Shown: positions 1 to 64,000 of the stretch, piece after piece | Layout of the letters: every line of letters starts with the position of its first letter | Numbering within the stretch: position 1 is the first letter of the stretch | Assembly (NCBI GenBank): GCA_963706575.1 | Contig: CAVPNL010000008.1 | Span: 295,987-359,986, forward strand | Direction of reading: 5' to 3' | From: an uncultured delta proteobacterium | GTDB taxonomy: Bacteria; Desulfobacterota; Desulfobacteria; Desulfobacterales; JAHEIW01 | DNA length: 64,000 nucleotides | The notes under the pieces: model-generated | What the model was told of the DNA's origin: nothing | Seen by the model: the letters and a program-made list of their open reading frames with translations, nothing else | Database searches by the model: none | Made by a program: the position numbers and the translations under genes

Positions 1-65
1 CGCTGAACCTTTGAACCCTGAACCTCTGAACACTGAAACCCGGTGATAAATGATAATGTCTTGAT

Positions 66-347
66 GTGAGAAGCGTCTTGAAAACGATAATACAGCACTA
101 CCGTGTGGATCGCAGGAAAATCGCTTTTATAAAATTTATTTTTGAAGCCTACGACGGGATTGTCGGGATGAGAACAATTAACCCGGCGAAGGGGATCATC
201 GAGCTTCGTATTGCACCGGGATGCGAAGAACAGGTTGGTCGGATCTTGCAGGATCTTAAAAAGGAGATTCTGATTCGGCGGCTCGCGACGGATCTTTCCA
301 AATCTGGCCAAAACCCGCAACTTAAAGAGACGGCGCTTTTTAAATGA
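66..347 (+). CDS. DUF4911-family small protein
   Basis: Motif YRVDRRKIAFIKFIFEAYDG..MRTINP; directly upstream of and overlapping miaB. Confidence 0.7.
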   Translation: MRSVLKTIIQHYRVDRRKIAFIKFIFEAYDGIVGMRTINPAKGIIELRIAPGCEEQVGRILQDLKKEILIRRLATDLSKSGQNPQLKETALFK

Positions 348-1762
348 AATCAAAATATATTTACCTTCATACCATTGGCTGCCAGATGAATGTTTACGAT
401 TCAGAGCAGATTGCCATGCGGCTGGCAACCTTGGGATATGAGCAGACCGCATCGATGGCCCAGGCGGACGTGATCATTGTCAACACCTGTACGGTCCGGG
501 CCAAGGCGGAACAGAAGGCCTTCAGCCTGCTGGGTCGGCTTGCAAGAATGAAGCGCGATAAAAACGGACTCATCATTGGCGTCGGCGGCTGTGTGGCCCA
601 GCAGGAAGGGGAAAAAATTCTGGATCGCCAACCCGCGGTTGACCTCGTTTTTGGGACGCAGGCGATTGACAGGCTCCCGCGCCTTATTCAACAAATCGAA
701 GCCCGGCGTTGCCGTATCGTTGATGTGGATATGGACACGGAACAGCGGATCCCTGAATCCCTTGTCGAATCCCGGGATGAAAGTGAGGTCTCCAAATTCG
801 TGACCATCATGCGGGGCTGCGATAACCATTGCACCTATTGCGTGGTTCCTTTCGTACGCGGACGCGAAACCAGTCGCCATCCCGAAAGCATCCTGAGGGA
901 AATCCACAGCCTGGTTAAAACCGGTGTAAGGGAAATCACGCTGCTGGGACAAAACGTAAACAGCTATGGTAAACACCAGAATCTGTGCACATTTCCCGAG
1001 CTTTTATCAATGATAAACGAGGTTGAAGGGCTTTTAAGAATTCGGTTTACCACCTCCCATCCCAAGGATTTAGGGTCGGATCTTATCGCGGCTTTCAGAA
1101 ATCTTGATAAATTGTGTCCCCATATTCATTTGCCGGTTCAATCCGGATCAAACCGGGTTTTAAAGCGCATGAACCGCCAGTACACCCGGGAGCAGTACCT
1201 TGACAAAGTGATGAAACTGCGGGATACTTGTCCTCAGATAGCCATAACATCGGATATCATCGTCGGCTTTCCCGGGGAAAGCCAGACTGATTTTGAACAG
1301 ACGTTGCAACTGATTAAAACGGTGGAATTTGACGGACTTTTTGCCTTTCAATATTCTGATCGCCCCCAGGCACCATCCGTTAAGCTACCCGATAAGCTTC
1401 CAGAGCCGATCATCAGAAAAAGGCTGCAAATTCTTCTGAAGTTACAGGAGAAATTCACCAGACGCAAAAATGAAGCATTGGTCGGGTCCACCCCGCTGGT
1501 CTTGACGGATGGATTGAGCAAAAAACAGGTATCTGACCAGCCAGTTGAGAATGGCGCAGACCTGCAGTGGACCGGTCGTACATCCACCAATAAGATCGTA
1601 AACTTTTATGTGGATGAACCAGCGATTGACTGTGAAAACTTAATCGGCAAAATGGTCGGCGTCTGCATCGATAAAGGCTTTTCCCATTCACTGTTAGGCA
1701 GGGTGATAAATGTCGAACCTTCCGCTGGAGGGTTGAAAGGAGTCAAAAATTATGCTGCATAA
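344..1762 (+). CDS. miaB: tRNA-2-methylthio-N6-dimethylallyladenosine synthase (radical SAM methylthiotransferase)
   Basis: TIGCQMNVYDSE N-terminus, CDNHCTYC radical SAM motif, HLPVQSGS, DIIVGFPGE, C-terminal TRAM-like region. Confidence 0.95.
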   Translation: MKSKYIYLHTIGCQMNVYDSEQIAMRLATLGYEQTASMAQADVIIVNTCTVRAKAEQKAFSLLGRLARMKRDKNGLIIGVGGCVAQQEGEKILDRQPAVDLVFGTQAIDRLPRLIQQIEARRCRIVDVDMDTEQRIPESLVESRDESEVSKFVTIMRGCDNHCTYCVVPFVRGRETSRHPESILREIHSLVKTGVREITLLGQNVNSYGKHQNLCTFPELLSMINEVEGLLRIRFTTSHPKDLGSDLIAAFRNLDKLCPHIHLPVQSGSNRVLKRMNRQYTREQYLDKVMKLRDTCPQIAITSDIIVGFPGESQTDFEQTLQLIKTVEFDGLFAFQYSDRPQAPSVKLPDKLPEPIIRKRLQILLKLQEKFTRRKNEALVGSTPLVLTDGLSKKQVSDQPVENGADLQWTGRTSTNKIVNFYVDEPAIDCENLIGKMVGVCIDKGFSHSLLGRVINVEPSAGGLKGVKNYAA

Positions 1763-2249
1763 GGTGAGCATTGCGGGTTTGACCATTGATCCAGCCTCAA
1801 ACACGCCGATAATTATATTGAAATCAGAACAAACGGATCAGGCGATGCCAATATGGATTGGTTTACTTGAAGCCACTTCAATAGCGTCAGCCCTCCAAAA
1901 AATAAAATATGAACGTCCTATGACCCACGACCTTTTCAAGAATTTTACGGATCTTTTAAATATTTCGATTTCAAAAATTGAAGTGTGTGATTTAAAGGAT
2001 AACACTTTTTTCGCCAAAGTTTATTTTATTTCCGAAGACGCCAATTTTGAAATGGATGCACGACCGAGCGATGCAATTGCATTGGCACTTCGATTTGATG
2101 CGCCGATTTATGTATCTGATGAAGTCATGCAAAAATCGAAAATTGGAGACGGTGAAGCCGAAATTTTAGACACCAGCGAAGAAGGTAAAAAGTGGGCTGA
2201 TTATTTGGAAAGCCTGTCACCGGAAGATTTTGGAAAGTTCAAGATTTAG
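1752..2249 (+). CDS. Bifunctional nuclease family protein (DUF151)
   Basis: PIWIGLLEA, RPMTHDL, DARPSDAIALALR motifs. Confidence 0.92.
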   Translation: MLHKVSIAGLTIDPASNTPIIILKSEQTDQAMPIWIGLLEATSIASALQKIKYERPMTHDLFKNFTDLLNISISKIEVCDLKDNTFFAKVYFISEDANFEMDARPSDAIALALRFDAPIYVSDEVMQKSKIGDGEAEILDTSEEGKKWADYLESLSPEDFGKFKI

Positions 2250-2350
2250 AGTGATTTAATCGCCTGTTCCCGGATTAAATTTCGCAAGGACTTGTAAAAC
2301 ATCCACCAATCAGGTGAGGCCGGCTGAATAAACCAGCCGGGTTGGATTTG

Positions 2351-2384
2351 AAAAAGCGCCGCTGCTTGGCTTCGGCGTTTTTTT
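2351..2384. terminator. Intrinsic terminator-like hairpin, possibly bidirectional
   Basis: AAAAAGCGCCG-11 nt-CGGCGTTTTTTT downstream of the miaB operon. Confidence 0.65.
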
Positions 2385-2525
2385 AGTTTAGGGCAGTATA
2401 AAACGCCTTGCTTCATCGAGTTAATACGGTGAATTTGTGTGCCCTCATTTCGATCTACTATTTTCATTCTGTTAGAAAATTCAAAAAAAAGGACGTTTTC
2501 ACAAGTTTGGCCTTGCGGCTTAAAT

Positions 2526-2669
2526 TGTTGATAACGTGTTGATAACTGCGAATCTATTTGAAATTTCACATAAAAATTTTAAGTTTGGTAAGTTCACGAA
2601 ATAAATGGATATGTTTACCGGCAATATCTATTTTCAATAGATTCCAGTTAGATGCTGATTGTTGATAAC
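2526..2669. promoter_or_regulatory. Three identical TGTTGATAAC 10-mers (DnaA-box-like, TTATCAACA on the minus strand)
   Basis: Copies at 2526-2535, 2537-2546 and 2660-2669; one mismatch to TTATCCACA. Confidence 0.45.
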
Positions 2670-2915
2670 TCTGTGCGGTCGAATTTGAAAAACAGGTGTA
2701 ATCCGATTTGACACTTAATCGAGTTTATCCAAATATAGTTTTGAGGACATCCTCTTTTTTATCCTTCCTGGAAATTTAATTGGGCATGCTTTTTTATTTT
2801 TTATGCGCGGCCAAGAAACAGACCCTTTGAAAATTCGGTTCCGAATCTGCACGAATCGCTGATCGTTGAATCCCGGTCAGCGCGGCATGCGTGAGATTGC
2901 TAAATAAACCTAAAA

Positions 2916-2963
2916 TATCCATATGTTGGGGTTGATAATCTTAAACTATACAACATATAGTTG
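2916..2963. promoter_or_regulatory. Tandem NrdR-box-like palindromes, 32 bp apart
   Basis: TATCCATATGTTGGGG (2916-2931) and ATACAACATATAGTTG (2948-2963) fit acaCwAtATaTwGtgt. Confidence 0.65.
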
Positions 2964-2990
2964 ACATATGACCTGTATTACAACTATAAT
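2961..2990 (+). promoter_or_regulatory. Sigma70 promoter with consensus -35 and -10 hexamers
   Basis: TTGACA (2961-2966), 18 nt spacer, TATAAT (2985-2990), upstream of the 3069 start. Confidence 0.8.
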
Positions 2991-3068
2991 ATATGTAGGG
3001 TCGGATAGGGGCTACGGATAAAACTTGAAATCACTTCTAAATCACCAACTGATCCTAAGGAAAGAATC

Positions 3069-3440
3069 ATGTGCACGATTTTAGTGATCGATGATGAAAA
3101 AGGCATTCTGGGCGTAATCCAGGAGGCGCTGACCAGATTCGGCCATATCGTCGAAATAGCGTTCGACGGAATCGAAGGGATTAAAAAATTTGATGACGGC
3201 AGTTACGATATGGTGATTACCGATCTGCGCATGCCGCGACTTGATGGTAAAGGGGTGGTTCGGCACATCCGCAATTCTCGCAGAAATTCCATTCCTGTTC
3301 TCGGCATTTCAGGAACACCTTGGCAGACTCAAGATTCGGGTTTCGATGCGGTTCTTTCCAAACCATTTCCGCTGCGGGATCTGGTGGAGTCGGTCAAAAA
3401 ACTGACAACGATCCCACCGAAACGCGAATTGAGTGCCTGA
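3069..3440 (+). CDS. Single-domain response regulator (receiver only)
   Basis: ILVIDDE, ITDLRMPRLDG, ISG, KPF receiver motifs. Confidence 0.92.
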   Translation: MCTILVIDDEKGILGVIQEALTRFGHIVEIAFDGIEGIKKFDDGSYDMVITDLRMPRLDGKGVVRHIRNSRRNSIPVLGISGTPWQTQDSGFDAVLSKPFPLRDLVESVKKLTTIPPKRELSA

Positions 3441-3556
3441 AGCAGTATACGTTTATCGGCCGTGCCGCAAAATTCAACAGCCGCGTGATTGTTTGCGATC
3501 AGCGGCTTTTTTCTTTTTTATTTTCTGAAACCGCGGAATAAAGCCGCACGTCCCCC

Positions 3557-4756
3557 TTAATATTTAAATTTTCCATTTTCGTAAATCAGTACTTTTTTAC
3601 CGGATTTTAAATGGGCGTTAACCCGTTTCTTTTCGGTATTGATAAAATCCCAGTGCAAGGCGGATTGGTTGAAGCCGAGTTTACGCTTCATCTGTTTTGT
3701 CAAATCGAGCGGATTTCCGGAATAGGTGTTTGAATAAGAGGATCCTAACGCAATGTGGCAGTTACCGTATTTGCCGCCATAATTTTCATCATAAAGCGTG
3801 TTGGCCATAAATGTGTTGATACGGGAAAATCGTTTGTCCGTTAACGAGAATTCACCCAGGAGGCCGGCGCCTCCATCCATCCTCAATTGCTGCTTCACAA
3901 AGTTTTGCCCATTTACGGCCCCAATATTAGTAAGTCTGCCTTTCTCAAATTTCAGGCGAACACCTTTGACATAATTGCCGCTTCGATAGGACGGCTGGTT
4001 CGCATAATAGGTGCCCCAGGTGCCCCGCCAATCGGGCGAGACAAATATCTCAAAGCTGGGAATATTACGGCCGGATATGCCGACCCACTTTCTGTTTTCG
4101 CCAAGAGAGATCTGCAGGTCCACGTTTTCAGACTCCACTTGCAAATATGCAATCGGCATGCGATTAAGCCATTGCTTAATTGATTGAGCCTCCTGGTAAA
4201 TGCGCTGCCATTCCACTACCGGCGACGTTTTATTAAGAAAACACGCCCTGACAATTTGGGCCGAATACGATTTTTGGGTGATACGTGCATGTTTTGCCAG
4301 TTCAGCGGTGGGAAAGATGCACAGCGTCCAACTAAATTTACCCTGAGCTTCTCTTTTGTCTAGCAAACTGCGCAATTTCTTTTTGGCCACTGTCGCTTTA
4401 CCGATTCTTTTTGGATCAATTTTGCTCAGATGCGTCAGCGATTCAGGGGCATAAATAGATATGCTGCCATTCAATCGGGCCAATAAGGTTTCTTCACCGG
4501 GAGGGATATAAACCAGCTGTTTGTCGTTTGCCAGTTTATAATAGTCGTGCTCAATGGATGAGGTAGGATTCAATCGCAACAGCGGATGAGCGCCTGTTTT
4601 AAGCAATTTTGCATAAAGAATTTCGGCCAGGCGCACGGCCTTCAGATCGAAACGCACAAGCACCAGGTCATTTTTGCCTGCTTTGCGGGTTCTGGCGGTC
4701 TGAAGGCCCCATAATAATACATCTGCATAACGGTTAAGTTGTTTTGCCGTGAGCAC
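3557..4756 (-). CDS. Aminopeptidase, M29 (thermophilic metalloprotease / AmpS-like) family
   Basis: NIPSFEIF, GEFSL, LYDEN, HIALG, HWDF motifs. Confidence 0.88.
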   Translation of the reverse strand: MLTAKQLNRYADVLLWGLQTARTRKAGKNDLVLVRFDLKAVRLAEILYAKLLKTGAHPLLRLNPTSSIEHDYYKLANDKQLVYIPPGEETLLARLNGSISIYAPESLTHLSKIDPKRIGKATVAKKKLRSLLDKREAQGKFSWTLCIFPTAELAKHARITQKSYSAQIVRACFLNKTSPVVEWQRIYQEAQSIKQWLNRMPIAYLQVESENVDLQISLGENRKWVGISGRNIPSFEIFVSPDWRGTWGTYYANQPSYRSGNYVKGVRLKFEKGRLTNIGAVNGQNFVKQQLRMDGGAGLLGEFSLTDKRFSRINTFMANTLYDENYGGKYGNCHIALGSSYSNTYSGNPLDLTKQMKRKLGFNQSALHWDFINTEKKRVNAHLKSGKKVLIYENGKFKY

Positions 4757-4791
4757 GTTTCCCCCTTCCTGGCTTTGTTACTGATTTCTTG

Positions 4792-5092
4792 CATCCGGCA
4801 ACTTGCAACTGGCTGTTGGCTACTGGCTCCTGGTCCGTGAGTTTAGTCGATTCTTTAATTGGTCGAACGGTCAAATAGCTTATCTTTCGTTAATTCGTTA
4901 AATAGTTAAATAGCAAATTGGTTATAGGATTTAAACCATTTGACTACTCAACTACTTGACCATTTAACTACATCTTGAATCCTCTCACAAATTGACTATT
5001 CAACTAATCAACTATTTAACCTGACATCTGACATCTGTTATCTGACATCCTAAACCCGACACCTATTTGAGGTCAGTAGCCAGATGCCGGAA
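4792..5092. repeat. Nested intergenic palindrome of 7-8 nt units
   Basis: CTGGCTG/CTACTGG arms vs CAGTAGCCAG; GTTAAATA vs TATTTAAC; CTGACAT tandem. Confidence 0.7.
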
Positions 5093-5098
5093 ACGACC

Positions 5099-5350
5099 TT
5101 ATGATTCCTCTTTTAAAAAAAGCTCATGATACTCGGAGTCGACCAGATGCGCTTTCAACAGCCGTGTTATCAAACTAAAAATTTCGGTGAGCTCTTCATC
5201 AGACAGACGTTTAATGATGGTCTTCATCAAGCGGTCATCTGAGAATTTTTGAAGGTAATATACCACCGTGTTTTCATCTGTCTCTCGATCGGCACCAAAA
5301 CCGACCAGACCTTCATATGTTTCCACAAATTTATGAGTGTGAATGGACAT
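5099..5350 (-). CDS. Conserved small cytoplasmic protein
   Basis: ORF with ATG at 5350 (MSIHTHKFVETYEGLVGFG...YHELFLKEES); acidic and helical. Confidence 0.65.
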   Translation of the reverse strand: MSIHTHKFVETYEGLVGFGADRETDENTVVYYLQKFSDDRLMKTIIKRLSDEELTEIFSLITRLLKAHLVDSEYHELFLKEES

Positions 5351-5648
5351 TTTGCACCTGCGCCTCAAGCTTGGGGCTTCGCCCCAGCTGGAATGTTGGA
5401 AAGGTGGAATGCTGGGTTAGAAAATTAATAATATTCCTATCTCATGAATCGTGCGGATTTACAATGCGATGCAACATATAGACCCAATATTCTCTCCGAG
5501 CCATAGGCTCTATGAGCCGGAGGCCAGCATTCCAATATTCCATTATTCCGTTAGAGGGGAGATGTGGATTAAGTTCAAGTTGTATAACGGTCAACAAAAT
5601 TAATTGACAGAAAGAGGGGAGCTATTTGTGGGTAGGTGTTCCAGGACG

Positions 5649-7415
5649 CTAATTTTGATCCAGTACGGTGCGGATGGTGCTGGCCAGGTCATTTTTTATC
5701 ACCGGTTTCATGACAAATTTTTGAATCCCCATGGCCAGCGCTTTTTCTTCGGTAATATCTTCATTAAAACCGGTGCACAAAATGACGGGTATGTCGGGCT
5801 TTATATTCAGCAGTTTTTTAGCCAGCTCATCGCCTGTAATGTGAGGCATGGTCATGTCCGTGATCACCAGATCGAAATTTTGAGGTTTTTCCGAGAACTC
5901 TCTGAGGGCTTCGGTGCTGTCAGTCCGCGCGGTAACTTCGTAACCTAAATTTTCCAGCATCTGTTGTTCCATGGAAACGATTTGCTCTTCGTCGTCGATC
6001 AAAAGGATGCGCTCGCTGCCCTTGGCAGCTTCATTGGAGGGCTCGAATTCGGCTGCGGTGTCACTATTTTCGATAATCGGCAAATAAACTTTAAAAGTGG
6101 CGCCTTTTCCCGGCGAACTGGCAACGGTGATATCGCCCCGGTGGTTTTTAACAATTCCGTGAATGACGGATAACCCCAGCCCCGTGCCTTTACCCTGCTC
6201 TTTGGTGGTGTAATAGGGTTCGAAAATACGTTCCAGCACCGCAGCATCCATGCCGCAGCCTTCATCGATGACGAGAAGCTGCAAATGTCTGCCGGGCTGC
6301 ATGCCGATTTTTTCAATCGTTTCTTCGTAGCCGACATCCACTTCGCTCAGGTTGACTTCCAGTGTGCCGCCCTTATCCTGCATCGCTTGATAGGCGTTGG
6401 TGCAGAGATTCATAATCACCTGATGAATTTGAGTGGCATCTCCCATTACGGGATGGCAGTCGTCGTCGATTTTATGAATGATGTCTATCGATGCCGGAAT
6501 CGATGCCCGTAAAAGTTTGAGTGCTTCTGTAATGACCGATTGTACATTTGTCGGTTTGCGTTCCTGACCGCTCTGCCGGCTGAACGTCAGGATCTGCTGG
6601 ACCAGGTCCTTGGCGCGATTGGCGGCCTTAAGAATCTCTTCAAGGTTGTTGTGAGCCACGCTGTTCTCGGGAACTTCATCCATTGTCAATTCGGTATACC
6701 CGACGATGGGAAACAGGATATTGTTAAAATCGTGCGCAATACCGCCGGCAAGGGTTCCAATGGCCTGGATTTTAAGAACCTGTTGCAACTGCCGTTCATA
6801 TTTGGCCAGCGCCTGAGTCCGCTCTTCAACCATTTTTTCAAGGTTTTCATTTTGATTGCGCAGCAGTGAATAAAATTCGAGGCTTTCCAATGCGTTGGCT
6901 GTGTTGAGCAATACGATCGATAACAGGGTCAGGGAAGTATCCGGGATTTTACTGTCTTTTGCCGGCAGCAATCCGATGAACATGCCCCGTATTCGTGAAT
7001 ATGTGGCAATAACATGTAAAACGAATTTTCGGCTATGGTTTTTGGACGAGATAACAACACCCCGCTTTTCCCGTATGGCCCAGGCAAAATAACCCTGTTC
7101 GATCATGTGATCGACTTCTTTTTTGATAAATGTTTTCAAATGGTTCTGATTGCATACCGATAAATTGAAATCCGATTTTTCTTGATCGACAAGATAGAGT
7201 GCATTGGCTTCGAAAGGAATCAGGTGGCGGATACGTTTATCGGCTTCCTGCAAAACATATTCGGGACCGTATCCCTTATTAATATTTTCCTGAAAATCAC
7301 CCAGTGATAGCGCCATTTCAAGAACATTTTGGATAAACCGTCGATTTTCTTCTAAATAATCGATGCGGGCCAAAAGCTTTTCAGCGTCCATCGGTATGGT
7401 GGTATTGTTATTCAT
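5649..7415 (-). CDS. Hybrid sensor histidine kinase (GAF-like input, HisKA, HATPase, receiver)
   Basis: GTLAGGIAHDFNNIL H-box, NLCTNA N-box, GTGLGLS G-box, C-terminal receiver ITDMTMP. Confidence 0.93.
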   Translation of the reverse strand: MNNNTTIPMDAEKLLARIDYLEENRRFIQNVLEMALSLGDFQENINKGYGPEYVLQEADKRIRHLIPFEANALYLVDQEKSDFNLSVCNQNHLKTFIKKEVDHMIEQGYFAWAIREKRGVVISSKNHSRKFVLHVIATYSRIRGMFIGLLPAKDSKIPDTSLTLLSIVLLNTANALESLEFYSLLRNQNENLEKMVEERTQALAKYERQLQQVLKIQAIGTLAGGIAHDFNNILFPIVGYTELTMDEVPENSVAHNNLEEILKAANRAKDLVQQILTFSRQSGQERKPTNVQSVITEALKLLRASIPASIDIIHKIDDDCHPVMGDATQIHQVIMNLCTNAYQAMQDKGGTLEVNLSEVDVGYEETIEKIGMQPGRHLQLLVIDEGCGMDAAVLERIFEPYYTTKEQGKGTGLGLSVIHGIVKNHRGDITVASSPGKGATFKVYLPIIENSDTAAEFEPSNEAAKGSERILLIDDEEQIVSMEQQMLENLGYEVTARTDSTEALREFSEKPQNFDLVITDMTMPHITGDELAKKLLNIKPDIPVILCTGFNEDITEEKALAMGIQKFVMKPVIKNDLASTIRTVLDQN

Positions 7416-7422
7416 AAAATTT

Positions 7423-8646
7423 TTAACTGTCCAAAATGGATTCTAATGCAAAAAATTGATGGATCGCCTGTTTGGCTACCAAATCAAAACAGGTCGGCGA
7501 CAGCCCCAGGTTTTCCCAGGCGGCACGATCCAGTGGTGGTACAAAGCGTTCACCGCTGGTACCAATGCCCAAACCATTGGTTATAATATCCGCCAGATGA
7601 ACCAGAGTGGCGGGTACCGGTTGCTGGGCCTCACAGGGGTTGTGATGAAAAAACACGTTGTTTTCCAGCATCATCGGCAACTTCCACTGTTGCAACAGAT
7701 GTTTGATCAGATGGGTGTGATTACAGCCCAGATAATCATTTTCCTGCAGGTATAACAGCGTATCTGTAGATCGCGCACGGCTCAATAGGTTGTGCGATTC
7801 CTCAGGGAAATAGCTGTAAAGAATCAGCCGTCCCAGATCATGCAACAGCCCTGAGACAAACAATTGCTCCGTCTGGGGAAGGCTCTTATGGGCGGCCAAA
7901 ATTCTTGAAATGATACCGCACGCCAGACTATGCCTCAGAAAAGAGTACATGCTGAGTAATTCTTTAGGAATCTTGTTAAACATGGAAACTAGGCTGATTC
8001 CAAGTGCCAGCCCTGAAATTTCACGCGTACCGATCAAGGTCACGGCCAGTGAAATTTTATCGATTTTAGAAGGAAACCCATAAAAGGGTGAATTAACAAT
8101 TTTCAGTAAAAGTGCGGTTAAACTTGGACTGCGGTTGACAACTTGCGCAATATCCTCCGCCGATGACAATGGGTTGGCAATGACCTCGTTTAATTCAAAA
8201 ACAATCGACGGTATCTCCGGCAGGGTAATTCTTTCCTTGTTCAGCTTTTGCAGAAAATCAGTTTCAACCGTCGTTTGTCCGTTATTGGCATCCGTCAGAC
8301 TGATATTTTTCTCGGTTTCGGAAAAATTGTGTTTGCAGCGAAACAGGACCGAAATTCTAAATATTTCTTTAATTGCCGGATGTTCTAAATCCGCATGCTG
8401 AAATAGTTCTTTGGTTTTTTCTTTCGTTTTTTCGATGATTTGCGGATCCGCAGGGCCGGTGGAAGTATCTCGGTTGCCATTATTACCGCGGATATTAACC
8501 TCAGTAACCCCCCAAGTCTTAAAAATCCGAATATGGGAAGATTGAATTTCCTTCTCGCTCTTTAGAAGCAGTCGACCATTGATATCCCTGACTTCCTGAT
8601 CCAAAACCATTCCCGGTTTCAATTTGTTGATGTGAATGATACCCAT
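7423..8646 (-). CDS. HDOD domain signal-transduction protein
   Basis: LPEIP, LLKIVNSPFYG, HSLACG, GLLHDLG motifs. Confidence 0.9.
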   Translation of the reverse strand: MGIIHINKLKPGMVLDQEVRDINGRLLLKSEKEIQSSHIRIFKTWGVTEVNIRGNNGNRDTSTGPADPQIIEKTKEKTKELFQHADLEHPAIKEIFRISVLFRCKHNFSETEKNISLTDANNGQTTVETDFLQKLNKERITLPEIPSIVFELNEVIANPLSSAEDIAQVVNRSPSLTALLLKIVNSPFYGFPSKIDKISLAVTLIGTREISGLALGISLVSMFNKIPKELLSMYSFLRHSLACGIISRILAAHKSLPQTEQLFVSGLLHDLGRLILYSYFPEESHNLLSRARSTDTLLYLQENDYLGCNHTHLIKHLLQQWKLPMMLENNVFFHHNPCEAQQPVPATLVHLADIITNGLGIGTSGERFVPPLDRAAWENLGLSPTCFDLVAKQAIHQFFALESILDS

Positions 8647-8891
8647 TCGAAGTAGCTCCAGTTGTTGTTCGATATTTCGGAAAATATTTTAATGCATTGA
8701 ATTATTTGGATTTATTTTAAATTAAAACAATTGTGCAACTTCCATCACCAAAATTAATCCATTTAATTCTATAAATGATTATCGTCTTAATTATACCTAA
8801 ACTTAAGGAAAAATAAGGAAAATCGGAGATTTCGGCAGATGTTAGAGATGCAGGAATGATCGCTAAAAGCAAAATCGAAGCCGGTAAATAC

Positions 8892-9707
8892 CTATCGGTT
8901 CGTATCGGGCCTCAGTCTTTGCGTTAATTTTGTTACGGCAGCCATATAGTCTTTCAGGCCGTGCATGAAAATATCATTGTGGTTCGCACCCGAAATTTTC
9001 AAAAATGTTTTATCCGTCGCCGAGCATGCCTCAAAGAGGGCCTCGCCATCCGAGCAGGGGATGATATGGTCACCTTCGGCATGGATGACCAGGGTGGGCT
9101 TGGTAAATGCGTGAATTTTGTCGATGTTGCCAAAGCCCTTATCTTCTTTAAACCCGATTTCAGCGATATCGATCCCCAAAAGCGCTAACAGCGGTCCGGC
9201 ATAGGCAAAACCACTTTCAACAATCAGGCCATCGATGCCGGCAGCATAGTGCATCGCCAGTTCCAGCACCGAAGCGCTGCCAAGGGATCGGCCCATGAGG
9301 ACCAGAGGGCCGGGGTAATCGTTTTTATGGAGCCACTTTTTCACAAAATCAAAAGTCACGTGGCAATCCCGCATCATCGCGGTTACTGTGGGCTGACCGG
9401 TGGAACGGCCGTAACCCCGGTAATCGACGGCCAAAAAATTGATCCCCAATTGATTCATCATCCGGCCGAAATCATCATAGTCGGCCACGATTTCGCCGTT
9501 GCCGTGAAAAAAAAGAATATTACAGGCAGATTTGTCGGTCAGATGAAATCGGGCACCGACAGCGATGTCGGCTTCTACCGGTATCATGATATCGTTATGC
9601 TCTGAAACAGATACCGACCGCCCGAATTCGGGTCGCGGATGAAACAGATACATCAATATTTCGGGACGATCCAATAGCGCATAGTCTATTTTTGAGATAT
9701 CAATCAT
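8892..9707 (-). CDS. Alpha/beta hydrolase (ABHD17/BEM46-like)
   Basis: FFHGNGE, DYRGYG, GRSLG nucleophile, HND. Confidence 0.88.
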   Translation of the reverse strand: MIDISKIDYALLDRPEILMYLFHPRPEFGRSVSVSEHNDIMIPVEADIAVGARFHLTDKSACNILFFHGNGEIVADYDDFGRMMNQLGINFLAVDYRGYGRSTGQPTVTAMMRDCHVTFDFVKKWLHKNDYPGPLVLMGRSLGSASVLELAMHYAAGIDGLIVESGFAYAGPLLALLGIDIAEIGFKEDKGFGNIDKIHAFTKPTLVIHAEGDHIIPCSDGEALFEACSATDKTFLKISGANHNDIFMHGLKDYMAAVTKLTQRLRPDTNR

Positions 9708-9878
9708 TGCATTCTCCTAGTTGAGTCCCGCAAGTTATTTACATAACAAAATTTTATTTTAGGTTTCGGATATCAGGCCTCTGGCTTCTGGTTACTGGTT
9801 CCTGGCCAGAAGCAAAAAGCGAGAAGCCAGCGGCCAAGACAAAGACACCGAATCCGCAGCCGTTACGATTCGTATAAA

Positions 9879-10736
9879 TCAAATTACCCCGCGGTAATAA
9901 GCCAGACGTCGGGCAATAGGCTTGAACGCACTAAATAAATAATGTCTGTCCTTTTCGGCCAACGGCTTGGTCATGCGGCCGGTCTTCGCTAGAGTTTCCA
10001 CCTCGGCAGGTGTAGAACACCCCACAATTGCCACATCAATATCCAAAGAAAGCGCATAGCGAATCAGCGCCGCAGCTGTGATTCGGGTCTGGGGTAAAAT
10101 AAAATGGGCGGCACCTAATACTTTCATTCCGATAACCGCCACTCTTTTCTTTCTAGCTGCCGGCAGCGTATCGGTTAAAAACCCGCCTAAAATTTCCTCA
10201 ACCGGATTTACCGGCAGCATTACCGCATCTACCGGCCATTCACGGACGGCCTGGGTCAGAATTCGGGGATCGTGGTGTCCGGTGACACCGATAAAACGGA
10301 CCCTGCCGGCCGCTTTGGCTTCAACAAATGCTTCCAAAGCACCGCCGGGGCCGGCGATCATTTCGATGTCCTGTGGCGTGCGCACATCATGAATTTGCCA
10401 CAAATCTAGATATTCGGTTTGCAGCCTTTCAAGAGATTGCTGCAGGTCAATAACCGCTGAAGCCTTGTCGCGGCTGGGCGATTTACTGGCCTGAAACACC
10501 TTTGCGCGAAGTTCCGGCTGTTCCTTCCAAATATAGCCGTAATACAACTCGCTGTCGGCATAAACCCGTGCCGAGTCAAAATAATTTATGCCCTGCGCAA
10601 TGGCCGCCTGTATGACCTCGCGGGCTTCACGGTTGCGGCCGTGGGTTCGCAGAACACCTTCACCTCCCAGACCGGTTCGGGTGACGTTTTGATGGGTGCT
10701 TCCGAAAATACGGGTTTGCAACGGCTTTTGATTCAC
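9879..10736 (-). CDS. Aldo/keto reductase
   Basis: GINYFDSARVY, YLDLWQIH, RFIGVTGH; start refined to GTG 10736 to avoid overlap with agmatinase. Confidence 0.88.
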   Translation of the reverse strand: MNQKPLQTRIFGSTHQNVTRTGLGGEGVLRTHGRNREAREVIQAAIAQGINYFDSARVYADSELYYGYIWKEQPELRAKVFQASKSPSRDKASAVIDLQQSLERLQTEYLDLWQIHDVRTPQDIEMIAGPGGALEAFVEAKAAGRVRFIGVTGHHDPRILTQAVREWPVDAVMLPVNPVEEILGGFLTDTLPAARKKRVAVIGMKVLGAAHFILPQTRITAAALIRYALSLDIDVAIVGCSTPAEVETLAKTGRMTKPLAEKDRHYLFSAFKPIARRLAYYRGVI

Positions 10737-10752
10737 AGAGGCGTCCTTTTGT

Positions 10753-11598
10753 TCATCCCGGATCAAGCGGCAATTCGAGCATCCGGGCGGCAACTTCTTT
10801 GAGGATTTTGGCAGCAACCATGGCGGTGATTTCTTGTGGATCCCGTTTGGGGTTAAATTCAACGATGTCGGCGCCGGCAATCGGAACCGGCAGTCCCTGA
10901 ATGAGATCAATTACCTGGCGAGTCGACATGCCGCCGGGTTCATAATGGGAGACACCGGGAGCAAATGCGGGATCCAGTACATCCAAATCAATTGACAGGT
11001 ACAGCGGATTTTCCCATTGGATGGCGCTGGCCTTGTGCAAATTTTGCATGTCGATAATTTCAACCCCGAATCGCTGGGCCTGTTTTTTTTGATGTGGATT
11101 GAGGGTTCGAATACCGATTTGAACCAATCGCGACGCTAATTTTTCTTCCATGATGCGGGCAAAGGGGCAGGCATTTGAATAGCGGTTGCAGTCGTAACTG
11201 TCATAGAGGTCCGGGTGGGCGTCCAGATGAAGGATGTCGAGCTTGGCAAACCGGGTGCTGTGTGATTTCAGAACAGGGTAAGTGATGGCATGGTCTCCGC
11301 CTAACGATATGATGCGCACGCCATGGCTTAACAATTCGTCGATGCTTTTTTCAATTTTTTCGATGATCGCAGGCGCACCGGCGATGTCTAAATCCCCAAG
11401 ATCAACAAAATTCGTGTGCGTGTCGAGATCGATGCCGGACTCCGCGCATAGATTCATTGATCCTGAATTCCAGGCTTTACGAATTTTTGCAGGGGCCAGG
11501 GCTGGGCCCTGCATGAATGAAGAATTGGCATCGGAAGGAATACCGACAACCGTGACCATGCCGGATTGCAAGTTTTCAAAGCGCCTGATCACTCTCAT
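10753..11598 (-). CDS. speB: Agmatinase / ureohydrolase family
   Basis: GGDHAIT, LDAHPD, SIDLDVLDPAFAPG; ATG 11598 overlaps the upstream stop (ATGA). Confidence 0.82.
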   Translation of the reverse strand: MRVIRRFENLQSGMVTVVGIPSDANSSFMQGPALAPAKIRKAWNSGSMNLCAESGIDLDTHTNFVDLGDLDIAGAPAIIEKIEKSIDELLSHGVRIISLGGDHAITYPVLKSHSTRFAKLDILHLDAHPDLYDSYDCNRYSNACPFARIMEEKLASRLVQIGIRTLNPHQKKQAQRFGVEIIDMQNLHKASAIQWENPLYLSIDLDVLDPAFAPGVSHYEPGGMSTRQVIDLIQGLPVPIAGADIVEFNPKRDPQEITAMVAAKILKEVAARMLELPLDPG

Positions 11599-12095
11599 TG
11601 TTCTAAAAACCGTACCGGTAGTACCCGACACCCTTTATTGTCATGTAAGTCAATGGTAAACGCGCTTCCGATATTGAAGTTAAATGCCAGTGGTAATCCG
11701 AGTGCGCTATCTGAAGTCCAGATAAGGATGCAGCTGAGTCGGATCTGAGGGACGATTTTCACCGGATGTCCGCAATCGGTTTTGTATCCTTCATACTTCG
11801 CATCTTCCACGAAAAGGCTTTGCAGCTCGGAAACCGTCGGCAGGCGCCAGTTTTCGTACAGCTGTGGTATATTATCCGTGAAATCATTTTCAAGCCAGCC
11901 TTGAATCTGGTTCCAGAAAATATCCGCCTGATTATCGTTTTTGGCCCACATGAGCCCGAGTTTGCGGTCCGTAACCGTGCCGTTGCCATGGTCGATGAAG
12001 CGCTGCTCTGCCAGGACGAAATCATGGCTGCCCGCCATCGCTATCAGGGCAACAATGCAAAAACCAGCCAGTTTTCTGAAAAATTGCTTCATCAT
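11595..12095 (-). CDS. Secreted DUF1566 (Lcl C-terminal-like) domain protein
   Basis: Signal peptide; DHGNGTVTDRKLGLMW and WRLPTVSEL motifs. Confidence 0.85.
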   Translation of the reverse strand: MMKQFFRKLAGFCIVALIAMAGSHDFVLAEQRFIDHGNGTVTDRKLGLMWAKNDNQADIFWNQIQGWLENDFTDNIPQLYENWRLPTVSELQSLFVEDAKYEGYKTDCGHPVKIVPQIRLSCILIWTSDSALGLPLAFNFNIGSAFTIDLHDNKGCRVLPVRFLEQ

Positions 12096-12323
12096 ACGAT
12101 TTAAGGACGATTTTACGTGAAGAAATAGGTTCTTAAAAAAATGATCGGTGTTGTCGGGTTACCGGCTCCTTGAAGATTATTAAAGAAGCCCTTACGTGTC
12201 AACCCGTATAGCCTTGAAAACCCTATCACAGAATCAGGTTCTAGTTTTGCAGCCCCGCGTGAATACCTTCTGTTGATTGAGGCAAATGATGATTGGATGT
12301 AGTTGCTCGCAGTCAATGACGGT

Positions 12324-13172
12324 TTAGCGGGCACCGGACAGGAAACCGTATTTTTTGTAAATCTGCTGGCCCTTTTCAGAAAGAATGAAATCCAAAAAAT
12401 TTTGTGCGCTTTGCGGGTGCGGAGCATTCCGTAAGCGGCAAATATAATAATCGATGCTTTCGCGTTGATCCAGGTCGGCACCGGGCTCGATCACATCGAA
12501 TGCCAGATTGTTTGACTGAGCATGTACCGCTTCAGTTGCCCAGACAGGCCCGACATCCACGGTCCTTTTTGCAATACGCAACGGCGTTTCCCGGTGGTGG
12601 ACAATGGTAAAAATCGTTGTACCTTCCGCCCGCTTTTTTTCCATGATGCGATCCAGCAGTTCGTCCCCGCCGGCCTGGCGGTACATATCCATAATGTGAT
12701 AGGCAATATCTTCGTTTTGAGGGTCCGGCTGTGAGATGCGGACATCACCCCGCGCCAGATCGCTCACCGATGTTATTTGGGCCGGATTGCCCCGGGGAAC
12801 CATCAAGGTTAACCGGTTATGCAGATACCGGTGATAACCGCTTTGACCGATATGCCCCTCCTTTTCAAGAAGTTGCATGGCCGCCCGATTAACGGAGCTG
12901 TATACATCCGGATAAATATTAAAGGCCTTATTCTGAAATATGGCGCCTTCTGCCAAAATTTGCTTGAGTTCCAGGCCCGGCGGAAGTGTTTCATAAAATA
13001 TGTTTTTTACTTCCGGATATTGGGTTTTAAATTCCGCTACGATTTCCTTCATGGCCATAAACTGATTGCCGGCCATGAACAGAACCAGGTCGGCCTTGTC
13101 GGCGATTTCCAGGCCATGAAGATCATCGGTTCGATTGGATGGGATAACGGGCGGATCGTTTTTGTTCATCAA
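12324..13172 (-). CDS. Molybdate/tungstate-type (ModA-like) substrate-binding domain protein, no obvious signal peptide
   Basis: LFMAGNQF, ETLPPG, VPRGNP, HHRETP, F..FILSEKGQQIYKKYGF. Confidence 0.75.
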   Translation of the reverse strand: MMNKNDPPVIPSNRTDDLHGLEIADKADLVLFMAGNQFMAMKEIVAEFKTQYPEVKNIFYETLPPGLELKQILAEGAIFQNKAFNIYPDVYSSVNRAAMQLLEKEGHIGQSGYHRYLHNRLTLMVPRGNPAQITSVSDLARGDVRISQPDPQNEDIAYHIMDMYRQAGGDELLDRIMEKKRAEGTTIFTIVHHRETPLRIAKRTVDVGPVWATEAVHAQSNNLAFDVIEPGADLDQRESIDYYICRLRNAPHPQSAQNFLDFILSEKGQQIYKKYGFLSGAR

Positions 13173-13207
13173 CTAGATCCTTTATTTGATATTCACCTGT
13201 TGTTATG

Positions 13208-13375
13208 TGGGTGTCAGTGTTCAGGTGTCGGGTGCCAGTCTTCTGGTTCAAAAGCTAACAGCAATAGTTTGATTTGTTTCATTAGTTTCATTGGTTGAAT
13301 TGGTTGGTTTAAACCGAACCAATTGAACAAATTAAACCAATCAAACCAATAAAACAGATCCGCCCCCTGAAACCT
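13208..13375. repeat. Nested intergenic palindrome of 7- and 9-nt units
   Basis: GTGTCAG units; TTGGTTGAA vs TTAAACCAA units. Confidence 0.7.
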
Positions 13376-13396
13376 TAATTATAGAACTTTGTTGTA

Positions 13397-14617
13397 TTAA
13401 GTCTTTAACTTAGATTTAACGACTATTTCCGAATGCAACGTCCGATGAACCGGACAGCGGTCGGCAATTTGCAAGAGACGCTGTTTTTGCTGATTATCAA
13501 GTTTGCCGCTTAAATCGATTTCACAATCAAATTGATCCAGCTGACCCTCCTTGGTTTTACAGGTCTCACAATCAGCAGCGTTAATTTTTTTATGATTTAA
13601 TCTTACCGTAACCCCTTCCAGCGGCCATTGCTTGCGGTCGGAATACATACGCAGGGTCATGGCTTTGCAGGTTCCCAAGCCGGCCATCAATAAATCAAAA
13701 GGTGCCGGTCCCTTATCGGTTCCGCCCATCGAGACGGGCTCATCCGCCACCAGTCCATGGCCAGCTGCCATAATATCGGTAACATATCCGGATTTTCCAA
13801 TTCGAGCGATGACCTGGTTTTCGTCACTGTCCGTTCTGGGCTCCTCTTTAAAAGAGGCGCTGACGTATTTACCTGCCCATGCGGCAATTACCGAACCGGC
13901 GTAGAGGGAATCCTCAGAATTTGTCAGCAGATGGTCGGCTGTATCAAGAGAAATAAAGCTTTTAGGGTGCCGGGCCGCCTGAAAGATTCGAGCGGCGTTT
14001 TCAATTCCGACTGTTTCATCTATCGGTGAGTGCAAAACCAGCAGGGCTCTGTCTAAATTTTTAAGGGTGTCTGCCATGTTGACAAAATCCAGATCGTCAA
14101 GAAATTGCTTTTTTAGCGTAAATGTTCTGCCGGCCAGGGTAACATCCGCCTGGCCCCGCTTTTGAATACTTGTGGCTGCGCTGCCGAGGGCGCGGGTTAC
14201 GTGCTGCGGGTCAGATGGTGCGGCAATGGTGACCACGGCTTTTGAAGATGGGATTCGGCCGGCAGCCTGGAGCACAGCGGCTCCCCCGAATGAATGGCCG
14301 ATTAATATTTCGGGGGCCTGGTAATTGGATTTCAAAAAATCCGCCGCCACGATCAGGTCATCAACATTTGAAGAAAAATTGGTATCGGCAAAATCACCTT
14401 CGCTTTCACCTAAACCCGTAAAATCAAAACGCAGCACCGCCAGGCCTTCACGGGTTAACGCCCGGCTGATATGGGCAATGGCTTTTATGTTTTTGGAACA
14501 GGTAAAACAGTGGGCAAATAATGCATAGGCCACCGGTTTGCTGTCCAGCGGAAAGTCCAATCTGGCCGAAAGTGTTTGACCGTCTTTGTTTTTGAATTCA
14601 AGATTTTTAAATTGCAT
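13397..14617 (-). CDS. Bifunctional alpha/beta hydrolase / OsmC family protein
   Basis: AHCFTCSK, GHSFGG, then ADEP..GG.D.GPAP, GLGTC, RCPVH. Confidence 0.92.
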   Translation of the reverse strand: MQFKNLEFKNKDGQTLSARLDFPLDSKPVAYALFAHCFTCSKNIKAIAHISRALTREGLAVLRFDFTGLGESEGDFADTNFSSNVDDLIVAADFLKSNYQAPEILIGHSFGGAAVLQAAGRIPSSKAVVTIAAPSDPQHVTRALGSAATSIQKRGQADVTLAGRTFTLKKQFLDDLDFVNMADTLKNLDRALLVLHSPIDETVGIENAARIFQAARHPKSFISLDTADHLLTNSEDSLYAGSVIAAWAGKYVSASFKEEPRTDSDENQVIARIGKSGYVTDIMAAGHGLVADEPVSMGGTDKGPAPFDLLMAGLGTCKAMTLRMYSDRKQWPLEGVTVRLNHKKINAADCETCKTKEGQLDQFDCEIDLSGKLDNQQKQRLLQIADRCPVHRTLHSEIVVKSKLKT

Positions 14618-14635
14618 AACCGATCCCTTTTAAGG

Positions 14636-14736
14636 TTTAGCCACGGACGCACACAGACATACACGGACATTTTTTTGAGTCAAATATGTTGCTCGATCAA
14701 AATTTTTGTGTGAGTCCGTGTGGGTCTGTGGCTAAA
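14636..14736. repeat. Inverted-repeat element TTTAGCCACGGAC...GTCTGTGGCTAAA; related left arm at 27399-27464
   Basis: Arms built from ACACGGAC/ACACAGAC units. Confidence 0.75.
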
Positions 14737-15489
14737 TTATTTTTGTTTCGCGGGCTCATAATCCACAATGGCCGGTGGTTGCAGGTTCGGGTTTTCAAGC
14801 ATCTGCAAGGCCGCTGAGATGACTGCCTGCTGGTGTCCGATGTCATCGGGTATACCCAGCGGGTACCCGTGGCGGAAAGGGACGGACAGCGCGCGCGGGG
14901 GTCGCACCTTCTCGGCTACGCTGCGCAACAACTGAATTGCCACGGTAGAGATCCCCTGGCGTTCCAGTTCCGCTGCGACCAGGCCCACGGTCTGGTTGCA
15001 TATCGGTCAGACAGGCACCAGCAGGGCAATATCGACACCATCTTCAACCAGTTTGCGCACCGCTGGCGGCGCGGATTTTTTTATCAGGCGCCCGGGGGCT
15101 GTAATGGATCCCATGAAGGACAGATGCCGTCGATTTAACGAACCGATGCGCCCGCTTCTGACCAGTTCCCGTAAACGATCCAGGGGGAATGCCAGATTGG
15201 GGTCCTGCCGGAGCCCGGAGTGATCATAAAGATCGCTGCGGTGCGTATCCGTCAGGGTGAAGACATCGGTGTCGGCAGGGATTTCACGGAAGCTGAAGTC
15301 ACCGCCGCGAATCGAATCGTCAAACGGCTCCTGACCGGGCCCGACGAGCCCCGCGCTGGAGATAACGGCAGCCCGACTGTTCTTTAACGGTTTTTTTAAA
15401 GGTGCCCATGGCACCGGATCGATGCGGCGCCACGGGTAGGCTTTCAGGAACAGTTTATATTTTAACGGAAATTCACTCAGGTCACCCAA
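14737..15489 (-). CDS. Selenoprotein, PrdB/GrdB-like (glycine/betaine/proline reductase selenoprotein B family), 250 aa with Sec in a UPIC motif
   Basis: ORFs 15007-15489 and 14737-14988 are in frame across one TGA (15009-15007): ALLVPV-U-PICNQTVGLVAAELERQGISTV; hairpin follows the UGA. Confidence 0.85.
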
Positions 15490-15711
15490 GATATTCTCCT
15501 GTGATTCAATTTGGACCTGTTAGTGCCGGTACGTCCCCACTTGTTTGCTGCGAAGCTATCTCGGAAACCCATACAGGTTGGCCGGTTAAGCGCGTTGTTC
15601 CGTTAAGCCAGTTGAGCCAGTTAAAAAAAAGAAAAATGTCTGGTTCCATTTTTTAATCCGCCTGTGGCGGACTAACGGGCAACAGAACAGGGCGCCCGAC
15701 GAATAATCATT

Positions 15712-17304
15712 TTAGAGGTATTCTCGCTTTCCCATTTCTGCCAGCTTGAACTTTTGAATTTTGCCGCTTCCGGTCATGGGAAACTCGGAGGCGACTTTAT
15801 AATGCCTTGGCCATTTCTCTTCAGGCAGGTGCTTTTTAACATGTTGGGCGATGCGATCCAATGACAGTTCGGCGTCGGCCTTCAATTTTACCCAGGCGGC
15901 CACTTCCTGTCCTTTTTGAGGGTGGGGGAAGCCAAAGACCTGGACCTCCGAGATCTCGGGCAGCTGATAAATAATTTCTTCAATCTCCACGGGATAGATG
16001 TCCACACCGTCGCGAACGATCACATCTTTGAGCCGTCCGGTTATCCTGACATAACCTTTTTCATCCATTTCACCTAAATCACCTGTGTGGAACCACTCTT
16101 CTTTATCAACTGCAGCGGCAGTGGCAGCCGGCATTTTATAATATTCTTTCATTAAAAACCCCCGGGTGCACAATTCGCCCTGTTGATTGGGTGCCAATGG
16201 TTCACCGCTGCCGGGATCGACGATTTTTACATCATTGCAGGGCAGCGCGGTGCCGATGGTGGATACCCGTAATTCGATGGGGTCATCCGGATGGGTCATG
16301 GAAATCCATGAAGAAGTTTCGGTAATGCCGTAGGCCACTGTTATATCGGAAACCCCGATGTCTTCAACGATGCGTCTCATCAGCTCAATGGGGCAGGGTG
16401 CACCGCCGATGATTCCCTTGGACACTGTTTTCCAGTCTTCTTTTTGAAACTGGGGGTGATCGATAAGGGCAATCAGCATGCTGGGCGAACCATAAACCGC
16501 CGTGCATTTTTCCTGCGCGATGGCTCGCAAAACCTTTGGTGGATCAAAGGTCTCAGAGGGCATGATCAGCGCCGCCCCCCTCAAAAGCCCTGCCAATGCG
16601 ATACAGGTGTTGCCCATCATATGAAAAAGGGGAAAAAAAAGGCACAATCGATCTTCGGCGGTAATGCCCTGACGTTCGGTGCCAACCATGGATTTGTTAA
16701 CCAACCCTAAATGATCCAACACCACCCCCTTGGGTTGACCGGTGGTGCCCGACGTATACATAATCGCCATGGGATCTGTTGCCTGAACGGCCTGGGCCTT
16801 TTCAGCAAGCGCCTGATCGCTAACCCCGGCAGCCAGCTCTAAGAAATCGTGCCAGGGCGTCATTTCTTCAGCGGATGCGTCACCCAGTACAATTATAAAC
16901 TGCAAAGCGTGGATCTGCTTCTTTGCGGCCAGCGCCATTTCATCGAATTTTATGTTTCCTGAAGCGCCGGAGATAATTAATCCGCGGCATTCAGACTGCG
17001 TCAGGATGAAGTGAAGATTTTCGGTGGTGGCGTTTGGATCAATCGGCACCGTGATGGCGCCTATTTTGGTGAGCCCCAGAAAAGATAGGAGCCATTCGGG
17101 AGAGTTGTGTGCCCAGAGGCCCACTTTATCGCCGGCACTAATGCCTTTTTTTATGAAACCGCGCGCGCTGAGGTCAATTTCCCGGGAAAAGTCCTTGAAA
17201 TTGTAACGCATGCCCCTTTCAGTATGGACTATCGCATCCTGTTGTGGATATGCGGCTGCAATCTCCTCCAGGAATGCGCTGATGGTCTTATGGATTACCT
17301 GCAT
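15712..17304 (-). CDS. AMP-dependent acyl-CoA synthetase
   Basis: YTSGTTGQPKG, AYGITETS, HTGDLG, PMTGSGKIQK. Confidence 0.93.
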   Translation of the reverse strand: MQVIHKTISAFLEEIAAAYPQQDAIVHTERGMRYNFKDFSREIDLSARGFIKKGISAGDKVGLWAHNSPEWLLSFLGLTKIGAITVPIDPNATTENLHFILTQSECRGLIISGASGNIKFDEMALAAKKQIHALQFIIVLGDASAEEMTPWHDFLELAAGVSDQALAEKAQAVQATDPMAIMYTSGTTGQPKGVVLDHLGLVNKSMVGTERQGITAEDRLCLFFPLFHMMGNTCIALAGLLRGAALIMPSETFDPPKVLRAIAQEKCTAVYGSPSMLIALIDHPQFQKEDWKTVSKGIIGGAPCPIELMRRIVEDIGVSDITVAYGITETSSWISMTHPDDPIELRVSTIGTALPCNDVKIVDPGSGEPLAPNQQGELCTRGFLMKEYYKMPAATAAAVDKEEWFHTGDLGEMDEKGYVRITGRLKDVIVRDGVDIYPVEIEEIIYQLPEISEVQVFGFPHPQKGQEVAAWVKLKADAELSLDRIAQHVKKHLPEEKWPRHYKVASEFPMTGSGKIQKFKLAEMGKREYL

Positions 17305-17577
17305 GTTCCCATCTCCCTTCAAATAATTGTATTGCTATTCACCACCGGGTTAGCATTAAACTACCCGCTTAAGCGGGATTTTCTAGAAAATTTACTATAG
17401 AGTAAATCAAAAATTGAGTCCAGTTTAAAGTCCGGATTCAACCCAAGGCACCGGAATTTGCCATATCATTTGCTTTAACGTTGTAAAACGGCTACCCATT
17501 TATCCGTTATCTTCACAAGAAGATTGGGACCGTATTTTCAGGTGGTTTCGCTGAATTGCATTCATTAACTTGATGGC

Positions 17578-17606
17578 TTGACAATTAAAAACCCATTCTT
17601 TATAGT
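17578..17606 (+). promoter_or_regulatory. Sigma70 promoter of the ABC operon
   Basis: TTGACA, 17 nt spacer, TATAGT, upstream of 17666. Confidence 0.7.
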
Positions 17607-17665
17607 CACCAGGTTAGCCCAGGAGTCTGGCAGTAAACAAAGCCATACACGAGGTTGAATTCCTA

Positions 17666-18460
17666 TTGAGCAATGAAGCGATCATAGATGTTGAAAATGT
17701 GTCCTTGGCCTTTGGCGGTGTGCAGGCTCTGTATAACGTCAGCACGCATTTATTGCCGGGCGAAATATTTGCCATCATCGGACCCAACGGCGCCGGCAAA
17801 ACCTGTCTGCTAAACTGTATCAGCCGATTTTACACTCCCCGGGAAGGCGAAATACGCTTCAAGGGCAAAGACATCACCCATGTTCCTACCCACAATATCG
17901 CCCAGTTGGGCATAGCACGCACCTTTCAAAATATCGAGCTCTTCAAAGGGATGACGGTTCTGGACAATATCAAGCTGGGACGTCATGTCTTTTTAAAATC
18001 GGGCATTCTATCCGATATGCTTTACTGGGGAAGGACCCAGCGGGAGGAATTAAAGCTGCGCCAGGAAATCGAGGAAAAGATTATCGATCTTTTAGAGATC
18101 CAGACCATTCGTAAACAAGTTGTCGGTACCCTGCCGTATGGGCTTCAAAAACGGGTTGAACTTGCCAGGGCGCTTGCCATGCAGCCCGAAGTCCTTTTAT
18201 TGGACGAACCCATGGCCGGTATGAATCTTGAAGAAACCGAAGATATGGCGCGTTTTATTATCAATGTGAACACCATGTGGGATGTCTCCATCATCCTGGT
18301 CGAACACGATATGGGGGTTGTTATGGATATTTCTGACCGCGTGTGTGTTCTCGAGTTCGGCCAGAAAATTGCCGAAGGATCGCCCCAGGAAATCCAGGAA
18401 AATCCCCAGGTCATCCGCGCCTACCTTGGAGAAGATGAAAAAGCCTATTCACGGCTCTAG
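17666..18460 (+). CDS. Branched-chain amino acid-type ABC transporter ATP-binding protein (LivG-like)
   Basis: GPNGAGKT, ARTFQN, LPYGLQKRVELARAL, LLLDEP. Confidence 0.92.
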   Translation: MSNEAIIDVENVSLAFGGVQALYNVSTHLLPGEIFAIIGPNGAGKTCLLNCISRFYTPREGEIRFKGKDITHVPTHNIAQLGIARTFQNIELFKGMTVLDNIKLGRHVFLKSGILSDMLYWGRTQREELKLRQEIEEKIIDLLEIQTIRKQVVGTLPYGLQKRVELARALAMQPEVLLLDEPMAGMNLEETEDMARFIINVNTMWDVSIILVEHDMGVVMDISDRVCVLEFGQKIAEGSPQEIQENPQVIRAYLGEDEKAYSRL

Positions 18461-18476
18461 CCTTTAACGGATTGAT

Positions 18477-20480
18477 ATGAATTCTGATCAAACAACCGCC
18501 ATAAAAAACGCCCAGAGCCTGCCCGCTTTGCTGGTCAGAAACGCAGAGCGGTTTGGCGATCGCCGTATCGCGCTGCGCGAAAAAGAATTCGGTATCTGGC
18601 AGTCGGTTACCTGGCGGCAGTATCTGGAACATGTGCGGGATTTCTCCCTGGGATTGATTTCATTGGGTCTTCGCCCGGGGGAAGCGCTGGGAATTATTGG
18701 CGACAATCGTCCGGAATGGGTTTACGCCGAATTGGCCGCCCAGGCAGCAGGGGCCATTCCGTTCGGCATCTTTCAGGATTCCATTTTGAGCGAGGTGGCT
18801 TACATTATTGATCATTCCGAGGCCGCCATGCTGGTGGCTGAAGACCAGGAGCAGGTGGACAAGATTCTGGATCTGAAAGAGAAATTGCCACGCCTTAAAA
18901 AAATTATATATACCGATCCCAAGGGACTATGGGACTATGAAGAAGATTTACTGATAGAGTTTACTCAGATTGAAACACTGGGCCGGGAATTGCACCAGCA
19001 AGAGCCCGATTTGTTTGATAAAAACGTACGTGACATCAAAGACAGCGATCTGGCGATCGTCTGCTACACCTCGGGGACCACCGGCAATCCCAAAGGCACA
19101 TTATTGACCCATGCCAATATCCTCAGCATGGTGGCCTCTTTGAATGAGGCGGATATTAAATCTCCGGAAGATCAGTTTCTTTCGTTTATTCCGCTGCCCT
19201 GGATCGTGGAACAGACCATGAGTGTATTTTCCGCGCTTTACGCCGGTTATACCGTCAACTTCCCGGAAGAACCCGAATCGGCCATGGCTGATTTATATGA
19301 AATTGCACCCAGTCTGGTGGTGGCATCGCCGCGCATGTGGGAAGGTATTTCGCGTCAGGTAATGGTGAAACACCTGGATGCCTCATTTTTCAAAAAGTTT
19401 ATTTACAATTTATGCCTGCCCATTGGATATCGCTGGGCGGAGTTTAAATTTGAAAAAAAGGAGCCTTCGCTGGGCTGGAAAATTATATATTGGCTGGCGT
19501 ATGCCGCCATGTTCAGGGCCTTGCGCGACCGTTTGGGTTTTTCCAGGGTCCGTTCGGCCATGACCGGTGGTGCGGCCCTCGGCCCCGATGTTTTTCGATT
19601 CTTTCATGCCCTGGGTGTCAACCTCAAACAGATCTATGGCCAGACCGAAGTGGCCGGTTATTCAACCATCCACCGCGATGGCGATATCAACTTCGACTCG
19701 GTCGGAATCCCGGTTACTGCCGCCGAAATTTCTATATCCGAGCCGGATCCTGAAGGGGTGGGGGAGGTCATATCGCGGGGCCCCGGTCTGTTTCAGGGAT
19801 ACCTCAAGAATGAAGAAGCCACACAAAGCACCATCATCGGTGGTTGGATGCATACCGGAGATGCCGGGTACTTTACCGACGACGGGCATCTGGTCATCAT
19901 CGATCGCGTCAAGGACCTGATGCATCTGAGCAGCGGGGCCAAGTTTTCACCCATGTTCGTTGAAAATAAGCTCAAGTTTTGCCCGTATATTGTGGAATCG
20001 GTGGTTCTGGGGCACGAGCAGGACTATGTCACTGCCATGATCTGTATCGATTATAAGCATGTGGGCAAATGGGCGGAAGATCATCGCATTAACTACACCA
20101 CCTATTCGGACCTGGCAGGTAAGCCTGAAGTGTATGATCTGATAGAGCGCGAAGTTGTCAGGGTCAACAGCACCCTGCCCGAAAAGGCCAGAATCAATAA
20201 GTTCCTCCTGCTTTACAAAGAATTGGATCCGGATGATGAGGAACTGACCCGTACCAAAAAAATCCGCCGCGGATTCATCAATGAAAAATACGTCAAGGAA
20301 ATCAGCGCCCTTTACAGCGATGCCGGGGAGCTTCCCATCGAGACCGTCATCCGATACCAGGATGGCAAAACGGCCACGCTGCGCACCAACCTGATTATCC
20401 GGAAGATGAAACCGGAAGCGGAATACCAGGATCTTTTGAAACCGAAAGGATTCTGGGCAAGGTTAAAGGGAGGGATGTAG
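18477..20480 (+). CDS. Long-chain fatty acid--CoA ligase embedded in the ABC operon
   Basis: YTSGTTGNPKG, YGQTE, HTGDAG, ELTRTKKIRR. Confidence 0.9.
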   Translation: MNSDQTTAIKNAQSLPALLVRNAERFGDRRIALREKEFGIWQSVTWRQYLEHVRDFSLGLISLGLRPGEALGIIGDNRPEWVYAELAAQAAGAIPFGIFQDSILSEVAYIIDHSEAAMLVAEDQEQVDKILDLKEKLPRLKKIIYTDPKGLWDYEEDLLIEFTQIETLGRELHQQEPDLFDKNVRDIKDSDLAIVCYTSGTTGNPKGTLLTHANILSMVASLNEADIKSPEDQFLSFIPLPWIVEQTMSVFSALYAGYTVNFPEEPESAMADLYEIAPSLVVASPRMWEGISRQVMVKHLDASFFKKFIYNLCLPIGYRWAEFKFEKKEPSLGWKIIYWLAYAAMFRALRDRLGFSRVRSAMTGGAALGPDVFRFFHALGVNLKQIYGQTEVAGYSTIHRDGDINFDSVGIPVTAAEISISEPDPEGVGEVISRGPGLFQGYLKNEEATQSTIIGGWMHTGDAGYFTDDGHLVIIDRVKDLMHLSSGAKFSPMFVENKLKFCPYIVESVVLGHEQDYVTAMICIDYKHVGKWAEDHRINYTTYSDLAGKPEVYDLIEREVVRVNSTLPEKARINKFLLLYKELDPDDEELTRTKKIRRGFINEKYVKEISALYSDAGELPIETVIRYQDGKTATLRTNLIIRKMKPEAEYQDLLKPKGFWARLKGGM

Positions 20481-20481
20481 A

Positions 20482-21372
20482 TTGCAGAGCGAATTTCTCA
20501 TCTTTATGCAATTTTTTCTGACCGGACTTTCCATGGGTTCTATATATGCGCTGGTGGCATTAGGATTCGTATTGATTTACAAGTCCACGTCCATCTTAAA
20601 TCTGGCCCAGGGCGAGTTTCTCATGGTCGGGGCCTACATCTGCCTTTCGATGACGCTGGACTTCGGGCTCAATTTTATCGCATCTTTTTTGCTCACCATG
20701 GTCTTTTCGGTTATCCTTGGGCTGGTGGTTGAGCGTCTGGTGCTGCGACCGCTCATCGGCGAACCCATCATTTCGATTATTATGGTCACCCTCGGCCTCA
20801 CCTATATTTTAAGAGGTCTGGTCATCATGCTTTGGGGCAACGATATTCGCCAGTTTAATATCTTCCCCCAGCAACCGCTTGACCTCTGGGGGGTGAAGAT
20901 TGCCTATCTGTATATCTGGAGTCTTGGAATATCGCTGCTGCTGCTCACCTTTTTTGCGGTTTTTTTCAAGTACGCCCGCACCGGCGTATTTATGCGGGCC
21001 GTGGCAGACCATCAGACCGCTGCCCAGAGTATGGGAATCTCGGTTAAACGCGTATTTGCCATCAGCTGGTGTATTGCTGCGGTGGTTTCGTCCATCGGGG
21101 GCATCTTGATCGGCAATATCGGCGGCGTTGGCGTTGCACTGAGCCATATTGGGCTTAAAGTGCTGCCGGCGGTGATCTTCGGCGGTCTTGACAGTATCCT
21201 GGGGGCCATCATCGGCGGTCTGATTGTCGGTATTCTGGAATTTCTGTCAGCCGGGTATCTGGATCCTTATATCCCGGCTATCAATGAAGTATTTCCCTTT
21301 ATTGTGATGGTGCTGGTTTTGATGATTAAGCCCTATGGGCTATTTGGGATAGAGGAGATTGAAAGAGTTTAA
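20482..21372 (+). CDS. ABC transporter permease (LivH-like)
   Basis: GSIYALVALGFVLIY, NLAQGE, KPYGLFG; hydrophobic. Confidence 0.92.
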   Translation: MQSEFLIFMQFFLTGLSMGSIYALVALGFVLIYKSTSILNLAQGEFLMVGAYICLSMTLDFGLNFIASFLLTMVFSVILGLVVERLVLRPLIGEPIISIIMVTLGLTYILRGLVIMLWGNDIRQFNIFPQQPLDLWGVKIAYLYIWSLGISLLLLTFFAVFFKYARTGVFMRAVADHQTAAQSMGISVKRVFAISWCIAAVVSSIGGILIGNIGGVGVALSHIGLKVLPAVIFGGLDSILGAIIGGLIVGILEFLSAGYLDPYIPAINEVFPFIVMVLVLMIKPYGLFGIEEIERV

Positions 21373-21436
21373 AAGAATTCGGATTTCGGATTGCGGATTG
21401 ATAGTTTCAGAACAAAAAGATTGGAGTTAAGCGGCG

Positions 21437-22477
21437 ATGCCTGCTGGATTATACCACCAAAATTACCGCTCGGATGAGCGCATCTTTCAGACCTGGTTTG
21501 TCAGGAGCTGGTTGATCGCCTTTTTAATCGCCTGCGTGCTTTTTCCGCTTTTTGCATCTAAATACATGATTTCGACCACGATCGAAGTGGGCATCGCTAT
21601 CATTGCCTGTCACGGCTTGAATTTGCTGACCGGTTTTACCGGTCAGATTTCCCTGGGCCATGCGGCCTTTATGGGCGTGGGGGCATATACCAGCTCGATC
21701 CTTGTCAGCCACGGGGTACCCTTTAGCGTCTCCCTGGCTGGTGCCGGTGCAATGGCGGCTTTAATCGGCATGATTTTTGGCATTCCGTCGCTCCGATTAA
21801 GGGGGTTGTATCTGGCCATGGCCACCATTGCGGCCCAATTTATTATCGAGTTTACGATCCGCCGTTGGGATAAGCTGACCGGTGGTGTGGAAGGTATGTA
21901 TGTGGATCCGGGAACGCTGGGGCCGTTCCATTTCGATGATCGCATCCACCTGTATTATCTGACCTTCGTACTTGCCGTGGCGGTTACCATTGCGACCAAG
22001 AATATCATTCGGGCGCGGTCCGGCCGGGCGTTTGTGGCCATCCGCGATCGCTATCTGGCGGCTGAGGTTATCGGCGTCAACCTATTCAAGTACCGCCTGT
22101 TGTCTTTTGCGGTATCCTCTTTTTTTGCCGGTATTGCCGGCGCTCTGCTGGCTCAATATCTGGAGGTTATTACCCACGAGTCGTTTACGATCTCGCAGTC
22201 CATCGACTATCTGGCCATGTGCATCGTCGGCGGGCTGGGTCACCTACTGGGCGGTTTTTTCGGGGTCGGTTTTTGGTTTATTTTAGAAAGGATTCTGGAG
22301 GTAGTCACCACCACGCTCAATTCGGCCTATCCCGACCATGTGACCTGGTTTGTATCCATCAGGGAGATTGTTTTTGGGCTGGTCATTATATTGTTTTTAA
22401 TATTTGAACCGGACGGCCTGGCGGCCCGCTGGCGAACCATTCGGGCATACTGGAAGCTGTGGCCGTTCTCTTACTAA
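21437..22477 (+). CDS. ABC transporter permease (LivM-like)
   Basis: GFTGQISLGHAAF, LRLRGLYLAMAT, GRAFVAIRD. Confidence 0.92.
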   Translation: MPAGLYHQNYRSDERIFQTWFVRSWLIAFLIACVLFPLFASKYMISTTIEVGIAIIACHGLNLLTGFTGQISLGHAAFMGVGAYTSSILVSHGVPFSVSLAGAGAMAALIGMIFGIPSLRLRGLYLAMATIAAQFIIEFTIRRWDKLTGGVEGMYVDPGTLGPFHFDDRIHLYYLTFVLAVAVTIATKNIIRARSGRAFVAIRDRYLAAEVIGVNLFKYRLLSFAVSSFFAGIAGALLAQYLEVITHESFTISQSIDYLAMCIVGGLGHLLGGFFGVGFWFILERILEVVTTTLNSAYPDHVTWFVSIREIVFGLVIILFLIFEPDGLAARWRTIRAYWKLWPFSY

Positions 22478-22496
22478 AGAAAAGGAGGGTAAAATC

Positions 22497-23702
22497 ATGA
22501 AAAAATGGATCATTGGATTTACCATATCGGTATTTTTCCTGGCCATGTTTTTGGGGGTCAGTTCGGGAAATGCCCGTGCCGCCGAGGAGATCAAGTGGGG
22601 CGTACTAATTGACCTATCGGGCCCGACCTCGGACTGGGGTAAAAACCAGGTCAAGGGACAGTTGGATGCCATGCGCTGGGTCAATGAGAATGGCGGCATC
22701 AACGGCAAGCAACTGAAGCTGATTGTCATTGATGACGGTTACAAGGTCCCGCGCGGAGTGGCCGGTTACAACCGGCTGGTGGATTCGGAAAAGGTCATCG
22801 GCCTTTACATTCAATCCACCGGTACCACCATGACCCTTATAAAAAAGATTATCGCAGACGGTGTTGCCACGATCGCGGCCTCTTTTACTTCAAAATTTCA
22901 AAATCCTAAAAAGACACCCTTTAGTTTTTTCGTTTCTCCTTCTTATGGGACAATGGGGCGTATCTCGCTGAAGTGGATCCGGACGACATGGAAAGACAGC
23001 AGCCGCAATCCCAGGATCTGCTTTCTGTATCCGGATAACAAATACGGACAGGATATTTTAGATGTTTGTAAAGACTATGCCAAAAAAATCGGCGTGGATG
23101 TGGGTCCGGATCAGGTCATCAATTGGCCCACCAAGGATGCCACAGTTCAATTAACCAATATGAGTCGCTATGATCCTGATTATGCATATATTACTTCAAC
23201 GGCCATGAATGGCGCCGTCATTCTGAAGAACGCGAAGGCTTTGGGACTCAGGACCAAGTTTATTTCCAATATTCGTAATTTTGAGGAAACCCTTATCCCG
23301 CTTAGCGGTGGAGCTGCCAACGGGAGTTATGGTGTTCATCCCATTGCCCCTTATGGAGCGCCGGTACCCGGAATGAAAAAGGTGGTCGCGTCCCACGAGA
23401 ATTGGCATTCGGGGGAAAAGGGCACCAACGTTTATGTGGAAGGCTGGGTGAACATCCTGGCTGTATCCGAAGCCTTGAAGTTGGCGGATAAAGCCGGTGA
23501 CCTGACGCCGTCCGGGATTCGGAATGCCTTTGAAACATTTAAAAATTTCAGTACCGGTGGACTGGCACCGCCGCTGACCTTTACCAGTACGGATCATCGT
23601 GCCAGTATGGCTGCTAAGATGTATGAGGTCAAAGGCAACAAGTTCATCGCCGTCTCCGACTGGATAGAGTTGCCCAGGGATATGGAGTACTTTGGCAAAT
23701 AA
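22497..23702 (+). CDS. ABC transporter substrate-binding protein (LivK / PBP type 1)
   Basis: Signal peptide from ATG 22497 after AAGGAGG; DLSGPT, NENGGINGK. Confidence 0.9.
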   Translation: MKKWIIGFTISVFFLAMFLGVSSGNARAAEEIKWGVLIDLSGPTSDWGKNQVKGQLDAMRWVNENGGINGKQLKLIVIDDGYKVPRGVAGYNRLVDSEKVIGLYIQSTGTTMTLIKKIIADGVATIAASFTSKFQNPKKTPFSFFVSPSYGTMGRISLKWIRTTWKDSSRNPRICFLYPDNKYGQDILDVCKDYAKKIGVDVGPDQVINWPTKDATVQLTNMSRYDPDYAYITSTAMNGAVILKNAKALGLRTKFISNIRNFEETLIPLSGGAANGSYGVHPIAPYGAPVPGMKKVVASHENWHSGEKGTNVYVEGWVNILAVSEALKLADKAGDLTPSGIRNAFETFKNFSTGGLAPPLTFTSTDHRASMAAKMYEVKGNKFIAVSDWIELPRDMEYFGK

Positions 23703-23813
23703 TTCATAAATGCCTGTTGTCAGTGGTCCGTTGTGAGTTGGGTGAGCAACGGGCCACAGGCAACGGACCACTATCGGCATCTTAATGCTATATTTTTTAA
23801 TCAAGGGAAACGT

Positions 23814-25392
23814 ATGCTCGAATTGAATCTACCCGGACGATTCAATGCCGCTGAATATTTTGTAGACCGCAATGTAGACGAAGGCCGCGGCGAACAAACG
23901 GCCATCCTTTTTGAGGATCAAGCGTATACCTATCGCCAGTTTCTCGAAAACGTCAACCGCATGGCCAATGTGCTGACCGGGCTGGGCGTCGGCATGGAAA
24001 AGCGCGTCATGCTCCTGCTGCGGGATACACCGCCAATGCTGTTTTCATTTTACGGGGCCATTAAAATCGGTGCGGTGCCGATACCGTCCAATATTCTGAT
24101 GAAGGCGCCGGATTTCCTCTACATGCTCAATGACAGCCGTGCCGCGGTTTTGATCGTCGATGCGGTATTTTTGCCGGAGGTTGAAAAGATCCTGGATCAG
24201 GCAGGTTTTTCTGAAGCAGGTTATTGTCTGCGGCGATGCGGATCATGAGCATCTGTCATTCGATGATCTTTTAGAAAAAGCCGATACAGACGTTAAAGCC
24301 GCTGAAACGACACCCGATGACACGGCCTTTTGGCTGTACAGTGGTCGCAATCCCGAAAAATTAATGGGCGCTGTTCATCACCACAGTCACATGGTCTATT
24401 GTGCGGAAGCTTACGCCAAAGGCATATTGAATATGACCGCCGAAGACCGGGCCATGGGATCTTTTCTCTTTTTTGCCTATGGTCTGGGAAATGGCGCTTA
24501 TTTCCCATTTGCCGTGGGGGCCACGACCATACTCATCAGTCACCCACCCAAACCGGAACTGTTTTATGAGGACCTCGTCAAATATAAGCCCACACTTTTT
24601 TTCACGGTTCCGACCCTGTTGGGCGTGCTGGCTGAATACAAAAATACGTGTCGCAGTGAGGGCAGGGAACTGCCGCCTATTGAAAGCCTGCGGGCGTGTA
24701 TTTCCTCTGCCGAGATTCTTTCACCGGAAATTTACCACCGATTCAAAGAAGAATTCGGTGTGGAAATATTGGATGGGACCGGCTCCACGGAAATTTGCCA
24801 TATTTTTCTTTCCAATCGATTTGGCGAAATCAAAGCCGGCAGCACCGGCAAGCTTGTCCCGGGTTATGAAGCACGATTGCTGGATGATGACGGGCAGCCG
24901 GTTAAATCCGGCCAGGTCGGCAACCTGATGATCAGCGGAGGCTCAATTGCCTCCGCTTACTGGAACCAGCGAGCAGAGACCAAACTGAATATGCAGGGCG
25001 AGTGGTTTGTTACCGGAGATCGCTATCTGGTGGATGAGGATGGGTTTTATTATTTCCGTGGCCGCAGCGATGATATGTTGCGCGTGGGCGGCAAATGGCT
25101 GGCGCCCCGGGAAGTTGAAAATACGCTGAACCAACATCCCGCAGTTGCAGAAAGTGCGGTGGTGGGGTACCAGGATGCCGAGGATCTGATTAAACCTTAT
25201 GCCTTTGTGGTTCTCAAATCCAAACAGGATGAATCCGCGGAACTTGAAGAAGAAATTAAACAGTTTGTGCGGGATCGAATTGCCACCTATAAATTTCCGC
25301 GCTGGATCGAATTTACCGATAAAATCCCAAAGACAGCCGGAGGTAAAATCCAGCGCTTTGTTTTGCAGGAGCGAGTAAAGGCAAGAGACTAA
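23814..25392 (+). pseudogene. Benzoate-CoA ligase family protein with a +1 frameshift at the T5 run 24206-24210 (pseudogene or sequencing indel)
   Basis: N-terminal half FNAAEYFVDRN, C-terminal half FFAYGLGN, DGTGSTEICHIFLSN, PKTAGGKIQR; deleting one T joins QAGF-LKQVIVC. Confidence 0.8.
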
Positions 25393-25394
25393 GC

Positions 25395-26189
25395 ATGCTC
25401 AACGTCAATAACATTGAAGTCATTTACGACGATGTGATCCTTGTGCTTAAGGGTCTTTCCCTCAATGTTCAAGAAGGCCAGATCGTTGCCCTGTTAGGTG
25501 CCAACGGGGCCGGGAAAACAACCACACTGAAGGCCATTTCAGGCCTTTTGAAGACGGAAGAGGGCGAGGTGACCGGCGGCTCGATTGAGTTCCTGGGGGA
25601 GCGAATTGACGGTAAAGAGCCCGAAAGAATAGTCAAGCTGGGCATCTTTCAGGTCATGGAAGGCCGCTGTGTTTTCGAAAACCTGAGCGTGCATGAAAAC
25701 CTGATTGCCGCAACCCGGACCCGCAAAAGCCGCCAGAAGATAAATGAACGTTACGATATGGTTTTCCATTATTTTCCGGCCCTCAAACCCCTGCGAAACA
25801 GATTGGCCGGCTACCTTTCCGGCGGGGAGCAGCAGATGCTGGTCATTGGCCGCGCCTTGATGGCCAGTACCCGGTTGATGATGCTGGACGAGCCCTCGCT
25901 AGGCTTAAGCCCCATCTTAGTTGCCGAAATTTTTAATATCTTAAAACGCTTAAATGAAGAGCAAAACATTACCATGCTGCTCGTTGAGCAAAATGCCCAT
26001 CTGGCGCTATCCATTGCAGAGCACGGTTATGTGATGGAAAACGGTAAAATTGTTCTGGATGACAGTGTTGACAAACTCAAGGAAAACGAAGATATCAAGA
26101 TGTTTTATTTAGGACTCACGGAAATGGGCACCAAGCGAAGCTACCGTGATGCCAAATTTTATAAGCGCAGAAAACGCTGGTTGACGTAA
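25395..26189 (+). CDS. ABC transporter ATP-binding protein (LivF-like)
   Basis: GANGAGKTT, LSGGEQQML, LDEPSLGL, EQNA. Confidence 0.93.
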   Translation: MLNVNNIEVIYDDVILVLKGLSLNVQEGQIVALLGANGAGKTTTLKAISGLLKTEEGEVTGGSIEFLGERIDGKEPERIVKLGIFQVMEGRCVFENLSVHENLIAATRTRKSRQKINERYDMVFHYFPALKPLRNRLAGYLSGGEQQMLVIGRALMASTRLMMLDEPSLGLSPILVAEIFNILKRLNEEQNITMLLVEQNAHLALSIAEHGYVMENGKIVLDDSVDKLKENEDIKMFYLGLTEMGTKRSYRDAKFYKRRKRWLT

Positions 26190-26354
26190 GAAAAAGACGA
26201 GCAGACATAATATTCCTAACCCGTACAAGCCGGAACCAAACAGGCTATCCATGCATTGACTACTGAAAACTGGTCGAGCTGAATCGAAACTGGAATGTTG
26301 GAATACTGGAATGCTGGAATATTGGGTTATAATTCGGAATAGGTCTATTTTTAA

Positions 26355-27377
26355 TTAAAATTCAGATATCAGCATCTTATTTATGTCTTCAGGGAATGCC
26401 ATGCACACCCCTTCATTGCCCAAATTGCGCAATGCCGCTACATCCGGTGTGCCCAGAGCCTCGTTAAAGTAGGTGCGCGGAGAAAAAACCAGATGAAAGC
26501 GGGTAAAATCATCTCCCGCAGCGCCCGGGTAAAAACTTACGTTAAAATTGTAAATTCCTGTCTTATCATAGGCTGCCATAAGGTTGTTTAATCCCTTGGC
26601 GAGGTCTGTTAGATCGTCGTCGGTTAGCTCCAGTGTACTGCTGGTATCATCTACGACGGCGACGACATCGCCGGCGACACCCAAAGGTGCAAACACCGTC
26701 ATCCAATTCGTGCGCCCAATTCTCCCCAAGAACCGATCCTTTCCGGTCTTTTCCGCCTTCACCAGATCATCCCAGTAATTGGTCCCCTCTTTTTTCATAT
26801 ACCTTTCGGCGGCCTGCAGTTCTATGCGCAGTTGATTGGGCGCATACGCGGTAGCGAAAACCTGGTAATGGGGGTGAATTACACTACTGCCGGAAGCCGG
26901 CATGTAGTTCCAGCTGACCAGATGGTAGACTGACTCCGGATGATTAACTTTGTTTACCTGCTGGAAAAATTTTAACGCCAGACGAAAACCGTCCGCTATA
27001 CGTTCGGGCTCAAAATCGGTCATCGGGATATAGTGCCGATCGCCTAAGGTGGCCACAGCGCCCAGTATGTCATAGGGAGCGATATTGGGAAACAGAACCT
27101 TATCGTCTAAAACGATACGTCCTTCGGGAACGATGTCTTCGGGAAAACAAGGGGTGATCTTCATCACCTTGTCCGGGCAAAACGGACATGTTTTTTCGGT
27201 TCCGGCGATCAGTTGATCAAGGTCCGGTTTTTTCCATTTTAAGGGCCTAAAATGACAGATGCGGGAGGTTCTGCCGGTGAGAGGATCCTTGCGGATTTCA
27301 CTGGGGATCTGTTTGGGCAGCATGTTGTTGCTGGGGTCGAGAATAACGGTTTTCCTTTCAATTGCTTCAAACTTCAT
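26355..27377 (-). CDS. Galactose-1-phosphate uridylyltransferase-like (GalT/HIT) protein
   Basis: RKDPLTG, CPFCP, SGSSVIHPHYQ. Confidence 0.8.
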   Translation of the reverse strand: MKFEAIERKTVILDPSNNMLPKQIPSEIRKDPLTGRTSRICHFRPLKWKKPDLDQLIAGTEKTCPFCPDKVMKITPCFPEDIVPEGRIVLDDKVLFPNIAPYDILGAVATLGDRHYIPMTDFEPERIADGFRLALKFFQQVNKVNHPESVYHLVSWNYMPASGSSVIHPHYQVFATAYAPNQLRIELQAAERYMKKEGTNYWDDLVKAEKTGKDRFLGRIGRTNWMTVFAPLGVAGDVVAVVDDTSSTLELTDDDLTDLAKGLNNLMAAYDKTGIYNFNVSFYPGAAGDDFTRFHLVFSPRTYFNEALGTPDVAALRNLGNEGVCMAFPEDINKMLISEF

Positions 27378-27555
27378 ACCGCCTCCTTTGAGTTTAATTT
27401 AGCCACAGGCCCGTCTTCGTCCAAGGCTCCGCCGCGGCAGGCTCCGCACAGACGAACACGGACCTTTTGGCTCCGCCTCCGGCGGACTCGACCAAAAAAT
27501 GTCACCCCGATTTTATCCCGACAACATCTTTGGGGGAAACAATTATCTGTGTTTT

Positions 27556-28206
27556 CTAAATTATGGATTTTAAGGCTTCGAGTGTATGCTCCGGGTCCGG
27601 TCTTACCGTATAATCCGCGTCAGTTTCTGCGTAGCGTATAACGGCTTCCCGGTCAATAATGAATCTGGCTGCCAGGGGCAATGTCCACGAATCGTCTCCA
27701 TTGTGTTTGGGCACATCAATGCCGAACTGCAGATAGATTTTTCTCAAATCTTCAGGAAGGGCATGAACCAGACCGAATTTTCGCGCCACCGCATTTCCGG
27801 GATCACTCAAAACTTCAAAGGTCAGTTTTTTTGCCTTGATCAGTGCGCGGCTGTGTTGCAAAAGCTGCGGGGAGATGGCGATCAATTCGGCTCCAGTGGA
27901 ATTGAATTCCTCTGATGAATTTTGCAGAGCTTCCAGCTCCAGGTTGCAATAGGGTCACCATTTGCCACGGTAAAATGTAAGCACCATCAATCGATCCGAA
28001 AGGATATCCGTTGATCGAATCCGTTCTCCGCTCGTATTCTCGAGTTCAAATTCCGGTGCTGTGTCTCCGACCGTTAGCACCTGATCTAAAATTCCTGAAT
28101 TGCGCAGGTCAGATGTCGCCCGGTGCATAATTTCTAAAGCTTCAGGAGGTGCCTTTTCTTCAAAACTGGCTTTAAGCTGATTCAGTTGGTCTTGTAGTGT
28201 CATCAT
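27556..28206 (-). CDS. Selenoprotein, peroxiredoxin-like AhpC/TSA family, UPYC motif
   Basis: ORFs 27955-28206 and 27556-27885 are in frame across one TGA (27957-27955): FYRGKW-U-PYCNLELEALQ; hairpin follows the UGA. Confidence 0.88.
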
Positions 28207-28544
28207 TTTATGTCCTTTGCAGTTTCGTCAGTTGCAGGAAAAAAACATGCAGAAAAGGTATGTACGACGATACAGAAGTCAATAGGCTCAAAAGAAAGGT
28301 GTCAGGTGTCGGGTCTGAAAACATAGGACTGAGGCATACCGAAATAGAAAAGGGCCAAAATGGTCGTGCCGGCTCATGACGGAAAACGACAGCTCATGGT
28401 CCCAGGAGGACAATTCATGACGGAAACCGACACGTCATGATGAAATAGTCGGCCGCCAAGCAGGCTTTTTTGCTCAGTCCCCAGTCCTCAGCACTCAGTC
28501 CTTATTTTTCCTGACACCTGAACACCCGACACCTGACACCTTTT

Positions 28545-29522
28545 CTATGAATCCAGAATCATTTTCATGGTGGGACCGTCGATGTTTCCGCCGCTGAGGA
28601 TGACCCCGACGCGGCCCTGTGATGTCACGCTGCGGCTTAATAGCGCTGCGACACCCAAGGCGCCTGAGGGTTCGACCACCAGCTTCATGCGGTAAAACAA
28701 AAATTTGACGGCTGCGATAATTGCTTCTTCGGAAACTGTTTTCATGTCATCGACATATTTTAATACCAGCGGAAAAGTGACCTGTTCGCCCAGAGAGGGT
28801 GTGCGGGTACCATCGGCGATTGTTGGTGGGTTTTTTACGGTATGAAGCGTTCCGGTTTGGAATGAACGGGTTGCGTCGTCAGCCAGTTCCGGTTCGATAC
28901 CGATCACGCGGCATCCAGGAGCCATATTTTTGGCTGCAATGGCAGATCCACTCAGCAAACCGCCGCCACCGCACGGCACCAGCAGCATATCCAGTGATTT
29001 GACTTTATCGAGCAGTTCTAAAGCCGCTGTTCCCTGGCCGGCAACGATATCGATATGGTCATAGGGCGGTATGAGCTTATACGCGTGCCGCTCCGCGAGG
29101 TCCTGCGAAATTTTTTCACGGGTGGTTTCTGCGGGGTCATATTCAATAATGGTGGCGCCGTATGCTTCAGTGGCAGCCCGTTTGGTGGCCGGTGCATCAT
29201 TTGGCATGACAATGGTTGTCTGTATGCCCAAAAGACGGCCGACCAGGGCAATAGCCTGGGCATGATTACCCGAAGAATGGGTGATGACCCCCCGCTGGCG
29301 GTCTTCTTCGGAAAGCTGGGCCATGGCGTTGTAAGCACCTCTGAATTTAAATGCACCGACCCGCTGATAATTTTCACATTTAAGATAAACCGCTGCGCCT
29401 GCCCGCGCGTCAAGGGTGCGCGAGGTCAAAACCGGAGTGACATGGGCCTGACCGCTAATCCGCATTTTTGCCGCCTGAATGCGATCAAACATATGGTCTG
29501 CATTTTTGGACATTGAAGGCAA
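28545..29522 (-). CDS. PLP-dependent threonine/serine dehydratase family (hydroxyaspartate ammonia-lyase / serine racemase-like)
   Basis: KCENYQRVGAFKFRGA, SSGNHAQ, PCGGGGL, EPSGA, SGGN. Confidence 0.92.
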   Translation of the reverse strand: MPSMSKNADHMFDRIQAAKMRISGQAHVTPVLTSRTLDARAGAAVYLKCENYQRVGAFKFRGAYNAMAQLSEEDRQRGVITHSSGNHAQAIALVGRLLGIQTTIVMPNDAPATKRAATEAYGATIIEYDPAETTREKISQDLAERHAYKLIPPYDHIDIVAGQGTAALELLDKVKSLDMLLVPCGGGGLLSGSAIAAKNMAPGCRVIGIEPELADDATRSFQTGTLHTVKNPPTIADGTRTPSLGEQVTFPLVLKYVDDMKTVSEEAIIAAVKFLFYRMKLVVEPSGALGVAALLSRSVTSQGRVGVILSGGNIDGPTMKMILDS

Positions 29523-29568
29523 TTACAGCTCCGTAAATTTGGGGAATAATAGCAGTTTTGGGATTGTA

Positions 29569-30150
29569 TTACCAGTCGGAAGGAGGCAATACTTCCCACG
29601 GGTAGCTGTCTTTAGCGACCCGTGCCCAGTAAAGGTTTCCCGAATTCCGCCAGGGATCCAGCACGATCCCCTTAAAGAAAGACTGTCCGTTGGCGGTTAT
29701 CACCACGCAGTTATGTTCGCGCAGCTCACTGCCGCGATATGCCACCCCCCAGTGGAGCTGTAAACTTTTTAAGTCAAGCGCCTGAAAGCGCTTCATAAGG
29801 TCTTCCGTCCAATGATAGCACAGGCCACGGTCTTTGACACCGAATACTACCAGCAGGTTGTGGGACATCGCCGGACGAACGAGTTGATATTCGTCAGCCA
29901 GCACCGCTGATTCCCGTACGGCTGTTTCAGCCAAAATCCGCGCTTCTGTTTTATCGATCGTCTCACCTAAGCCAATCAACTCCTGTTGAAGTTGCTTGAT
30001 CTTATCCCAATAGACTTGGACAGCTGATGGGGTGCCCGATGCTACCGGATTGGATGCACCGTTGCCGGGATAATAAACGTTTGCTTTGGCACAGCCGAGC
30101 AAACCGATGAGCAGGCAAATTGTTGTGACGAATTTAAATGTGGTTTTCAT
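29569..30150 (-). CDS. Putative lipoprotein
   Basis: Lipobox LLGC after ATG 30150; RGLCYHW, EHN, LDPWR motifs; longer ORF start lies in repeat DNA. Confidence 0.7.
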   Translation of the reverse strand: MKTTFKFVTTICLLIGLLGCAKANVYYPGNGASNPVASGTPSAVQVYWDKIKQLQQELIGLGETIDKTEARILAETAVRESAVLADEYQLVRPAMSHNLLVVFGVKDRGLCYHWTEDLMKRFQALDLKSLQLHWGVAYRGSELREHNCVVITANGQSFFKGIVLDPWRNSGNLYWARVAKDSYPWEVLPPSDW

Positions 30151-30166
30151 GTGTCCTATATGAAAA

Positions 30167-30303
30167 CTGGAGTAATGGAGTGTTGGAGTAAAATCAATTG
30201 CGGATTTTAGATTGCGGATTGCAGATTGAAATATCAAACACCGCACGTATTCAAAATCCGAAATCCGCAATCTGCATTCCGAAATCTTAAATACTCCACC
30301 ACT
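30167..30303. repeat. Nested palindrome: TGGAGTAA 8-mers outside, GCGGATT/AATCCGC 7-mers inside
   Basis: Direct reading of tandem units on opposite strands. Confidence 0.75.
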
Positions 30304-30371
30304 ACAAAGAAAGGTATATTCAAGTACAGGGTAATTTTAATTATCTAAGTAAGCTGTTAGATCCTGGGCTA

Positions 30372-31106
30372 TTATATTGGACTAAGGCGGATTCCTAAAT
30401 CCGCAAGTTGCTTTATTATCAAAGATTCCCATCCGCGGTTGGCCTGCGGATTTGCAGGGCTTGGATGGGTAATCACACCTATTTTGACCTTGTGGTCATT
30501 TAGTGCTATCCGTGCGCGTTTTTCAGCGAATTTGCCCACGCCTACAACATAACCCGGTTTAAAGTATTCAATTGTGCGGCGCAGGGCGTGATCGCAAATT
30601 TCTTCCAGCGGCTTTCGTTCCGCGACGCGGATTTGGTCCGGCGTACGGTTTCGACCGCTCTTTTCAATAAAAAGCAGGGGGCAATAGTTCGCCACGAAAA
30701 AGCGTTTAAAGAAACGGGTCGGTGTTTGAAATGCTTTCTGGGCCCAGCCCCACAGTCGTCTCCCGCTGACCTCTCTTTTCGTACAGGAAAATCCCATCAC
30801 CGGTCGTTTGGGGTGCATTTCGGTCGGGGTGCCGACCGGGGCGTTAATCTGCATCCAGCTTCGGACCGCATTGAGTTCACCAAAGGGAATGCCGGTTTGG
30901 GCCATCCCCCACGGACCGGGATTCATTCCTAAAAACACAACCTCTTTGGGCGTGGACGCAAATTTTGAGTGATATTGCCTCAAGGGCTCCCGTGCGTATT
31001 CAAGCGGGTTATAAACATGTGTGACCGGCGGCCCGAATCGTAAAGGGCGCAGCGCATTAACCAAATCGGCAACAATCGATTCAAGACGATCAAGATCAGG
31101 ATTCAT
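30372..31106 (-). CDS. SMUG1-type (family 3) uracil-DNA glycosylase
   Basis: GMNPGPWGMAQTGIPFG, EVSGRRLW, NYCPL, HPSPANP. Confidence 0.92.
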   Translation of the reverse strand: MNPDLDRLESIVADLVNALRPLRFGPPVTHVYNPLEYAREPLRQYHSKFASTPKEVVFLGMNPGPWGMAQTGIPFGELNAVRSWMQINAPVGTPTEMHPKRPVMGFSCTKREVSGRRLWGWAQKAFQTPTRFFKRFFVANYCPLLFIEKSGRNRTPDQIRVAERKPLEEICDHALRRTIEYFKPGYVVGVGKFAEKRARIALNDHKVKIGVITHPSPANPQANRGWESLIIKQLADLGIRLSPI

Positions 31107-31300
31107 TTTTTTCGTTTTTCGCGGCAGCCTTTATCGGTCAAACAATAAGATGGTTGCTTGTCCGGTCCGCAAAAAAAAGACTCTTCCATACGCTCCAGAA
31201 AACCATCCGTAACCATGTTATCCAGATCTTTTCTTCTACCCAAATGATTTCCCGGATAATACACACCCCTTTGCATTTTTACCAAAATCTCTTGCTTCAT
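31103..31300 (-). CDS. Small hypothetical protein (possible winged-helix fragment)
   Basis: ATG 31300 after GAGGA; stop overlaps the UDG start; ..GFLER..YCLTDKG. Confidence 0.55.
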   Translation of the reverse strand: MKQEILVKMQRGVYYPGNHLGRRKDLDNMVTDGFLERMEESFFCGPDKQPSYCLTDKGCREKRKK

Positions 31301-31393
31301 GAGTTCCTCTCGGGCTTTCTTAGAAGTGGTTTCATAACCGCATCTAAGCATCAATTCTGAATGCAGCAATCAATCGTCGCTTCATTTATCAAG

Positions 31394-31831
31394 TCAGAGG
31401 TGTTTTTTCATGCACACCGCAGTCTCCGGACAAAGGCTTTTAAATTCAGTTGTTTCCTGCAGAGCAGGAGGCGTCGATTTACGGTCGGTTTTTTGATATC
31501 CCCGTCCGCTGAAAAAGTCTTCAGCCGTCAGGGTCAGCAGATACAGGGTAGCCACTTTTTGTGAACGGGCATATTCTTCTATTTTATTGACCAATTGGGT
31601 TGCCAATCCTTGTCGGCGATAGGCTTTCGCAACTGCCAGTGATCGCAGCAACCCCACATCCTCTTTTTGCTCGAGACCCACCACCCCGGCTAAGGTTAAG
31701 GCAGAGTCGTCTTTCACGATCAAAAAGTGTTGCAGCTGATATGATCTGATATCCTGATGATGGAGGTCGCTGTCCGTCAGGATTTGTTTGATCTGTTTCT
31801 CATCTTCGGCAGATGCAAAGGAAAATTTCAT
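31394..31831 (-). CDS. arsN2: GNAT N-acetyltransferase, ArsN2-like
   Basis: GLLRSLAV, YRRQGLA, YLLTLTAEDFF, EFKSLCPETAVCM. Confidence 0.8.
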   Translation of the reverse strand: MKFSFASAEDEKQIKQILTDSDLHHQDIRSYQLQHFLIVKDDSALTLAGVVGLEQKEDVGLLRSLAVAKAYRRQGLATQLVNKIEEYARSQKVATLYLLTLTAEDFFSGRGYQKTDRKSTPPALQETTEFKSLCPETAVCMKKHL

Positions 31832-31905
31832 AAGAATCAACGCTCAATTTGAATCCTAAGTTGATCGATAAATAGAAAATGATCCATTTTTAAAATTTGA
31901 AACGA

Positions 31906-32457
31906 TCAAATTAGGTGATATACGTACATGGGATCATTGTGCCAGCTGCTTTTCAGTCTTAAGATCTTGCTGGGAACGAACCCGGGCAACGAAAAATTGC
32001 TCGATACAACAACAGTGCCCGGTTTAAGACCGACCGTAAGCTTGTCGGCCAATTTTTTCATCACGTCCGGGTAAAGATAACAAAATACGACATCTGCGCC
32101 TGATAGATCTGCTTCCCAAAAATTTTCGCGTCTAATCTTAATTTTGTTCAGCCCGAAAGAAAATAATCGGGCTTTTAGGTAGGCCACCGGGTTGATTTCA
32201 TAACCGATGGTATGAACCCCATATCGTTTTTGCGCTTCGCGAAGCACGCGTCCGTCACCACAGCCTAAATCGACCAACGTTTGGTCGGCTCTCATGGGAA
32301 CTGCATTTATAAAGGCGGCGATTTTTGCTCGAGAAGTTGAAACATAAAGTGCACCCTGGGTAAACGGCAGAACCAGGGCGATGCTAAGCACATATAAGAT
32401 TTTCAGGGCAAAAAGGCCCCCGGCCAAAATGATGAATATCCAGATCCAAGCGGCCAT
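31906..32457 (-). CDS. Class I SAM-dependent methyltransferase with N-terminal TM helix (FAM173-like)
   Basis: DLGCGDGR, GYEINP, DVVFCYL. Confidence 0.85.
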   Translation of the reverse strand: MAAWIWIFIILAGGLFALKILYVLSIALVLPFTQGALYVSTSRAKIAAFINAVPMRADQTLVDLGCGDGRVLREAQKRYGVHTIGYEINPVAYLKARLFSFGLNKIKIRRENFWEADLSGADVVFCYLYPDVMKKLADKLTVGLKPGTVVVSSNFSLPGFVPSKILRLKSSWHNDPMYVYHLI

Positions 32458-32791
32458 GTCTCTGTCTTACGTCTGATAAAAAAAAATGACAACAGCCGTA
32501 TCTGAATCATATCCTTTTGGCAGTGTCAAGTCATTATCTAGTCATTTTTTTCGGCCTAACCCGCCTAAATCAACGTTTCACAGGCATGGGTTCTTCTATA
32601 TTGGTTGTATTTTCAAAGATTTTTCAACATGAGGGCCATCCCCGGGGAACCGACGCTTTGAATATCGAATATCGAACAAGGAATGTAGAAGTAAGAAGCT
32701 TTTTTGTTTTTTTAATACTTCGACATTCATTATTGCTTGTTCGGTGTTCTGCAGTTCAATCCCGTACAGGATTATGCCCATTGTTTTCGGA

Positions 32792-33409
32792 TTAAAAAAC
32801 AGCACTGATAAAGGCGATCAACCCGAAAGCCAGGATGACAACACCGGAAATTTTGTTCATCAGCGCCAATTTCCCTCCGCTGATTTTATTACGAAAAATG
32901 CCTGTCGCACCGCTTAAAAGTAGCCACCAGGCACCGGAACCGCTAAATACGCCGATGACCATCAGGCCGGCCGATGCATAATGGATTGATTCACTGACGA
33001 TCCCCAGACCGGCAAATATGCCGGCAAAAAACAGAATCGTCATCGGGTTGGTCAGTGTTAGAAAAAAGGTGGTTCCATATGCGGAGAGGATGGTAGTGTT
33101 TGCCATCGAAACCGTCTGTTCCTGAGGTTTCCTCAGAAATGCCCGTATTCCCAAATAGCAAAGAAAAAGTCCTCCGATGATTCGAAACCCGATAGATTGA
33201 TCGACTAAAAAATTGGAAATAAAGGTTAGGCCGAAAGCGGCGATAAAGCCGTAAAGGGCATCGGCGGTGGCCGCTCCCAGTCCGGTGACCAATCCCTGAA
33301 CATTACCACCCGATAATGTGCGTTGAATGCACAGGATTCCAATGGGCCCCACCGGTGCCGCAATTGAGAAACCGATGACAAAGCCCTTAATAAATAAGCT
33401 CCATTCCAT
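32792..33409 (-). CDS. LysE family translocator
   Basis: IAAPVGPIGILCIQR, GLGAATADALY, TLTNP. Confidence 0.9.
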   Translation of the reverse strand: MEWSLFIKGFVIGFSIAAPVGPIGILCIQRTLSGGNVQGLVTGLGAATADALYGFIAAFGLTFISNFLVDQSIGFRIIGGLFLCYLGIRAFLRKPQEQTVSMANTTILSAYGTTFFLTLTNPMTILFFAGIFAGLGIVSESIHYASAGLMVIGVFSGSGAWWLLLSGATGIFRNKISGGKLALMNKISGVVILAFGLIAFISAVF

Positions 33410-34371
33410 TATTTTTTATCGACGGCAACCACTGAAATGCTCGGCTTTTCGTTAACGGTCAACTGAAACACATCGGGGCGGGCGTAATGCCCCACAACGT
33501 CAAAATCAAATTTGCTGCGTGCAATCGCAGCTAAATCTAAATCGGCAAATAAGATACCCGCCTGCTCATAAAGCGGTCCGGCCAGCACTTTTCCCAGGGG
33601 AGAAATGATTACGCTGCCGCCGCGACACATTATTTCCGGTTGTTGATCCAATTCCTTTAGCGCTTTTAAATCATCCGGATACATCTCCTTGGTCATATAT
33701 TGATTGCAGCCCAATACGAAACAGCGCCCTTCACAAGCAATGTGACGCAATGTCGCCTGCCAGGTGTCTGTGGCATCGGCTGTCGGAGCCAAGTACAATT
33801 CAACCCCCTTGTTGTACATGGCCATTCGGGCCAGCGGCATATAATTTTCCCAGCAGATCAACCCGCCGATGCTGCCGATTTCGGTCTGAATAACGGTTAA
33901 GGTGCTCCCGTCACCTTCGCCCCATATCAATCGTTCACCACCGGTTGGTTTAAGTTTTTGATGTTTGCCCAGAAACCGGCCGTCGGGTCCGAAATATAAA
34001 AGGGTACAATACACCGTGCCGGTGCTGCGTGCGGCATCGCGCTCGATTACGCCTATCGCCAGATAGACATTTGCTTTTTTAGCGGCTTCTCCCAGTCTAT
34101 GGGTCGTGGGGCCCGGGACTTCGACGGTATTTTCCCAGTATCGCTGCCAGACCTTGCGGCCGACCGGGCTGCGGCTTCCCACCACGGTGCCGAATGCCAG
34201 ACCTCGCGGGTAGGCAGGAATAAACGCCTCGGGAAACAATATAAGCCGGGCGCCTTGATCGGCGGCCTGCTCAATTAAACCACAGGCTTTTTCCACCGTG
34301 GCCTCGCGGTCGAACAAAACCGGTGCAGCCTGCACAACCGCCACTTTTATTTTTTGGTTTTTTGGGGTCAT
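33409..34371 (-). CDS. Nitrilase (carbon-nitrogen hydrolase family)
   Basis: FPEAFIPAYP, KLKPT, ICWENYMPL, DVVGHYARPD. Confidence 0.93.
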   Translation of the reverse strand: MTPKNQKIKVAVVQAAPVLFDREATVEKACGLIEQAADQGARLILFPEAFIPAYPRGLAFGTVVGSRSPVGRKVWQRYWENTVEVPGPTTHRLGEAAKKANVYLAIGVIERDAARSTGTVYCTLLYFGPDGRFLGKHQKLKPTGGERLIWGEGDGSTLTVIQTEIGSIGGLICWENYMPLARMAMYNKGVELYLAPTADATDTWQATLRHIACEGRCFVLGCNQYMTKEMYPDDLKALKELDQQPEIMCRGGSVIISPLGKVLAGPLYEQAGILFADLDLAAIARSKFDFDVVGHYARPDVFQLTVNEKPSISVVAVDKK

Positions 34372-34372
34372 T

Positions 34373-34963
34373 TTATCTCTTTTTTTGCCAGATCATATGG
34401 TGTTGGGAAAAAGGTCCATGAATCCGTTTTTCATGAAAGTGTTGATCGAAATCTTGTTTTTCAAATACATTTTTAGCGTCCGCAATACAATAAAGACTGT
34501 GTTTTTTAACCAGCGGCTGAAAAAATTGTGCAATCCATTTAGGGAAGGTAAGATCAAGCCACAGCAAAAAGCCTCCCGGTCTCAAAACTCGGGCAACTTC
34601 CCTGACGGCAGTCTGCCATTTCGGCAGATGGTGAAATACGTTCTGAGACACAACCAGATCAAAGCGGGCTTCCTGAAATGAAAGGTGTGCGGCGTCTTCC
34701 ACCTGGTAAATTAAAGACTCATTTTCGGGATGCCGTTTGCGGGCGATTTGAATCTGTTTGTGATCATAATCGGTGCCCCAGACCTTCATGTTATAAGTTT
34801 CCGACAGAAAGGCTGCCACATCTCCGATACCACAGCCCAGCTCCAAGACATCCTTCAACGCTTCTGAGGGAAGCGCTGTGAGGTCCTGGCGCACTCTGGC
34901 AATATTGCGCTCGGCCTTTTTTTCGCGATTGACCAACCATTTCTCGAGGCGTGTCATTTCCAT
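34373..34963 (-). CDS. Class I SAM-dependent methyltransferase
   Basis: LELGCGIG, FDLVV, VFHHL, RVLRPGG; start refined to ATG 34963. Confidence 0.85.
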   Translation of the reverse strand: MEMTRLEKWLVNREKKAERNIARVRQDLTALPSEALKDVLELGCGIGDVAAFLSETYNMKVWGTDYDHKQIQIARKRHPENESLIYQVEDAAHLSFQEARFDLVVSQNVFHHLPKWQTAVREVARVLRPGGFLLWLDLTFPKWIAQFFQPLVKKHSLYCIADAKNVFEKQDFDQHFHEKRIHGPFSQHHMIWQKKR

Positions 34964-35140
34964 CAGATTATTCGCCTTTTTATCCGCTTGCGTTCGCCGA
35001 GGAGAACGTAAGGACGGTTGCTCCTGAGTGCCGTTTCCGCAAAGGCGGATTGCAGGGAGTTTCATTTTGACGAAGCATGAAGATTTTTAAAATCGGTGTA
35101 ACCCGGCTTTTTTTGACCCTCGCTGCTAACCAAACCCACC

Positions 35141-35189
35141 GTGTTTGTCACGACCTTTTGAAATTGGCAAACTAAAGGTCGGACAAACA
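35141..35189. repeat. Long intergenic hairpin (terminator or REP-like)
   Basis: TGTTTGTC-A-CGACCTTT ... AAAGGTCG-GACAAACA. Confidence 0.6.
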
Positions 35190-35196
35190 GGTGTAT

Positions 35197-35601
35197 TCAC
35201 GTTGCCGGAACATGGGTCGTAGTGACTTCGGCTAAAAGCCGGCCTTGAGTGCCGGTCACCCGGGTTCGTATGACGGTGACCCGTTTACCGCTGCGGACAA
35301 ATCGTGCTTCTGCCTTGATTTCTCCTTCACGTTGATTGCCCAGCAGATTGGTGTTCAAATTTATCGCGAGGGGAAAGCCTTTTCCATCCGGACTGAGTTC
35401 GACTTTTTCCAGGGCCAGTACCGTGGCGGTTACATCCGCGAGCCACAACATGGCTCCGGCATGTACGGTGCCGAATGGATTGAGAATTCCTTCTTTGATC
35501 GGCATGATGCTGATAACATAGTCTGCTTTGCGTTCTTTAATAAAAAATTCAATCTCACCGGTCTTTTTGCTTTCTGCAATCTTATCGGCGATGCTTTTCA
35601 T
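35197..35601 (-). CDS. PaaI family hotdog thioesterase
   Basis: NPFGTVHAGAM..LAD, RSGKRVTV. Confidence 0.88.
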   Translation of the reverse strand: MKSIADKIAESKKTGEIEFFIKERKADYVISIMPIKEGILNPFGTVHAGAMLWLADVTATVLALEKVELSPDGKGFPLAINLNTNLLGNQREGEIKAEARFVRSGKRVTVIRTRVTGTQGRLLAEVTTTHVPAT

Positions 35602-35631
35602 TCTGAGTCCCTTTTTTGAGATGGGTTCTAG

Positions 35632-36027
35632 TTAGCGTGTAAACATATCGATTACGCGGCCAGAATCGGTTTCGCATAATCCAAAGCCACCGCTCTTGAA
35701 TCCGAGCACGTTATCAGAAAGCCTGAATTTGCATCGCATCTTACCGCCTCTGTCTCCCTGCAAAAAAGCCTCTGTCTTTCCGGGAAATTCATAGACACTC
35801 GGGTATTCCTTACTCGAATCAACCGTCGCTTCATCAACGATTCCGCCCACAAAATGTTCCCCATCCGGCATGGTCATCTGAATTTTGACGGATCCGAATT
35901 TTTCGTCCTCGTATGAAAAAATTATCCGCTTGCCGGTGTATCGATCGATTCCTTTCATCGTTCCCGCGCAGGCTATAACTGCAAAAATCAAAATTGCTAA
36001 GCCGATTAATCGGATCTGCATTTTCAT
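35632..36027 (-). CDS. Putative lipoprotein
   Basis: Lipobox VIAC; MPDGEHFVG, MRCKF, GGFGLC. Confidence 0.7.
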   Translation of the reverse strand: MKMQIRLIGLAILIFAVIACAGTMKGIDRYTGKRIIFSYEDEKFGSVKIQMTMPDGEHFVGGIVDEATVDSSKEYPSVYEFPGKTEAFLQGDRGGKMRCKFRLSDNVLGFKSGGFGLCETDSGRVIDMFTR

Positions 36028-36229
36028 TTTTCAATCCTTTCTGCTTCGGCAAATTCCTGTTTGAGAAAAGATACGGCTGTCCCCGTCTGCAGCGGGATCA
36101 AGGCAAAGCCGCCGGATCAGGGCTTAAGGCGATAATTTAAGTTGCTGCTCCCGGGGTAGTGTTTGATTTTTTAAGGATTTGTATTGCTTATAGAGGATAT
36201 ATCCGCCCCATACAAGAGCGAATTCTAAT

Positions 36230-36257
36230 AAAAAAAGCAGCACCTTTATGATGCTGC
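36230..36257 (-). terminator. Intrinsic terminator
   Basis: GCAGCA-loop-TGCTGC with a 7-T tail on the minus strand, after the 36308 stop. Confidence 0.6.
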
Positions 36258-36307
36258 CCTTGGGTCGGTTTATAGCGATAATGCTCTCTGTTCAGTTGGA
36301 CCTGTGA

Positions 36308-36481
36308 TCAATCCAGGTAGACGACTTCTGATTTGGCTACGGAACTGTTTCTCAACGAGCGCTTATTTTTCTTTTCCCTTTCTTTTACTTTTTTGCGTTC
36401 CCTGGCAATGATAATCAGCATGACGACAATCACACCGATTTCTGCCAGCAATAATAATCCCTGAGAAATGAGTTCCTGCAT
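36308..36481 (-). CDS. Small single-pass membrane protein
   Basis: AGGAG SD, ATG 36481, hydrophobic helix followed by a basic tail. Confidence 0.6.
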   Translation of the reverse strand: MQELISQGLLLLAEIGVIVVMLIIIARERKKVKEREKKNKRSLRNSSVAKSEVVYLD

Positions 36482-36670
36482 TAGGTTCTCCTGTAAGCTT
36501 ATATTTCTCATATCGGGAATAATCGGCCAAACTTTAGGTCTAACATCACGGGATTTCCATAACAGATTAATATTAAACAGGTTTTTTTGTGTTGGTCGAC
36601 TTAAAAATCTTTGTCGAATGGTGAAATATCCGATCATTTGGTAGGAGCGAATGAACTGTTCGTTTTATGG

Positions 36671-37489
36671 CTAAGTAAACTTTACACCAATTCCGAAAGT
36701 ATATTTGAACTTCTCATCAGCGACCTCTTTACACCACCTGACTACCGATCTGTAGGTTCTGGGGGCGGACTTAAAAGGCTGGGTATCAAATTTGATGTTT
36801 AATTTTGTTCCCGGTTTGAAGGCCACTTCTGATTCCAACAACATGCCGTCACTGCTGAGGTCTTTGGTTTGCGCATAGCTCAAAGCTCCGGAATTCGCAT
36901 CTTCAAGGATGACGGTGACCCGATGCAAAAAACGCTTATTTTTTCTAAATCCGGTTGCTGCGCTCAATTCGGAAAACGCGGACTGCACGGAATCATCGCC
37001 CTGAGTTCTCGGAATTTTCAGCATTCGCAGCGGTAATTCATGCTTTCTTAATGAATATTTTCTGTGTAAATTCTTGTTGCAATCCGGACACCCGTGACCC
37101 TTTATTCTGCTTTTGACGGTGGCTTGCCATTCATGGCCTTCTTCACAAATCCACCACACTTTCTTTTTAAAACCGGAACTCAGATTTCTCAGGTTCAGTC
37201 CGCTATTTTTGGTCAGATGCCATTCCTTGCGGAGATCGGTATTTGTAATTAATGTTTCATTATTTTCGGCCAGGGTGGGTCTGTTGCAAAGCGGACAACC
37301 GCTACCGCGGTTTCTGCTATATACGGGTGCTTGCCATTCATGCCCGCTGTTACATATCCACCACACTTTTTTGCCAGAGCCGGGTGTAACATTTCTGGGG
37401 TTTAAATCTCCGTTTCGGGTTGGGTGCCATTCTTTGGCAAGGCTCGGATTGATAACAGCCAGATTATATTGATCGGTAACTTTAGGCAT
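36671..37489 (-). CDS. Two DUF4379-like zinc-ribbon repeats fused to a PilZ domain
   Basis: 2x EWH..KN...KKVWWIC..GHEWQA.V.SR..G.GCP.C; C-terminal RKNKR and DLSSDG PilZ motifs, ending IGVKF. Confidence 0.8.
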   Translation of the reverse strand: MPKVTDQYNLAVINPSLAKEWHPTRNGDLNPRNVTPGSGKKVWWICNSGHEWQAPVYSRNRGSGCPLCNRPTLAENNETLITNTDLRKEWHLTKNSGLNLRNLSSGFKKKVWWICEEGHEWQATVKSRIKGHGCPDCNKNLHRKYSLRKHELPLRMLKIPRTQGDDSVQSAFSELSAATGFRKNKRFLHRVTVILEDANSGALSYAQTKDLSSDGMLLESEVAFKPGTKLNIKFDTQPFKSAPRTYRSVVRWCKEVADEKFKYTFGIGVKFT

Positions 37490-37739
37490 ATTTTCTCTTT
37501 AAGATTGATTTCTAATATAGGAGCTGTAAGCGTAAACTGTGACAAGATCAGGGGGGGCAACACCATATCTAATATTAGATGACGCTGAAAATATCAATAG
37601 CATTTTTGGAAACATTTTAATTTTTATTGTCAGATAAAAATTTTGGATCGCATTATCCATTTTGAGGTGGGGCTTACAAATTTCCAGCTGAAATAAGTGT
37701 TATGCCGCCAAAGGCCAGTACGACGCCGACGGAAAGAAT

Positions 37740-38165
37740 TTATTTTCTGTTGATAACGACTTCACCTGTAACGCCATCAACGGTCGCGGCCTGACCTGTT
37801 TGAAGCCGGTCGAAGGCGGCCCGGGTCAAAGCGACCACCGGGATTGCCGTGCCATAAAAATGCTTGCTGATGATCGGGCCGGCCACCAGCAGCGGATCAG
37901 TTTCGATATTGATTATGGCAGCCGGAGCTGTTGCCTGTTTGGCCAGTTCCAGCAGAACCAGGGGTGCTGCAGCCGATCCTTTTCCATAGGGAAAGGCCAA
38001 AATTTTAGCGGTAATGGATTGATCAAATAGTTCGTGACGCGGATCGATGATCATGCCGGTTGCCGGATCAACTCCACCCCAAAAACTAATGCTTTGGTGG
38101 GTGGTTAAGATTTCACCACTGCCATGGCCTGCAACCAGGGATCTGCATTTTAGGATTATAGCCAT
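37740..38165 (-). CDS. Aconitase X swivel subunit (DUF126)
   Basis: ISFWGGVDPATG, FPYGKGS. Confidence 0.9.
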   Translation of the reverse strand: MAIILKCRSLVAGHGSGEILTTHQSISFWGGVDPATGMIIDPRHELFDQSITAKILAFPYGKGSAAAPLVLLELAKQATAPAAIINIETDPLLVAGPIISKHFYGTAIPVVALTRAAFDRLQTGQAATVDGVTGEVVINRK

Positions 38166-39418
38166 GCTGGTGGCCTCCTTACGATTTTTCCGGCCACTGC
38201 CGATTCCACGCACTCCCGGATACTGCCGTAAGCAACCTTATAGCCGGCTTGGGAAAAAATATAATTAGCTGCTTTGGCGGAATTGGTCATCATGGTGCCC
38301 GAAGGCTTCAAAGACTGAGGATAGAGTAACAAACAGCCATCGGTATAAGCTTCAATACCCGCATGCGTTAATTTTTCTAGTATTCCTGTGGTTTCGACGC
38401 GACGTAATATTTCGCGGCTGGTGAAAACCGAGAAGGCGATATCTGAGCTTGTCTTTTTGCCGGCTATGCACTTCGCCAATTCGGTAAATTCCGCGTACGA
38501 AAAATGCGGACAGCCGAGCCCAACCCAATCAAGCTGTTCATTTTCAGTCGTGCAAAGTAGCGCTTCGGATTTTTTTAGCGCATCGGGTCCGACCGTAATG
38601 GTTTGTATGGTTGTGTCATTTTTTAAACAAGACTCTAATGTCGGCGCTTCCGGCGTGATTCCGACCATATGAAAAAGTGCTGTGGCACCCGACGAAGCAG
38701 TTGCGGCGCCGAACCCCTTCAAATCATCCATTGTTACAGATTCGGGTATGCCGGAAATTGCAACAACCTGATTGCCGCATTGTTTGCCGATAAAATATCC
38801 CAGCAGCGGATAAAAGCGTGGATCGGCATAAGCTTCCGTCGGAAAATCTTCAAGTCTGGCGTGAATAGCCGCCATGCGGTTTTCATCCAGGTAGAGCCCG
38901 GCCTTGGGAGCACGCCCGGTCAAGGCACAGCAAATATCCACCAGATCACCGGTACGATTGGTCCGGGCACCGAGAACGGAATTGACAAAAACGATGGCGT
39001 TGGATTCCGACCACGCAACCAGGTCGCCGGGTTTCGGCAAGATCCCATCCTGATAGGGCGCGCAGGTCCAGGCGGGAATCGCTCCCATGGTAAGGTGGGC
39101 TTTTTCCAGGCGCTTTATTTTGTCGGCCAGCTCTGCAGAGACGCCGTATGACCGGCAGCGCTCGATATCAAATGAGGTATTGTTCATGGAAGTGGGCACG
39201 GCCACCTGGCCGCCTGTTGCGGCAAGATGTTCAACGAACTCAAGGCCGGCATCACCCAGATAAAAGCCGCTATCCGTGTGTACGTGCATGATTTCAACCA
39301 TCTCCGGCGCATCGATGGCTTCGCCCAGGTCTACCAGGATAGACATGGCCATGCCCACCGCCTCACCCAGATAGCCGTCACGCATTTTCTTTTCGTCGTC
39401 AGTGAGATACAATTGCAC
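38156..39418 (-). CDS. Aconitase X catalytic subunit (DUF521)
   Basis: WTCAPY, AWSESNA, NSVLGARTNR, LGCPHFS, TNSAK. Confidence 0.9.
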   Translation of the reverse strand: MQLYLTDDEKKMRDGYLGEAVGMAMSILVDLGEAIDAPEMVEIMHVHTDSGFYLGDAGLEFVEHLAATGGQVAVPTSMNNTSFDIERCRSYGVSAELADKIKRLEKAHLTMGAIPAWTCAPYQDGILPKPGDLVAWSESNAIVFVNSVLGARTNRTGDLVDICCALTGRAPKAGLYLDENRMAAIHARLEDFPTEAYADPRFYPLLGYFIGKQCGNQVVAISGIPESVTMDDLKGFGAATASSGATALFHMVGITPEAPTLESCLKNDTTIQTITVGPDALKKSEALLCTTENEQLDWVGLGCPHFSYAEFTELAKCIAGKKTSSDIAFSVFTSREILRRVETTGILEKLTHAGIEAYTDGCLLLYPQSLKPSGTMMTNSAKAANYIFSQAGYKVAYGSIRECVESAVAGKIVRRPPAWL

Positions 39419-39466
39419 CTCCTCTCAAACTTTATTCCATTACCACGACATCTTGTAAAGATCTAT

Positions 39467-39507
39467 AAAAAGCAAAAGCGCGGAAATCAGCAATCCACGC
39501 TTTTGTT
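39467..39507. terminator. Hairpin / likely terminator after the flavoprotein gene
   Basis: CAAAAGCGCGGA...TCCACGCTTTTG with A and T flanks. Confidence 0.5.
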
Positions 39508-39527
39508 ATTAAATTTGAAGGATTATT

Positions 39528-40094
39528 TTAGTCCACTAACGAGCGAGCCAGTTTTAAAGCATTATCCTTGACCTCATCTGGTAACTCAGCAGGCACGCTG
39601 CACTCACCCACGTACAATTCACCAGATTTTCTGGCCAAATAATAGTCCACAACCCGATCAAAGGATGTAAACATGCCTTCAGCATTTTCCTCATAAGGGT
39701 CCGCCCCGGTGACCAGCAGGCCGATGCGTTTCCCTTCCAATAAAGAAGTCCATCCCGGTTTGTGGTAGTTGGTAACCAGGGAGTAGCCCCGATCGATAAG
39801 CGCCTTGATTTGGGAGGAAAAGCCCCAGAAATATATCGGCGAGGCAAACAGGATCCCCTCGGATGAGATCATTTGTTCCATGATATCTATCGCGTCGTCT
39901 TTTTGAACACAGGCAATTTCATCGGGATTCTCCCCGCATTTGTCGCATCCCAGACAGCCCCCGATAGATTTGTTATTGAGGTAGATGCGTTCCACCTCGT
40001 GGCCCAGTGATTTGAGTTCTTCCTCCACCCATCCCAGAACAGTTGCGGTATTTCCTTTCTTCCTGGCGCTGCCCAAGAGCGTGGTGATTTGCAT
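39528..40094 (-). CDS. Flavodoxin-like iron-sulfur flavoprotein / NADPH-dependent FMN reductase
   Basis: GSARKKGNT, CLGCDKC.......C, ASPIYFW, KALIDR. Confidence 0.88.
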   Translation of the reverse strand: MQITTLLGSARKKGNTATVLGWVEEELKSLGHEVERIYLNNKSIGGCLGCDKCGENPDEIACVQKDDAIDIMEQMISSEGILFASPIYFWGFSSQIKALIDRGYSLVTNYHKPGWTSLLEGKRIGLLVTGADPYEENAEGMFTSFDRVVDYYLARKSGELYVGECSVPAELPDEVKDNALKLARSLVD

Positions 40095-40173
40095 TGTCGA
40101 TTCTCCTTTGGAATTTTTTAAATATTTGTATGATGGTTTAGCGAAATTTGAAATTTTGGGATTAGGGTAGAAG

Positions 40174-41028
40174 CTATCTCTTTAATATCCCTATCACATT
40201 TGGCAGAGGCCAAGCGATCGAGCCTTCATTGGCTTCATTTGAGTTTGTTTCATAACTTCCGGTAAACTCCAATTCCTCATTGCCTGAGTTAATGTATAAT
40301 TGGGCCTGGGGGCCGCCTTCGGTATACATGGCCCGTGAGATATTGAGCGGAAGTTTTTTAAGGATATTAATCAGATCGTGCGTACTGTACAAGGCACGTA
40401 CATGAATAAATAAAACCTTATTCTGTTCGTCAACCCCAATGGCCGATGTACTCCAGCGACGCGCTTGCGGCTTCCAGACATTTTTTCCTGTGCACGATAT
40501 CATGCGTATGCTCTGTACAAGGGTCCCGTACTTTTGCTTCCAGGATTGGAAATCTTCGCACTGGCGGTCAATAATTTTGATCCGCGGAACACCGGCGTCC
40601 TGACGATCAAATGCCAGGATGGTCATATCTTTTGACAACCGGGGATTATTGGTGTGGGCCTTTGTACGCATCAGCGCCACACTGGTTTTGTAGTCGATCT
40701 GGTACATGCTGGGATTGATGGCGGCCGCCAGCCCGTTTCGTTGGCACCATTGTTTGGGTGTCAGCGGCACGCCGTTTTCAACCCGCGACGCATTGAGCAG
40801 TCTCAGTTGAAAATTTTTGGGATCGATTCGCAGCACCCTCACCAGTGAATCCCCGCCTGCAGCCGCTTGAGAGGCCAGAAATATCCCCAGTTCAAGACCT
40901 TTGTCAAGCTGTTGCCAGCCGGCTTTCTGACTGGTTTCTGGCACCAGGCGCTTTTGCTCGGCTTCACCCGTGGTTACTGAGATAAATACAGCGAGCAGCA
41001 TCGATAAGGATTTTAAAGCGAGTTTCAT
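40174..41028 (-). CDS. Phosphodiester glycosidase (NAGPA-like) family secreted protein
   Basis: Signal peptide; AAINPSMY, SAIGVD, EGGPQAQL, PLPNVIG. Confidence 0.7.
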   Translation of the reverse strand: MKLALKSLSMLLAVFISVTTGEAEQKRLVPETSQKAGWQQLDKGLELGIFLASQAAAGGDSLVRVLRIDPKNFQLRLLNASRVENGVPLTPKQWCQRNGLAAAINPSMYQIDYKTSVALMRTKAHTNNPRLSKDMTILAFDRQDAGVPRIKIIDRQCEDFQSWKQKYGTLVQSIRMISCTGKNVWKPQARRWSTSAIGVDEQNKVLFIHVRALYSTHDLINILKKLPLNISRAMYTEGGPQAQLYINSGNEELEFTGSYETNSNEANEGSIAWPLPNVIGILKR

Positions 41029-41128
41029 ATTGAATTCTAAGCTGATCATAGAAATAATGGGGGAACAGCAAGATCCATAAACCCGGCCTGCCATCCCCCA
41101 TCTTCTTCTGAAAAGAAAATATCAACGC

Positions 41129-41584
41129 TTATGCTGCAGATAATTCGGAGGTGCAAAATCCGCAGCGGGTTGCCTTAATCGGAATTTCCGAGAAGCAATG
41201 GGGACATTCTTTGGTCGTCGGCTCTTCCGGCGGTGCTTCCTCTTTTCTTTTCATGGAGTTTAAGCCTTTGATAACCAGAAAAACAGCAAAGGCGACGATT
41301 AAGAAGCTAATTATGGTATTGATAAACATACCGTAATTGATGGTGACCGCTCCGGCCTTCTGAGCTTCCGCCACGGTGGCAAAGGTTCCGGCAACCGACC
41401 CCTGTTTGATAACTGCGAACAGGTTGGAAAAATCAACATTGCCCAGCAATAAACCAATTGGTGGCATAATGACATCTGCAACCAGTGATTTCACGATTGT
41501 ACCGAAAGCGGCCCCGATGATAATACCCACAGCCATGTCGACAACATTGCCCCGCATAGCGAATTCTTTAAATTCTTTAAACAT
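41129..41584 (-). CDS. mscL: Large-conductance mechanosensitive channel with C-terminal zinc ribbon
   Basis: [28 protein letters not shown]; tail CPHC...CGFC. Confidence 0.95.
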
Positions 41585-41785
41585 CTTTCCCCTCCTTTCT
41601 GTTTATCCCGACGATAGTTTACGGTTGTCCAAAAAATGAAGTAAAATTAAGCTGACTCTTGAGAAGAAAACTCAAAAGCATATTCTCTTTTTAAAAATAT
41701 TTTAGAGATAATATATAAGATAATAATGTTGAAATCTATTTGGTCAACACTAAAAGATAAGGAAGTATATTGACTTTGAGGCATC

Positions 41786-42166
41786 TCAGCAGCCGCAGCC
41801 ACAATCGCAGTCATGATGATGTGATGCCATCTCTGACAGGGCTTTGATCACTTCGGTATTTTCGGGTTTCTTAATCCTTAAAATTTTTATTTTCAGATGG
41901 AGAGCGCCATGTTTTTCAAAAAGATTCATAATTGGTGGGCGCAGGTGTTCAAATAAAGGGTATAATTCTTCCTTTTTTACCTGAATTACAATTTCTTCGC
42001 CGGCGGCTTTGTTGACCAATTGATATTCAAAGGGGCACATACCGCCGGAGCCGATTCCAAAAATGAATTCAAATTCTAAGGCGGCCGGGGTAAGATCCAT
42101 ACGGTCGGCGGTGGTACCGGCTTCCAGCCGGAGGTTTACTTTAGTTAGAGTTTCTACGTTATTCAT
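41786..42166 (-). CDS. Hypothetical protein with His/Cys-rich C-terminus (SlyD-like flavour)
   Basis: FEFIFGIG.GGMCPFE; tail HHHDCDCGCGC. Confidence 0.65.
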   Translation of the reverse strand: MNNVETLTKVNLRLEAGTTADRMDLTPAALEFEFIFGIGSGGMCPFEYQLVNKAAGEEIVIQVKKEELYPLFEHLRPPIMNLFEKHGALHLKIKILRIKKPENTEVIKALSEMASHHHDCDCGCGC

Positions 42167-42415
42167 TTTTTTTGGCCTCAAGTTGAATAGTGGAGTAATG
42201 CCGATGTCTTAACAAACAGATGACGGAGGACAGAAAACAGAAGTCAGATAGGGTGCGCCATCTCGGTCTTTACCATCGGTCTTCTGTCTTCGGTCGTCTG
42301 ACTTCTGTCCTCTGATCTCTGACACCTGAACACTGACACCTGACCCACGTAATGTAATACCTGTGTGATGAAACTTATCCTAAACTAAATGCCTCTGCGA
42401 GCTTTGTTAAAAGCT

Positions 42416-43384
42416 TCACTCCAGGTGTTTGGGCGGCCTGCCGATTTTGTCCCCCAGCGCTCTTTCGCGGTTTTTAACAATTTGCCTGCAGATTTCTGTA
42501 ATGGCATTTTTAATCCACATAGACGTCTGAGAGTCTTCCGTATAATTTGCTTCACCGAATGATTGCACGCGTTTTTGTTTTTGCAGATTATTCACCTGGG
42601 AAAATTCTTTGCTGGAGCCGGGCTGATAAACAGCAAACGTTCTGCCGCCATATTGGTTAATTAATGAGAAAACCGGTATGTCGCTGGGACCGTCGGCAAT
42701 ATAAATCATGTTTTGAAATGGTACCCGGCGATCCTCGTCCGGTATCATCGCATTTACCGCAATATCCGGGATTTTGTTGCTGCCCTTGTTTATTTCAAAG
42801 ACTGCCCGAGTCTTGGTGGTGTTGTCAAGAGCGTAGGCAATCTGAGAGATTATTTTTGGATCATCTGAAGCGGCTTTTTTGCCGGTATCCAGATAACCGG
42901 GAAGGGGTGCATCTTCGATGAATTCACAGCCCCAGACACCGTCTACATACGGTGCAATCTTGCTGCCCAGAACCATTTGCCGCAAACCCGTTGAGACAAT
43001 GTAATGTTCCAGTTGGATTTCATGCTGTGCATATTCCGGGTTGGTGGCCACAAAATGTTTTATTTTATCAAAAAAATCAGGTAGTCCTTCATAGAGCTCA
43101 ATTTCGCCACCCAGCTTCCTCAATCTGGCATTATTCAGCCCCTTAAACGTGCCCTGCCGGGCATAGGTTAATATGTGATTCAGGTACAGCGTATCGGTTG
43201 AAATGAGATCAAGGCCGTCTTTTTTGTAATGGTTGGGCAGTTCTTCAACTTCTTTCCAGAATTTTTTGGGGTCGATCCGGTACATTTCGAAAATCGGCGC
43301 CTGCATGTAGCCGGGGCTCAAGGTTTTGTCAAAGTCCCAGATGCAGGCGATGATATTCTGGAGAAAAAGCGGTTGGGTCATCAC
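42416..43384 (-). CDS. HAD-like hydrolase
   Basis: WDFDKTLSP, IVSTG, KTRAVFEINKG, YIADGPSDIP. Confidence 0.88.
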   Translation of the reverse strand: MMTQPLFLQNIIACIWDFDKTLSPGYMQAPIFEMYRIDPKKFWKEVEELPNHYKKDGLDLISTDTLYLNHILTYARQGTFKGLNNARLRKLGGEIELYEGLPDFFDKIKHFVATNPEYAQHEIQLEHYIVSTGLRQMVLGSKIAPYVDGVWGCEFIEDAPLPGYLDTGKKAASDDPKIISQIAYALDNTTKTRAVFEINKGSNKIPDIAVNAMIPDEDRRVPFQNMIYIADGPSDIPVFSLINQYGGRTFAVYQPGSSKEFSQVNNLQKQKRVQSFGEANYTEDSQTSMWIKNAITEICRQIVKNRERALGDKIGRPPKHLE

Positions 43385-43720
43385 GGATTCCTTGAAAACA
43401 GAATTTATCGATTATTTACTTAATATAAATTATACCTTGGATCAAATAATAATTTACCATAAGGCAATAATAGGCCATATGCTTGAGGCTGGGAAGCTGG
43501 GAGGCCAGAAGGCCTGGGTCCCGCAAAGCGCAGAGCTTTCAAGCATCCCAGCCTCCCAGCTTTCAAGCTTCTGACTATGAGCCATGAGCTACCAGCTATG
43601 AGCTATTTGCCTGACACACGAAACCTTTGGGGTGGTGAGTGAAAGATGATTGCAGGTCATTAATTCTTTAGTATATAATAAGTATAAATTCAATTCCAAC
43701 CAACTTAGAAAGGGTACGTT

Positions 43721-45031
43721 ATGATCGAGAAAGTCATCATCATGGGAGCCGCCGGCCGGGATTTCCATAATTTCAATGTCTATTTCAAAGATAACAAGCG
43801 TTACAATGTTATCGCGTTTACCGCCGCTCAAATTCCGGATATAGCCGGTCGTCTATATCCGCCCGAGCTTGCCGGCAAGCTTTACCCCGATGGTATTCCG
43901 ATTCATCCCGAAGACGAACTCGCCGATCTGATCCGAAAACATCAGGTGGATCTTGTGGCTTTTTCATACAGCGATGTCCCCCATGTGGAAGTCATGCACA
44001 AAGCATCGCTGGCGATGGCTGAGGGCGCAGATTTTATTCTTATCGGTGCGCCTTACACCATGCTCAAATCGAACAAACAAATCGTGGCGGTTTGTGCGGT
44101 CCGCACGGGTTGCGGTAAATCCCAAACGACTCGCAAAGTATGTGAAATTATTAAAGGATCCGGCAAAAAAGTCGTCGTTGTGCGTCACCCGATGCCATAT
44201 GGTGATCTGAGAAACCAGGTCGTTCAGCGCTATTCGGCTTACGAAGATTTTGAAAAACATCAATGCACCATTGAAGAAAGGGAAGAATATGAGCCGCTGG
44301 TTGAGCAGGGAATTGTCGTATACGCCGGTATCGACTACGGCAAGATTTTAGCAGAAGCTGAAAAGGAAGCCGATGTCATTATCTGGGATGGCGGCAACAA
44401 CGATACCCCCTTTTATAAGCCGGATTTGCACATTGTGCTGTTTGATCCGCACCGGGCCGGTCACGAGTTGCTGTATTTTCCAGGAGAAACCAACATGATT
44501 ATGGCGGATATCGCCGTCATCAACAAAGTGGATTCGGCACCGGCTCAAAAAGTCTGGCAGGTCAGGAAAAATATTGAAAAACATGCACCCAAAGCAAAGA
44601 TCGTTCTGGCGGAATCGTCCCTTGTTGTCAAATCGCCGGAAATGATTCAAGGCAAACGGGTCCTGGTGATTGAAGACGGCCCGACCCTGACACATGGCGA
44701 AATGCCCTTCGGCGCCGGTATCGTTGCCGCCGAAACGTTTAAGGCCGCTGAGATTGTCAACCCGCGTCCATTTGCGCAGGGCTCTTTAAAAGAAACCTAC
44801 ACCCTTTACCCCCACATTGGTAATGTCATACCAGCCATGGGCTACACACCGGATCAAATCAGCGACCTGGAAGCGACCATCGATAAAACCGATTGTGACC
44901 TGGTCGTGTTTGCCACACCGATTCATCTGCCGCTGGTGTTGAATATTCAAAAGCCGACCCTGCGTGTACGCTATGAATATCAGGACCACGGCAGCCCGAC
45001 ACTCGAGGAGCTTATCTCGGCACGTCTCTGA
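43721..45031 (+). CDS. arcE: cDPGS-like P-loop protein (COG2403 type); probable arginine synthetase
   Basis: GAAGRDFHNFN, AVRTGCGKSQT, RHPMPYG, TIEEREEYE, WDGGNND, EDGPTLTHG; adjacent to carbamate kinase. Confidence 0.75.
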   Translation: MIEKVIIMGAAGRDFHNFNVYFKDNKRYNVIAFTAAQIPDIAGRLYPPELAGKLYPDGIPIHPEDELADLIRKHQVDLVAFSYSDVPHVEVMHKASLAMAEGADFILIGAPYTMLKSNKQIVAVCAVRTGCGKSQTTRKVCEIIKGSGKKVVVVRHPMPYGDLRNQVVQRYSAYEDFEKHQCTIEEREEYEPLVEQGIVVYAGIDYGKILAEAEKEADVIIWDGGNNDTPFYKPDLHIVLFDPHRAGHELLYFPGETNMIMADIAVINKVDSAPAQKVWQVRKNIEKHAPKAKIVLAESSLVVKSPEMIQGKRVLVIEDGPTLTHGEMPFGAGIVAAETFKAAEIVNPRPFAQGSLKETYTLYPHIGNVIPAMGYTPDQISDLEATIDKTDCDLVVFATPIHLPLVLNIQKPTLRVRYEYQDHGSPTLEELISARL

Positions 45032-45136
45032 GATCATGGGCAGAAAACAGAAGACGGAAGACAGAGGACAGAGGACAGAATGCTTAACCTTTGAACCTCT
45101 GAACCCAGAACCTTTGAACCGTGAACAATAGAGAGA

Positions 45137-46072
45137 ATGATGCAAGAGACCCAAAAACCGACTCTGCTGGTGGCCCTTGGCGGTAATGCGCTCATACGCA
45201 AAGGAGAAGAAGGAACCGTGGCCCAGCAGTTTAAGAACCTGGCCGTACCCATTCGACAAGTTGCCAGGCTTTCCCAGGACTATCGCATCATCATTACCCA
45301 CGGTAACGGCCCGCAGGTCGGCAATCTACTGTTGCAGCAGGAAAGTTGTGGGGATGTGCCGAAGTTACCCCTCGAGATTCTGGTAGCCCAAACCCAGGGG
45401 CAAATCGGCTACATGATCGAATCCACATTGGACAGTGAGCTTATGGACCTGGGCATTCACGTCAAACCGCTGATTAGTTTGATCACTTATGTGGTGGTAG
45501 ACGAAAATGACCCGGCCTTTTCAAGCCCGTCTAAACCGATCGGGCCGGCTTACAAACGCAAAAAAGACGCCCCTTCGGGTTATCCGGTGATCAAAACCGC
45601 TAAAGGCTTCAGGCGCGTGGTCGTGTCCCCGAAACCGGTGACAATCATTGAAAAACGCGAAATTAAAAAACTGATCAACGCCGATTTTATTGTGATCTGT
45701 TGCGGTGGCGGCGGCATACCGGTGGTCAGAGAGGGCAGGGCCTTTCAGGGTGTCGATGCTGTGATCGATAAAGATCTGGCCAGCGCCAGATTGGCCGAGG
45801 AGGTGGGCGTCGATATTTTCTTGATTGCGACCGACGTGCCCGGTGCGGCACTGAATTACGGCACACCCGATCAAAAATTTTTAAGGAAGATCGATATTAG
45901 AGCGGCACAGAGTTTTATTAAAAAAGGCCATTTCCCCGCCGGATCCATGGCGCCAAAACTAAAAGCTGCCATTCAGTTTATTCGCAGCGAAGGCAAGCGT
46001 GCCATCATCACTTCGATCGATGAGATCGTTTCGGCCGTAAAAGGGGAGGCCGGAACGGAAATAACAAACTAG
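45137..46072 (+). CDS. arcC: Carbamate kinase
   Basis: ALGGNAL, THGNGPQVG, GGGGIPV, AVIDKDLAS, GSMAPK. Confidence 0.95.
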   Translation: MMQETQKPTLLVALGGNALIRKGEEGTVAQQFKNLAVPIRQVARLSQDYRIIITHGNGPQVGNLLLQQESCGDVPKLPLEILVAQTQGQIGYMIESTLDSELMDLGIHVKPLISLITYVVVDENDPAFSSPSKPIGPAYKRKKDAPSGYPVIKTAKGFRRVVVSPKPVTIIEKREIKKLINADFIVICCGGGGIPVVREGRAFQGVDAVIDKDLASARLAEEVGVDIFLIATDVPGAALNYGTPDQKFLRKIDIRAAQSFIKKGHFPAGSMAPKLKAAIQFIRSEGKRAIITSIDEIVSAVKGEAGTEITN

Positions 46073-46099
46073 GGAACCGAATCAGGCCATCAATTTCAA

Positions 46100-47044
46100 A
46101 TGGCGCTTAAAAAAAAATACAAAATTATGCGGATTGTCGCGCTATGTGGCAGTATGATTACTGCCTTTCAAGCAGTAATCAACTTGATCACGGGTTCAAG
46201 CATCTGCCCGAACGCAGGGTGTAAAGTTGTTGAAAGCTTAACCTCAATATCGCCGTTATATCTAAACATTTTAGGGTTTATTTTTTTTCAAGTTGTCTTC
46301 TGGTTACTGGGTAATCTGAAATCAAAATCCGATAATGATAGTTATTTAGTCGGCCTGGTTCTCTTGTGCGGCCTGGCGTTTGATTCGGCACTTTTGGGTT
46401 ATCAACTATTTGTTGCCCATGCTCTATGCAGTTATTGCCTGCTCATTTTTCTTTTTGTGATTATCCTGAACATTCTTTATGGTGCCAGGCAGATGGCAGT
46501 TGGCGTTGCCATTTCATCAGTGATCGTCATTTCATTCTCTATAATGGCCCCCCGTCCAACGGGTGCAGGTTCACAAAAGTATTCCCTAAAGAAGGCATCC
46601 TACGGATTAAAATCATGCGCATCCCCAACGAAAGAAATTTATCTCATTTTTTCATCTGATTGCCCCCACTGCCAGCAAGTCATTGAAACTTTAAATAATT
46701 GCAATAGCTGTGATCTATATTTAAACCCAATTCACAAAATAAGTTCATTAAACATTGACGGGCTCGAACTCAATAAAAGCTTTTCACCCGAGGTTAACCG
46801 GCTCATTCTTGAAATTTTTGGAATCGATAGCGTTCCGGTTCTGGTGGTTAAGGATGAAGAAAGCTACAGATTTGTTAGAGGTGAGAGCCGGATATTGAAC
46901 TTTATACGCCTGGCGTGCTTCACTCATGACGAAGTTTTGTACTTTGATAAATCGCCAGCAGCAGCCGATAAAGAAATTACCGTGCTGACCGAGGAGGACG
47001 AAGAATGTTCTGTTGAGATAGATTGCGAATCAAAAGAAAACTAG
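46100..47044 (+). CDS. VKOR-like membrane domain fused to a thioredoxin-like domain
   Basis: C....C loop (CPNAGC), four TM helices with CSYC, then CPHC and a cis-Pro-like SVP. Confidence 0.75.
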   Translation: MALKKKYKIMRIVALCGSMITAFQAVINLITGSSICPNAGCKVVESLTSISPLYLNILGFIFFQVVFWLLGNLKSKSDNDSYLVGLVLLCGLAFDSALLGYQLFVAHALCSYCLLIFLFVIILNILYGARQMAVGVAISSVIVISFSIMAPRPTGAGSQKYSLKKASYGLKSCASPTKEIYLIFSSDCPHCQQVIETLNNCNSCDLYLNPIHKISSLNIDGLELNKSFSPEVNRLILEIFGIDSVPVLVVKDEESYRFVRGESRILNFIRLACFTHDEVLYFDKSPAAADKEITVLTEEDEECSVEIDCESKEN

Positions 47045-47206
47045 CCGCATTTTGACTCTGCGCAATATGGGATTGATTTTTGGACCTGGCTATATTAAAA
47101 TTTTTTTAGAAATACCGGCTGAATTCGGTCAGGCTTTGATCTGCGTCTGATCGGAGGCCCGGGGTCAATAAAGCGTTTTACTTTAGGGTGATGTAAGGAG
47201 TTCTGG

Positions 47207-47713
47207 ATGACCCACTGTATTTTGCTAAATGCAGATTACACGTATTTAAATGTCGTTCACTGGAAGCGGGCAATCTGTCTGCAGGCCAAAGGCAAGGTTG
47301 AAGTGTTAAAAGATTCCGCAAAAACCGTGAAAAGTTCCAGCGGTGCAATATTTAAGGTTCCGGCAGTGATGCGTTTAATTAAGCTAATTCGCACCATTTA
47401 CCGAACCGGTGTGGCCTTTTGCAAAAAAAATGTCTTTATCAGAGATGGATTTAAATGCGCTTATTGCGGGGTCGAAAAATTGCGGCTCACAATCGATCAC
47501 ATTATTCCAAAGTCCCGGGGAGGCAAATCCAGTTTTGAGAATTGTGTTGCGGCCTGCAAGCCTTGCAATATCAAAAAAGGCCATCAGACACCCCGGGAAG
47601 CTAAAATGTACCTCAATGTGAGGCCCGTCCAGCCAACCATTTCCGAATTTTTAAGAATAAAACTCCAAAAACTCGGTATCAATGATCTTTTACGGGATCT
47701 GGGTGTTTATTAG
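47207..47713 (+). CDS. HNH endonuclease
   Basis: LLNADY, RDGFKCAYCG, TIDHIIPKSRGG, NCVAACKPCN.KKG. Confidence 0.9.
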   Translation: MTHCILLNADYTYLNVVHWKRAICLQAKGKVEVLKDSAKTVKSSSGAIFKVPAVMRLIKLIRTIYRTGVAFCKKNVFIRDGFKCAYCGVEKLRLTIDHIIPKSRGGKSSFENCVAACKPCNIKKGHQTPREAKMYLNVRPVQPTISEFLRIKLQKLGINDLLRDLGVY

Positions 47714-47819
47714 GAGCAGTTTTTACGAAATCGACCTGTTTCCATATGCACGGCCCTGATTTAATGAATCGGTTTAATCAAGAGGCATGACGGGTAAAAA
47801 TATTTAAGAAGAGGTGAAT

Positions 47820-49199
47820 ATGAAACTAATTGTTGCGGGAACCGGATATGTGGGCCTTGTGCAGGCGGCCGTATGTTCGGAATACGGGCATGAAGTTTAT
47901 GCCTATGATGTTGATAAAGACAAAATCGACGCATTTTCTACCGGCCAGGCCGATGAAATCGAAAAATTTGTCATGGAACCCGGACTTTCGAATATTATAC
48001 GTGAAACCCACGGCAAATCCCTTTTTTTCTCGAACGATTTGAAGGCCATTATCGAAGGCACAGATGCCATTTTTCTATGTCTGCCGACGCCGGCCAATTT
48101 GGACGGCTCGACGGATCTGACTTATTTTGATGCTGCCGCTGGAGAAATTGCTGAAATTCTTGCCCGGCGAAAAGACAAACGCCGCATTGTCCTGGTCAGC
48201 AAAAGCACGGTGCCGATTCAAACCGCCCGGCGCCTGGAAGGCATTATGAATGAGCACGCGGTGGAAAATTTCGGTGTGGCCTCGAATCCTGAATTTTTGG
48301 CAGAAGGGACGGCTGTGAACCAGGCCCGCAGGCCGGATCGGGTGGTGGTGGGCTGCGACCATGAAGAAGATTTTAAAATACTTCGCCGGGTCTACTCTCA
48401 ATTTGTGCATCACGTTCGCATTAAATACATTGAAACCACCCCCGAAACCGCCGAAGCCATCAAATACGTGGCCAATACGATGCTGTTGACCTATATTTCT
48501 TTCTGGAACGGTGTCGGTGCCAAGATTGGCGAAAAAATATCAAATGTGAATATTGACGATCTGCGGCTGGGCGTTACTGCTGACGACCGAATCAGCACCT
48601 GGGGCTCTTTCGTGAGCAATGGAGCCGGGGGAAGCTGCTTCGGCAAAGACATTGCCTCTTTAATTTATCAGCTGCGGCGAATGAATGTCAGCACCAAAAT
48701 GCTGGAGGCTTCTTTTGAGGTCAACGAGTATCAAAAAGTATATCTGGTTGACCGGGCCATCAATGAGGCCGATTTTAAATTTAACAATAGAACGGTAGCG
48801 GTTTTAGGTCTGGCATTTAAAAAGCACACCAACGATATGCGCGACGCGTCGTCTATTAAAGTCGTTGAGGCTCTGCTAAGCAAGGGCGTGTCACAGATCA
48901 ACGCCTATGACCCGCTGGCAAATGAGACCGCCCGGCAGGAGTTCGATCCTGCCAAAAACATCCTGTTTGAAAAGATTAAATATTTTGATTCTGCCAGGGT
49001 AGCCATCGAGGGCACACAGGCTCTTTTTATCTCCTCCGATTGCGAAGAGTTCCGCGGGTTTTCAAGAACCATTGAGGATACGGTTAAACCACCGTATCTG
49101 ATTATGGATGGGCGCCGCATGATTCCGGATTACAATGAACTCGTAACCAAGAATTATACTTATCTTGCGGTCGGTTCTGTGGCCATGCAGCCGCAATAA
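47820..49199 (+). CDS. ugd: UDP-glucose/GDP-mannose dehydrogenase family
   Basis: GTGYVG, KSTVP, SNPEFL.EG, GGSCFGKD, GLAFK, DGR. Confidence 0.88.
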   Translation: MKLIVAGTGYVGLVQAAVCSEYGHEVYAYDVDKDKIDAFSTGQADEIEKFVMEPGLSNIIRETHGKSLFFSNDLKAIIEGTDAIFLCLPTPANLDGSTDLTYFDAAAGEIAEILARRKDKRRIVLVSKSTVPIQTARRLEGIMNEHAVENFGVASNPEFLAEGTAVNQARRPDRVVVGCDHEEDFKILRRVYSQFVHHVRIKYIETTPETAEAIKYVANTMLLTYISFWNGVGAKIGEKISNVNIDDLRLGVTADDRISTWGSFVSNGAGGSCFGKDIASLIYQLRRMNVSTKMLEASFEVNEYQKVYLVDRAINEADFKFNNRTVAVLGLAFKKHTNDMRDASSIKVVEALLSKGVSQINAYDPLANETARQEFDPAKNILFEKIKYFDSARVAIEGTQALFISSDCEEFRGFSRTIEDTVKPPYLIMDGRRMIPDYNELVTKNYTYLAVGSVAMQPQ

Positions 49200-49285
49200 G
49201 GAGATATTGAAACGATTATGACGCGTGATGACGCAAAAACAACGCCCATTGATGTGGATTGTTGTAAAACAGACAGGGATGAAAC

Positions 49286-50170
49286 ATGATGAAAGGAATT
49301 ATTTTAGCAGGGGGTTCCGGTTCAAGATTGTTTCCGATTACCCGGGGTGTCAGTAAACAGCTTTTACCGGTTTACGATAAACCCATGATTTATTATCCGC
49401 TCTCAGTGTTGATGCTGGCCGGTATCAGAGAGATCCTTGTCATATCCACCCCGGAAGATTTGCCCAGTTTTAAAAGAATTTTAGAAGGCGGTACCCAGCT
49501 TGGCCTGAGCTTTTCCTTTAAAGAGCAGCCCCGTCCGGAAGGTCTGGCCCAGGCGTTTATCATCGGAGAAAAATTTATCGGCAGCGACACCGTGGGCCTT
49601 ATTCTTGGTGACAATATTTTTTACGGGCCCAATTTATCGCGGATATTGCAAAATGCGGTCAAGCTTGAGGAGGGCGGTATAATTTTCGGTTATCTGGTAA
49701 AAGATCCCGAGCGCTATGGTGTTGTTGAATTTGAGTCCAGTGGCAATGTTATCGGTATAGAGGAAAAGCCGAAAAAGCCAAAATCGAATTATGCGGTGCC
49801 CGGCCTATACTTTTATGACAACAAGGTCATTGAAATTGCCAAAAGCCTCAAGCCCTCTGAGCGCGGTGAGCTCGAAATAACCGATGTCAATCTAGCGTAT
49901 TTGCGTCAGAACAAACTCAAGGTCGAGCTTTTGGGGCGTGGATATGCCTGGCTGGATACCGGGACCCACGAAGCCCTGCAACAGGCGGCGAGTTACGTTC
50001 AGGCCATTCAGGAACGGCAAGGGCTTAAAATTGCCTGTGTCGAGGAGCTCGCCTATCGCCTGGGCTATATCACCGCAGATCAGCTGGCAAACCTTGCCGA
50101 GGGCATGATGCAAAATGACTACGGGCAATACTTGCTGGAAATTGCAAATGATGTTGAGAACCCCAAATAG
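49286..50170 (+). CDS. rfbA: Glucose-1-phosphate thymidylyltransferase
   Basis: [44 protein letters not shown]. Confidence 0.96.
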
Positions 50171-50388
50171 CCGGGTAAGCATTCATCTTCTAAAACCTGC
50201 TAAAATCACACTTCCTTTAACCATGGTATTTTCTTGACACGATCCGGCATTCCGAGTAAAAATTTTTGTTTATACCTAAATTGAGCGATTGTCGAGGTTG
50301 CCACATATACAAGGAAGATGTCGTTCCGCTAGAGTGGACTATAACGATCGATTTAGGTTATACTTAAAATCCAACCTTGGAGGAATGA

Positions 50389-53187
50389 ATGGATTACAAA
50401 AAGTCGCTCAACCTGCCTAAGACAAAATTTCCCATGAAGGCAAATCTTTCGAAGCGTGAACCCGAACAGCTCAAGAAGTGGGAAGAAATGGGTTTGCATG
50501 ATCAGATCAGAAAATCATCAAAAGGCCGGGAGCCCTTCATTTTGCACGATGGGCCGCCTTATGCCAACGGTAATATTCACATCGGCACTGCGCTGAATAA
50601 AATCCTGAAAGACATCATCGTTCGCTCCAGACAGATGGCGGGTTATGACGCCGTTTATGTGCCGGGCTGGGACTGTCACGGGCTTCCAATCGAGCATAAT
50701 GTGGATATTGAAATCGGAGAGAAAAAGAAAGATCTCTCTTTAGCGGATATTCGACGGCTTTGCAGGCAGTATGCCGAAAAATTCATTGATATTCAGCGCA
50801 ATGAGTTTAAGCGCCTGGGTGTTATGGGGGACTGGGAAAATCCCTATTTGACTATGAATTATCGATATGAAGCCATTATCGCCCGGGAATGCGGTAAGTT
50901 TGCTCAAAATAAGAGCCTGTTTCGCAGTAAAAAACCGATCTACTGGTGCTTTAAGTGCCAGACAGCGCTGGCCGAAGCAGAGATTGAGTATCATGACGAA
51001 TCCGCACCGTCGATTTTTGTAAAATTCCAAATGCACGACGACCTTAGTTGCGATTACCCTGAGCTGAAAGGAAAAGACGTCTACGTCGTAATCTGGACGA
51101 CCACGCCCTGGACCCTTCCGGCGAATCTGGCTATCGCACTGCATCCGGATTTTGAATATGTGGCTGTTGATGTCGGCAACAATGAAGTTTTCATTCTGGC
51201 ACGCGAGTTGATGGAATACGACATGCAAACCTTCGGGATTTCAGATTACGCAGCAATCGCCGATATCGATGTCAAATTCCTGGAACATAAGCGCTGCCGC
51301 CATCCGATGGTGGAGCGGGACTCGATCATTATTCTCGGTGATCATGTTACACTGGAAGCCGGTACCGGATGCGTTCACACGGCTCCCGGACACGGGCGCG
51401 AGGATTATGAAGTGGGCCTTGAATATGGTCTGGATGTATATTCCCCGGTAGATGACAACGGGTGTTTTACCGATGAGGTTGAGTTTTTCCAGGGACAATT
51501 TGTTTTCGATGCCAACAAAAATATCAATAAGAAGCTCGATGAAATCGGAGCGATGGTTGCCGAAGGCAGCATCGAACACAGCTATCCGCATTGCTGGCGC
51601 TGCAAGAAACCGGTAATTTTCAGGGCAACGCCCCAATGGTTCATCTCGATGGACAAAACAGGCCTGCGCCGGGATTCCTTGACATCCATTGACACAGTCA
51701 CCTGGATCCCGCACTGGGGGCGCGATCGGATTTACGGCATGATTGAAAATCGTCCGGACTGGTGTGTTTCCAGGCAACGGGCCTGGGGGGTACCCATTAC
51801 CGTTTTTTATTGCCAGGACTGTGAAACCATTCTGCTGGATCAAAAAATTATGGAGGAGGTTTACGCACAATTTGAAAAGCACGGAGCCGATATCTGGTTT
51901 GAAAAAGACATTTCTTATTTTCTTAAGGATGAGGTAAAGTGTTCATCTTGCGGCAGCAAAAATTTTGTCAAAGAGAATGACATCCTCGACGTCTGGTTTG
52001 ACTCAGGAGTGAGCCATGCGGCTGTGCTGGAGGCTAGAGAAAACCTGCGATGGCCGGCAGATCTTTATCTGGAGGGTAGTGATCAGCACCGGGGCTGGTT
52101 TCACAGCGCGCTTTTGACTGCGGTCGGCACCCGCAAGCGGGCACCCTACAAGGCGGTGCTGACTCATGGTTTTGTGGTGGATGCCGATGGGAAAAAAATG
52201 TCCAAGTCCCTGGGCAATGTTATCGCCCCCAGTGAGGTAATCGACAAATACGGCGCAGAGATTTTACGGCTGTGGGTGTCGGCTACGGATTACAGGGAAG
52301 ATATTCGTATCTCAGAAAATATTTTAAAGCAGTTAAGCGACGCGTATCGGCGAATCCGGAATACCAGCCGCTTTATGCTGGGCAATCTGATGGACTTCGA
52401 TCCGACTGTAGATGAAGTTTCTTACGATGCCATGCCGGAGATTGACCGGTTTGCGCTGCACAAGCTTCAGGGCATGATCACAAAGGCGCTTAAAGCCTAT
52501 GATGAGTATGAGTATCATATTATCTACCATGCGCTTCATAATTATTGCACACTTGATCTATCTGCTTTTTATCTAGACATTCTCAAAGACCGGCTATATA
52601 CTTCGCCGCCGAAATCAGATGCCCGGAAAAGCGCCCAGACCGTTATGTATTTTTTGCTGGATTCTCTGGCACGGATAATGGCGCCGCTTCTTCCTTTTAC
52701 TGCCGAGGAAATCTGGGAGTACATGCCGGCCCACAGCGATAAGTCGCCAAGTGTTCACCTGACTTCGTTGCCCGAGGTAAACAGTCAGTGGAAGAATGAG
52801 AATCTGGCACAAAAATGGGAGGCGATTTTGAATGTGCGGGCAGAGGCTACCAAAGCGCTGGAAGAAGCCCGGGCTGCCAAGCAAATCGGGCATCCGCTTG
52901 ATGCAGCGGTTACCATTTCTGCCAAAGAAGACTTATACAACCTCCTGCAACCGTATGCAGAGGATTTAAGATTCATATTTATCGTCTCGAGCGTTTCACT
53001 GCATAAGGATAAAGGGCTTGACGGCAGCTATGAAAGCGAGAAAGTAGAGGGATTAGCGATTAAGATTGAAGCTGCGCGTGGTGAAAAGTGTGAACGCTGC
53101 TGGATTCATGAATTGTCTGTCGGTTCTGACAGCGAACATCCAACCATCTGCGAACGCTGTAAGAAGGCGCTGGCGGAGATATCATAG
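50389..53187 (+). CDS. ileS: Isoleucine--tRNA ligase
   Basis: [37 protein letters not shown]-terminal CERC..CERC zinc finger. Confidence 0.98.
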
Positions 53188-53342
53188 GTTCAGGGTTCAG
53201 GGGTTCAAAGGTTCAGAGGTTAGCTATCAGAAGACAGATAACAGAGGCCAGATGACAGATGAAAACTGAGAGTAGGGCAGCCTCCGCGGATGCCTAACCC
53301 TCGGAAACCCTGAACGCTGAACCCAGAACCTCTGAACCTTTT
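53186..53342. repeat. Nested palindrome GGTTCAG/CTGAACC with inner ACAGA units, between ileS and lspA
   Basis: Same units at 1-40 and 45038-45126. Confidence 0.75.
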
Positions 53343-53350
53343 AAAAAAAT

Positions 53351-53836
53351 ATGCTGAAGAACAAATATATAAAGTTGGTGGTTATCGCCGGGGCTGTTAT
53401 TTTGCTGGATCAGTTCACCAAATGGCTCATTCTGCGTTACCTGCCATTTAATCATAACATATCGGTTAGTAATGGTTTCTTTAACATTACCCATATCCAC
53501 AATCCGGGCGGTGCCTTTGGGCTGATGGCGAATCTGAGTCCGACTCTGCGGAGCATTATTTTTCTTTTTATATCTTCGCTGGCAGTCGGTTTAATTTTTT
53601 ATTTTTATAAAAAAACACCAGCGCAATATTCCTGGCTGACTGCGGCATTTGCACTGATTTTTGGAGGTGCCATTGGTAACCTGATCGATCGGATTCGTTT
53701 TGGAATAGTGATCGATTTTCTTGATTTTTTTGTCGGCAACCTGCATTGGCCGGCATTCAATATCGCCGATAGTGCGATTTCCATAGGAATTGGTATCTTC
53801 TTATACCATCTGATGTTCAAAAAATTGCCGGAGTAA
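53351..53836 (+). CDS. lspA: Signal peptidase II
   Basis: DQFTK, NPGGAFG, GGAIGNLIDR, VIDF, FNIAD. Confidence 0.96.
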   Translation: MLKNKYIKLVVIAGAVILLDQFTKWLILRYLPFNHNISVSNGFFNITHIHNPGGAFGLMANLSPTLRSIIFLFISSLAVGLIFYFYKKTPAQYSWLTAAFALIFGGAIGNLIDRIRFGIVIDFLDFFVGNLHWPAFNIADSAISIGIGIFLYHLMFKKLPE

Positions 53837-53985
53837 TTTAATGTTAGAGGATAGAGGTTAGAGGCAAATAAAAGGATGGCCTCAAACCTTAAGCACAGCG
53901 CTCCTCAAACTCCATGCGCTGGCTCTGCGTGTAATTTTTCTTATTTTGACCAATCAAAAGATTTAATATTTGTCTCATAACCACG

Positions 53986-55470
53986 ATGCCAGAAATTAGT
54001 CATAAATTACTTAAAAAATATTTAAAGGACTTGAAAAGCGGTTCCGCTAAAGAATTCGTTGCGGTGTATCTGCTATTTGGCGAAGAGTTGCTGGTAAAAA
54101 ATGCCTATGACGAACTTCTGAATGCCTTGCTTCCTTCAGGGAACCGAAGCGCAAATTACGATCCTGTGGAAGGAACTACAGAATACGTCTATGACGTGAT
54201 CGAAAGGGTCAACACGTTTTCACTTTTGCCCGGCACGAAGGTGGTAGCAATGCGGGAATCAAGGATATTTTATACCCGGGATAATAAAAGCAGACTGCTG
54301 GAAAATGCTAAGAAAGCTTACGATGACGATGACATTAACAAAGCCGCAAAATACTTCTTGAGCCTAATGAGCAATCTAAACCTGTCGTTTGAAGACGTTG
54401 ATCGTTCCAACAGATTAAAAACCTTGAAATCAGCGTCTGACCTGGTACAGATCGATGATTGGCTGGACGAAGTGATCGGGTACTGTCAGGAAAATGAGTT
54501 GGATATACCGGAACCTTCAGATCAGGCCGGTGCACTTCAAAAAGCGATAGAGAAAGGCTTCCCCCAAAATAATCATTTGGTTATCACCACCGACATTGTT
54601 GATAAACGGCGCGGCCTGTATAAAGCCATATCCAACCTGGGTGTGACAATTGATTGCACGGTCCCCAAAGGTGATCGCCGGGCGGATAAGATGGCGCAGG
54701 AAGATATCCTGGTTCAAAAAATGACTGAAATCCTGAAGCCGAGCAACAAACAAATGGACAAAGGCGCTTACCTGGCACTGGTGGATATGACCGGTTTTGA
54801 TTTGCGCACATTTTGCGGCAGTCTTGAAAAGCTCATCGACTACGTCGGTGAACGAAATACAATCACGGTGGAAGATGTTGAATCGGTTTTGAAACGCACC
54901 AAGAAAGATCCGATTTATGATTTTACAAACGCCGTTGCGGACCGCCAGATTGAAAAGGTGCTCTTTTTTTTAAATTCTCTGCTTGCAGCCGATTTTCATG
55001 CGCTGCAGATTTTGGCCGCTGTTGCAAACCAGGTCCGGCGGTTGACGCTCGCCAAGGATTTTGCAGAAAGCAAACAGGCAGCGGGTTGGCATGCCGGCCT
55101 TTCCTTTAATGCCTTCCAGCAAAGTGTTATGCCGGCCATCGTGGCCTATGATCAGGAATTGCTAAAAATACTGGAAGGCTGGGATAATCCGGCGTCCTCT
55201 TCCGGCGATATCGATAAACCGCCTGCCGGGGATAAAGGAAAGAAAATTCAAACGGATCTATTGCTTGCCAGAAACCCGAAAAATGCTTATCCGGTATACC
55301 AGCTTATGAAAAAATCGGAGCGTTACTCGAAAACCGAACTATTGGCAGCCGTCGGTTTGTTAAACGAAACCGATACTCAGCTCAAATTAAGCGGTCAGGA
55401 TCCAAAGCTTATTCTGGAAAGATTGGTCTTCAAGTTATGCCATCGCCAGATGAGTTCAAAGGCAAGCTGA
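53986..55470 (+). CDS. holA: DNA polymerase III delta subunit (long form)
   Basis: VYLLFGEE, LEKLIDYVG, IYDFTNAV, D..LKLSG.DPKLILERLV. Confidence 0.8.
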   Translation: MPEISHKLLKKYLKDLKSGSAKEFVAVYLLFGEELLVKNAYDELLNALLPSGNRSANYDPVEGTTEYVYDVIERVNTFSLLPGTKVVAMRESRIFYTRDNKSRLLENAKKAYDDDDINKAAKYFLSLMSNLNLSFEDVDRSNRLKTLKSASDLVQIDDWLDEVIGYCQENELDIPEPSDQAGALQKAIEKGFPQNNHLVITTDIVDKRRGLYKAISNLGVTIDCTVPKGDRRADKMAQEDILVQKMTEILKPSNKQMDKGAYLALVDMTGFDLRTFCGSLEKLIDYVGERNTITVEDVESVLKRTKKDPIYDFTNAVADRQIEKVLFFLNSLLAADFHALQILAAVANQVRRLTLAKDFAESKQAAGWHAGLSFNAFQQSVMPAIVAYDQELLKILEGWDNPASSSGDIDKPPAGDKGKKIQTDLLLARNPKNAYPVYQLMKKSERYSKTELLAAVGLLNETDTQLKLSGQDPKLILERLVFKLCHRQMSSKAS

Positions 55471-55485
55471 TTCGGAGCAGGTAAA

Positions 55486-55692
55486 ATGGGTTTTTTCAGA
55501 CAACAAGAAGAACGGATGGCCATGCGATTTTTGGCATGGCGCTATCAAAAATTGAAAAAGCCAATCCCTGATGATGGCGAGCTCAAACTGCAGGCAGCCC
55601 AAATTGTGGCGGAAGCCCACCGGATTGCCCGTGAGCGCGGGCGAAATGTGATTGCCATTATTAAAGATCTCGTCGAGGACATAAAGAAATAG
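55486..55692 (+). CDS. Small hypothetical protein
   Basis: GGAG SD; operon-like position after holA. Confidence 0.65.
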   Translation: MGFFRQQEERMAMRFLAWRYQKLKKPIPDDGELKLQAAQIVAEAHRIARERGRNVIAIIKDLVEDIKK

Positions 55693-55734
55693 TTTATTGA
55701 TTTTATTTAAAACTTACTTCAGGAGGAATGCAAA

Positions 55735-56004
55735 ATGGAAACGGTAGATGAGTGGGCGGAACAGTTAACTTGCGCAACCGAGTGCACCCGATGCGATAAA
55801 AAAATGGGGGCGGATGATCAAAGAATTTTATCAGTTTATGATCATCAAACCATCTGTATGGATTGTAAAAGCCAAGAGGAGCAGCGGCCGGATTACGAAG
55901 ACGTGACCAAGAACATGATCGGGCAGTGTTTGATCGATACCGAAATGAAGTGGGGTGATCCGCAGGGGTTTTGCTATCATCATTTTTACCCCTACAAATG
56001 CTAA
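55735..56004 (+). CDS. Small Cys-rich hypothetical protein
   Basis: AGGAGG SD; CATECTRC..CMDC..C..C..C. Confidence 0.7.
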   Translation: METVDEWAEQLTCATECTRCDKKMGADDQRILSVYDHQTICMDCKSQEEQRPDYEDVTKNMIGQCLIDTEMKWGDPQGFCYHHFYPYKC

Positions 56005-56131
56005 AAAGAGAAAAATGCCTGGAGAGCGAATGCCACCGTCGGTCAAATTCGGCAATGGGTCTTTTTCGAAAATTAGAATAATCGGCAGATAAAATTTAGA
56101 ATGCGCCATCAGCGCCTATCGGGTAACTGGA

Positions 56132-57151
56132 ATGCCGGCAGAACATAATAACAAAACTGAAAACACCAACACGCTTTTTCCGTTTGCTGCTGTTGTCAAC
56201 CAGGAAAAAGCGAAAGAAGCTTTACTGCTGGCTGTCATCAATCCGGCTGTGCATGGGGTTCTATTTTTAGGCGAAAAGGGCACAGGCAAAACAACACTGG
56301 TTCGTAGTTTATCAACTCTATTGCCGGAAACTCAGGTCATTGATCTGCCTTTAGGCTCTGGCGAGGAGATGGTTCTCGGTACGGTGGATGCCGAAAAAGC
56401 GCTGGCCACCGGTAAGATATCTGTCAAGCCGGGCATTTTGGCAAGGGCCGACGGCCACGTGTTGTATATCGATGAAGTGAACCTGCTTGCGGATCATCTA
56501 ATGGATATTATCCTGGATGCCGCAGCAACCGGCCAATATCGGCTGGAGCGCGAGGGAATCTCTTCCAGTAATGCCGCCCGATTTATTCTCGTAGGATCAA
56601 TGAATCCCGAAGAGGGCTGGCTACGCCCGCAGCTTTTGGATCGTTTCGGTCTCGCTGTTCACATAAGCGCCATATCATCGGTGAAGAAGCGGGCCGAAGT
56701 TTTCAATCGCGCCCAGGCCTTTGTGACGGATTCCCGAGCTTTTGTACAATCCTACCAACAAGATCAACTAGAAATTACAGAAAAGCTGCGGCAATCCAGA
56801 AAAAGACTAACGAAAGTCACCATTCCGGATCAACTTACCAACAAAACGATCGAAACGATTTTGCAGTTAGGCGTCAAGACGCACCGGGCGGAGTTGGCCA
56901 TATTACAAGGGGCCAAAGCCCGGGCCGCCTGGTATGAACGTGACTCCGTATCCTGGGAGGACATTCAAACGGTAATGCCGCTGGCGCTCCAGCACCGAAT
57001 AACAACAGTGGACATCCAGAGTCCGGTTACCTGGGACTTGCTCAACGAACGTCTGTTGGAAATAAACAGCAAGGCCAAGAATGAAGACAAAAAAGGCTGG
57101 TTACCCTCCCCATTTTACCGAAAAAAAAAAGCCGAAACGCGGCGCAATTGA
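56132..57151 (+). CDS. Mg/Co-chelatase ChlI/BchI-like AAA+ domain (5' part of a frameshifted chlD-type gene)
   Basis: FPFAAVV.QE, GEKGTGKT, LYIDEVNLL, GSMNPEEG.LRPQLLDRFGL. Confidence 0.9.
   Translation: MPAEHNNKTENTNTLFPFAAVVNQEKAKEALLLAVINPAVHGVLFLGEKGTGKTTLVRSLSTLLPETQVIDLPLGSGEEMVLGTVDAEKALATGKISVKPGILARADGHVLYIDEVNLLADHLMDIILDAAATGQYRLEREGISSSNAARFILVGSMNPEEGWLRPQLLDRFGLAVHISAISSVKKRAEVFNRAQAFVTDSRAFVQSYQQDQLEITEKLRQSRKRLTKVTIPDQLTNKTIETILQLGVKTHRAELAILQGAKARAAWYERDSVSWEDIQTVMPLALQHRITTVDIQSPVTWDLLNERLLEINSKAKNEDKKGWLPSPFYRKKKAETRRN
57121..57143 (+). other. Candidate -1 programmed frameshift site: A10 run followed by a GCCG-AAACG-CGGC hairpin
   Basis: 0-frame CGA AAA AAA AAA GCC stops at 57151; the -1 frame is open from the A run into the VWA ORF. 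Confidence 0.7.
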
Positions 57152-57936
57152 CGCAATCAAAAAGCGCTCAAGGTTCTATCCCAATGACAGATGGTCGGAC
57201 CGCGGATTCGGCTTTTAAAAAAAGCTCGCCTGAGTATCATATTCCAATTCACCCATCCAGAACGGACGCATTCAAATCCCACGGCCGGGCGCGTGCCCGT
57301 AAAACGGCAGTTGCTGCTTTTGGCAAAAAGCAGTCCAATCAGCTCTGGCATACCGGCCCGGTTGACAGTCTGGCCACGATTTTCCACGCCTGGCGATGGG
57401 GTCGTGAGCGGCCCGTTGTTGCAGACCTTATGATGCCCGTGTATACATCGCCTCAGCAGCGTCTCGTGATTTTTTTACTGGATGTGAGTGATTCCATGTC
57501 GGAAACCGTGGATTTAATGCGTCTGTGGATGGCAAAATCCATGGGCGAGGCTTATTTTCGCAGGGATCCGATTGCCATCATAACGGTTCAGGGAGCAGGG
57601 GCCAAATTGCTTGTTCATCCGACCACCAGCATTCATTTTGTTTTGCATCGGCTCACGTCCGTTATTGTGGGAGGGGCCACACCACTGGATCAAGGCCTGC
57701 TAATGGTTGGCCGAATGATTAGACAATGGCACAATCGTTATCGCGTAGTCGATCTTATTGTAATCAGCGATGGTCGCTCGACAGGCGCCCTGGCAGATCC
57801 GAACATATCAGCATCGTTAGCCCTTATCAGAAAATTTGTTCGCGAAGCCCTGGTCATTAACCCCATCCCAATAGCAGATCGATTTGCCAGAGCCTTCGCT
57901 TCACTTATCGGTGCCCAACACTTTACCACTGAATAA
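57148..57936 (+). CDS. ChlD-like VWA domain (3' part, in the -1 frame)
   Basis: FLLDVSDSM MIDAS motif, AYFRRD, GGATPL..GL, VISDGR. Confidence 0.85.
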   Translation: MTQSKSAQGSIPMTDGRTADSAFKKSSPEYHIPIHPSRTDAFKSHGRARARKTAVAAFGKKQSNQLWHTGPVDSLATIFHAWRWGRERPVVADLMMPVYTSPQQRLVIFLLDVSDSMSETVDLMRLWMAKSMGEAYFRRDPIAIITVQGAGAKLLVHPTTSIHFVLHRLTSVIVGGATPLDQGLLMVGRMIRQWHNRYRVVDLIVISDGRSTGALADPNISASLALIRKFVREALVINPIPIADRFARAFASLIGAQHFTTE

Positions 57937-58147
57937 ACCGGAATCCTAAACGAATCCGGCAAACATGGTTATTTTTTGTTCCAATTAAATCGGCAATCCT
58001 CTAAAGCCTTCCATTTCATATCCCTAAAAATACGATAGTTGTATTTGTTTCAATATATCGGTACTCAGTTAATATTTAGTTTTCTGCTGTGCAAGCACGA
58101 TAACGAATATTGGGTGTTATCAATTAACCCTAAAGCGATACTATGTA

Positions 58148-58774
58148 ATGGATTACTTATCTACTATCGGTAGCATTGCTTTTATTTGGTTTCTGGTTGT
58201 AACCATACCCGGTCCAAATTTTGTTGTTGTCACGCAGGTCTCAATGTCAGAGTCGAGAAAAATGGGTTTTTTCATCGCTTTGGGTGTATCGATTGGTGCT
58301 GGCGTCTGGGCGTCTGCAAGTTTATTGGGTATAAGCGTGCTATTCAAATACGCAAGTTGGCTTTACGATGCAATTAAGGTTATTGGTGGTTGTTATTTGA
58401 TTTACATGGGCATAAAGACAATTTGGCATGCCATAAGACAGGAGGTTTTATCAGCTGACCTCGAAAAATCTATGAGTAACAATGTAGCAACTTTTCAAAA
58501 AGGGTTGTTTACAAGTTTTTCTAATCCTAAAACAGCTGCTTTTTTCGGAAGCCTGTTTCTATCAACTTTCCCAGCACAAGCAGCGTTTTGGTTCTATGTT
58601 GTAACTGTTTTAATCGTAATTGCAATTTCCATTCTCTGGTACTGTTTCGTCGCTTACTTTGTTTCTTTAAATAGGATTCAAATTATTTACAAAAGCGCAA
58701 AGCGAATATTAGATGTTGTAGCAGGATCATTGCTATTCTATTTAGGAGGCAAGCTGATATTAGGAAGAACTTAA
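58148..58774 (+). CDS. LysE/RhtB family translocator
   Basis: PGPNF, GGCYLIYMG, NPKTAAFF; AT-rich coding sequence. Confidence 0.9.
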   Translation: MDYLSTIGSIAFIWFLVVTIPGPNFVVVTQVSMSESRKMGFFIALGVSIGAGVWASASLLGISVLFKYASWLYDAIKVIGGCYLIYMGIKTIWHAIRQEVLSADLEKSMSNNVATFQKGLFTSFSNPKTAAFFGSLFLSTFPAQAAFWFYVVTVLIVIAISILWYCFVAYFVSLNRIQIIYKSAKRILDVVAGSLLFYLGGKLILGRT

Positions 58775-58995
58775 AGGCTTGAAGTCTGTGTTTGGATACT
58801 CACGAACTCCCTTATGTGTTGCAAGGAATTCATATATTTCCAGCTTGTCAAAGGTTTTTAAGGTCATATACAAATTGTGATATTCGAGAAAGTAGAAATG
58901 ATATCACAGAGTGCTCGTTTTGGTGATATTCTCAAATCTGCAATTTGCGATATTAAAAATTTTAGACTTCACCCGATGCATTTTAATCGAATAAA

Positions 58996-59440
58996 ATGAT
59001 GGAAAATAAAACAATATATAGAGTACTTATATTCGACGATTCAGAAGAAATTCGATCTTTATTATACGGCTTTTTCAATAAAAGAGGATATGAGGTTTTT
59101 TCTTTCCCTAATCCGGCCGTCTGTCCAATATCTCACGAAAAAATATGTCCCTGTCCAGCTGAAGTAGCTTGTTCAGATTTTATTTTATCAGACTTAGACA
59201 TGCCAGTTCAACAAGGTATAGATTTCTTAGAAGGGCAAATGCGTAAAGGTTGCAAGTGCAAAAATATGGCATTGATGTCTGGAGATTTTACCGAAAACGC
59301 TGTTGTACGAGCCAAATCTATTGGATTAATGCTTTTTAGAAAGCCTTTTGGTATCATAGAAATTTTAGAATGGATAGCAAGCAAAAGAAAAAACTATTGA
59401 CCCTGATAGAAAATTATCAGATTGGTTTCTTGAAAAATGA
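58996..59440 (+). pseudogene. Atypical receiver-domain protein with a Cys-rich insert; probable frameshift near 59380
   Basis: LIFDD, SDLDMP, MSG, KPF; an alternative frame continues KEKTIDPDRKLSDWFLEK* to 59440. Confidence 0.6.
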
Positions 59441-59617
59441 GTATGATATCACAAGCGAAGATGTTTCTTTGATCAATAAATCAGTAGTTCTCTGATGGTT
59501 GATCTTCTTACAAGGACTTACAGCTGTTTTTCTTTAATTTCAAAAGAAAATATTCTATGATTCTTTAAACTTTATATTCCTGCGAATTATGAATTAAGTA
59601 GGTTGGGATTGCTCAAA

Positions 59618-59836
59618 ATGAAAGAAAAAAAAATTTTAAAAGAGGCAAGAATAAGTGACCCTTATGTTGACCGTCGCTCTGGTGAAGATAGACGGCAGGT
59701 TTATAACGCAGATTATTTTCAAAATGGGGGATTGGAAAGAAGAAGTGGTAAAGAGCGAAGGCGAGACTACGAAAGACGGAAGGATTGTACAAGAGTAAGC
59801 GACTGGTCAAGTATCTGTTCGGTTGATAAGGACTAA
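59618..59836 (+). CDS. Small protein with (D/E)RRSGxxRR repeats
   Basis: DRRSGEDRR, ERRSGKERR, ERR; ends RVSDWSSIC. Confidence 0.7.
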   Translation: MKEKKILKEARISDPYVDRRSGEDRRQVYNADYFQNGGLERRSGKERRRDYERRKDCTRVSDWSSICSVDKD

Positions 59837-60241
59837 TTTCTGAATTATCCAATAATCGCTAAACATAATTCTTAAGAATCAGTTCCTTTAAGGCCGAGAT
59901 ACTTCTAAAGACTGTCGACAACCCTACCTTGATTTCAATTTCCACTTAATTCAATATATTACATGATTGTTTGCTATAGAAAAAAACAATTCTAAAAAGC
60001 TTTATAACTATCTTTATTAAGAATAGTTATTATTGTAATTAAGATTTAACTCTGCTATCTTTCGTCTGATTTTATCACTATTCAATTGGCCTTCCTTTTT
60101 TGGATCCTCAAATAGATGGTATAAATCGTTTCTGAACTATTCGCTAACACTTAATTTGTAATATCTAAGCAATTGCTTGCAAACTAAGTTGGTAATTCGC
60201 GAAAATTCTTATCGTCCCTCCTAGAAAGTACCATTTAAAAA

Positions 60242-60556
60242 ATGAATAAATGCCCAAGATGTAACCTACCGCAAAATGGACTTTATAAATGTCAATATTG
60301 TGGTTTTGACCTAAAAAAATATAACAAAAAGCCCACCACAATAATCCGAAAAAGGTTGAAAGATATCATTAGCGGATTTAAAAAAGGCCAGATAGTTTCA
60401 AGCAATAAAAAAAGCAATGTCCGCTCTATGAATTATGCTGGGAAGGCGAAAAAAAGTACAGATCATTTTGGAAGCCGCTCGGGAACTGATAGGCGACAAA
60501 AGAAAAATACAACCTATTTTCCCGAAAGAAGATCAGGCATGGACCGGAGAAAATGA
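60242..60556 (+). CDS. Small zinc-ribbon protein with RSGxDRR repeats
   Basis: CPRC..CQYCG N-terminus; RSGTDRR and ERRSGMDRR. Confidence 0.6.
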   Translation: MNKCPRCNLPQNGLYKCQYCGFDLKKYNKKPTTIIRKRLKDIISGFKKGQIVSSNKKSNVRSMNYAGKAKKSTDHFGSRSGTDRRQKKNTTYFPERRSGMDRRK

Positions 60557-60782
60557 TTTGATCTTAGAAGCTCAATTGCAAGAAAAAGAGGGTTCTAGAG
60601 CAGAGTTAGTCTAAATCCTCGAGAATCATACACCATAAAGCACAGGGACACATTCAGAAAACAATCTTAAAATAAATGCCAATTATTTAGGAAGTGCAAT
60701 TAAAATCTTTGATTACTTGTATGTTTCCTCGAACTTTCCTAAAAATCTAAGCAACGTGTAAGAGTCTGTTTGATAATCAACC

Positions 60783-60916
60783 GTGGTGTAGCAGACCGAT
60801 AGGTATCAGGTCTTTTAAGACCGAGTTGGAGCGCGGGTCGCTACACTACCTCCCATCTAACCCGAACGGTTGCAGGGGCATTGTAGCCCGCATGTTGCAA
60901 GACCGGGTACTGGAGG
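60783..60916 (+). ncRNA. Predicted IS110 bridge RNA (target-binding and donor-binding loops)
   Basis: Two stem/internal-loop/hairpin modules; loop AGTTGGAG complements right flank CTCCAACT; loop ACGGTTGC equals the element's right end. Confidence 0.8.
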
Positions 60917-60921
60917 ATGTC

Positions 60922-61488
60922 ATGGAAACAAAGCTATTTGTTGGAGTTGATGTCAGCAAAGACAGTTTAGACGTTGCTATTGGCCCGCAAAAAGACATCA
61001 TCACAAACGCAATAAAAAGGACATCGAGGATCATATCCGATGGCTTAAAAAACGCCTTGATAAAATCGAAACCGATATTGGTAAAATGATCCAAAGCAGC
61101 CCGATTTGGCGCTGTAAGGACGATATTTTGCAAAGCGTACCGGGCATTGGGCCCGTTACATCGGCCAGCTTAATCTGCGATCTTCCGGAGTTAGGTGTTT
61201 TGAGTCCGAAAAAGATTGCCATGTTGGCCGGTCTTGCGCCGTTAAATTGCGATAGCGGAAAATACAAGGGACGCCGCAGAATATGGGGAGGCCGTGCTTG
61301 TGTTCGCTCTGGTTTGTACATGGCAACGATGGCAGCGATCCGATGTAATCCGGCCATTAAGGGGTTCTATCAACGGCTGATTGCTGCCGGTAAATGTCAT
61401 AAGGTTGCGGCCACCGCCTGCATGCGGAAATTGTTGATAATCGTCAAATGCGATGCTTCGCGACCAAACGCTCTGGCAGCAAAATTAA
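60922..61488 (+). pseudogene. IS110 transposase pseudogene (most of the DEDD domain deleted, frameshifts)
   Basis: After ~28 codons it jumps to coiled-coil DIEDHIRWLKKRLDKIE in another frame; extra A near 61447 before NAMLRDQTLWQQN*. Confidence 0.85.
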
Positions 61489-61686
61489 TACTTGACTCCA
61501 AACACGGTTGCTCCAACTATATCAAAGGTTTTTGGGGACATAAAAATGTTGTGATATTCTAGGATATCTGTAATTTTGGCAAAATACAGATTATCTCACC
61601 TGTAACATTGTTTCTACTGTTTTTAGAATAGGGAATTATATTTACCATAGGCTATAAGTCTATTTCTATTTATGTAAGGAGTAGTC

Positions 61687-62520
61687 ATGAAGTTGTCAGT
61701 CATTACAGGGGCTTCAAGTGGAATCGGCGCTGCAACAGCGCGTCGAATGGCGGCCGATGGGTACAAGGTAGTACTTGTAGCACGCGGACGATCCAAAATT
61801 GACGAAGTTGCAGCGGAGATAGGCAAAAACGCTGTGGCCGAACCCTGTGATGCCAGCGACGGAGACGCTGTGCTATCGCTTGCCGAGCGTGTGCGCGACG
61901 AATTCGGAGTACCGGACGTAATAGTCAACTCCGCAGGGGCCGGTCAGTGGAAGCTGATAGAGGAGACCACGCCGGCTGAGGGGGTGACGATGATGGAGGC
62001 ACCATATTTTGCTGCCTTCAACATCACCCATGGTTTCATGCGTGACATGCTTGAACGAAATCGTGGCGTTATCATCCATGTCAGTTCACCTGTGTCGATC
62101 TTCACGTGGCCATCTTGCACTGGATACGCGGCGGCACGTTGGGCTCTGACGAGGGTTGCATGAGTCGTTGTGCGACGACCTTTATGATACAGGGGTGCGA
62201 AGCTGTCATGTAGTGTTCGGCAAGGCGTCAGAAGCTCTTACTTTGACAACAACCCAGGCGTAGAGGACAAATTGCCAGGCATCGCCAAAACGGTGCGAAC
62301 CATATCACCCGAGGAGTGTGCCAACGTTATCGCGAACGCAGCAATAAGACCGCGACGTCAGGTGGTGTATCCGATCATGCTACGGATTTACGTTTGGAGC
62401 TACGCTTTGTTCCCGTGGTTAACACGATGGCTGTTACGGACCACTGGGGCCAAGCGTCAAATTCAAACGCCATCGTCTTACGACCTTAGGAGCTGTAAAA
62501 CAAGGCCATACAATGGATGA
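61687..62520 (+). pseudogene. SDR family oxidoreductase with two frameshifts (~62149, ~62228)
   Basis: ITGASSGIG, VNSAG, YAAAR; continues RGLHESLCDDLYDTGV and SYFDNNPG in shifted frames. Confidence 0.8.
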
Positions 62521-62712
62521 TTGACGGTCTTAATAGGCTGTACTAACTCCAACTTATCAAAAGCTTTTAAGGTTATTAAGAGGTTCTGATTTTTTGGCAT
62601 ATCACAAATTTCCCGGGTTAGTGATATTCTCAATCAGTAATTCTCTTCTAATATCTAATACTCAGGAATTATTTCCACTCATTTAATAGTTTAGAGCAAA
62701 GGAAAACAGGTC

Positions 62713-63651
62713 GTGAAAGTACCAATAAACAACACTGTGATAGAAGTTAGACTAAAATGCAAACCCACTAATAGACATGTTGTTTTTTTGACCAGTTGTT
62801 TGGTGATTCTGTTTCTGATCTTTGGAGTGATACGAGCGGAAGCAAAATGGCCGCGAGTCGTCCCTTCCAAAGATGGCATCCCTATTTCTTTTGAGGTCTA
62901 CGGTGCCGGAGAACCGACTTTAGTATTCGTGCATGGTTGGAGCTGCGATGCTCGTTACTGGCGTGCTCAAGTGCCACATTTCTCAAAAAGTCATCGCGTT
63001 GTTACACTTGACCTTGCAGGTCACGGTCATTCGGGTACGAAACGTTTGCAGTATTCCATGTTGGCTTTTGGAGAGGATGTGCGAGTGGTGACAGAATCAA
63101 CTGGTAGTCGTCGAGTCATTCTGATAGGGCATTCCATGGGCGGCTCGGTGATTGCAGAGGCTGCCCGACTCATGCCGAGCCGTGTCATAGGGCTAATTGG
63201 TATAGATACACTTGAAAACATAGAATACCCGATGACTCGTGAAGAGTTCAAAAAAATGATCGCTCCTTTGGAAAAAGATTTTCGAACCGGAAGTCGGCAA
63301 TTCGTTGAGGAAATGATTTCACCCCAAACCGATCCGCAGATTCGCGAGTGGATTCTCTCAGATATGTCAGCTGCGCCACCTGCTGTCGCCTTAAGTGCAA
63401 TGAACAACATGATGTCACAGTACATTACTGGGGAAGCGGCCAAAATATTTGATGAAATTCGCATTCCAGTCATAACCGTGAACGGAGATATGTGGCCCAT
63501 TAACTATGAAGCCAATCGCCGACATATGTCTTTTTTTGAGGCCATTATCCTAAAAGGAGCGGATCATTTCCTTATGCTTGATCGTCCAAAAGAATTCAAT
63601 CAAGCTTTAGAGAAAGCAATACTTACGATATTAAAATATAAGACTAAATAG
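62713..63651 (+). CDS. Secreted alpha/beta hydrolase
   Basis: FVHGWSCD, DLAGHG.S, GHSMGG, HFLML. Confidence 0.9.
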   Translation: MKVPINNTVIEVRLKCKPTNRHVVFLTSCLVILFLIFGVIRAEAKWPRVVPSKDGIPISFEVYGAGEPTLVFVHGWSCDARYWRAQVPHFSKSHRVVTLDLAGHGHSGTKRLQYSMLAFGEDVRVVTESTGSRRVILIGHSMGGSVIAEAARLMPSRVIGLIGIDTLENIEYPMTREEFKKMIAPLEKDFRTGSRQFVEEMISPQTDPQIREWILSDMSAAPPAVALSAMNNMMSQYITGEAAKIFDEIRIPVITVNGDMWPINYEANRRHMSFFEAIILKGADHFLMLDRPKEFNQALEKAILTILKYKTK

Positions 63652-64000
63652 CATCTCCATGCAGCACTTTTGAAAGTTGGGCATAAGTGGTGTATGGTCT
63701 CAAACAAGTGTATACGCCAAATTCCAAAACAATAATGGCTTTCGTTCTAAGTGATGCCTACCGTTATGATTTCAAATATCCAACAAAGTACAAATATCAG
63801 GCTGCTAAATTTTTTGTGATATTCGATTTTAATCACAACTCAGAAGGATGAATCCGGGCTTATGGATTTGCCCTTTTTATTGCCCTAAAGTCGCATTTTT
63901 CGGGCTTATGGTTTGACACCAGATCAAAAAATACGATACGGTTCAGATATCCATTTGGTACCTGAAAAATTGCGATATTTGGGTTTCTCTCAATATATCT

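Follow-up and report, generated by a model that had tools for sequence, protein, structure and literature searches.

Two-7-mer joints between unrelated accessory genes in a Desulfobacterales genome: a likely gene-capture system distinct from integrons

The window analysed here comprises 64,000 nucleotides from an uncultured delta proteobacterium and ends where its contig (C8) ends, so that C8 holds no sequence past 64 kb. Directly 3' of conserved chelatase-like AAA/vWA genes, where the homology to a related genome (G014) stops at window position 58011, begins an array of genes that are unrelated by Pfam (LysE, receiver domain, SDR, alpha/beta hydrolase), vary in GC content from 0.34 to 0.56 and lie on the + strand, in agreement with the initial annotation. 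The recurring palindromic element that the annotation reported between these genes is real, but longer and more ordered than described: two conserved 7-mers flank a central palindrome. The features of the array are:

58016..58063, + strand: right half-site at the start of the array; right arm, 7-mer TTTCAAT (58048-58054), outer arm ATATCGGTAC
58148..58774, + strand: cargo gene, LysE-type translocator of 208 aa (PF01810, E 1.7e-36)
58838..58936, + strand: composite site A; left 7-mer TTCCAGC (58838-44), left arm, central TGTGATAT-17 nt-ATATCACA, right arm
58996..59400, + strand: cargo gene, stand-alone receiver domain (PF00072)
59444..59490, + strand: right half-site B with the shortened 7-mer GATCAAT (59471-77), from comparison with related contigs
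59603..60556, + strand: two small ORFs, likely cargo, of 77 aa (59603-59836) and 104 aa (60242-60556)
60716..61510, + strand: internally deleted IS110-family element (PF02371) in the left 7-mer of site C
61511..61600, + strand: composite site C; CTCCAAC (61511-17), arms, central palindrome, right 7-mer TCTCACC (61594-600)
61687..62520, + strand: cargo gene, short-chain dehydrogenase (SDR; PF00106)
62547..62634, + strand: composite site D, from CTCCAAC (62547-53) to TCTCAAT (62628-34)
62713..63651, + strand: cargo gene, alpha/beta hydrolase of 312 aa (PF12697)
63778..63994, + strand: long module of 217 bp, matching both flanks of a small recombinase gene

The strings and positions quoted in the initial annotation are exact: segments 58838-58885 and 62547-62594 agree at 34 of 48 positions without gaps, a third copy starts at 61511, ATATCACA-N14-GTGATATTCTCAA occurs at both 58901-58935 and 62599-62633, and a degenerate copy at 59446/59479 as well as TTGTGATATTCGA..ATCACAA at 63814-63838 are present. 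Two sites were missed, however, namely the right half-site before the LysE gene (58016-58063) and the 217-bp module reaching to 63994. To this we add that an IS110-family remnant splits site C at 60716-61510, preceded by the outer arm TGATTA and followed by CTCCAAC; its copy in genome G004 has 365 more bases and the same right junction, and the single match of an Rfam search, below threshold, falls within it. The right 7-mer of site A is TCTCAAA (58930-36), 3 nt shorter than in the paralogous site on contig C1; related contigs carry an intact TCTCAAT at half-site B and then different DNA, with the loose end at 59473; the right end of site C is about 5 nt shorter and the outer arm of site D about 4 nt shorter than in related contigs. 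The receiver gene has a paralogue on C1 and homologues in two related genomes (G001 and G006), all in other neighbourhoods, and the SDR reading frame is interrupted in the assembly by indels at 62148 and 62230 relative to contigs of about 98% identity. The 77-aa and 104-aa ORFs have no Pfam match, and both contain stretches of the RRSG..DRR type.

The long module consists of ATCCAAC (63778-84), left arm, palindrome, a hairpin (63846-63873), TTGACA (63913-18), a second palindrome, right arm and TCTCAAT (63988-94). Because it matches both flanks of the recombinase gene, we interpret it as the recombinase unit without its gene; related contigs likewise lack the interior, with joints from 63837 to 63942/63947. 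A promoter scan returned 13 sites against 15.4 expected and left the TTGACA at 63913 below scoring, and therefore an outward promoter at this place can only be inferred.

Composite sites of this kind, roughly 100 bases in length, lie between unrelated accessory genes at dozens of further places in the genome (G000). We refer to them as joints; their order is outer arm, CTCCAAC, left arm, central GATAT/ATATC palindrome, right arm, TCTCAAT, outer arm. The scan of the genome that had been suggested with the initial annotation, carried out with an iterated nhmmer model seeded with nine G000 copies (three of which come from the window and match by construction), detected 67 copies at E<1e-3 in 5.67 Mb, whereas the reversed genome gave none at E<=10. 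Some copies are isolated, outside arrays, and 57 of the 67 have a neighbour within 6 kb (1000 random placements: mean 8.5, maximum 22). The sites are intergenic, with one of 249 7-mer sites inside an ORF and a median distance of 180 bp to the downstream start codon, and they are strongly oriented: 106 of 108 pairs of neighbours lie on the same strand, the gene after the right 7-mer is co-oriented in 100 of 109 cases and the gene before the left 7-mer in 78 of 90. Cargo classes in the arrays include serine hydrolases of PF00144, GNAT, thioesterase, signalling proteins and peptidases.

CTCCAAC occupies 66 of 111 left and TCTCAAT 94 of 138 right 7-mers. When the 7-mers are classed by their arms alone, the sites leading from an outer to a left arm carry CTCCAAC in 33 and TCTCAAT in two of 41 cases, and those leading from a right to an outer arm carry TCTCAAT in 49 and CTCCAAC in none of 54. 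The two centres thus segregate, and they alternate along the arrays (63 right-to-left across cargo, 55 left-to-right under 130 bp, 26 right-to-right). The outer arms on the two sides of a joint are reverse complements in 46% of cases, against 2% after shuffling. Reassortment of arms occurs at the central palindrome too, where the spacer is variable, and this is not fully explained by a model with two 7-mers.

The initial annotation saw in the elements possible site-specific recombination sites that assemble cassettes, and the boundaries of near-identical modules at the 7-mers support this reading at the level of sequence comparison. In metagenome contigs, the neighbours of near-identical SDR and hydrolase modules change at the 7-mers, not at gene ends. 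An SDR module of about 98% identity begins at 61598 in seven of the eight metagenome runs compared (seven studies), and in three runs another right arm precedes it (63996 to 61598); the SDR join found in many samples may be one event. The hydrolase module matches over 62633-63780, beginning at a right 7-mer and stopping at a left one, with non-coding flanks of 80 and 130 bp included; in one contig another right arm is joined to it. Between genome G034 and G000, identity of 97.6% halts at a left 7-mer, and in L134 homology to G000 begins at a right 7-mer. Co-oriented single-gene modules thus change order or content at the site, as integron cassettes do. The expectation that breakpoints would coincide with the motif holds for these modules, but not for every boundary: among 61 shared segments, a site is found within 120 bp of the end in 18 and a 7-mer centre within 10 bp in only four (one being the end of an IS110 element); several stop where a gene stops, and for an aldo-keto reductase module the bounds are attC-like sequences instead of 7-mers. 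Small deletions in the window sites can by themselves end alignments at those positions.

The initial annotation considered that a recombinase gene may lie beyond the window. A tyrosine recombinase of about 277 aa is indeed enclosed by full-length joints in other genomes, although it is not adjacent to the window, where C8 ends. Its gene lies between two central palindromes, usually oriented against the array, as the single recombinase gene between the ends of a unit whose flanks differ in each genome. The protein scores 77 bits on PF00589 (cut-off 27), and the residues R-K-H-R-H-Y are conserved in 120 homologues; 5944 homologues are found at E<=1e-20, a count that will include more distant tyrosine recombinases. 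Among 64 assignable copies, 44 have a frameshift of one extra base on an A6-A9 run at about codon 20, and 18 are in frame, 16 of these without the A-run. This appears to be an undescribed, recoded recombinase family with thousands of homologues. With the query used, it was not found in plasmids (E 1e-30) or in IMG/VR contigs.

G000 contains one recombinase copy (contig C18), with rearranged flanks and parallel to the nearest sites. Recombinase flanks from other genomes give 72 BLAST hits in G000, of which 36, all in one orientation, lie within 150 bp of a site (0.5% of the genome). At 80 recombinase loci, 11 left sites lie just downstream and seven right sites just upstream, all of them antiparallel and none otherwise; farther sites are antiparallel in 32 and parallel in nine cases, and at least two further antiparallel sites occur within 7 kb at six of the 80 loci. 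The controls gave eight hits in 925 kb of loci with a two-integrase element and 11 in reversed loci. Co-occurrence with arrays is imperfect: the recombinase is present in five of 10 order-level genomes with at least four sites (E<=1e-40), in 19 of 111 others in which the site model, which is biased towards the genus, did not detect many sites, and, whole or as a fragment, in nine of 22 genomes of the genus.

On balance, we think that the small tyrosine recombinase inserts and excises genes through recombination between like 7-mers, of which the joint has two, a reading that the sequences render fairly probable. The ATATC/GATAT boxes are its predicted binding arms, and each 7-mer is a putative strand-exchange region that would require identity, so that CTCCAAC would pair with CTCCAAC and TCTCAAT with TCTCAAT. 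The inverted arms proposed in the initial annotation exist; the crossovers, however, probably fall in the outer 7-mers CTCCAAC/TCTCAAT and not in ATATCACA-N14-GTGATAT, which corresponds to the inner boxes of the right arm. The mobile unit would be a gene plus a joint, from one 7-mer to the next like 7-mer, inserted or excised as a cassette; alternatively, two crossovers could replace a gene. The recombinase would act in trans on arrays that lack it, the A-run frameshift may hold its level low, and the TTGACA beside the recombinase start may serve to express the first cassette. Where a right 7-mer has a small deletion, as in four sites of the window, the cassette would be locked in.

It is possible, though unlikely, that the CTCCAAC-to-TCTCAAT unit is an IS-like element, of which the joints of about 100 bp are miniature non-autonomous copies produced by left-by-right recombination and the genes mere passengers. 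A recombinase unit with both ends and with different flanks in each genome would fit such an element, as would the coexistence of autonomous, 217-bp and ~90-bp forms, the isolated copies, and the reverse-complementary outer arms, as expected of a palindromic target. Yet left-by-right excision would be expected to leave empty targets behind and to mix or duplicate the 7-mers, whereas the 7-mers stay segregated and just five outer-outer and six right-arm-left-arm candidates were found, mostly at threshold. The copies are also co-oriented with each other and with the genes, and cargo boundaries track the 7-mers.

Rather improbable is the suggestion that the sites are cassette joints shuffled by another enzyme (host XerC/XerD or an unidentified one), with the small recombinase as one more module in the joint. 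Homologues of XerC and XerD are encoded in nearly every genome of the genus, including G000, while the distribution of the small recombinase is patchy; in pdif modules it is the host Xer pair that recombines, with identical spacers (PMC13141974); and IS110, a two-integrase transposon, a group II intron and a GACTGTCG-ended element all parasitise the site. Nonetheless, the sites are directly oriented and have GATAT/ATATC arms and centres of 7 bp, in contrast to the 28-bp C/D sites with their 6-bp spacers. A loose dif pattern has too many chance matches to place the chromosomal dif, but none in the window's array. In many genera, the ends of the recombinase unit consist of the GATAT/ATATC boxes as well, as would suit a cognate enzyme.

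We regard as very improbable that the palindromes are operators of one transcription factor for accessory genes whose turnover is unrelated to them: the intergenic position and the 180 bp to the next start codon would suit operators, but unrelated genes are involved, and relatives carry different ones at a given locus (downstream of the vWA gene, G014 carries a site with another gene and G006 lacks an array, at odds with an operator of stable orthologues), the boundaries of shared DNA coincide with 7-mers, and the motif makes up the ends of the recombinase unit. There is least to be said for the tandem two-integrase element (360 and 312 aa; C1 and C12 of G000), which is largely refuted as the cassette enzyme: although both copies lie in arrays, co-oriented and immediately adjoining a left 7-mer, the element ends in terminal inverted repeats of its own and duplicates its 7-bp flank, close relatives (79-81% identity, L007 and L009) have CTCCAAC flanks without the motif, and sites in its 69 loci are no more frequent than in the reversed control (8 vs 11). 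This transposon targets the 7-mer as a passenger; both it and IS110 only insert into the site. Among other candidates, no serine resolvase was found in G000 (92% complete), and among short recombinase ORFs next to sites (in G007:C9 and elsewhere), one was examined and proved to be a remnant adjoining tRNA genes.

If, as is likely, the small recombinase carries out the swapping, this would be a gene-capture system distinct from integrons. The resemblance is considerable: co-oriented arrays of single unrelated genes are separated by a repeated site, a tyrosine recombinase, possibly accompanied by an outward promoter, usually faces away from the array, some arrays lack the enzyme (as in CALINs), and IS110-family and group II intron insertions occur at the sites, in parallel to elements that target attC. 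The attC core consists of RYYYAAC and GTTRRRY, 35-140 nt apart. As the initial annotation held, the sites resemble neither attC nor dif: no such core pair is present on either strand of window positions 58000-64000, and 7-bp centres replace the dif layout. Five sites folded as single strands, on both strands, gave z from -0.06 to -2.10 with no shared hairpin. Unlike IntI, the recombinase reaches 37-49 bits on TIGR02249 against a cut-off of 265, and its catalytic domain is short and lacks the IntI insertion, with PF00589 positions 9-166 spanning 144 residues against 199 in the IntI of the genus; unlike in integrons, the joint surrounds the recombinase. The genus does possess a separate, true IntI (454 bits), and the motif is missing from all five IntI-like loci examined, which speaks against this IntI as the cassette enzyme.

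Cargo and joint alternate here in a way consistent with the two kinds of modules in dif systems, and exchange may need identical centres; mutated sites fuse modules, and insertion sequences target the sites. In the dif modules of Acinetobacter, XerC/XerD act at pdif sites and spacer identity is used (PMC13141974); insertion sequences reportedly target pdif sites (PMC10132070). By contrast, the present system is chromosomal and consists of direct repeats with GATAT/ATATC arms and two fixed 7-bp centres instead of many; neighbouring pdif sites are inverted, while almost all of ours share one strand. The dedicated recombinase scores 51-65 bits on the XerC/XerD models (cut-offs 330-335). Its best sequence matches are simple XerA-type recombinases (PDB 4a8e; NF040815), with a core-binding and a catalytic domain alone and R-K-H-R-H-Y intact, but it reaches 108-121 bits against a cut-off of 220 and is patchy, often multicopy, frameshifted at the A-run and embedded in repeats. 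As in RIT, Tn554, SE and GInt, a recombinase gene lies between short imperfect repeats and shows target specificity (PMC10214605, PMC3414803). However, RIT has three tandem tyrosine recombinases where this unit has one; SE, Tn554 and GInt, as outlined in PMC10214605, have two or more recombinases plus helper genes and copy a 6-bp footprint from the left to the right end, whereas here a single small recombinase occurs and no 6-7 bp of the left end is copied at the right (no CTCCAAC in the 54 right-arm-to-outer sites); and most cargo is found between units. The two-integrase passenger is closer to this group than the array is. The joint system is not IntI/attC, RIT or SE, and probably not XerCD/pdif either.

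The literature searched contained no published description of the joint system. The words "integrase" and "recombinase" are absent from the main text of PMC3711429, whose supplementary cluster tables may list the frameshift, and the supplements of PMC8138268 may class the recombinase. It is tempting to see here a third class of gene-capture platform after integrons and dif modules, with a frameshift-throttled recombinase in its own double-stranded joint, two fixed 7-bp barcodes and chromosomal arrays across Desulfobacterota that hold dozens of accessory genes per genome; we would give this broader view even chances. If it is true, abundant sulfate reducers of sediments own a cassette system that is invisible to attC-based tools, and a compact one-protein recombinase with two orthogonal 7-bp centres would be a possible tool. 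It would also provide a concrete cause for much of the accessory genome of sulfate reducers.

All repeat strings and coordinates reported in the initial annotation are present in the sequence; the window forms the 64-kb end of contig C8 in a genome of 5.67 Mb and 25 contigs. The genome scan with an HMM of the copies, which that annotation had proposed, was carried out with an nhmmer model seeded with nine copies and iterated four times; at E<1e-3 it detects 67 copies in the genome, and the reversed genome yields none. The copies are clustered (for 57 of the 67 the next copy is at most 6 kb away, where random placement gives a mean of 8.5), and the same module is found in relatives, those named being Desulfobacterales MAGs.

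The repeat unit is a composite joint, in which an outer arm is followed by the left 7-mer CTCCAAC, a left arm of ~30 bp, a centre composed of TGTGATAT, a spacer and ATATC, a right arm of ~25 bp, the right 7-mer TCTCAAT and another outer arm. GATAT/ATATC-like boxes lie on both sides of each 7-mer, and a centre between flanking boxes is the typical core layout of tyrosine recombinase sites. The model gave 211 matches in this genome and 56 loci of relatives, comprising 111 left and 138 right 7-mers, of which 66 and 94, respectively, have the consensus sequence, although these counts are partly circular because 7-mers were picked at five or more matches out of seven. Most of this circularity is removed when all YYYCAAY 7-mers are classed by their arms only: sites between an outer and a left arm carry CTCCAAC in 33 of 41 cases and TCTCAAT in 2 of 41, sites between a right and an outer arm carry TCTCAAT in 49 of 54 cases and CTCCAAC in 0 of 54, and the same classing of the reversed sequence finds no sites. 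One of 249 7-mer sites lies inside an ORF, the gene after a right 7-mer is co-oriented with the site in 100 of 109 cases and the gene before a left 7-mer in 78 of 90, and neighbouring sites share the strand in 106 of 108 pairs. The commonest succession is right 7-mer, cargo, left 7-mer (n=63); further ones are left to right less than 130 bp apart (n=55) and right to right spanning cargo (n=26). Sites placed head-to-head about the central palindrome (C4:542190-542327 and C15:130515-130602 on other contigs of this genome, and L140:6624-7083) suggest inversions at the palindrome.

The left border of the window array is formed by genus-conserved chelatase-like AAA and vWA genes (56132-57936). Past these genes, homology with the related genome G014 ends at window position 58011, where G014 continues with a site and a WD40-type gene, and in G006 there is no array downstream of them. 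A module ~98% identical to that of the SDR gene occurs in public metagenome contigs, starting at 61598, 89 bp 5' of the gene, in 7 of 8 runs (seven studies); three of the runs have it fused to the right arm present in the window at 63962-63996, and this join, seen across many samples, may represent one single event. The match of the hydrolase module (62633-63780) extends from right 7-mer to left 7-mer, including non-coding flanks of 80 and 130 bp, and one contig has the module fused to another right arm. Loose ends accumulate at positions 61521, 61557-61564, 61598, 63815, 63962 and 63999, i.e. at a left 7-mer, central palindromes and right 7-mers. A segment of 97.6% identity between G034 and this genome terminates at a left 7-mer, and the segment that locus L134 shares with this genome begins at a right 7-mer. 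Speaking against a coincidence of breakpoints with the motif, 18 of the 61 shared segments have an end no farther than 120 bp from a site (4 no farther than 10 bp), some terminate at gene ends, and the bounds of an aldo-keto reductase module are attC-like sequences. Since the window sites at 58838-58936, 59444-59490, 61511-61600 and 62547-62634 have 3-5 bases fewer at the right 7-mer than their homologues, alignments may stop there because of these deletions alone; joins to a different arm are the only boundary evidence that they do not affect.

As to the cargo, an aldo-keto reductase module inside an array (C4:356264-358248, L006), common to G012, has attC-like ends (GTTRRRY-like and RYYYAAC-like), and attC-type classical cassettes may be nested as cargo in the array. 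The small window ORFs 59603-59836 and 60242-60556 have no Pfam match and contain RRSG..DRR-type stretches; their homologues are common in the genus.

This genome has ten PF00589 matches and no resolvase. A tyrosine recombinase of ~277 aa is found in it at C18:107745-108578 (L117), in G034, and in the best 80 of 220 related stretches (L160-L239). Its flanks correspond, on the opposite strand, to both halves of the last module of the window: one has the left 7-mer, arm, palindrome and a hairpin, the other carries TTGACA and a palindrome, then the right arm and TCTCAAT. In BLAST searches, flanks taken from 74 and 73 of these 80 loci matched this genome 72 times; 36 of the matches, all in one orientation, lie near a site, an area that makes up 0.5% of the genome. 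Across the 80 loci, 11 left sites are found directly downstream of the gene and 7 right sites directly upstream, every one antiparallel; the set contains kin and is not one of independent cases. The catalytic residues are kept across 120 homologues, the protein scores under the cut-offs of IntI, XerC, XerD and XerA, and its closest solved sequence is XerA-like 4a8e. Near codon ~20, an A6-A9 run has one extra base in 44 of the 64 copies with an assignable start (16 others are left out), 18 copies, 16 of which lack such a run, are in frame, and two are at +2; judging from the sequence, the one-base shift points to programmed slippage.

When up to 30 candidates per genome were scored with a site model trained on one genus, which misses divergent sites, at least four sites were found in 10 of 121 genomes of the order, mostly fragmented MAGs; the recombinase (E<=1e-40) is present in 5 of these 10 and in 19 of the other 111. 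Within the genus, it or its fragment occurs in 9 of 22 genomes, and in G004 the fragment adjoins an array. At least two further antiparallel sites are found at only 6 of the 80 recombinase loci, and the copy of this genome has rearranged flanks and is parallel to the closest sites.

We consider it rather likely that cassettes are gained and lost by an enzyme that exchanges like 7-mers. The recombinase, acting in trans, would bind the GATAT/ATATC boxes and carry out the strand exchange inside the 7-mers, each with its like; a gene with its joint would be excised and inserted as a unit, or, alternatively, two crossovers would swap one gene for another. The central palindrome could be an insertion slot that houses the recombinase gene or a third exchange point, ideas arising from joints of 63837 to 63942/63947 and from the reassortment of arms. 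The main rival, according to which the repeats are miniature transposons, appears unlikely, as the 7-mers are unmixed and empty targets are scarce.

In its working the array is similar to integrons and to dif-module arrays (PMC13141974), yet tests for features of site structure that define them gave negative results: no attC cores occur in window 58000-64000, no hairpin is common to the five sites folded, and the sites lack the 28-bp layout of dif with its 6-bp spacer. The defining tests of RIT, SE and Tn554, as given in PMC10214605 and PMC3414803, were negative too. By description, none of the subgroups in the simple-recombinase section of PMC8138268 matched the small recombinase, and searches of a literature set with few subscription papers (including PMC8618304, PMC3711429 and PMC10132070) gave no description of the system.

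A tandem pair of integrases (360 and 312 aa) present in two arrays was considered as the cassette enzyme and rejected; it is a passenger. The pair is bounded by inverted repeats of its own and by a duplicated CTCCAAC, its close relatives have the same flanks and no joint motif, and its 69 loci gave 8 site matches, not above the reversed control.

Mobile elements and their loci (contigs of this genome, unless a locus alone is given)
C1:5-2145 (L003), two-integrase transposon
C12:208260-210395 (L002), two-integrase transposon
L007-L075, two-integrase transposon, further loci
C4:215102, GACTGTCG-ended element
C4:304859, GACTGTCG-ended element
C4:360568, GACTGTCG-ended element
C12:204376, GACTGTCG-ended element

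The two-integrase transposon has terminal inverted repeats of ~14 bp and 7-bp direct flanks that vary by lineage, and is widespread in Desulfobacterota and Nitrospirota MAGs, several with multiple copies; it is similar to Tn554, SE and RIT, yet has two genes only. Other passengers of the site are an IS110-family element, a group II intron and the short GACTGTCG-ended element. The insertion point of the first is the CT of the left 7-mer, at 3 of 111 left sites (window 60716-61510, C4:360672 and L100), and from this placement a bridge RNA whose target matches the site is to be expected; the end of the intron abuts the left arm at the left-7-mer position (C4:301237, L005); insertions of the third occur in 8 of the 138 right 7-mers, and a similar end is seen at window ~59908. 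A separate dispersed repeat of ~200 bp, unrelated to the joint (L004:17330-17540, C1 ~187330), is present in high numbers in each of the five relatives that were searched.

The array in the window is partly decayed and without the enzyme gene. As a whole, we regard the array as real and out of the ordinary and its initial interpretation as supported: it is a cassette array of non-integron type, probably with a dedicated recombinase.

What the first reader, a model, noticed from the sequence alone, without database searches (positions are those of the whole stretch)
60766..61518. Non-autonomous IS110 with an apparently intact bridge RNA whose guides read out its own donor end and insertion site
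Seen: the left end folds into two modules. Module 1 has outer stem 60783-60797/60836-60849 and inner hairpin GGTCT-TTTA-AGACC (60809-60822), with loop strands TAGGTATC (60800-60807) and AGTTGGAG (60824-60831). AGTTGGAG is the exact reverse complement of CTCCAACT at 61511-61518 (CT core plus right flank). TAGGTATC matches the left flank TAAGAGTC (60759-60766) at 5/8, or 6/8 with a G-T wobble. Module 2 has stem ACCCG/CGGGT and inner GGGC/GCCC; its loop ACGGTTGC (60866-60873) is identical to the element's right end (61504-61511). TTGACT at 61492 would act as -35 on the circular junction. Established: IS110/IS621 recombinases use a bridge RNA with target- and donor-binding loops around a CT core. 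Inference: the recombinase has lost most of its RuvC-like domain, but the guide RNA could still work in trans. It defines a natural specificity of about TAGGTAT-CT-CCAACT.
Basis: partly seen in the sequence, partly recalled or inferred. Interest (0 to 1): 0.8.

Follow-up and report, generated by a model that had tools for sequence, protein, structure and literature searches.

The report
Decayed IS110 copy with bridge RNA

Summary
The two-module fold is real: it is the target-binding and donor-binding loop pair of an IS110-group bridge RNA, present upstream of the recombinase gene in 81 of 81 related sources, with strong covariation. The right-hand guide (AGTTGGAG) and the donor guide (ACGGTTGC) do read the right flank and the right end.

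The left boundary is wrong. The element starts at the CT at 60716-60717, not 60766-60767. Four lines show this: relatives, environmental contigs, an empty homologous site in a sister genome, and a TTGACT-N17-TATGTT junction promoter.

At the true left flank (TTGATTA) the left guide fits only 3 of 7. An environmental copy with the same guide sits at GGTAT-CT, so the inferred specificity is about right.

The recombinase gene has a 367-nt deletion and a 1-nt insertion. The assembly (91.8% complete) holds no other IS110 recombinase domain, and no other copy of this deletion form was found, so trans activity has no support.

The target is a dispersed intergenic repeat. This scan has already reported IS110 bridge RNAs on other DNA. 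Verdict: new member of a known kind, low interest.

The parts
60709..60715 (+). Left target half (LT) TTGATTA, the 5' edge of the genomic target repeat
   Evidence: Flank homology to the empty site in G016 ends here. Other copies of the repeat carry GATAC/GATTA/GATAT directly before CT-CCAAC.
60716..60717 (+). Left copy of the CT core: the true left boundary of the element
   Evidence: Similarity to G004, G007 and L045 starts here. Environmental contigs start at 60716. Four of 7 left-end hits in the genus start exactly here.
60720..60725 (+). -10 hexamer TATGTT of the junction promoter. It is completed only when the right end is joined to the left end.
   Evidence: 17-nt spacing to TTGACT across the junction, counted. 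The left end starts CT-TG-TAT... across the family.
60726..60781 (+). 5' leader of the bridge RNA.
   Evidence: Conserved in G004, G007 and L045.
60782..60909 (+). Bridge RNA core (target-binding and donor-binding loops); full match to covariance model R1 at 125.2 bits
60800..60807 (+). Left target guide TAGGTAT plus the core C
   Evidence: In register with the clade guides that match their left flanks. L171 has the same guide and the flank GGTAT|CT.
60809..60822 (+). Inner hairpin of the target-binding loop
   Evidence: Pairs covary.
60824..60831 (+). Right target guide AGTTGGAG, complementary to CT+CCAACT at 61511-61518
   Evidence: It covaries with the flank in G004 (TGTTGGAG with CTCCAACA) and across the family.
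60866..60873 (+). Left donor guide ACGGTTG plus the core C, identical to the right end 61504-61511
   Evidence: holds across the family.
60891..60901 (+). Right donor guide: CAT (60891-3) and CAAG (60898-60901), able to pair discontiguously with CTTG.ATG at 60716-60723
   Evidence: Inference. Both sides are invariant in the family, so no covariation is available. IS621 shows the same discontiguous pairing (PMC11208160 passages).
60922..61002 (+). First 27 codons of the recombinase gene (start of the RuvC-like DEDD domain), followed by the deletion junction at 61002|61003
   Evidence: Alignment to G004 shows 367 nt missing. Loose ends at 61003 in 4 runs carry the undeleted sequence.
61003..61475 (+). 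3' part of the recombinase gene (Transposase_20 domain), with one extra base near 61443-61446 that shifts the last codons
   Evidence: PF02371 at E 7.5e-19. tblastn gives 92.8% identity to G004 residues 147-298. The other copies lack one base here.
61492..61497 (+). -35 hexamer TTGACT of the junction promoter
   Evidence: A TTGACA-like hexamer lies exactly 13 nt before the core in 34 of 55 distinct right ends of the family.
61504..61512 (+). Left donor half ACGGTTG plus the right copy of the CT core: the right boundary
61513..61600 (+). Right target half CCAACT and the rest of the about 100-nt dispersed repeat
   Evidence: nhmmer finds 25 copies at E<=0.05 that start at the repeat's first bases, out of 65 hits at E<=10.

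Best explanation
The element at 60716-61512 is a dead copy of an IS110-group insertion sequence whose full-length form is about 1.16 kb and encodes a 310-aa recombinase.

How the live element works (established for IS621, inferred here). It excises as a circle. Joining the right end to the left end creates a TTGACT-N17-TATGTT promoter that drives the left-end bridge RNA. The RNA's first internal loop pairs with the two halves of the target, about (T/G)nGATA(C/T)-CT-CCAAC(A/T). The second loop pairs with the joined ends, ACGGTTG-CT-TGTATG. The recombinase then exchanges strands at the CT core.

This copy landed at the 5' edge of a dispersed intergenic repeat. Its right half-site was matched perfectly and its left half-site poorly. 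It then lost 367 nt of the RuvC-like domain and gained a frameshifting base.

The RNA gene is structurally intact, but in the integrated state it has no recognisable promoter, and this assembly holds no recombinase to serve it. It is most likely an inert relic.
For: Family.
- The G004 full-length protein matches IS621 (8wt6, E 1e-37) and ISCro4 (9t56, E 3.8e-40) over its whole length.
- It carries PF01548 and PF02371. The window ORF keeps only PF02371.

RNA.
- Model R1 hits all 81 sources searched, lying just upstream of the recombinase gene (one cut by a contig end; one source has a second hit).
- Covariation supports the fold.

Guides.
- Right guide against right flank: 4.76 of 6 against 1.67 of 6 in mismatched pairings.
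- In the window's own clade the left guide matches the left flank at 5.26 of 7 (23 distinct pairs), against 4.14 of 7 mismatched.
- Compensatory examples: G004 TGTTGGAG with CTCCAACA; L153 and L166, CTGCAATT with CTGCAATA.

Boundaries.
- Relatives.
- Contigs of 4 runs start at 60716 and stop at 61517.
- Empty homologous site GCGATAC|CT|CCAACA in G016, with both flanks aligned around it.
- Left-end hits in the genus start at 60716.

Decay.
- 367-nt deletion and one extra base.
- 0 PF01548 matches in G000.
- tblastn with the 310-aa protein finds only this copy and a 150-nt remnant on C4.
- No promoter-like site at the integrated left end.

Mechanism. Passages of PMC11208160 read.
Against: - No direct evidence of transcription or of its absence for this copy. 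RNA-library contigs do cover 60716-60930, but they come from related copies, and such libraries can hold DNA.
- The assembly is 91.8% complete with 6.4% contamination. Repeats are often left unassembled, so a full-length copy could be missing.
- The poor left-flank fit (3 of 7) is unexplained. It could mean a tolerant insertion, later exchange of the guide, or drift.
- The right donor guide pairing rests on invariant bases only.
Confidence: 0.9

Rival explanations
1. The element spans 60766-61518, its left guide reads TAAGAGT-CT, and it is a non-autonomous element whose guide RNA still works in trans.
For: A bridge RNA supplied in trans works for IS621 in E. coli (PMC11208160 passage). A MITE-like RNA-only derivative has been proposed for ISPpu9 (PMC12288879 passages). 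The RNA fold here is intact at 125 bits.
Against: - The stretch 60716-60766 is conserved in relatives that sit in unrelated flanks.
- The empty site in G016 joins the sequence left of 60716 directly to CT-CCAAC.
- The 4 of 7 match is shared by another CT.
- There is no recombinase domain in the assembly.
- The 27-nt deletion junction has 0 exact matches in the metagenome contigs.
- All 17 environmental copies with a located right end are full length: donor loop to right end is 979-1014 nt, against 648 in the window.
- A preprint reports that elements with truncated recombinases show no activity (10.64898/2026.08.14.744561 passage).
Confidence: 0.04
2. The copy is a natural half-match insertion. 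The recombinase-RNA complex inserted into a site that fits only the right half of the target loop.
For: - The right half fits 8 of 8; the left half fits 3 of 7.
- The guide is not a private mutant, since L171 carries the same letters at a fitting site.
- The flank form GATTA is common among uninterrupted repeat copies of this genome, so it is probably original.
- Half-match insertion is reported for IS621 (10.64898/2026.08.31.748434, abstract read).
Against: A single case. Two of 23 clade pairs also score 3 of 7, so it may be ordinary tolerance. Guide exchange between copies after insertion cannot be excluded.
Confidence: 0.3
3. The structured left end is not a guide but an ordinary 5' UTR or antisense regulatory sRNA, of the sX15/asX7 type described in Xanthomonas.
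For: The only Rfam match is sX15 (RF02234), at 35.1 bits on the minus strand, below the gathering score of 55. sX15 and its complement asX7 were seen by northern blot and dRNA-seq (PMC3300014 passages).
Against: The loops covary with the flanking DNA and with the element ends, which a UTR or antisense role does not predict. The sX15 consensus contains the reverse complement of the donor-loop motif, so it more likely models the opposite strand of a bridge RNA. The two roles are not exclusive.
Confidence: 0.03

Closest known systems
IS621 (E. coli) recombinase and bridge RNA, IS110 group (Durrant et al. 2024, PMC11208160, passages read; PDB 8wt6)
   Same: - Two-domain recombinase (full-length relative).
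- Left-end RNA with a target loop followed by a donor loop.
- The 5' strand of each loop has the sequence of the top strand; the 3' strand is complementary to it.
- CT core.
- Promoter rebuilt on the circle junction.
- Discontiguous right donor guide.
   Different: - This copy lacks the RuvC-like domain.
- In this clade the left target guide sits one base further 3' than in the rest of the family, so it covers only the C of the core in many copies. The in-family register gives 0.85 of 7 matches, the shifted register 5.26 of 7.
- The target is a different repeat.
ISPpu9 / ISPpu10 of Pseudomonas putida (PMC12288879 passages read; 10.64898/2026.03.19.712850 abstract start seen in a listing only)
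   Same: IS110-family elements that home to a multi-copy intergenic repeat. Truncated derivatives and RNA-only pieces exist beside full copies.
   Different: Those targets are REP palindromes or one conserved intergenic sequence. Here the target is the 5' edge of an about 100-nt repeat that carries GTGATAY arms. No sign that the derivative moves.
IS1111-attC group (recalled from memory, not read here)
   Same: IS110-family elements that seek the recombination sites separating gene cassettes.
   Different: The repeat here shows no attC-like hairpin (fold z -2.5 to +0.8), and no integron integrase scores above the cut-off. The bridge RNA is in the left end, as in the IS110 group.
Rfam RF02234 sX15 / asX7 of Xanthomonas pXCV183 (PMC3300014 passages read)
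   Same: Nearest Rfam model: 35-41 bits on two copies.
   Different: It matches the strand opposite to the bridge RNA and stays below the gathering score.

Membership tests
IS110 family, IS110 group (bridge-RNA recombinase elements) | Recombinase with an N-terminal DEDD RuvC-like domain (PF01548) and a C-terminal Tnp domain (PF02371) | tested here: inconclusive
   The full-length relative G004 (92% identical DNA) has both domains and matches IS621 and ISCro4. The window copy keeps PF02371 only; 367 nt of PF01548 are deleted. It is a member by descent, not a working one.
IS110 family, IS110 group (bridge-RNA recombinase elements) | Non-coding RNA in the left end with two stem-loops that carry large internal loops | tested here: met
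   Model hits in 81 of 81 sources; 95.1% of cells paired and 20 of 25 pairs with double changes; the window scores 125.2 bits.
IS110 family, IS110 group (bridge-RNA recombinase elements) | The first loop covaries with the target flanks | tested here: met
   Right guide 4.76 of 6 against 1.67 of 6. Clade left guide 5.26 of 7 against 4.14 of 7. The window's own right flank fits 8 of 8; its own left flank fits 3 of 7.
IS110 family, IS110 group (bridge-RNA recombinase elements) | The second loop matches the element's own ends | tested here: met
   The left donor guide equals the right end at 8 of 8 in the window, and with at most 1 mismatch in 66 family loci. The right donor guide rests on invariant bases only (inference).
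IS110 family, IS110 group (bridge-RNA recombinase elements) | A CT core present at both junctions, and once in the empty site | tested here: met
   CT at 60716-7 and at 61511-2; a single CT in the empty site of G016; the AG that faces it in the right guide is invariant.
IS110 family, IS110 group (bridge-RNA recombinase elements) | A sigma-70 promoter rebuilt across the joined right and left ends | tested here: met
   TTGACT-N17-TATGTT by counting. A TTGACA-like hexamer lies 13 nt before the core in 34 of 55 distinct right ends. Function not tested.
IS110 family, IS110 group (bridge-RNA recombinase elements) | Circle formation and RNA-guided insertion | not testable with these tools
   No right-end-to-left-end joints in the contigs of 4 runs. 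Contigs cannot exclude them.
Non-autonomous (MITE-like) derivative mobilised in trans | The same internally deleted form present at two or more independent loci | tested here: not met
   0 exact matches of the deletion junction in the metagenome contigs. 0 of 17 environmental copies are deleted. The own genome holds one such copy plus an unrelated right-end remnant.
Integron attC site (as the identity of the target repeat) | Imperfect hairpin with paired R''/R' and L''/L' boxes, and an integron integrase in the genome | tested here: not met
   DNA folds of 14 copies on both strands give z -2.5 to +0.8, with no end-to-end hairpin. TIGR02249 gives no match over the cut-off.

The most novel reading that the evidence does not exclude
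The repeat that this IS110 clade homes to may be a recombination-site family that punctuates a non-integron gene-cassette system, rather than a passive REP-like sequence. It has four GTGATAY arms, including an 8-6/7-8 inverted pair. It lies in one orientation within each cluster, 0.2-3.7 kb apart, each copy in front of a different accessory gene whose homologues sit in other contexts in sister genomes. On this reading the IS would be a parasite of cassette junctions, as IS1111-attC elements are of integrons.
Probability: 0.07. Interest if true: 0.6.

Novelty: new member of a known kind. Interest (0 to 1): 0.22.

Why it matters
The value is mainly in annotation. The work gives correct ends, guides and target motif for a widespread IS110 clade of sediment Desulfobacterales-type bacteria, with 472 or more relatives of the recombinase in the species-level genome collection. 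It also shows that raw-sequence reading can find a bridge RNA yet misplace the end when the 5' leader is taken for flank.

Three points of modest wider interest:
- a natural insertion whose left half-site fits poorly, which bears on half-match off-targeting;
- a one-base shift of the left target guide in this clade;
- the only near match in Rfam 15 is sX15, which models the strand opposite to a bridge RNA.

If the relic RNA were active in trans it would be an example of guide-only parasitism, but nothing here points that way.

Tried and rejected
- Single-sequence folding of 60767-60925 is not distinguishable from shuffles (z -1.22). Comparative analysis was needed.
- A loose regex scan for the repeat returned mostly noise and was replaced by nhmmer.
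- First anchors for cutting the RNA region picked the inner hairpin in some loci. Coordinates were reset from the donor-loop end.
- In one search the left end was mislocated in several loci (distances of 11-14 nt, and 6 rows with none), because the last CTTGTAT-like motif was taken. The left-guide statistic therefore understates the fit. The clade analysis is cleaner.
- The attC/integron idea for the repeat was rejected.
- Tyrosine-recombinase pairs near two repeat clusters turned out to be one duplicated two-gene unit at a contig end. No link to the repeat was shown.
- Six of 37 metagenome hits to the 19-nt donor-loop string lie in unrelated DNA without a bridge RNA. They were dropped as chance matches.
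- Read laying: no joints, and no evidence of the window's own deletion form in the four runs laid. Contigs cannot show transcript ends or levels, so nothing is concluded about expression.
- An earlier thought that G60803 is a private mutation (others read A) was dropped when L171 showed the same guide.
- Our-findings look-ups by place and by sequence gave nothing for this locus.

Full report
**What is in the sequence.** The ORF list shows a 55-codon piece beginning METKLFVGVDVSKD (60922-61089). A second ORF lies in another frame (61086-61562). That second ORF carries the Transposase_20 domain of IS110-family recombinases (PF02371, E 7.5e-19). The first piece has no Pfam hit.

**Relatives give the full form and move the left end.**
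- The window's genome (G000, 25 contigs, 91.8% complete) holds no full copy. It has only this one and a roughly 150-nt right-end remnant on C4, which abuts the same kind of right flank.
- Among 60 related genomes searched, 4 have matches (5 of 61 counting G000).
- G004 holds a full element encoding a 310-aa protein. That protein has PF01548 and PF02371. It matches the solved IS621 and ISCro4 transposases over its whole length (E 1e-37 and 3.8e-40).
- In G004, G007 and L045, similarity to the window does not stop at 60766. It runs on to a CT at 60716-60717, and left of that the flanks are unrelated.
- Aligned from that CT, the window element (797 nt counting both cores) is 92.2% identical to G004 (734 of 796). 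It differs by one 367-nt deletion after 61002 and one extra base near 61443-61446. The deletion removes about residues 29-150, which is most of the RuvC-like domain. The extra base shifts the last codons.

**Independent support for the corrected ends.**
- Contigs of four public runs (one DNA, three from RNA libraries) begin at 60716 and stop at 61517. One carries 252 foreign letters before 60716 that end in ...GATGATAT. At 61003 all four runs show loose ends with the undeleted sequence, and most lack one base near 61445.
- In sister genome G016 a homologue of the left-flank gene is followed by GCGATAC-CT-CCAACA with no element. The window's left flank aligns up to 60713 and its right flank from 61550, with matching spacing. 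This is the empty site.
- In a genus-wide search, 4 of the 7 listed left-end hits in other genomes start exactly at 60716, and none reaches further left than 60702.
- With this end the junction promoter has ideal geometry. TTGACT (61492-7) is followed by 13 nt to the core, then CT, then TG, then TATGTT (60720-5), giving a 17-nt spacer (counted).
- Across the family a TTGACA-like hexamer lies exactly 13 nt before the core in 34 of 55 distinct right ends. Left ends begin CT-TG-TAT....
Its 4 of 7 match to the guide is equalled by another CT.

**The RNA is a bridge RNA.**
- The search for related loci returned 79 loci (472 confirmed relatives).
Thirteen of 31 predicted pairs carry compensatory changes.
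- A covariance model built on this hits all 81 sources searched, lying just upstream of the recombinase gene. The window scores 125.2 bits, fifth of 82 hits.
- On these hits 95.1% of cells pair, against 77.8% in shuffles and 37-53% when partners are slid. Twenty of 25 pairs have double changes. That alignment was fitted to the model and so leans towards it; one search is free of this bias.
- The order and strand rule are those published for IS621. [quoted passage not shown] The target loop comes first (PMC11208160, passages read).

**Guides against DNA.**
- I located right ends with the donor guide alone and then asked whether the right target guide fits the flank. In 49 distinct pairs from 66 loci, the six bases after the core match at a mean of 4.76. 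The mean is 1.67 in 2326 mismatched pairings.
- G004 shows a clean compensatory pair: TGTTGGAG with CTCCAACA, against the window's AGTTGGAG with CTCCAACT.
- For the window's own clade I fetched 37 metagenome loci with a 19-nt donor-loop string. Thirty-one hold a full bridge RNA. Six are chance hits in unrelated DNA and were dropped.
- In this clade the left guide fits the 7 nt before the core at 5.26 of 7 (23 distinct pairs), against 4.14 of 7 mismatched. This holds only if the guide is read one base further 3' than in the rest of the family; the unshifted register gives 0.85 of 7.
- Variants travel together: TGTGTAT guides with GTGTAT flanks, GATAA with GATAA, and CTGCAAT right guides with CTGCAAT flanks.

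**This copy's own site.** The right half fits 8 of 8 and the donor guide fits 8 of 8. The left guide TAGGTAT fits the true left flank TTGATTA at only 3 of 7, the bottom of the clade's range. The guide is not a private mutant: L171 has the same letters and sits at GGTAT-CT ... CT-CCAACA. The flank form GATTA occurs in several uninterrupted repeat copies of this genome. The simplest reading is an insertion into a half-fitting site. Such half-match insertion has been reported for IS621 (abstract of 10.64898/2026.08.31.748434). One case does not prove it.

**Can it act in trans?** Trans supply of a bridge RNA works for IS621. Here, however:
- PF01548 has 0 matches in G000.
- tblastn with the 310-aa protein finds only the two remnants.
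- The integrated left end has no sigma-70-like site in front of it. Two sites were found in 1.1 kb against 1.8 expected, and neither is there.
- The 27-nt deletion junction has no exact match in 241 million metagenome records.
- All 17 environmental copies with a located right end are full length.
- A preprint notes that elements with truncated recombinases showed no activity (passage).

I therefore read it as a relic. The assembly is incomplete, so a missing full copy cannot be excluded.

**The target.**
- CT-CCAAC is the start of a repeat of about 100 nt. There are 25 copies at E<=0.05 that begin at the repeat's first bases, among 65 nhmmer hits at E<=10.
- Upstream of the CT most copies read (AAAACC)nnTGATAC-like.
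- The repeat holds an inverted pair, TGTGATAT-N6/7-ATATCACA, and a further GGTGATAT arm.
- Copies lie in one orientation within each cluster, in front of unrelated accessory genes. The genes have homologues in other contexts in sister genomes.
- It is not attC-like: no hairpin and no integron integrase above the cut-off. Its nature stays open.

**Known or new.** This is the IS110-group bridge-RNA system described in 2024, in a decayed copy. Truncated copies and RNA-only derivatives of IS110 elements are in print (passages). Searches for 'bridge RNA' with 'non-autonomous' gave 4 papers, none on a case like this. This scan has already reported 7 or more IS110 bridge RNAs on other DNA. Rfam 15 has no model that reaches its threshold here. 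The only hit is sX15, on the opposite strand.

Noticed in passing
window 58839-58935, 61511-61600, 62547-62637; G000 C4 289-308 kb, C4 351-361 kb, C1 174-184 kb and elsewhere: A dispersed repeat family of about 100 nt, with consensus ..TGATAC-CT-CCAACwTATCAAAGGTTTTTGA..TTGTGATATT-N-ATATCACA..GGTGATATTCTCAAT. Copies lie in the same orientation within each cluster, each in front of a different accessory gene. It is the natural target of this IS110 clade. Its function is unknown; it could be a promoter/operator module or a recombination site.
   Followed up: partly
L132 (G015:C347), about 27.75 kb in the contig: A repeat copy reads ...CATAAA-ACGGTTG-CT-CCAACA with no element present. The 7 nt before the core equal the last 7 nt of the IS right end, in place of the usual TGATAC. 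It is possibly the footprint of a lost copy.
   Followed up: no
G000 C4:360634-360815 (L002): A second, older remnant: only the last 150 nt or so of the same IS (87% identical, with a small internal gap), joined at ACGGTTG-like GCGGTTG-CT-CCAACT to another copy of the repeat.
   Followed up: partly
window 60774-60921 minus strand; L044 61-208 minus strand: Rfam RF02234 (sX15, Xanthomonadaceae sRNA) matches the strand opposite to the bridge RNA at 35-41 bits. Its consensus holds the reverse complement of the donor-loop motif. The 2011 paper reports sX15 and a complementary asX7 on pXCV183, with 10 homologues in Stenotrophomonas. asX7 may be an early sighting of a bridge RNA. The plasmid record itself was not checked.
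   Followed up: partly
clade copies L139-L174; window 60798-60808: In this clade the left target guide is displaced by one base towards the inner hairpin compared with other family members. Many copies therefore pair with the C of the core only. Copies ending ..TATCT pair with both core bases and leave no spacer.
   Followed up: partly
L153, L166: Two environmental copies have a retargeted right guide (reverse complement CTGCAATT) and sit at CT-GCAATA flanks. This is a natural change of target within the clade.
   Followed up: no
window 63776-63990: Another repeat of about 200 nt, with dozens of copies across all 22 genomes of the genus (75-97% identity). It overlaps weaker members of the target-repeat family.
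   Followed up: no
window 60242-60556 and 59603-59836: Small ORFs with a zinc-ribbon-like start (CPRC..CQYC) and repeated RRSG-[ED]-[DE]RR motifs. They form a multi-copy family in the genus at 65-78% DNA identity.
   Followed up: no
window 61687-62520: The short-chain dehydrogenase gene downstream of the repeat appears split into two ORFs (158 aa and 82 aa), so it may be frameshifted. G018 has an 85% identical uninterrupted match.
   Followed up: no
G000 C1:71-2039 and C12:208366-210334: An identical pair of tyrosine-recombinase genes (360 and 312 aa) occurs twice, once at a contig end. It is probably a multi-copy mobile unit. A group II intron reverse transcriptase lies at C4:301306-302598 inside a repeat cluster.
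   Followed up: no

Follow-up and report, generated by a model that had tools for sequence, protein, structure and literature searches.

Bridge-RNA elements of the IS621/IS110 type (Durrant et al. 2024, PMC11208160) have a non-coding left end with target-binding and donor-binding loops, a CT core at both ends, a left guide of 7 bases plus the core, and a repeated intergenic target. IS110-family elements often target repeats, and members of the IS1111 group target attC sites and the ends of Tn21 (PMC11187229). Group IIC introns also target attC (PMC3001079), and IS1202 elements target Xer sites (10.1101/2022.12.17.520857). These descriptions, and the comparisons below, refer to the covered parts of the sources cited.

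The 64,000-nucleotide stretch of DNA analysed here (the window) is the end of contig C8 in the 5.67-Mb assembly of an uncultured member of the Desulfobacterales (assembly G000). It carries an IS110-group element within a repeat that follows single accessory genes. The element shares with IS621 all of the features just listed, and its donor ends resemble those of the supplementary alignment of PMC11208160, among the matches listed. It differs from IS621 in its target, which is an AT-rich junction of recombinase type rather than a REP palindrome, in its right guide, which agrees with 6 target bases beyond the core, and in that the window copy is catalytically broken. With the IS1111-attC group and with IS4321/IS5075 (PMC11187229, PMC3001079) it shares an aim at what is probably the recombination site or end of another mobile system, near the 5' end. 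In those IS1111 elements the guide RNA lies downstream of the gene, the inverted repeats, of 11-13 bp, are subterminal and the insertion is antisense to the cassettes; here the RNA is upstream, the insertion is in the same sense and the target is not attC.

The surroundings also have described counterparts. Integrons (PMC3001079) likewise consist of co-oriented arrays of unrelated single genes with a repeated site after each, and they too have a group II intron as an occupant. The junction system differs from them in having no IntI, no attC hairpin, two different cores and a recombinase nested between the ends. In the xrs/pdif sites with ISAba32-group IS1202 elements (10.1101/2022.12.17.520857), tyrosine-recombinase sites flank one or a few genes and have a dedicated IS, but the sites here are composites of 95-220 bp that share one orientation, have their own candidate recombinase and are targeted by an RNA-guided IS.

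IS110 elements aimed at recombination sites are already known. This target, with its guild of parasites, was not found in the literature searched, outside which subscription papers lay, and the junction site is absent from the covered part of a survey of non-coding sequence (10.64898/2026.10.21.760802). The covered part of the supplements of PMC11187229 holds no match; the guide pair may still stand in the data of PMC11208160. The junction cassette system is apparently undescribed, with working bases that the IS110 and three other parasites pinpoint. The reading favoured here, with a probability of roughly two in three, is that a bridge RNA targets the IS110 to the repeat and that the repeat is the crossover site of a small tyrosine recombinase.

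The IS110 element and its guides

The features of the element and of the site that it occupies are as follows.

60709-60715, +: left target flank TTGATTA, the displaced left arm of the repeat, from four IS-free homologous sites
60716-61512, +: IS110-group element, CT core to CT core, 797 nt, internally deleted
60716-60724, +: left CT core and right-donor sequence TGTATGT (IS left end), common to 17 distinct left junctions
60783-60910, +: predicted bridge RNA with target-binding and donor-binding hairpins, from the fold; bounds approximate
60800-60808, +: left target guide TAGGTAT-CA, its position confirmed by agreement of guide and flank in other copies
60823-60831, +: right target guide GAGTTGGAG, pairing with CTCCAACT
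60866-60874, +: left donor guide ACGGTTG-CA, equal to the left-donor 7-mer at 61504-61510
60892-60901, +: probable right donor guide, read from the sequence; its final six bases pair with CTTGTA (one G-T pair)
60922-61490, +: broken IS110 recombinase gene, PF02371 retained, 364-bp deletion
61504-61510, +: left-donor 7-mer ACGGTTG (IS right end), from the sequence
61511-61517, +: L core CTCCAAC of the repeat, its first two bases being the IS core
61511-61600, +: junction repeat body with L core, GATA/TATC inverted boxes and R core (TCTCA at 61594-61598)

When full-length elements from related genomes are compared, the left end falls on the second CT (60716-60717), followed by TGTATGT; an end near 60750 was dropped, since the relatives give 60716. 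At the other end the CT core at 61511-61512 comes directly after ACGGTTG and is followed by CCAACTATATCAAAGG. A CT is thus present at both ends (60716 and 61511), and there is a single CT in the empty homologous sites.

The window element belongs to the IS110 group of the IS110 family, with a recombinase of the DEDD RuvC-like and Transposase_20 type. Intact relatives are 1163 nt long, against 797 nt here, and alignment with one of them (L002) covers its positions 1-290 and 655-1163 at 90-94% identity. The 364-bp deletion has removed the FESTG and KTDAIDA motifs and shifted the frame, leaving PF02371 (Transposase_20). The intact recombinase of L002 scores 232.8 bits with NF033542, for which the cut-off is 140. 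Between the stop codon of the intact gene and the right core there are only about 20 nt, and the guides lie upstream of the gene. No intact copy of the element was found in the 5.67-Mb assembly, where its sole other trace is a right-end fragment at C4:360815-360673, also adjoining a repeat. A scan of genome contigs gave only two close relatives of the transposase, the remaining 77 loci being 47-58% identical. A small indel at 61444-61445 relative to other populations breaks the end of the transposase, through decay or assembly error.

The non-coding region upstream of the gene can be folded into two hairpins with internal loops. The fold has a z of -1.27 against shuffled sequences, which is not significant, so the fold alone is no evidence for a bridge RNA. 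The four guides in its loops were assigned on the template of the IS621 layout, as given in the covered part of PMC11208160. This assignment is checked by five relatives with 52-58% protein identity (L068, L069, L102, L103 and L105), in which the scaffold and donor ends are kept and the guides vary with the flanks. More generally, distant relatives (47-58% identity) carry other guides that, read by eye, fit their own flanks. For the left guide, 63 of 77 positions match the copy's own flank (permutation mean 54.2, p 0.0003) and the variable last base agrees in 11 of 13 cases (p 0.004), both p values overstating the significance because the IS copies are related. A bridge RNA is probably made.

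The last 8 bases of the right target guide GAGTTGGAG are the reverse complement of CTCCAACT, as the initial annotation had said of the unoccupied copy at 62547. The remaining 13 distinct right target guides are GTGTTGGAG; the guide in the window is the sole one of the 14 with A at its second position, and this fits its own CCAACT. In its left guide the window copy is an outlier, matching its own flank at 3 of 7 bases with one further G-T pair. This misfit is due either to drift after the element died, to movement in trans, or to entry on a partial match. Entry on a partial match has been reported (10.64898/2026.08.31.748434, in the part covered).

Insertion at the junction repeat

The other junctions and genes of the array in which the element sits are as follows.

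57979-58061, +: degenerate junction that opens the array behind the vWA gene; weak (E 0.79), a homologue (L278) diverging here
58148-58774, +: cargo, LysE translocator (PF01810)
58838-58936, +: unoccupied junction repeat, L core variant TTCCAGC, R core at 58930
58996-59400, +: cargo, response regulator receiver, with a second copy at G000:C1:174540
59445-59480, +: degenerate R-type half site ending the response-regulator unit; homologues diverge here, loose ends at 59473
59603-60556, +: two small ORFs with no Pfam family, the unit whose 3' junction carries the IS
61687-62520, +: cargo, short-chain dehydrogenase (SDR), in pieces in the assembly (ORF/Pfam)
62547-62635, +: unoccupied junction repeat, L core 62547-62553, R core 62628-62634, loose ends at 62632
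62713-63651, +: cargo, alpha/beta hydrolase (ORF/Pfam)
63778-63995, +: longer junction (about 220 bp) with an internal hairpin, L core at 63778, R core 63988-63994, contigs ending at 63780

Three copies in the window have a mean column identity of 70% and match a genome-derived profile with E values of 1e-13 to 1e-16. With an iterated profile there are 58 copies at E<1e-3 in the 5.67-Mb assembly, bearing out the earlier claim of a multi-copy target, and 56 of these are without an IS110. The copies cluster in islands. A full copy contains three pairs of inverted GATA/TATC boxes and has a 7-bp core at each end, CTCCAAC at the left (L core) and TCTCAAT at the right (R core). The copies fall into several length classes (95 bp, about 220 bp). 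GATA-N-TATC arms flank the 7-bp cores and the homology breakpoints lie at the cores, a layout to be compared with that of a tyrosine recombinase site, which has inverted arms around a core of 6-8 bp where the strands are exchanged.

All but one of the 58 copies (57) are outside ORFs of at least 100 aa. The repeats are strongly co-oriented with the genes around them, the upstream ORF being on the repeat strand in 53 of 57 cases and the downstream ORF in 53 of 57. Sites of the pdif type alternate in orientation, whereas 37 of 38 neighbouring copies within 5 kb are on the same strand here. A 17-letter gapped pattern of the repeat is found in 22 of 25 genomes of the family, with 0 matches for the reversed control, and in 11 of 151 genomes across the order. 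No Rfam family reaches its threshold in 57000-64000, where sX15 scores 35 bits against a gathering score of 55.

A look-alike with a shorter spacer (17 nt from the core to the next box) is found in another family, at L216 and L226-L229 (G201) and at L215 (G268). There are 5 matches to it in G201, and the copy in G268 is 4 kb from a recombinase of the small tyrosine recombinase family described below. Junction repeats in L186 (G023) and at G000:C4:294391-295452 have an mreB-like gene beside them; its N-terminus is the same in both genomes and its neighbours are different.

The sequences named in the initial annotation are present: CCAACTATATCAAAGG after the IS end, CTCCAACT at 62547 and TTCCAGCT at 58838. 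Its placement of the IS at the first bases of the repeat needs adjustment. The insertion is inside the repeat, and the bases in question are the first two of the 7-bp L core; the left arm has been displaced to 60709-60715, beyond the far end of the IS.

To assemble a set of right junctions, a pattern of the IS right end stopping at CT was used, giving 29 metagenome stretches, to which five genome loci were added. Two duplicates (L058 and L063) were dropped, leaving 32 distinct right junctions, 30 of which start with CCAAC. Each of the 17 distinct left junctions has a GATA-like word at its end, GATAC or GATAT in 14 of them. For the sequence beyond the core, 33 copies in G000 were used to build a profile of the repeat body from its eighth base on, the two occupied by IS110 being excluded against circularity. 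The repeat body continues at 20 of the 27 junctions that have at least 40 further bases and so can be scored (threshold 5 bits; 16 reach at least 10 bits), compared with 23 of 395 CTCCAAC words in G000, a control drawn from G000 only and not from the hosts of the metagenome contigs. These counts uphold the proposal that the guide is programmed against the repeat, and targeting of the repeat by the IS110 is close to certain.

The initial annotation had proposed looking for a particular motif directly downstream of the core. The enrichment of the repeat is there, while the motif proved too narrow, with TCAAAG at 4 of 32 junctions and GTGATATTC at 2 of 27. It had also held that insertions in unrelated contexts would tell against targeting, and such insertions are few. 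Seven of the 27 junctions score below 5 bits; by eye, five of these have arm-like boxes or match another junction in G000, and two (L045 and L051) look unrelated to the repeat.

Exact GATA[CT]CTCCAAC words in G000 are repeat sites in 3 of 5 cases, and looser words in 7 of 12 (by eye). Pairing alone would be enough to explain the preference, because exact words of the guide type are rare in G000 and mostly in repeats. For ISPpu10 an extra structural determinant of targeting is reported in the covered literature; on the same counts of words none is needed here.

Homologous empty sites are found in G015, G016 (two loci) and G017, where AAAACC and a GATAY-type arm run directly into CTCCAAC. The repeat bodies after CTCCAAC differ among them, and L060 is a second IS-filled allele of the homologous end. 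Because the empty sites join the arm to CTCCAAC, the insertion point of the IS within the site falls between a weak left arm and a strongly conserved core. In 29 unoccupied copies the left arm has A at -4 in 16, T at -3 in 16 and A at -2 in 18. Its conservation is 0.2-0.3 bits per position, compared with 1.0-2.3 bits in the core, the latter due in part to anchoring. In one IS-free allele (L281 of G015, about 2625-2645) the sequence reads ACGGTTG-CT-CCAAC, where the filled homologue L060 has CCGTTGATAT; this ACGGTTG may be the scar of an imprecise loss of the IS by microhomology.

Gene units and other elements at the cores

The repeat delimits co-oriented single-gene units, and duplicated stretches end at or near the cores. 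One of 372 nt (98.7% identity) runs from the first base of an R core to just past the next R core. Another, of 1317 nt (92%), begins at an R core and stops close to an L core, and in a third, of 706 nt (99.7%), the end falls 14 nt short of an L core. Three homologues of the response-regulator unit (L261, L287 and L288) diverge at 59471-59489, where the unit ends.

A population comparison was made with contigs from four runs at an 85% threshold, runs with small word shares being left aside. The SDR unit (61598-62624) is present in two other sediment runs (X2 and X4) with 16 differences in 1027 nt, and there it stands behind a different, longer junction. Pieces of the hydrolase unit in other populations are bounded by 62633 and 63780. 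Loose contig ends pile up at 59473, 60716, 61598, 62632 and 63999, those at 60716 being in run X1. Indels of 1-2 bases at 59383-59385, 62148, 62230 and 62480 relative to the other populations break the end of the response regulator and the SDR, through decay or assembly error.

Nine L-core sites in G000 are occupied, including two with IS110s. IS1182 (NF033551) adjoins CTCCA or CCAAC at four places, at one of which (on contig C6) the core is present with no clear repeat body. One L core is split into CTCCAA and C by a group II intron (TIGR04416), which stands at G000:C4:303087-301233 (L034) on the strand of the cargo genes. A MITE of about 107 bp with IS1182-like ends is found at TCTCA of R cores, in three copies.

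G000:C4:360576-360469: MITE, IS1182-like end
G000:C4:292241-292134: MITE, IS1182-like end
G000:C12:204368-204475: MITE, IS1182-like end

A fourth kind of element is 2.1 kb long, encodes two tyrosine recombinases (359 and 306 aa) and has its own inverted ends. Two near-identical copies in G000, at C12:208281-210388 and C1:2124-23 (L031 and L032), have CTCCAAC on both sides, and the same junctions are found in G012, G015 and G027. Only 4 of 24 family genomes contain it. As a candidate for owner of the repeat it was demoted, being an insertion with its own ends. It shares with the RIT, BIM and Tn554-like elements (PMC3414803, PMC8138268) a small size and simple tyrosine recombinase genes, but has two genes and not three, with no partner of 600-800 aa and no third gene in its 2.1 kb. 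Since RIT elements need three adjacent genes and there are two between its inverted ends, it was not classed as RIT; it fits neither the RIT nor the Tn554 descriptions in the covered parts of these papers.

The candidate recombinase and the nature of the site

There are ten tyrosine recombinase matches in G000, among which no IntI was found, the best match being 27%. The candidate enzyme for the repeat is a small tyrosine recombinase at C18:107741-108580, from a family of about 277 aa. The copy in G000 retains the residues R, K, HxxR, H and Y. It is without the IntI insertion and scores 55.7 with the IntI model, for which the cut-off is 265. Across the order this recombinase is present in 54 of 301 genomes, a far wider spread than that of the exact repeat pattern (11 of 151), and it is in 8 of 24 other genomes of the bacterial family. 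With the query used it was not found in the 16 others of those 24, including the well-assembled G004 and G007, which have 8 and 9 matches to the repeat pattern. A search of plasmids gave matches of 27-29% only.

In G023 and G025 the recombinase gene is on the opposite strand, between L-type and R-type ends, and its 3' flank with a terminator hairpin aligns with the L half of five G000 repeats; the R half of the repeat is located upstream of the gene. Many of the 41 recombinase loci have a faint likeness to the G000 repeat or none. At 26 of the 41 a run of nine A near the start leaves the start codon and the body of the gene in different frames (the run is in G000 at C18:108520-108580, L154), which suggests control by slippage.

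On the favoured reading, an IS621-type IS110 would insert at GATAY-CT-CCAAC through its bridge RNA. In this sequence the left arm of a junction site is followed by its 7-bp core. The site, of which this genome has about 60, is co-oriented with single accessory genes and is most likely the recombination site of the small tyrosine recombinase. The recombinase gene is nested on the opposite strand between CTCCAAC-type and TCTCAAT-type ends, the 95-bp and 220-bp repeats being the same two ends minus the gene. The enzyme probably acts on the 7-bp cores, and crossovers within them would move gene units between junctions. It is likely that the IS target is the crossover core of such a cassette system. 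The IS would benefit from an abundant, non-coding and conserved target, and by severing the left arm its insertion probably disables the L core. A simple one-site model does not account for the difference in sequence between the two cores.

That the repeat is a functional element had been proposed from the IS insertion. It is indeed abundant and conserved, but targeting by an IS is by itself no proof of function; evidence for function lies in the link to the recombinase and in the homology breakpoints, which are located at the cores. The junction site may be selfish rather than of benefit to the host. Such selfishness is central to what is, among the alternatives, the least improbable, though still unlikely: the repeat would be a miniature derivative of the recombinase element that inserts after genes, its cores being the ends of the element and the cargo never shuffled, with the IS targeting real. 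The homology of the repeat halves to the recombinase flanks and terminator would follow, as would the several length classes (95 bp and about 220 bp) and the many repeat-bearing genomes in which the recombinase was not detected. Against this, the cargo units are themselves duplicated with ends at cores, the copies are clustered in islands and their co-orientation with the flanking genes is strict. It is less probable again that the site is served by the two-recombinase element, by the host XerC/D or by some other recombinase, with the small recombinase as a passenger. The two-recombinase element can recombine at the core, because it is inserted with CTCCAAC on both sides (twice in G000, and in G015), and the small recombinase is missing from many assemblies, but the inverted ends of that element are unlike the repeat and it is in only 4 of 24 family genomes, whereas the repeat arms match the small recombinase's own flanks.

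The other two alternatives have very little left to them. The repeat resembles attC in its position just after stop codons, in its co-orientation, in the likeness of CTCCAAC to the attC inverse core and in the attC-like remnants beside some junctions, and it might have been a divergent attC in an integron without integrase, with the IS as a counterpart of the IS1111-attC elements. This is largely refuted by the single-strand hairpin, which is inconsistent (z of -2.2 to +1.1 for 12 copies on both strands), by the GTT core partner, found in only 2 of 12 and at unrelated positions, and by the recombinases, no IntI being present in G000 and the linked enzyme being without the IntI insertion (55.7 against 265). 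The idea that the IS has no real preference, through chance insertion or because the repeat is part of the IS end, can be taken as refuted. It is left with the minority of insertions without a repeat body, while the sequences after the core differ among IS copies yet match the repeat model, empty homologous sites exist, and the great majority of repeat copies (56 of 58) have no IS110.

The crossover-site reading can be extended, at odds only slightly better than even, to a second, non-integron cassette system in the Desulfobacterales. In this a small, frameshift-controlled recombinase would be nested between two cores, and the system would be of sufficient age and abundance for a guild of its own specialists (the RNA-guided IS110, IS1182 with its MITE, the group II intron and the two-recombinase element) to have converged on the crossover core. 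If real, such a system gives sediment sulfate reducers a way of gaining genes that integron finders would miss. If the crossover-site reading is true, the crossover site can be read from the IS110 guide, and other systems of this kind might be located through IS110 guides. The locus offers a natural multi-copy case of programmed bridge RNA, the guides changing along with the flanks. The presence of four unrelated kinds of mobile element on the same seven bases mirrors the situation at attC and marks these bases for a recombination assay.

In G023 a true IntI-type gene with a truncated C-terminus (L181, 9405-10280) lies about 9 kb from the copy of the small recombinase. After some cargo genes, just before the L core, there are attC-like remnants, identified by eye from attC features. 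They are found in L259 (G023), in L276 (G018), at 62490-62546 in the window and at G000:C1:180610-180715. This suggests that integron cassettes have been captured into junction arrays.
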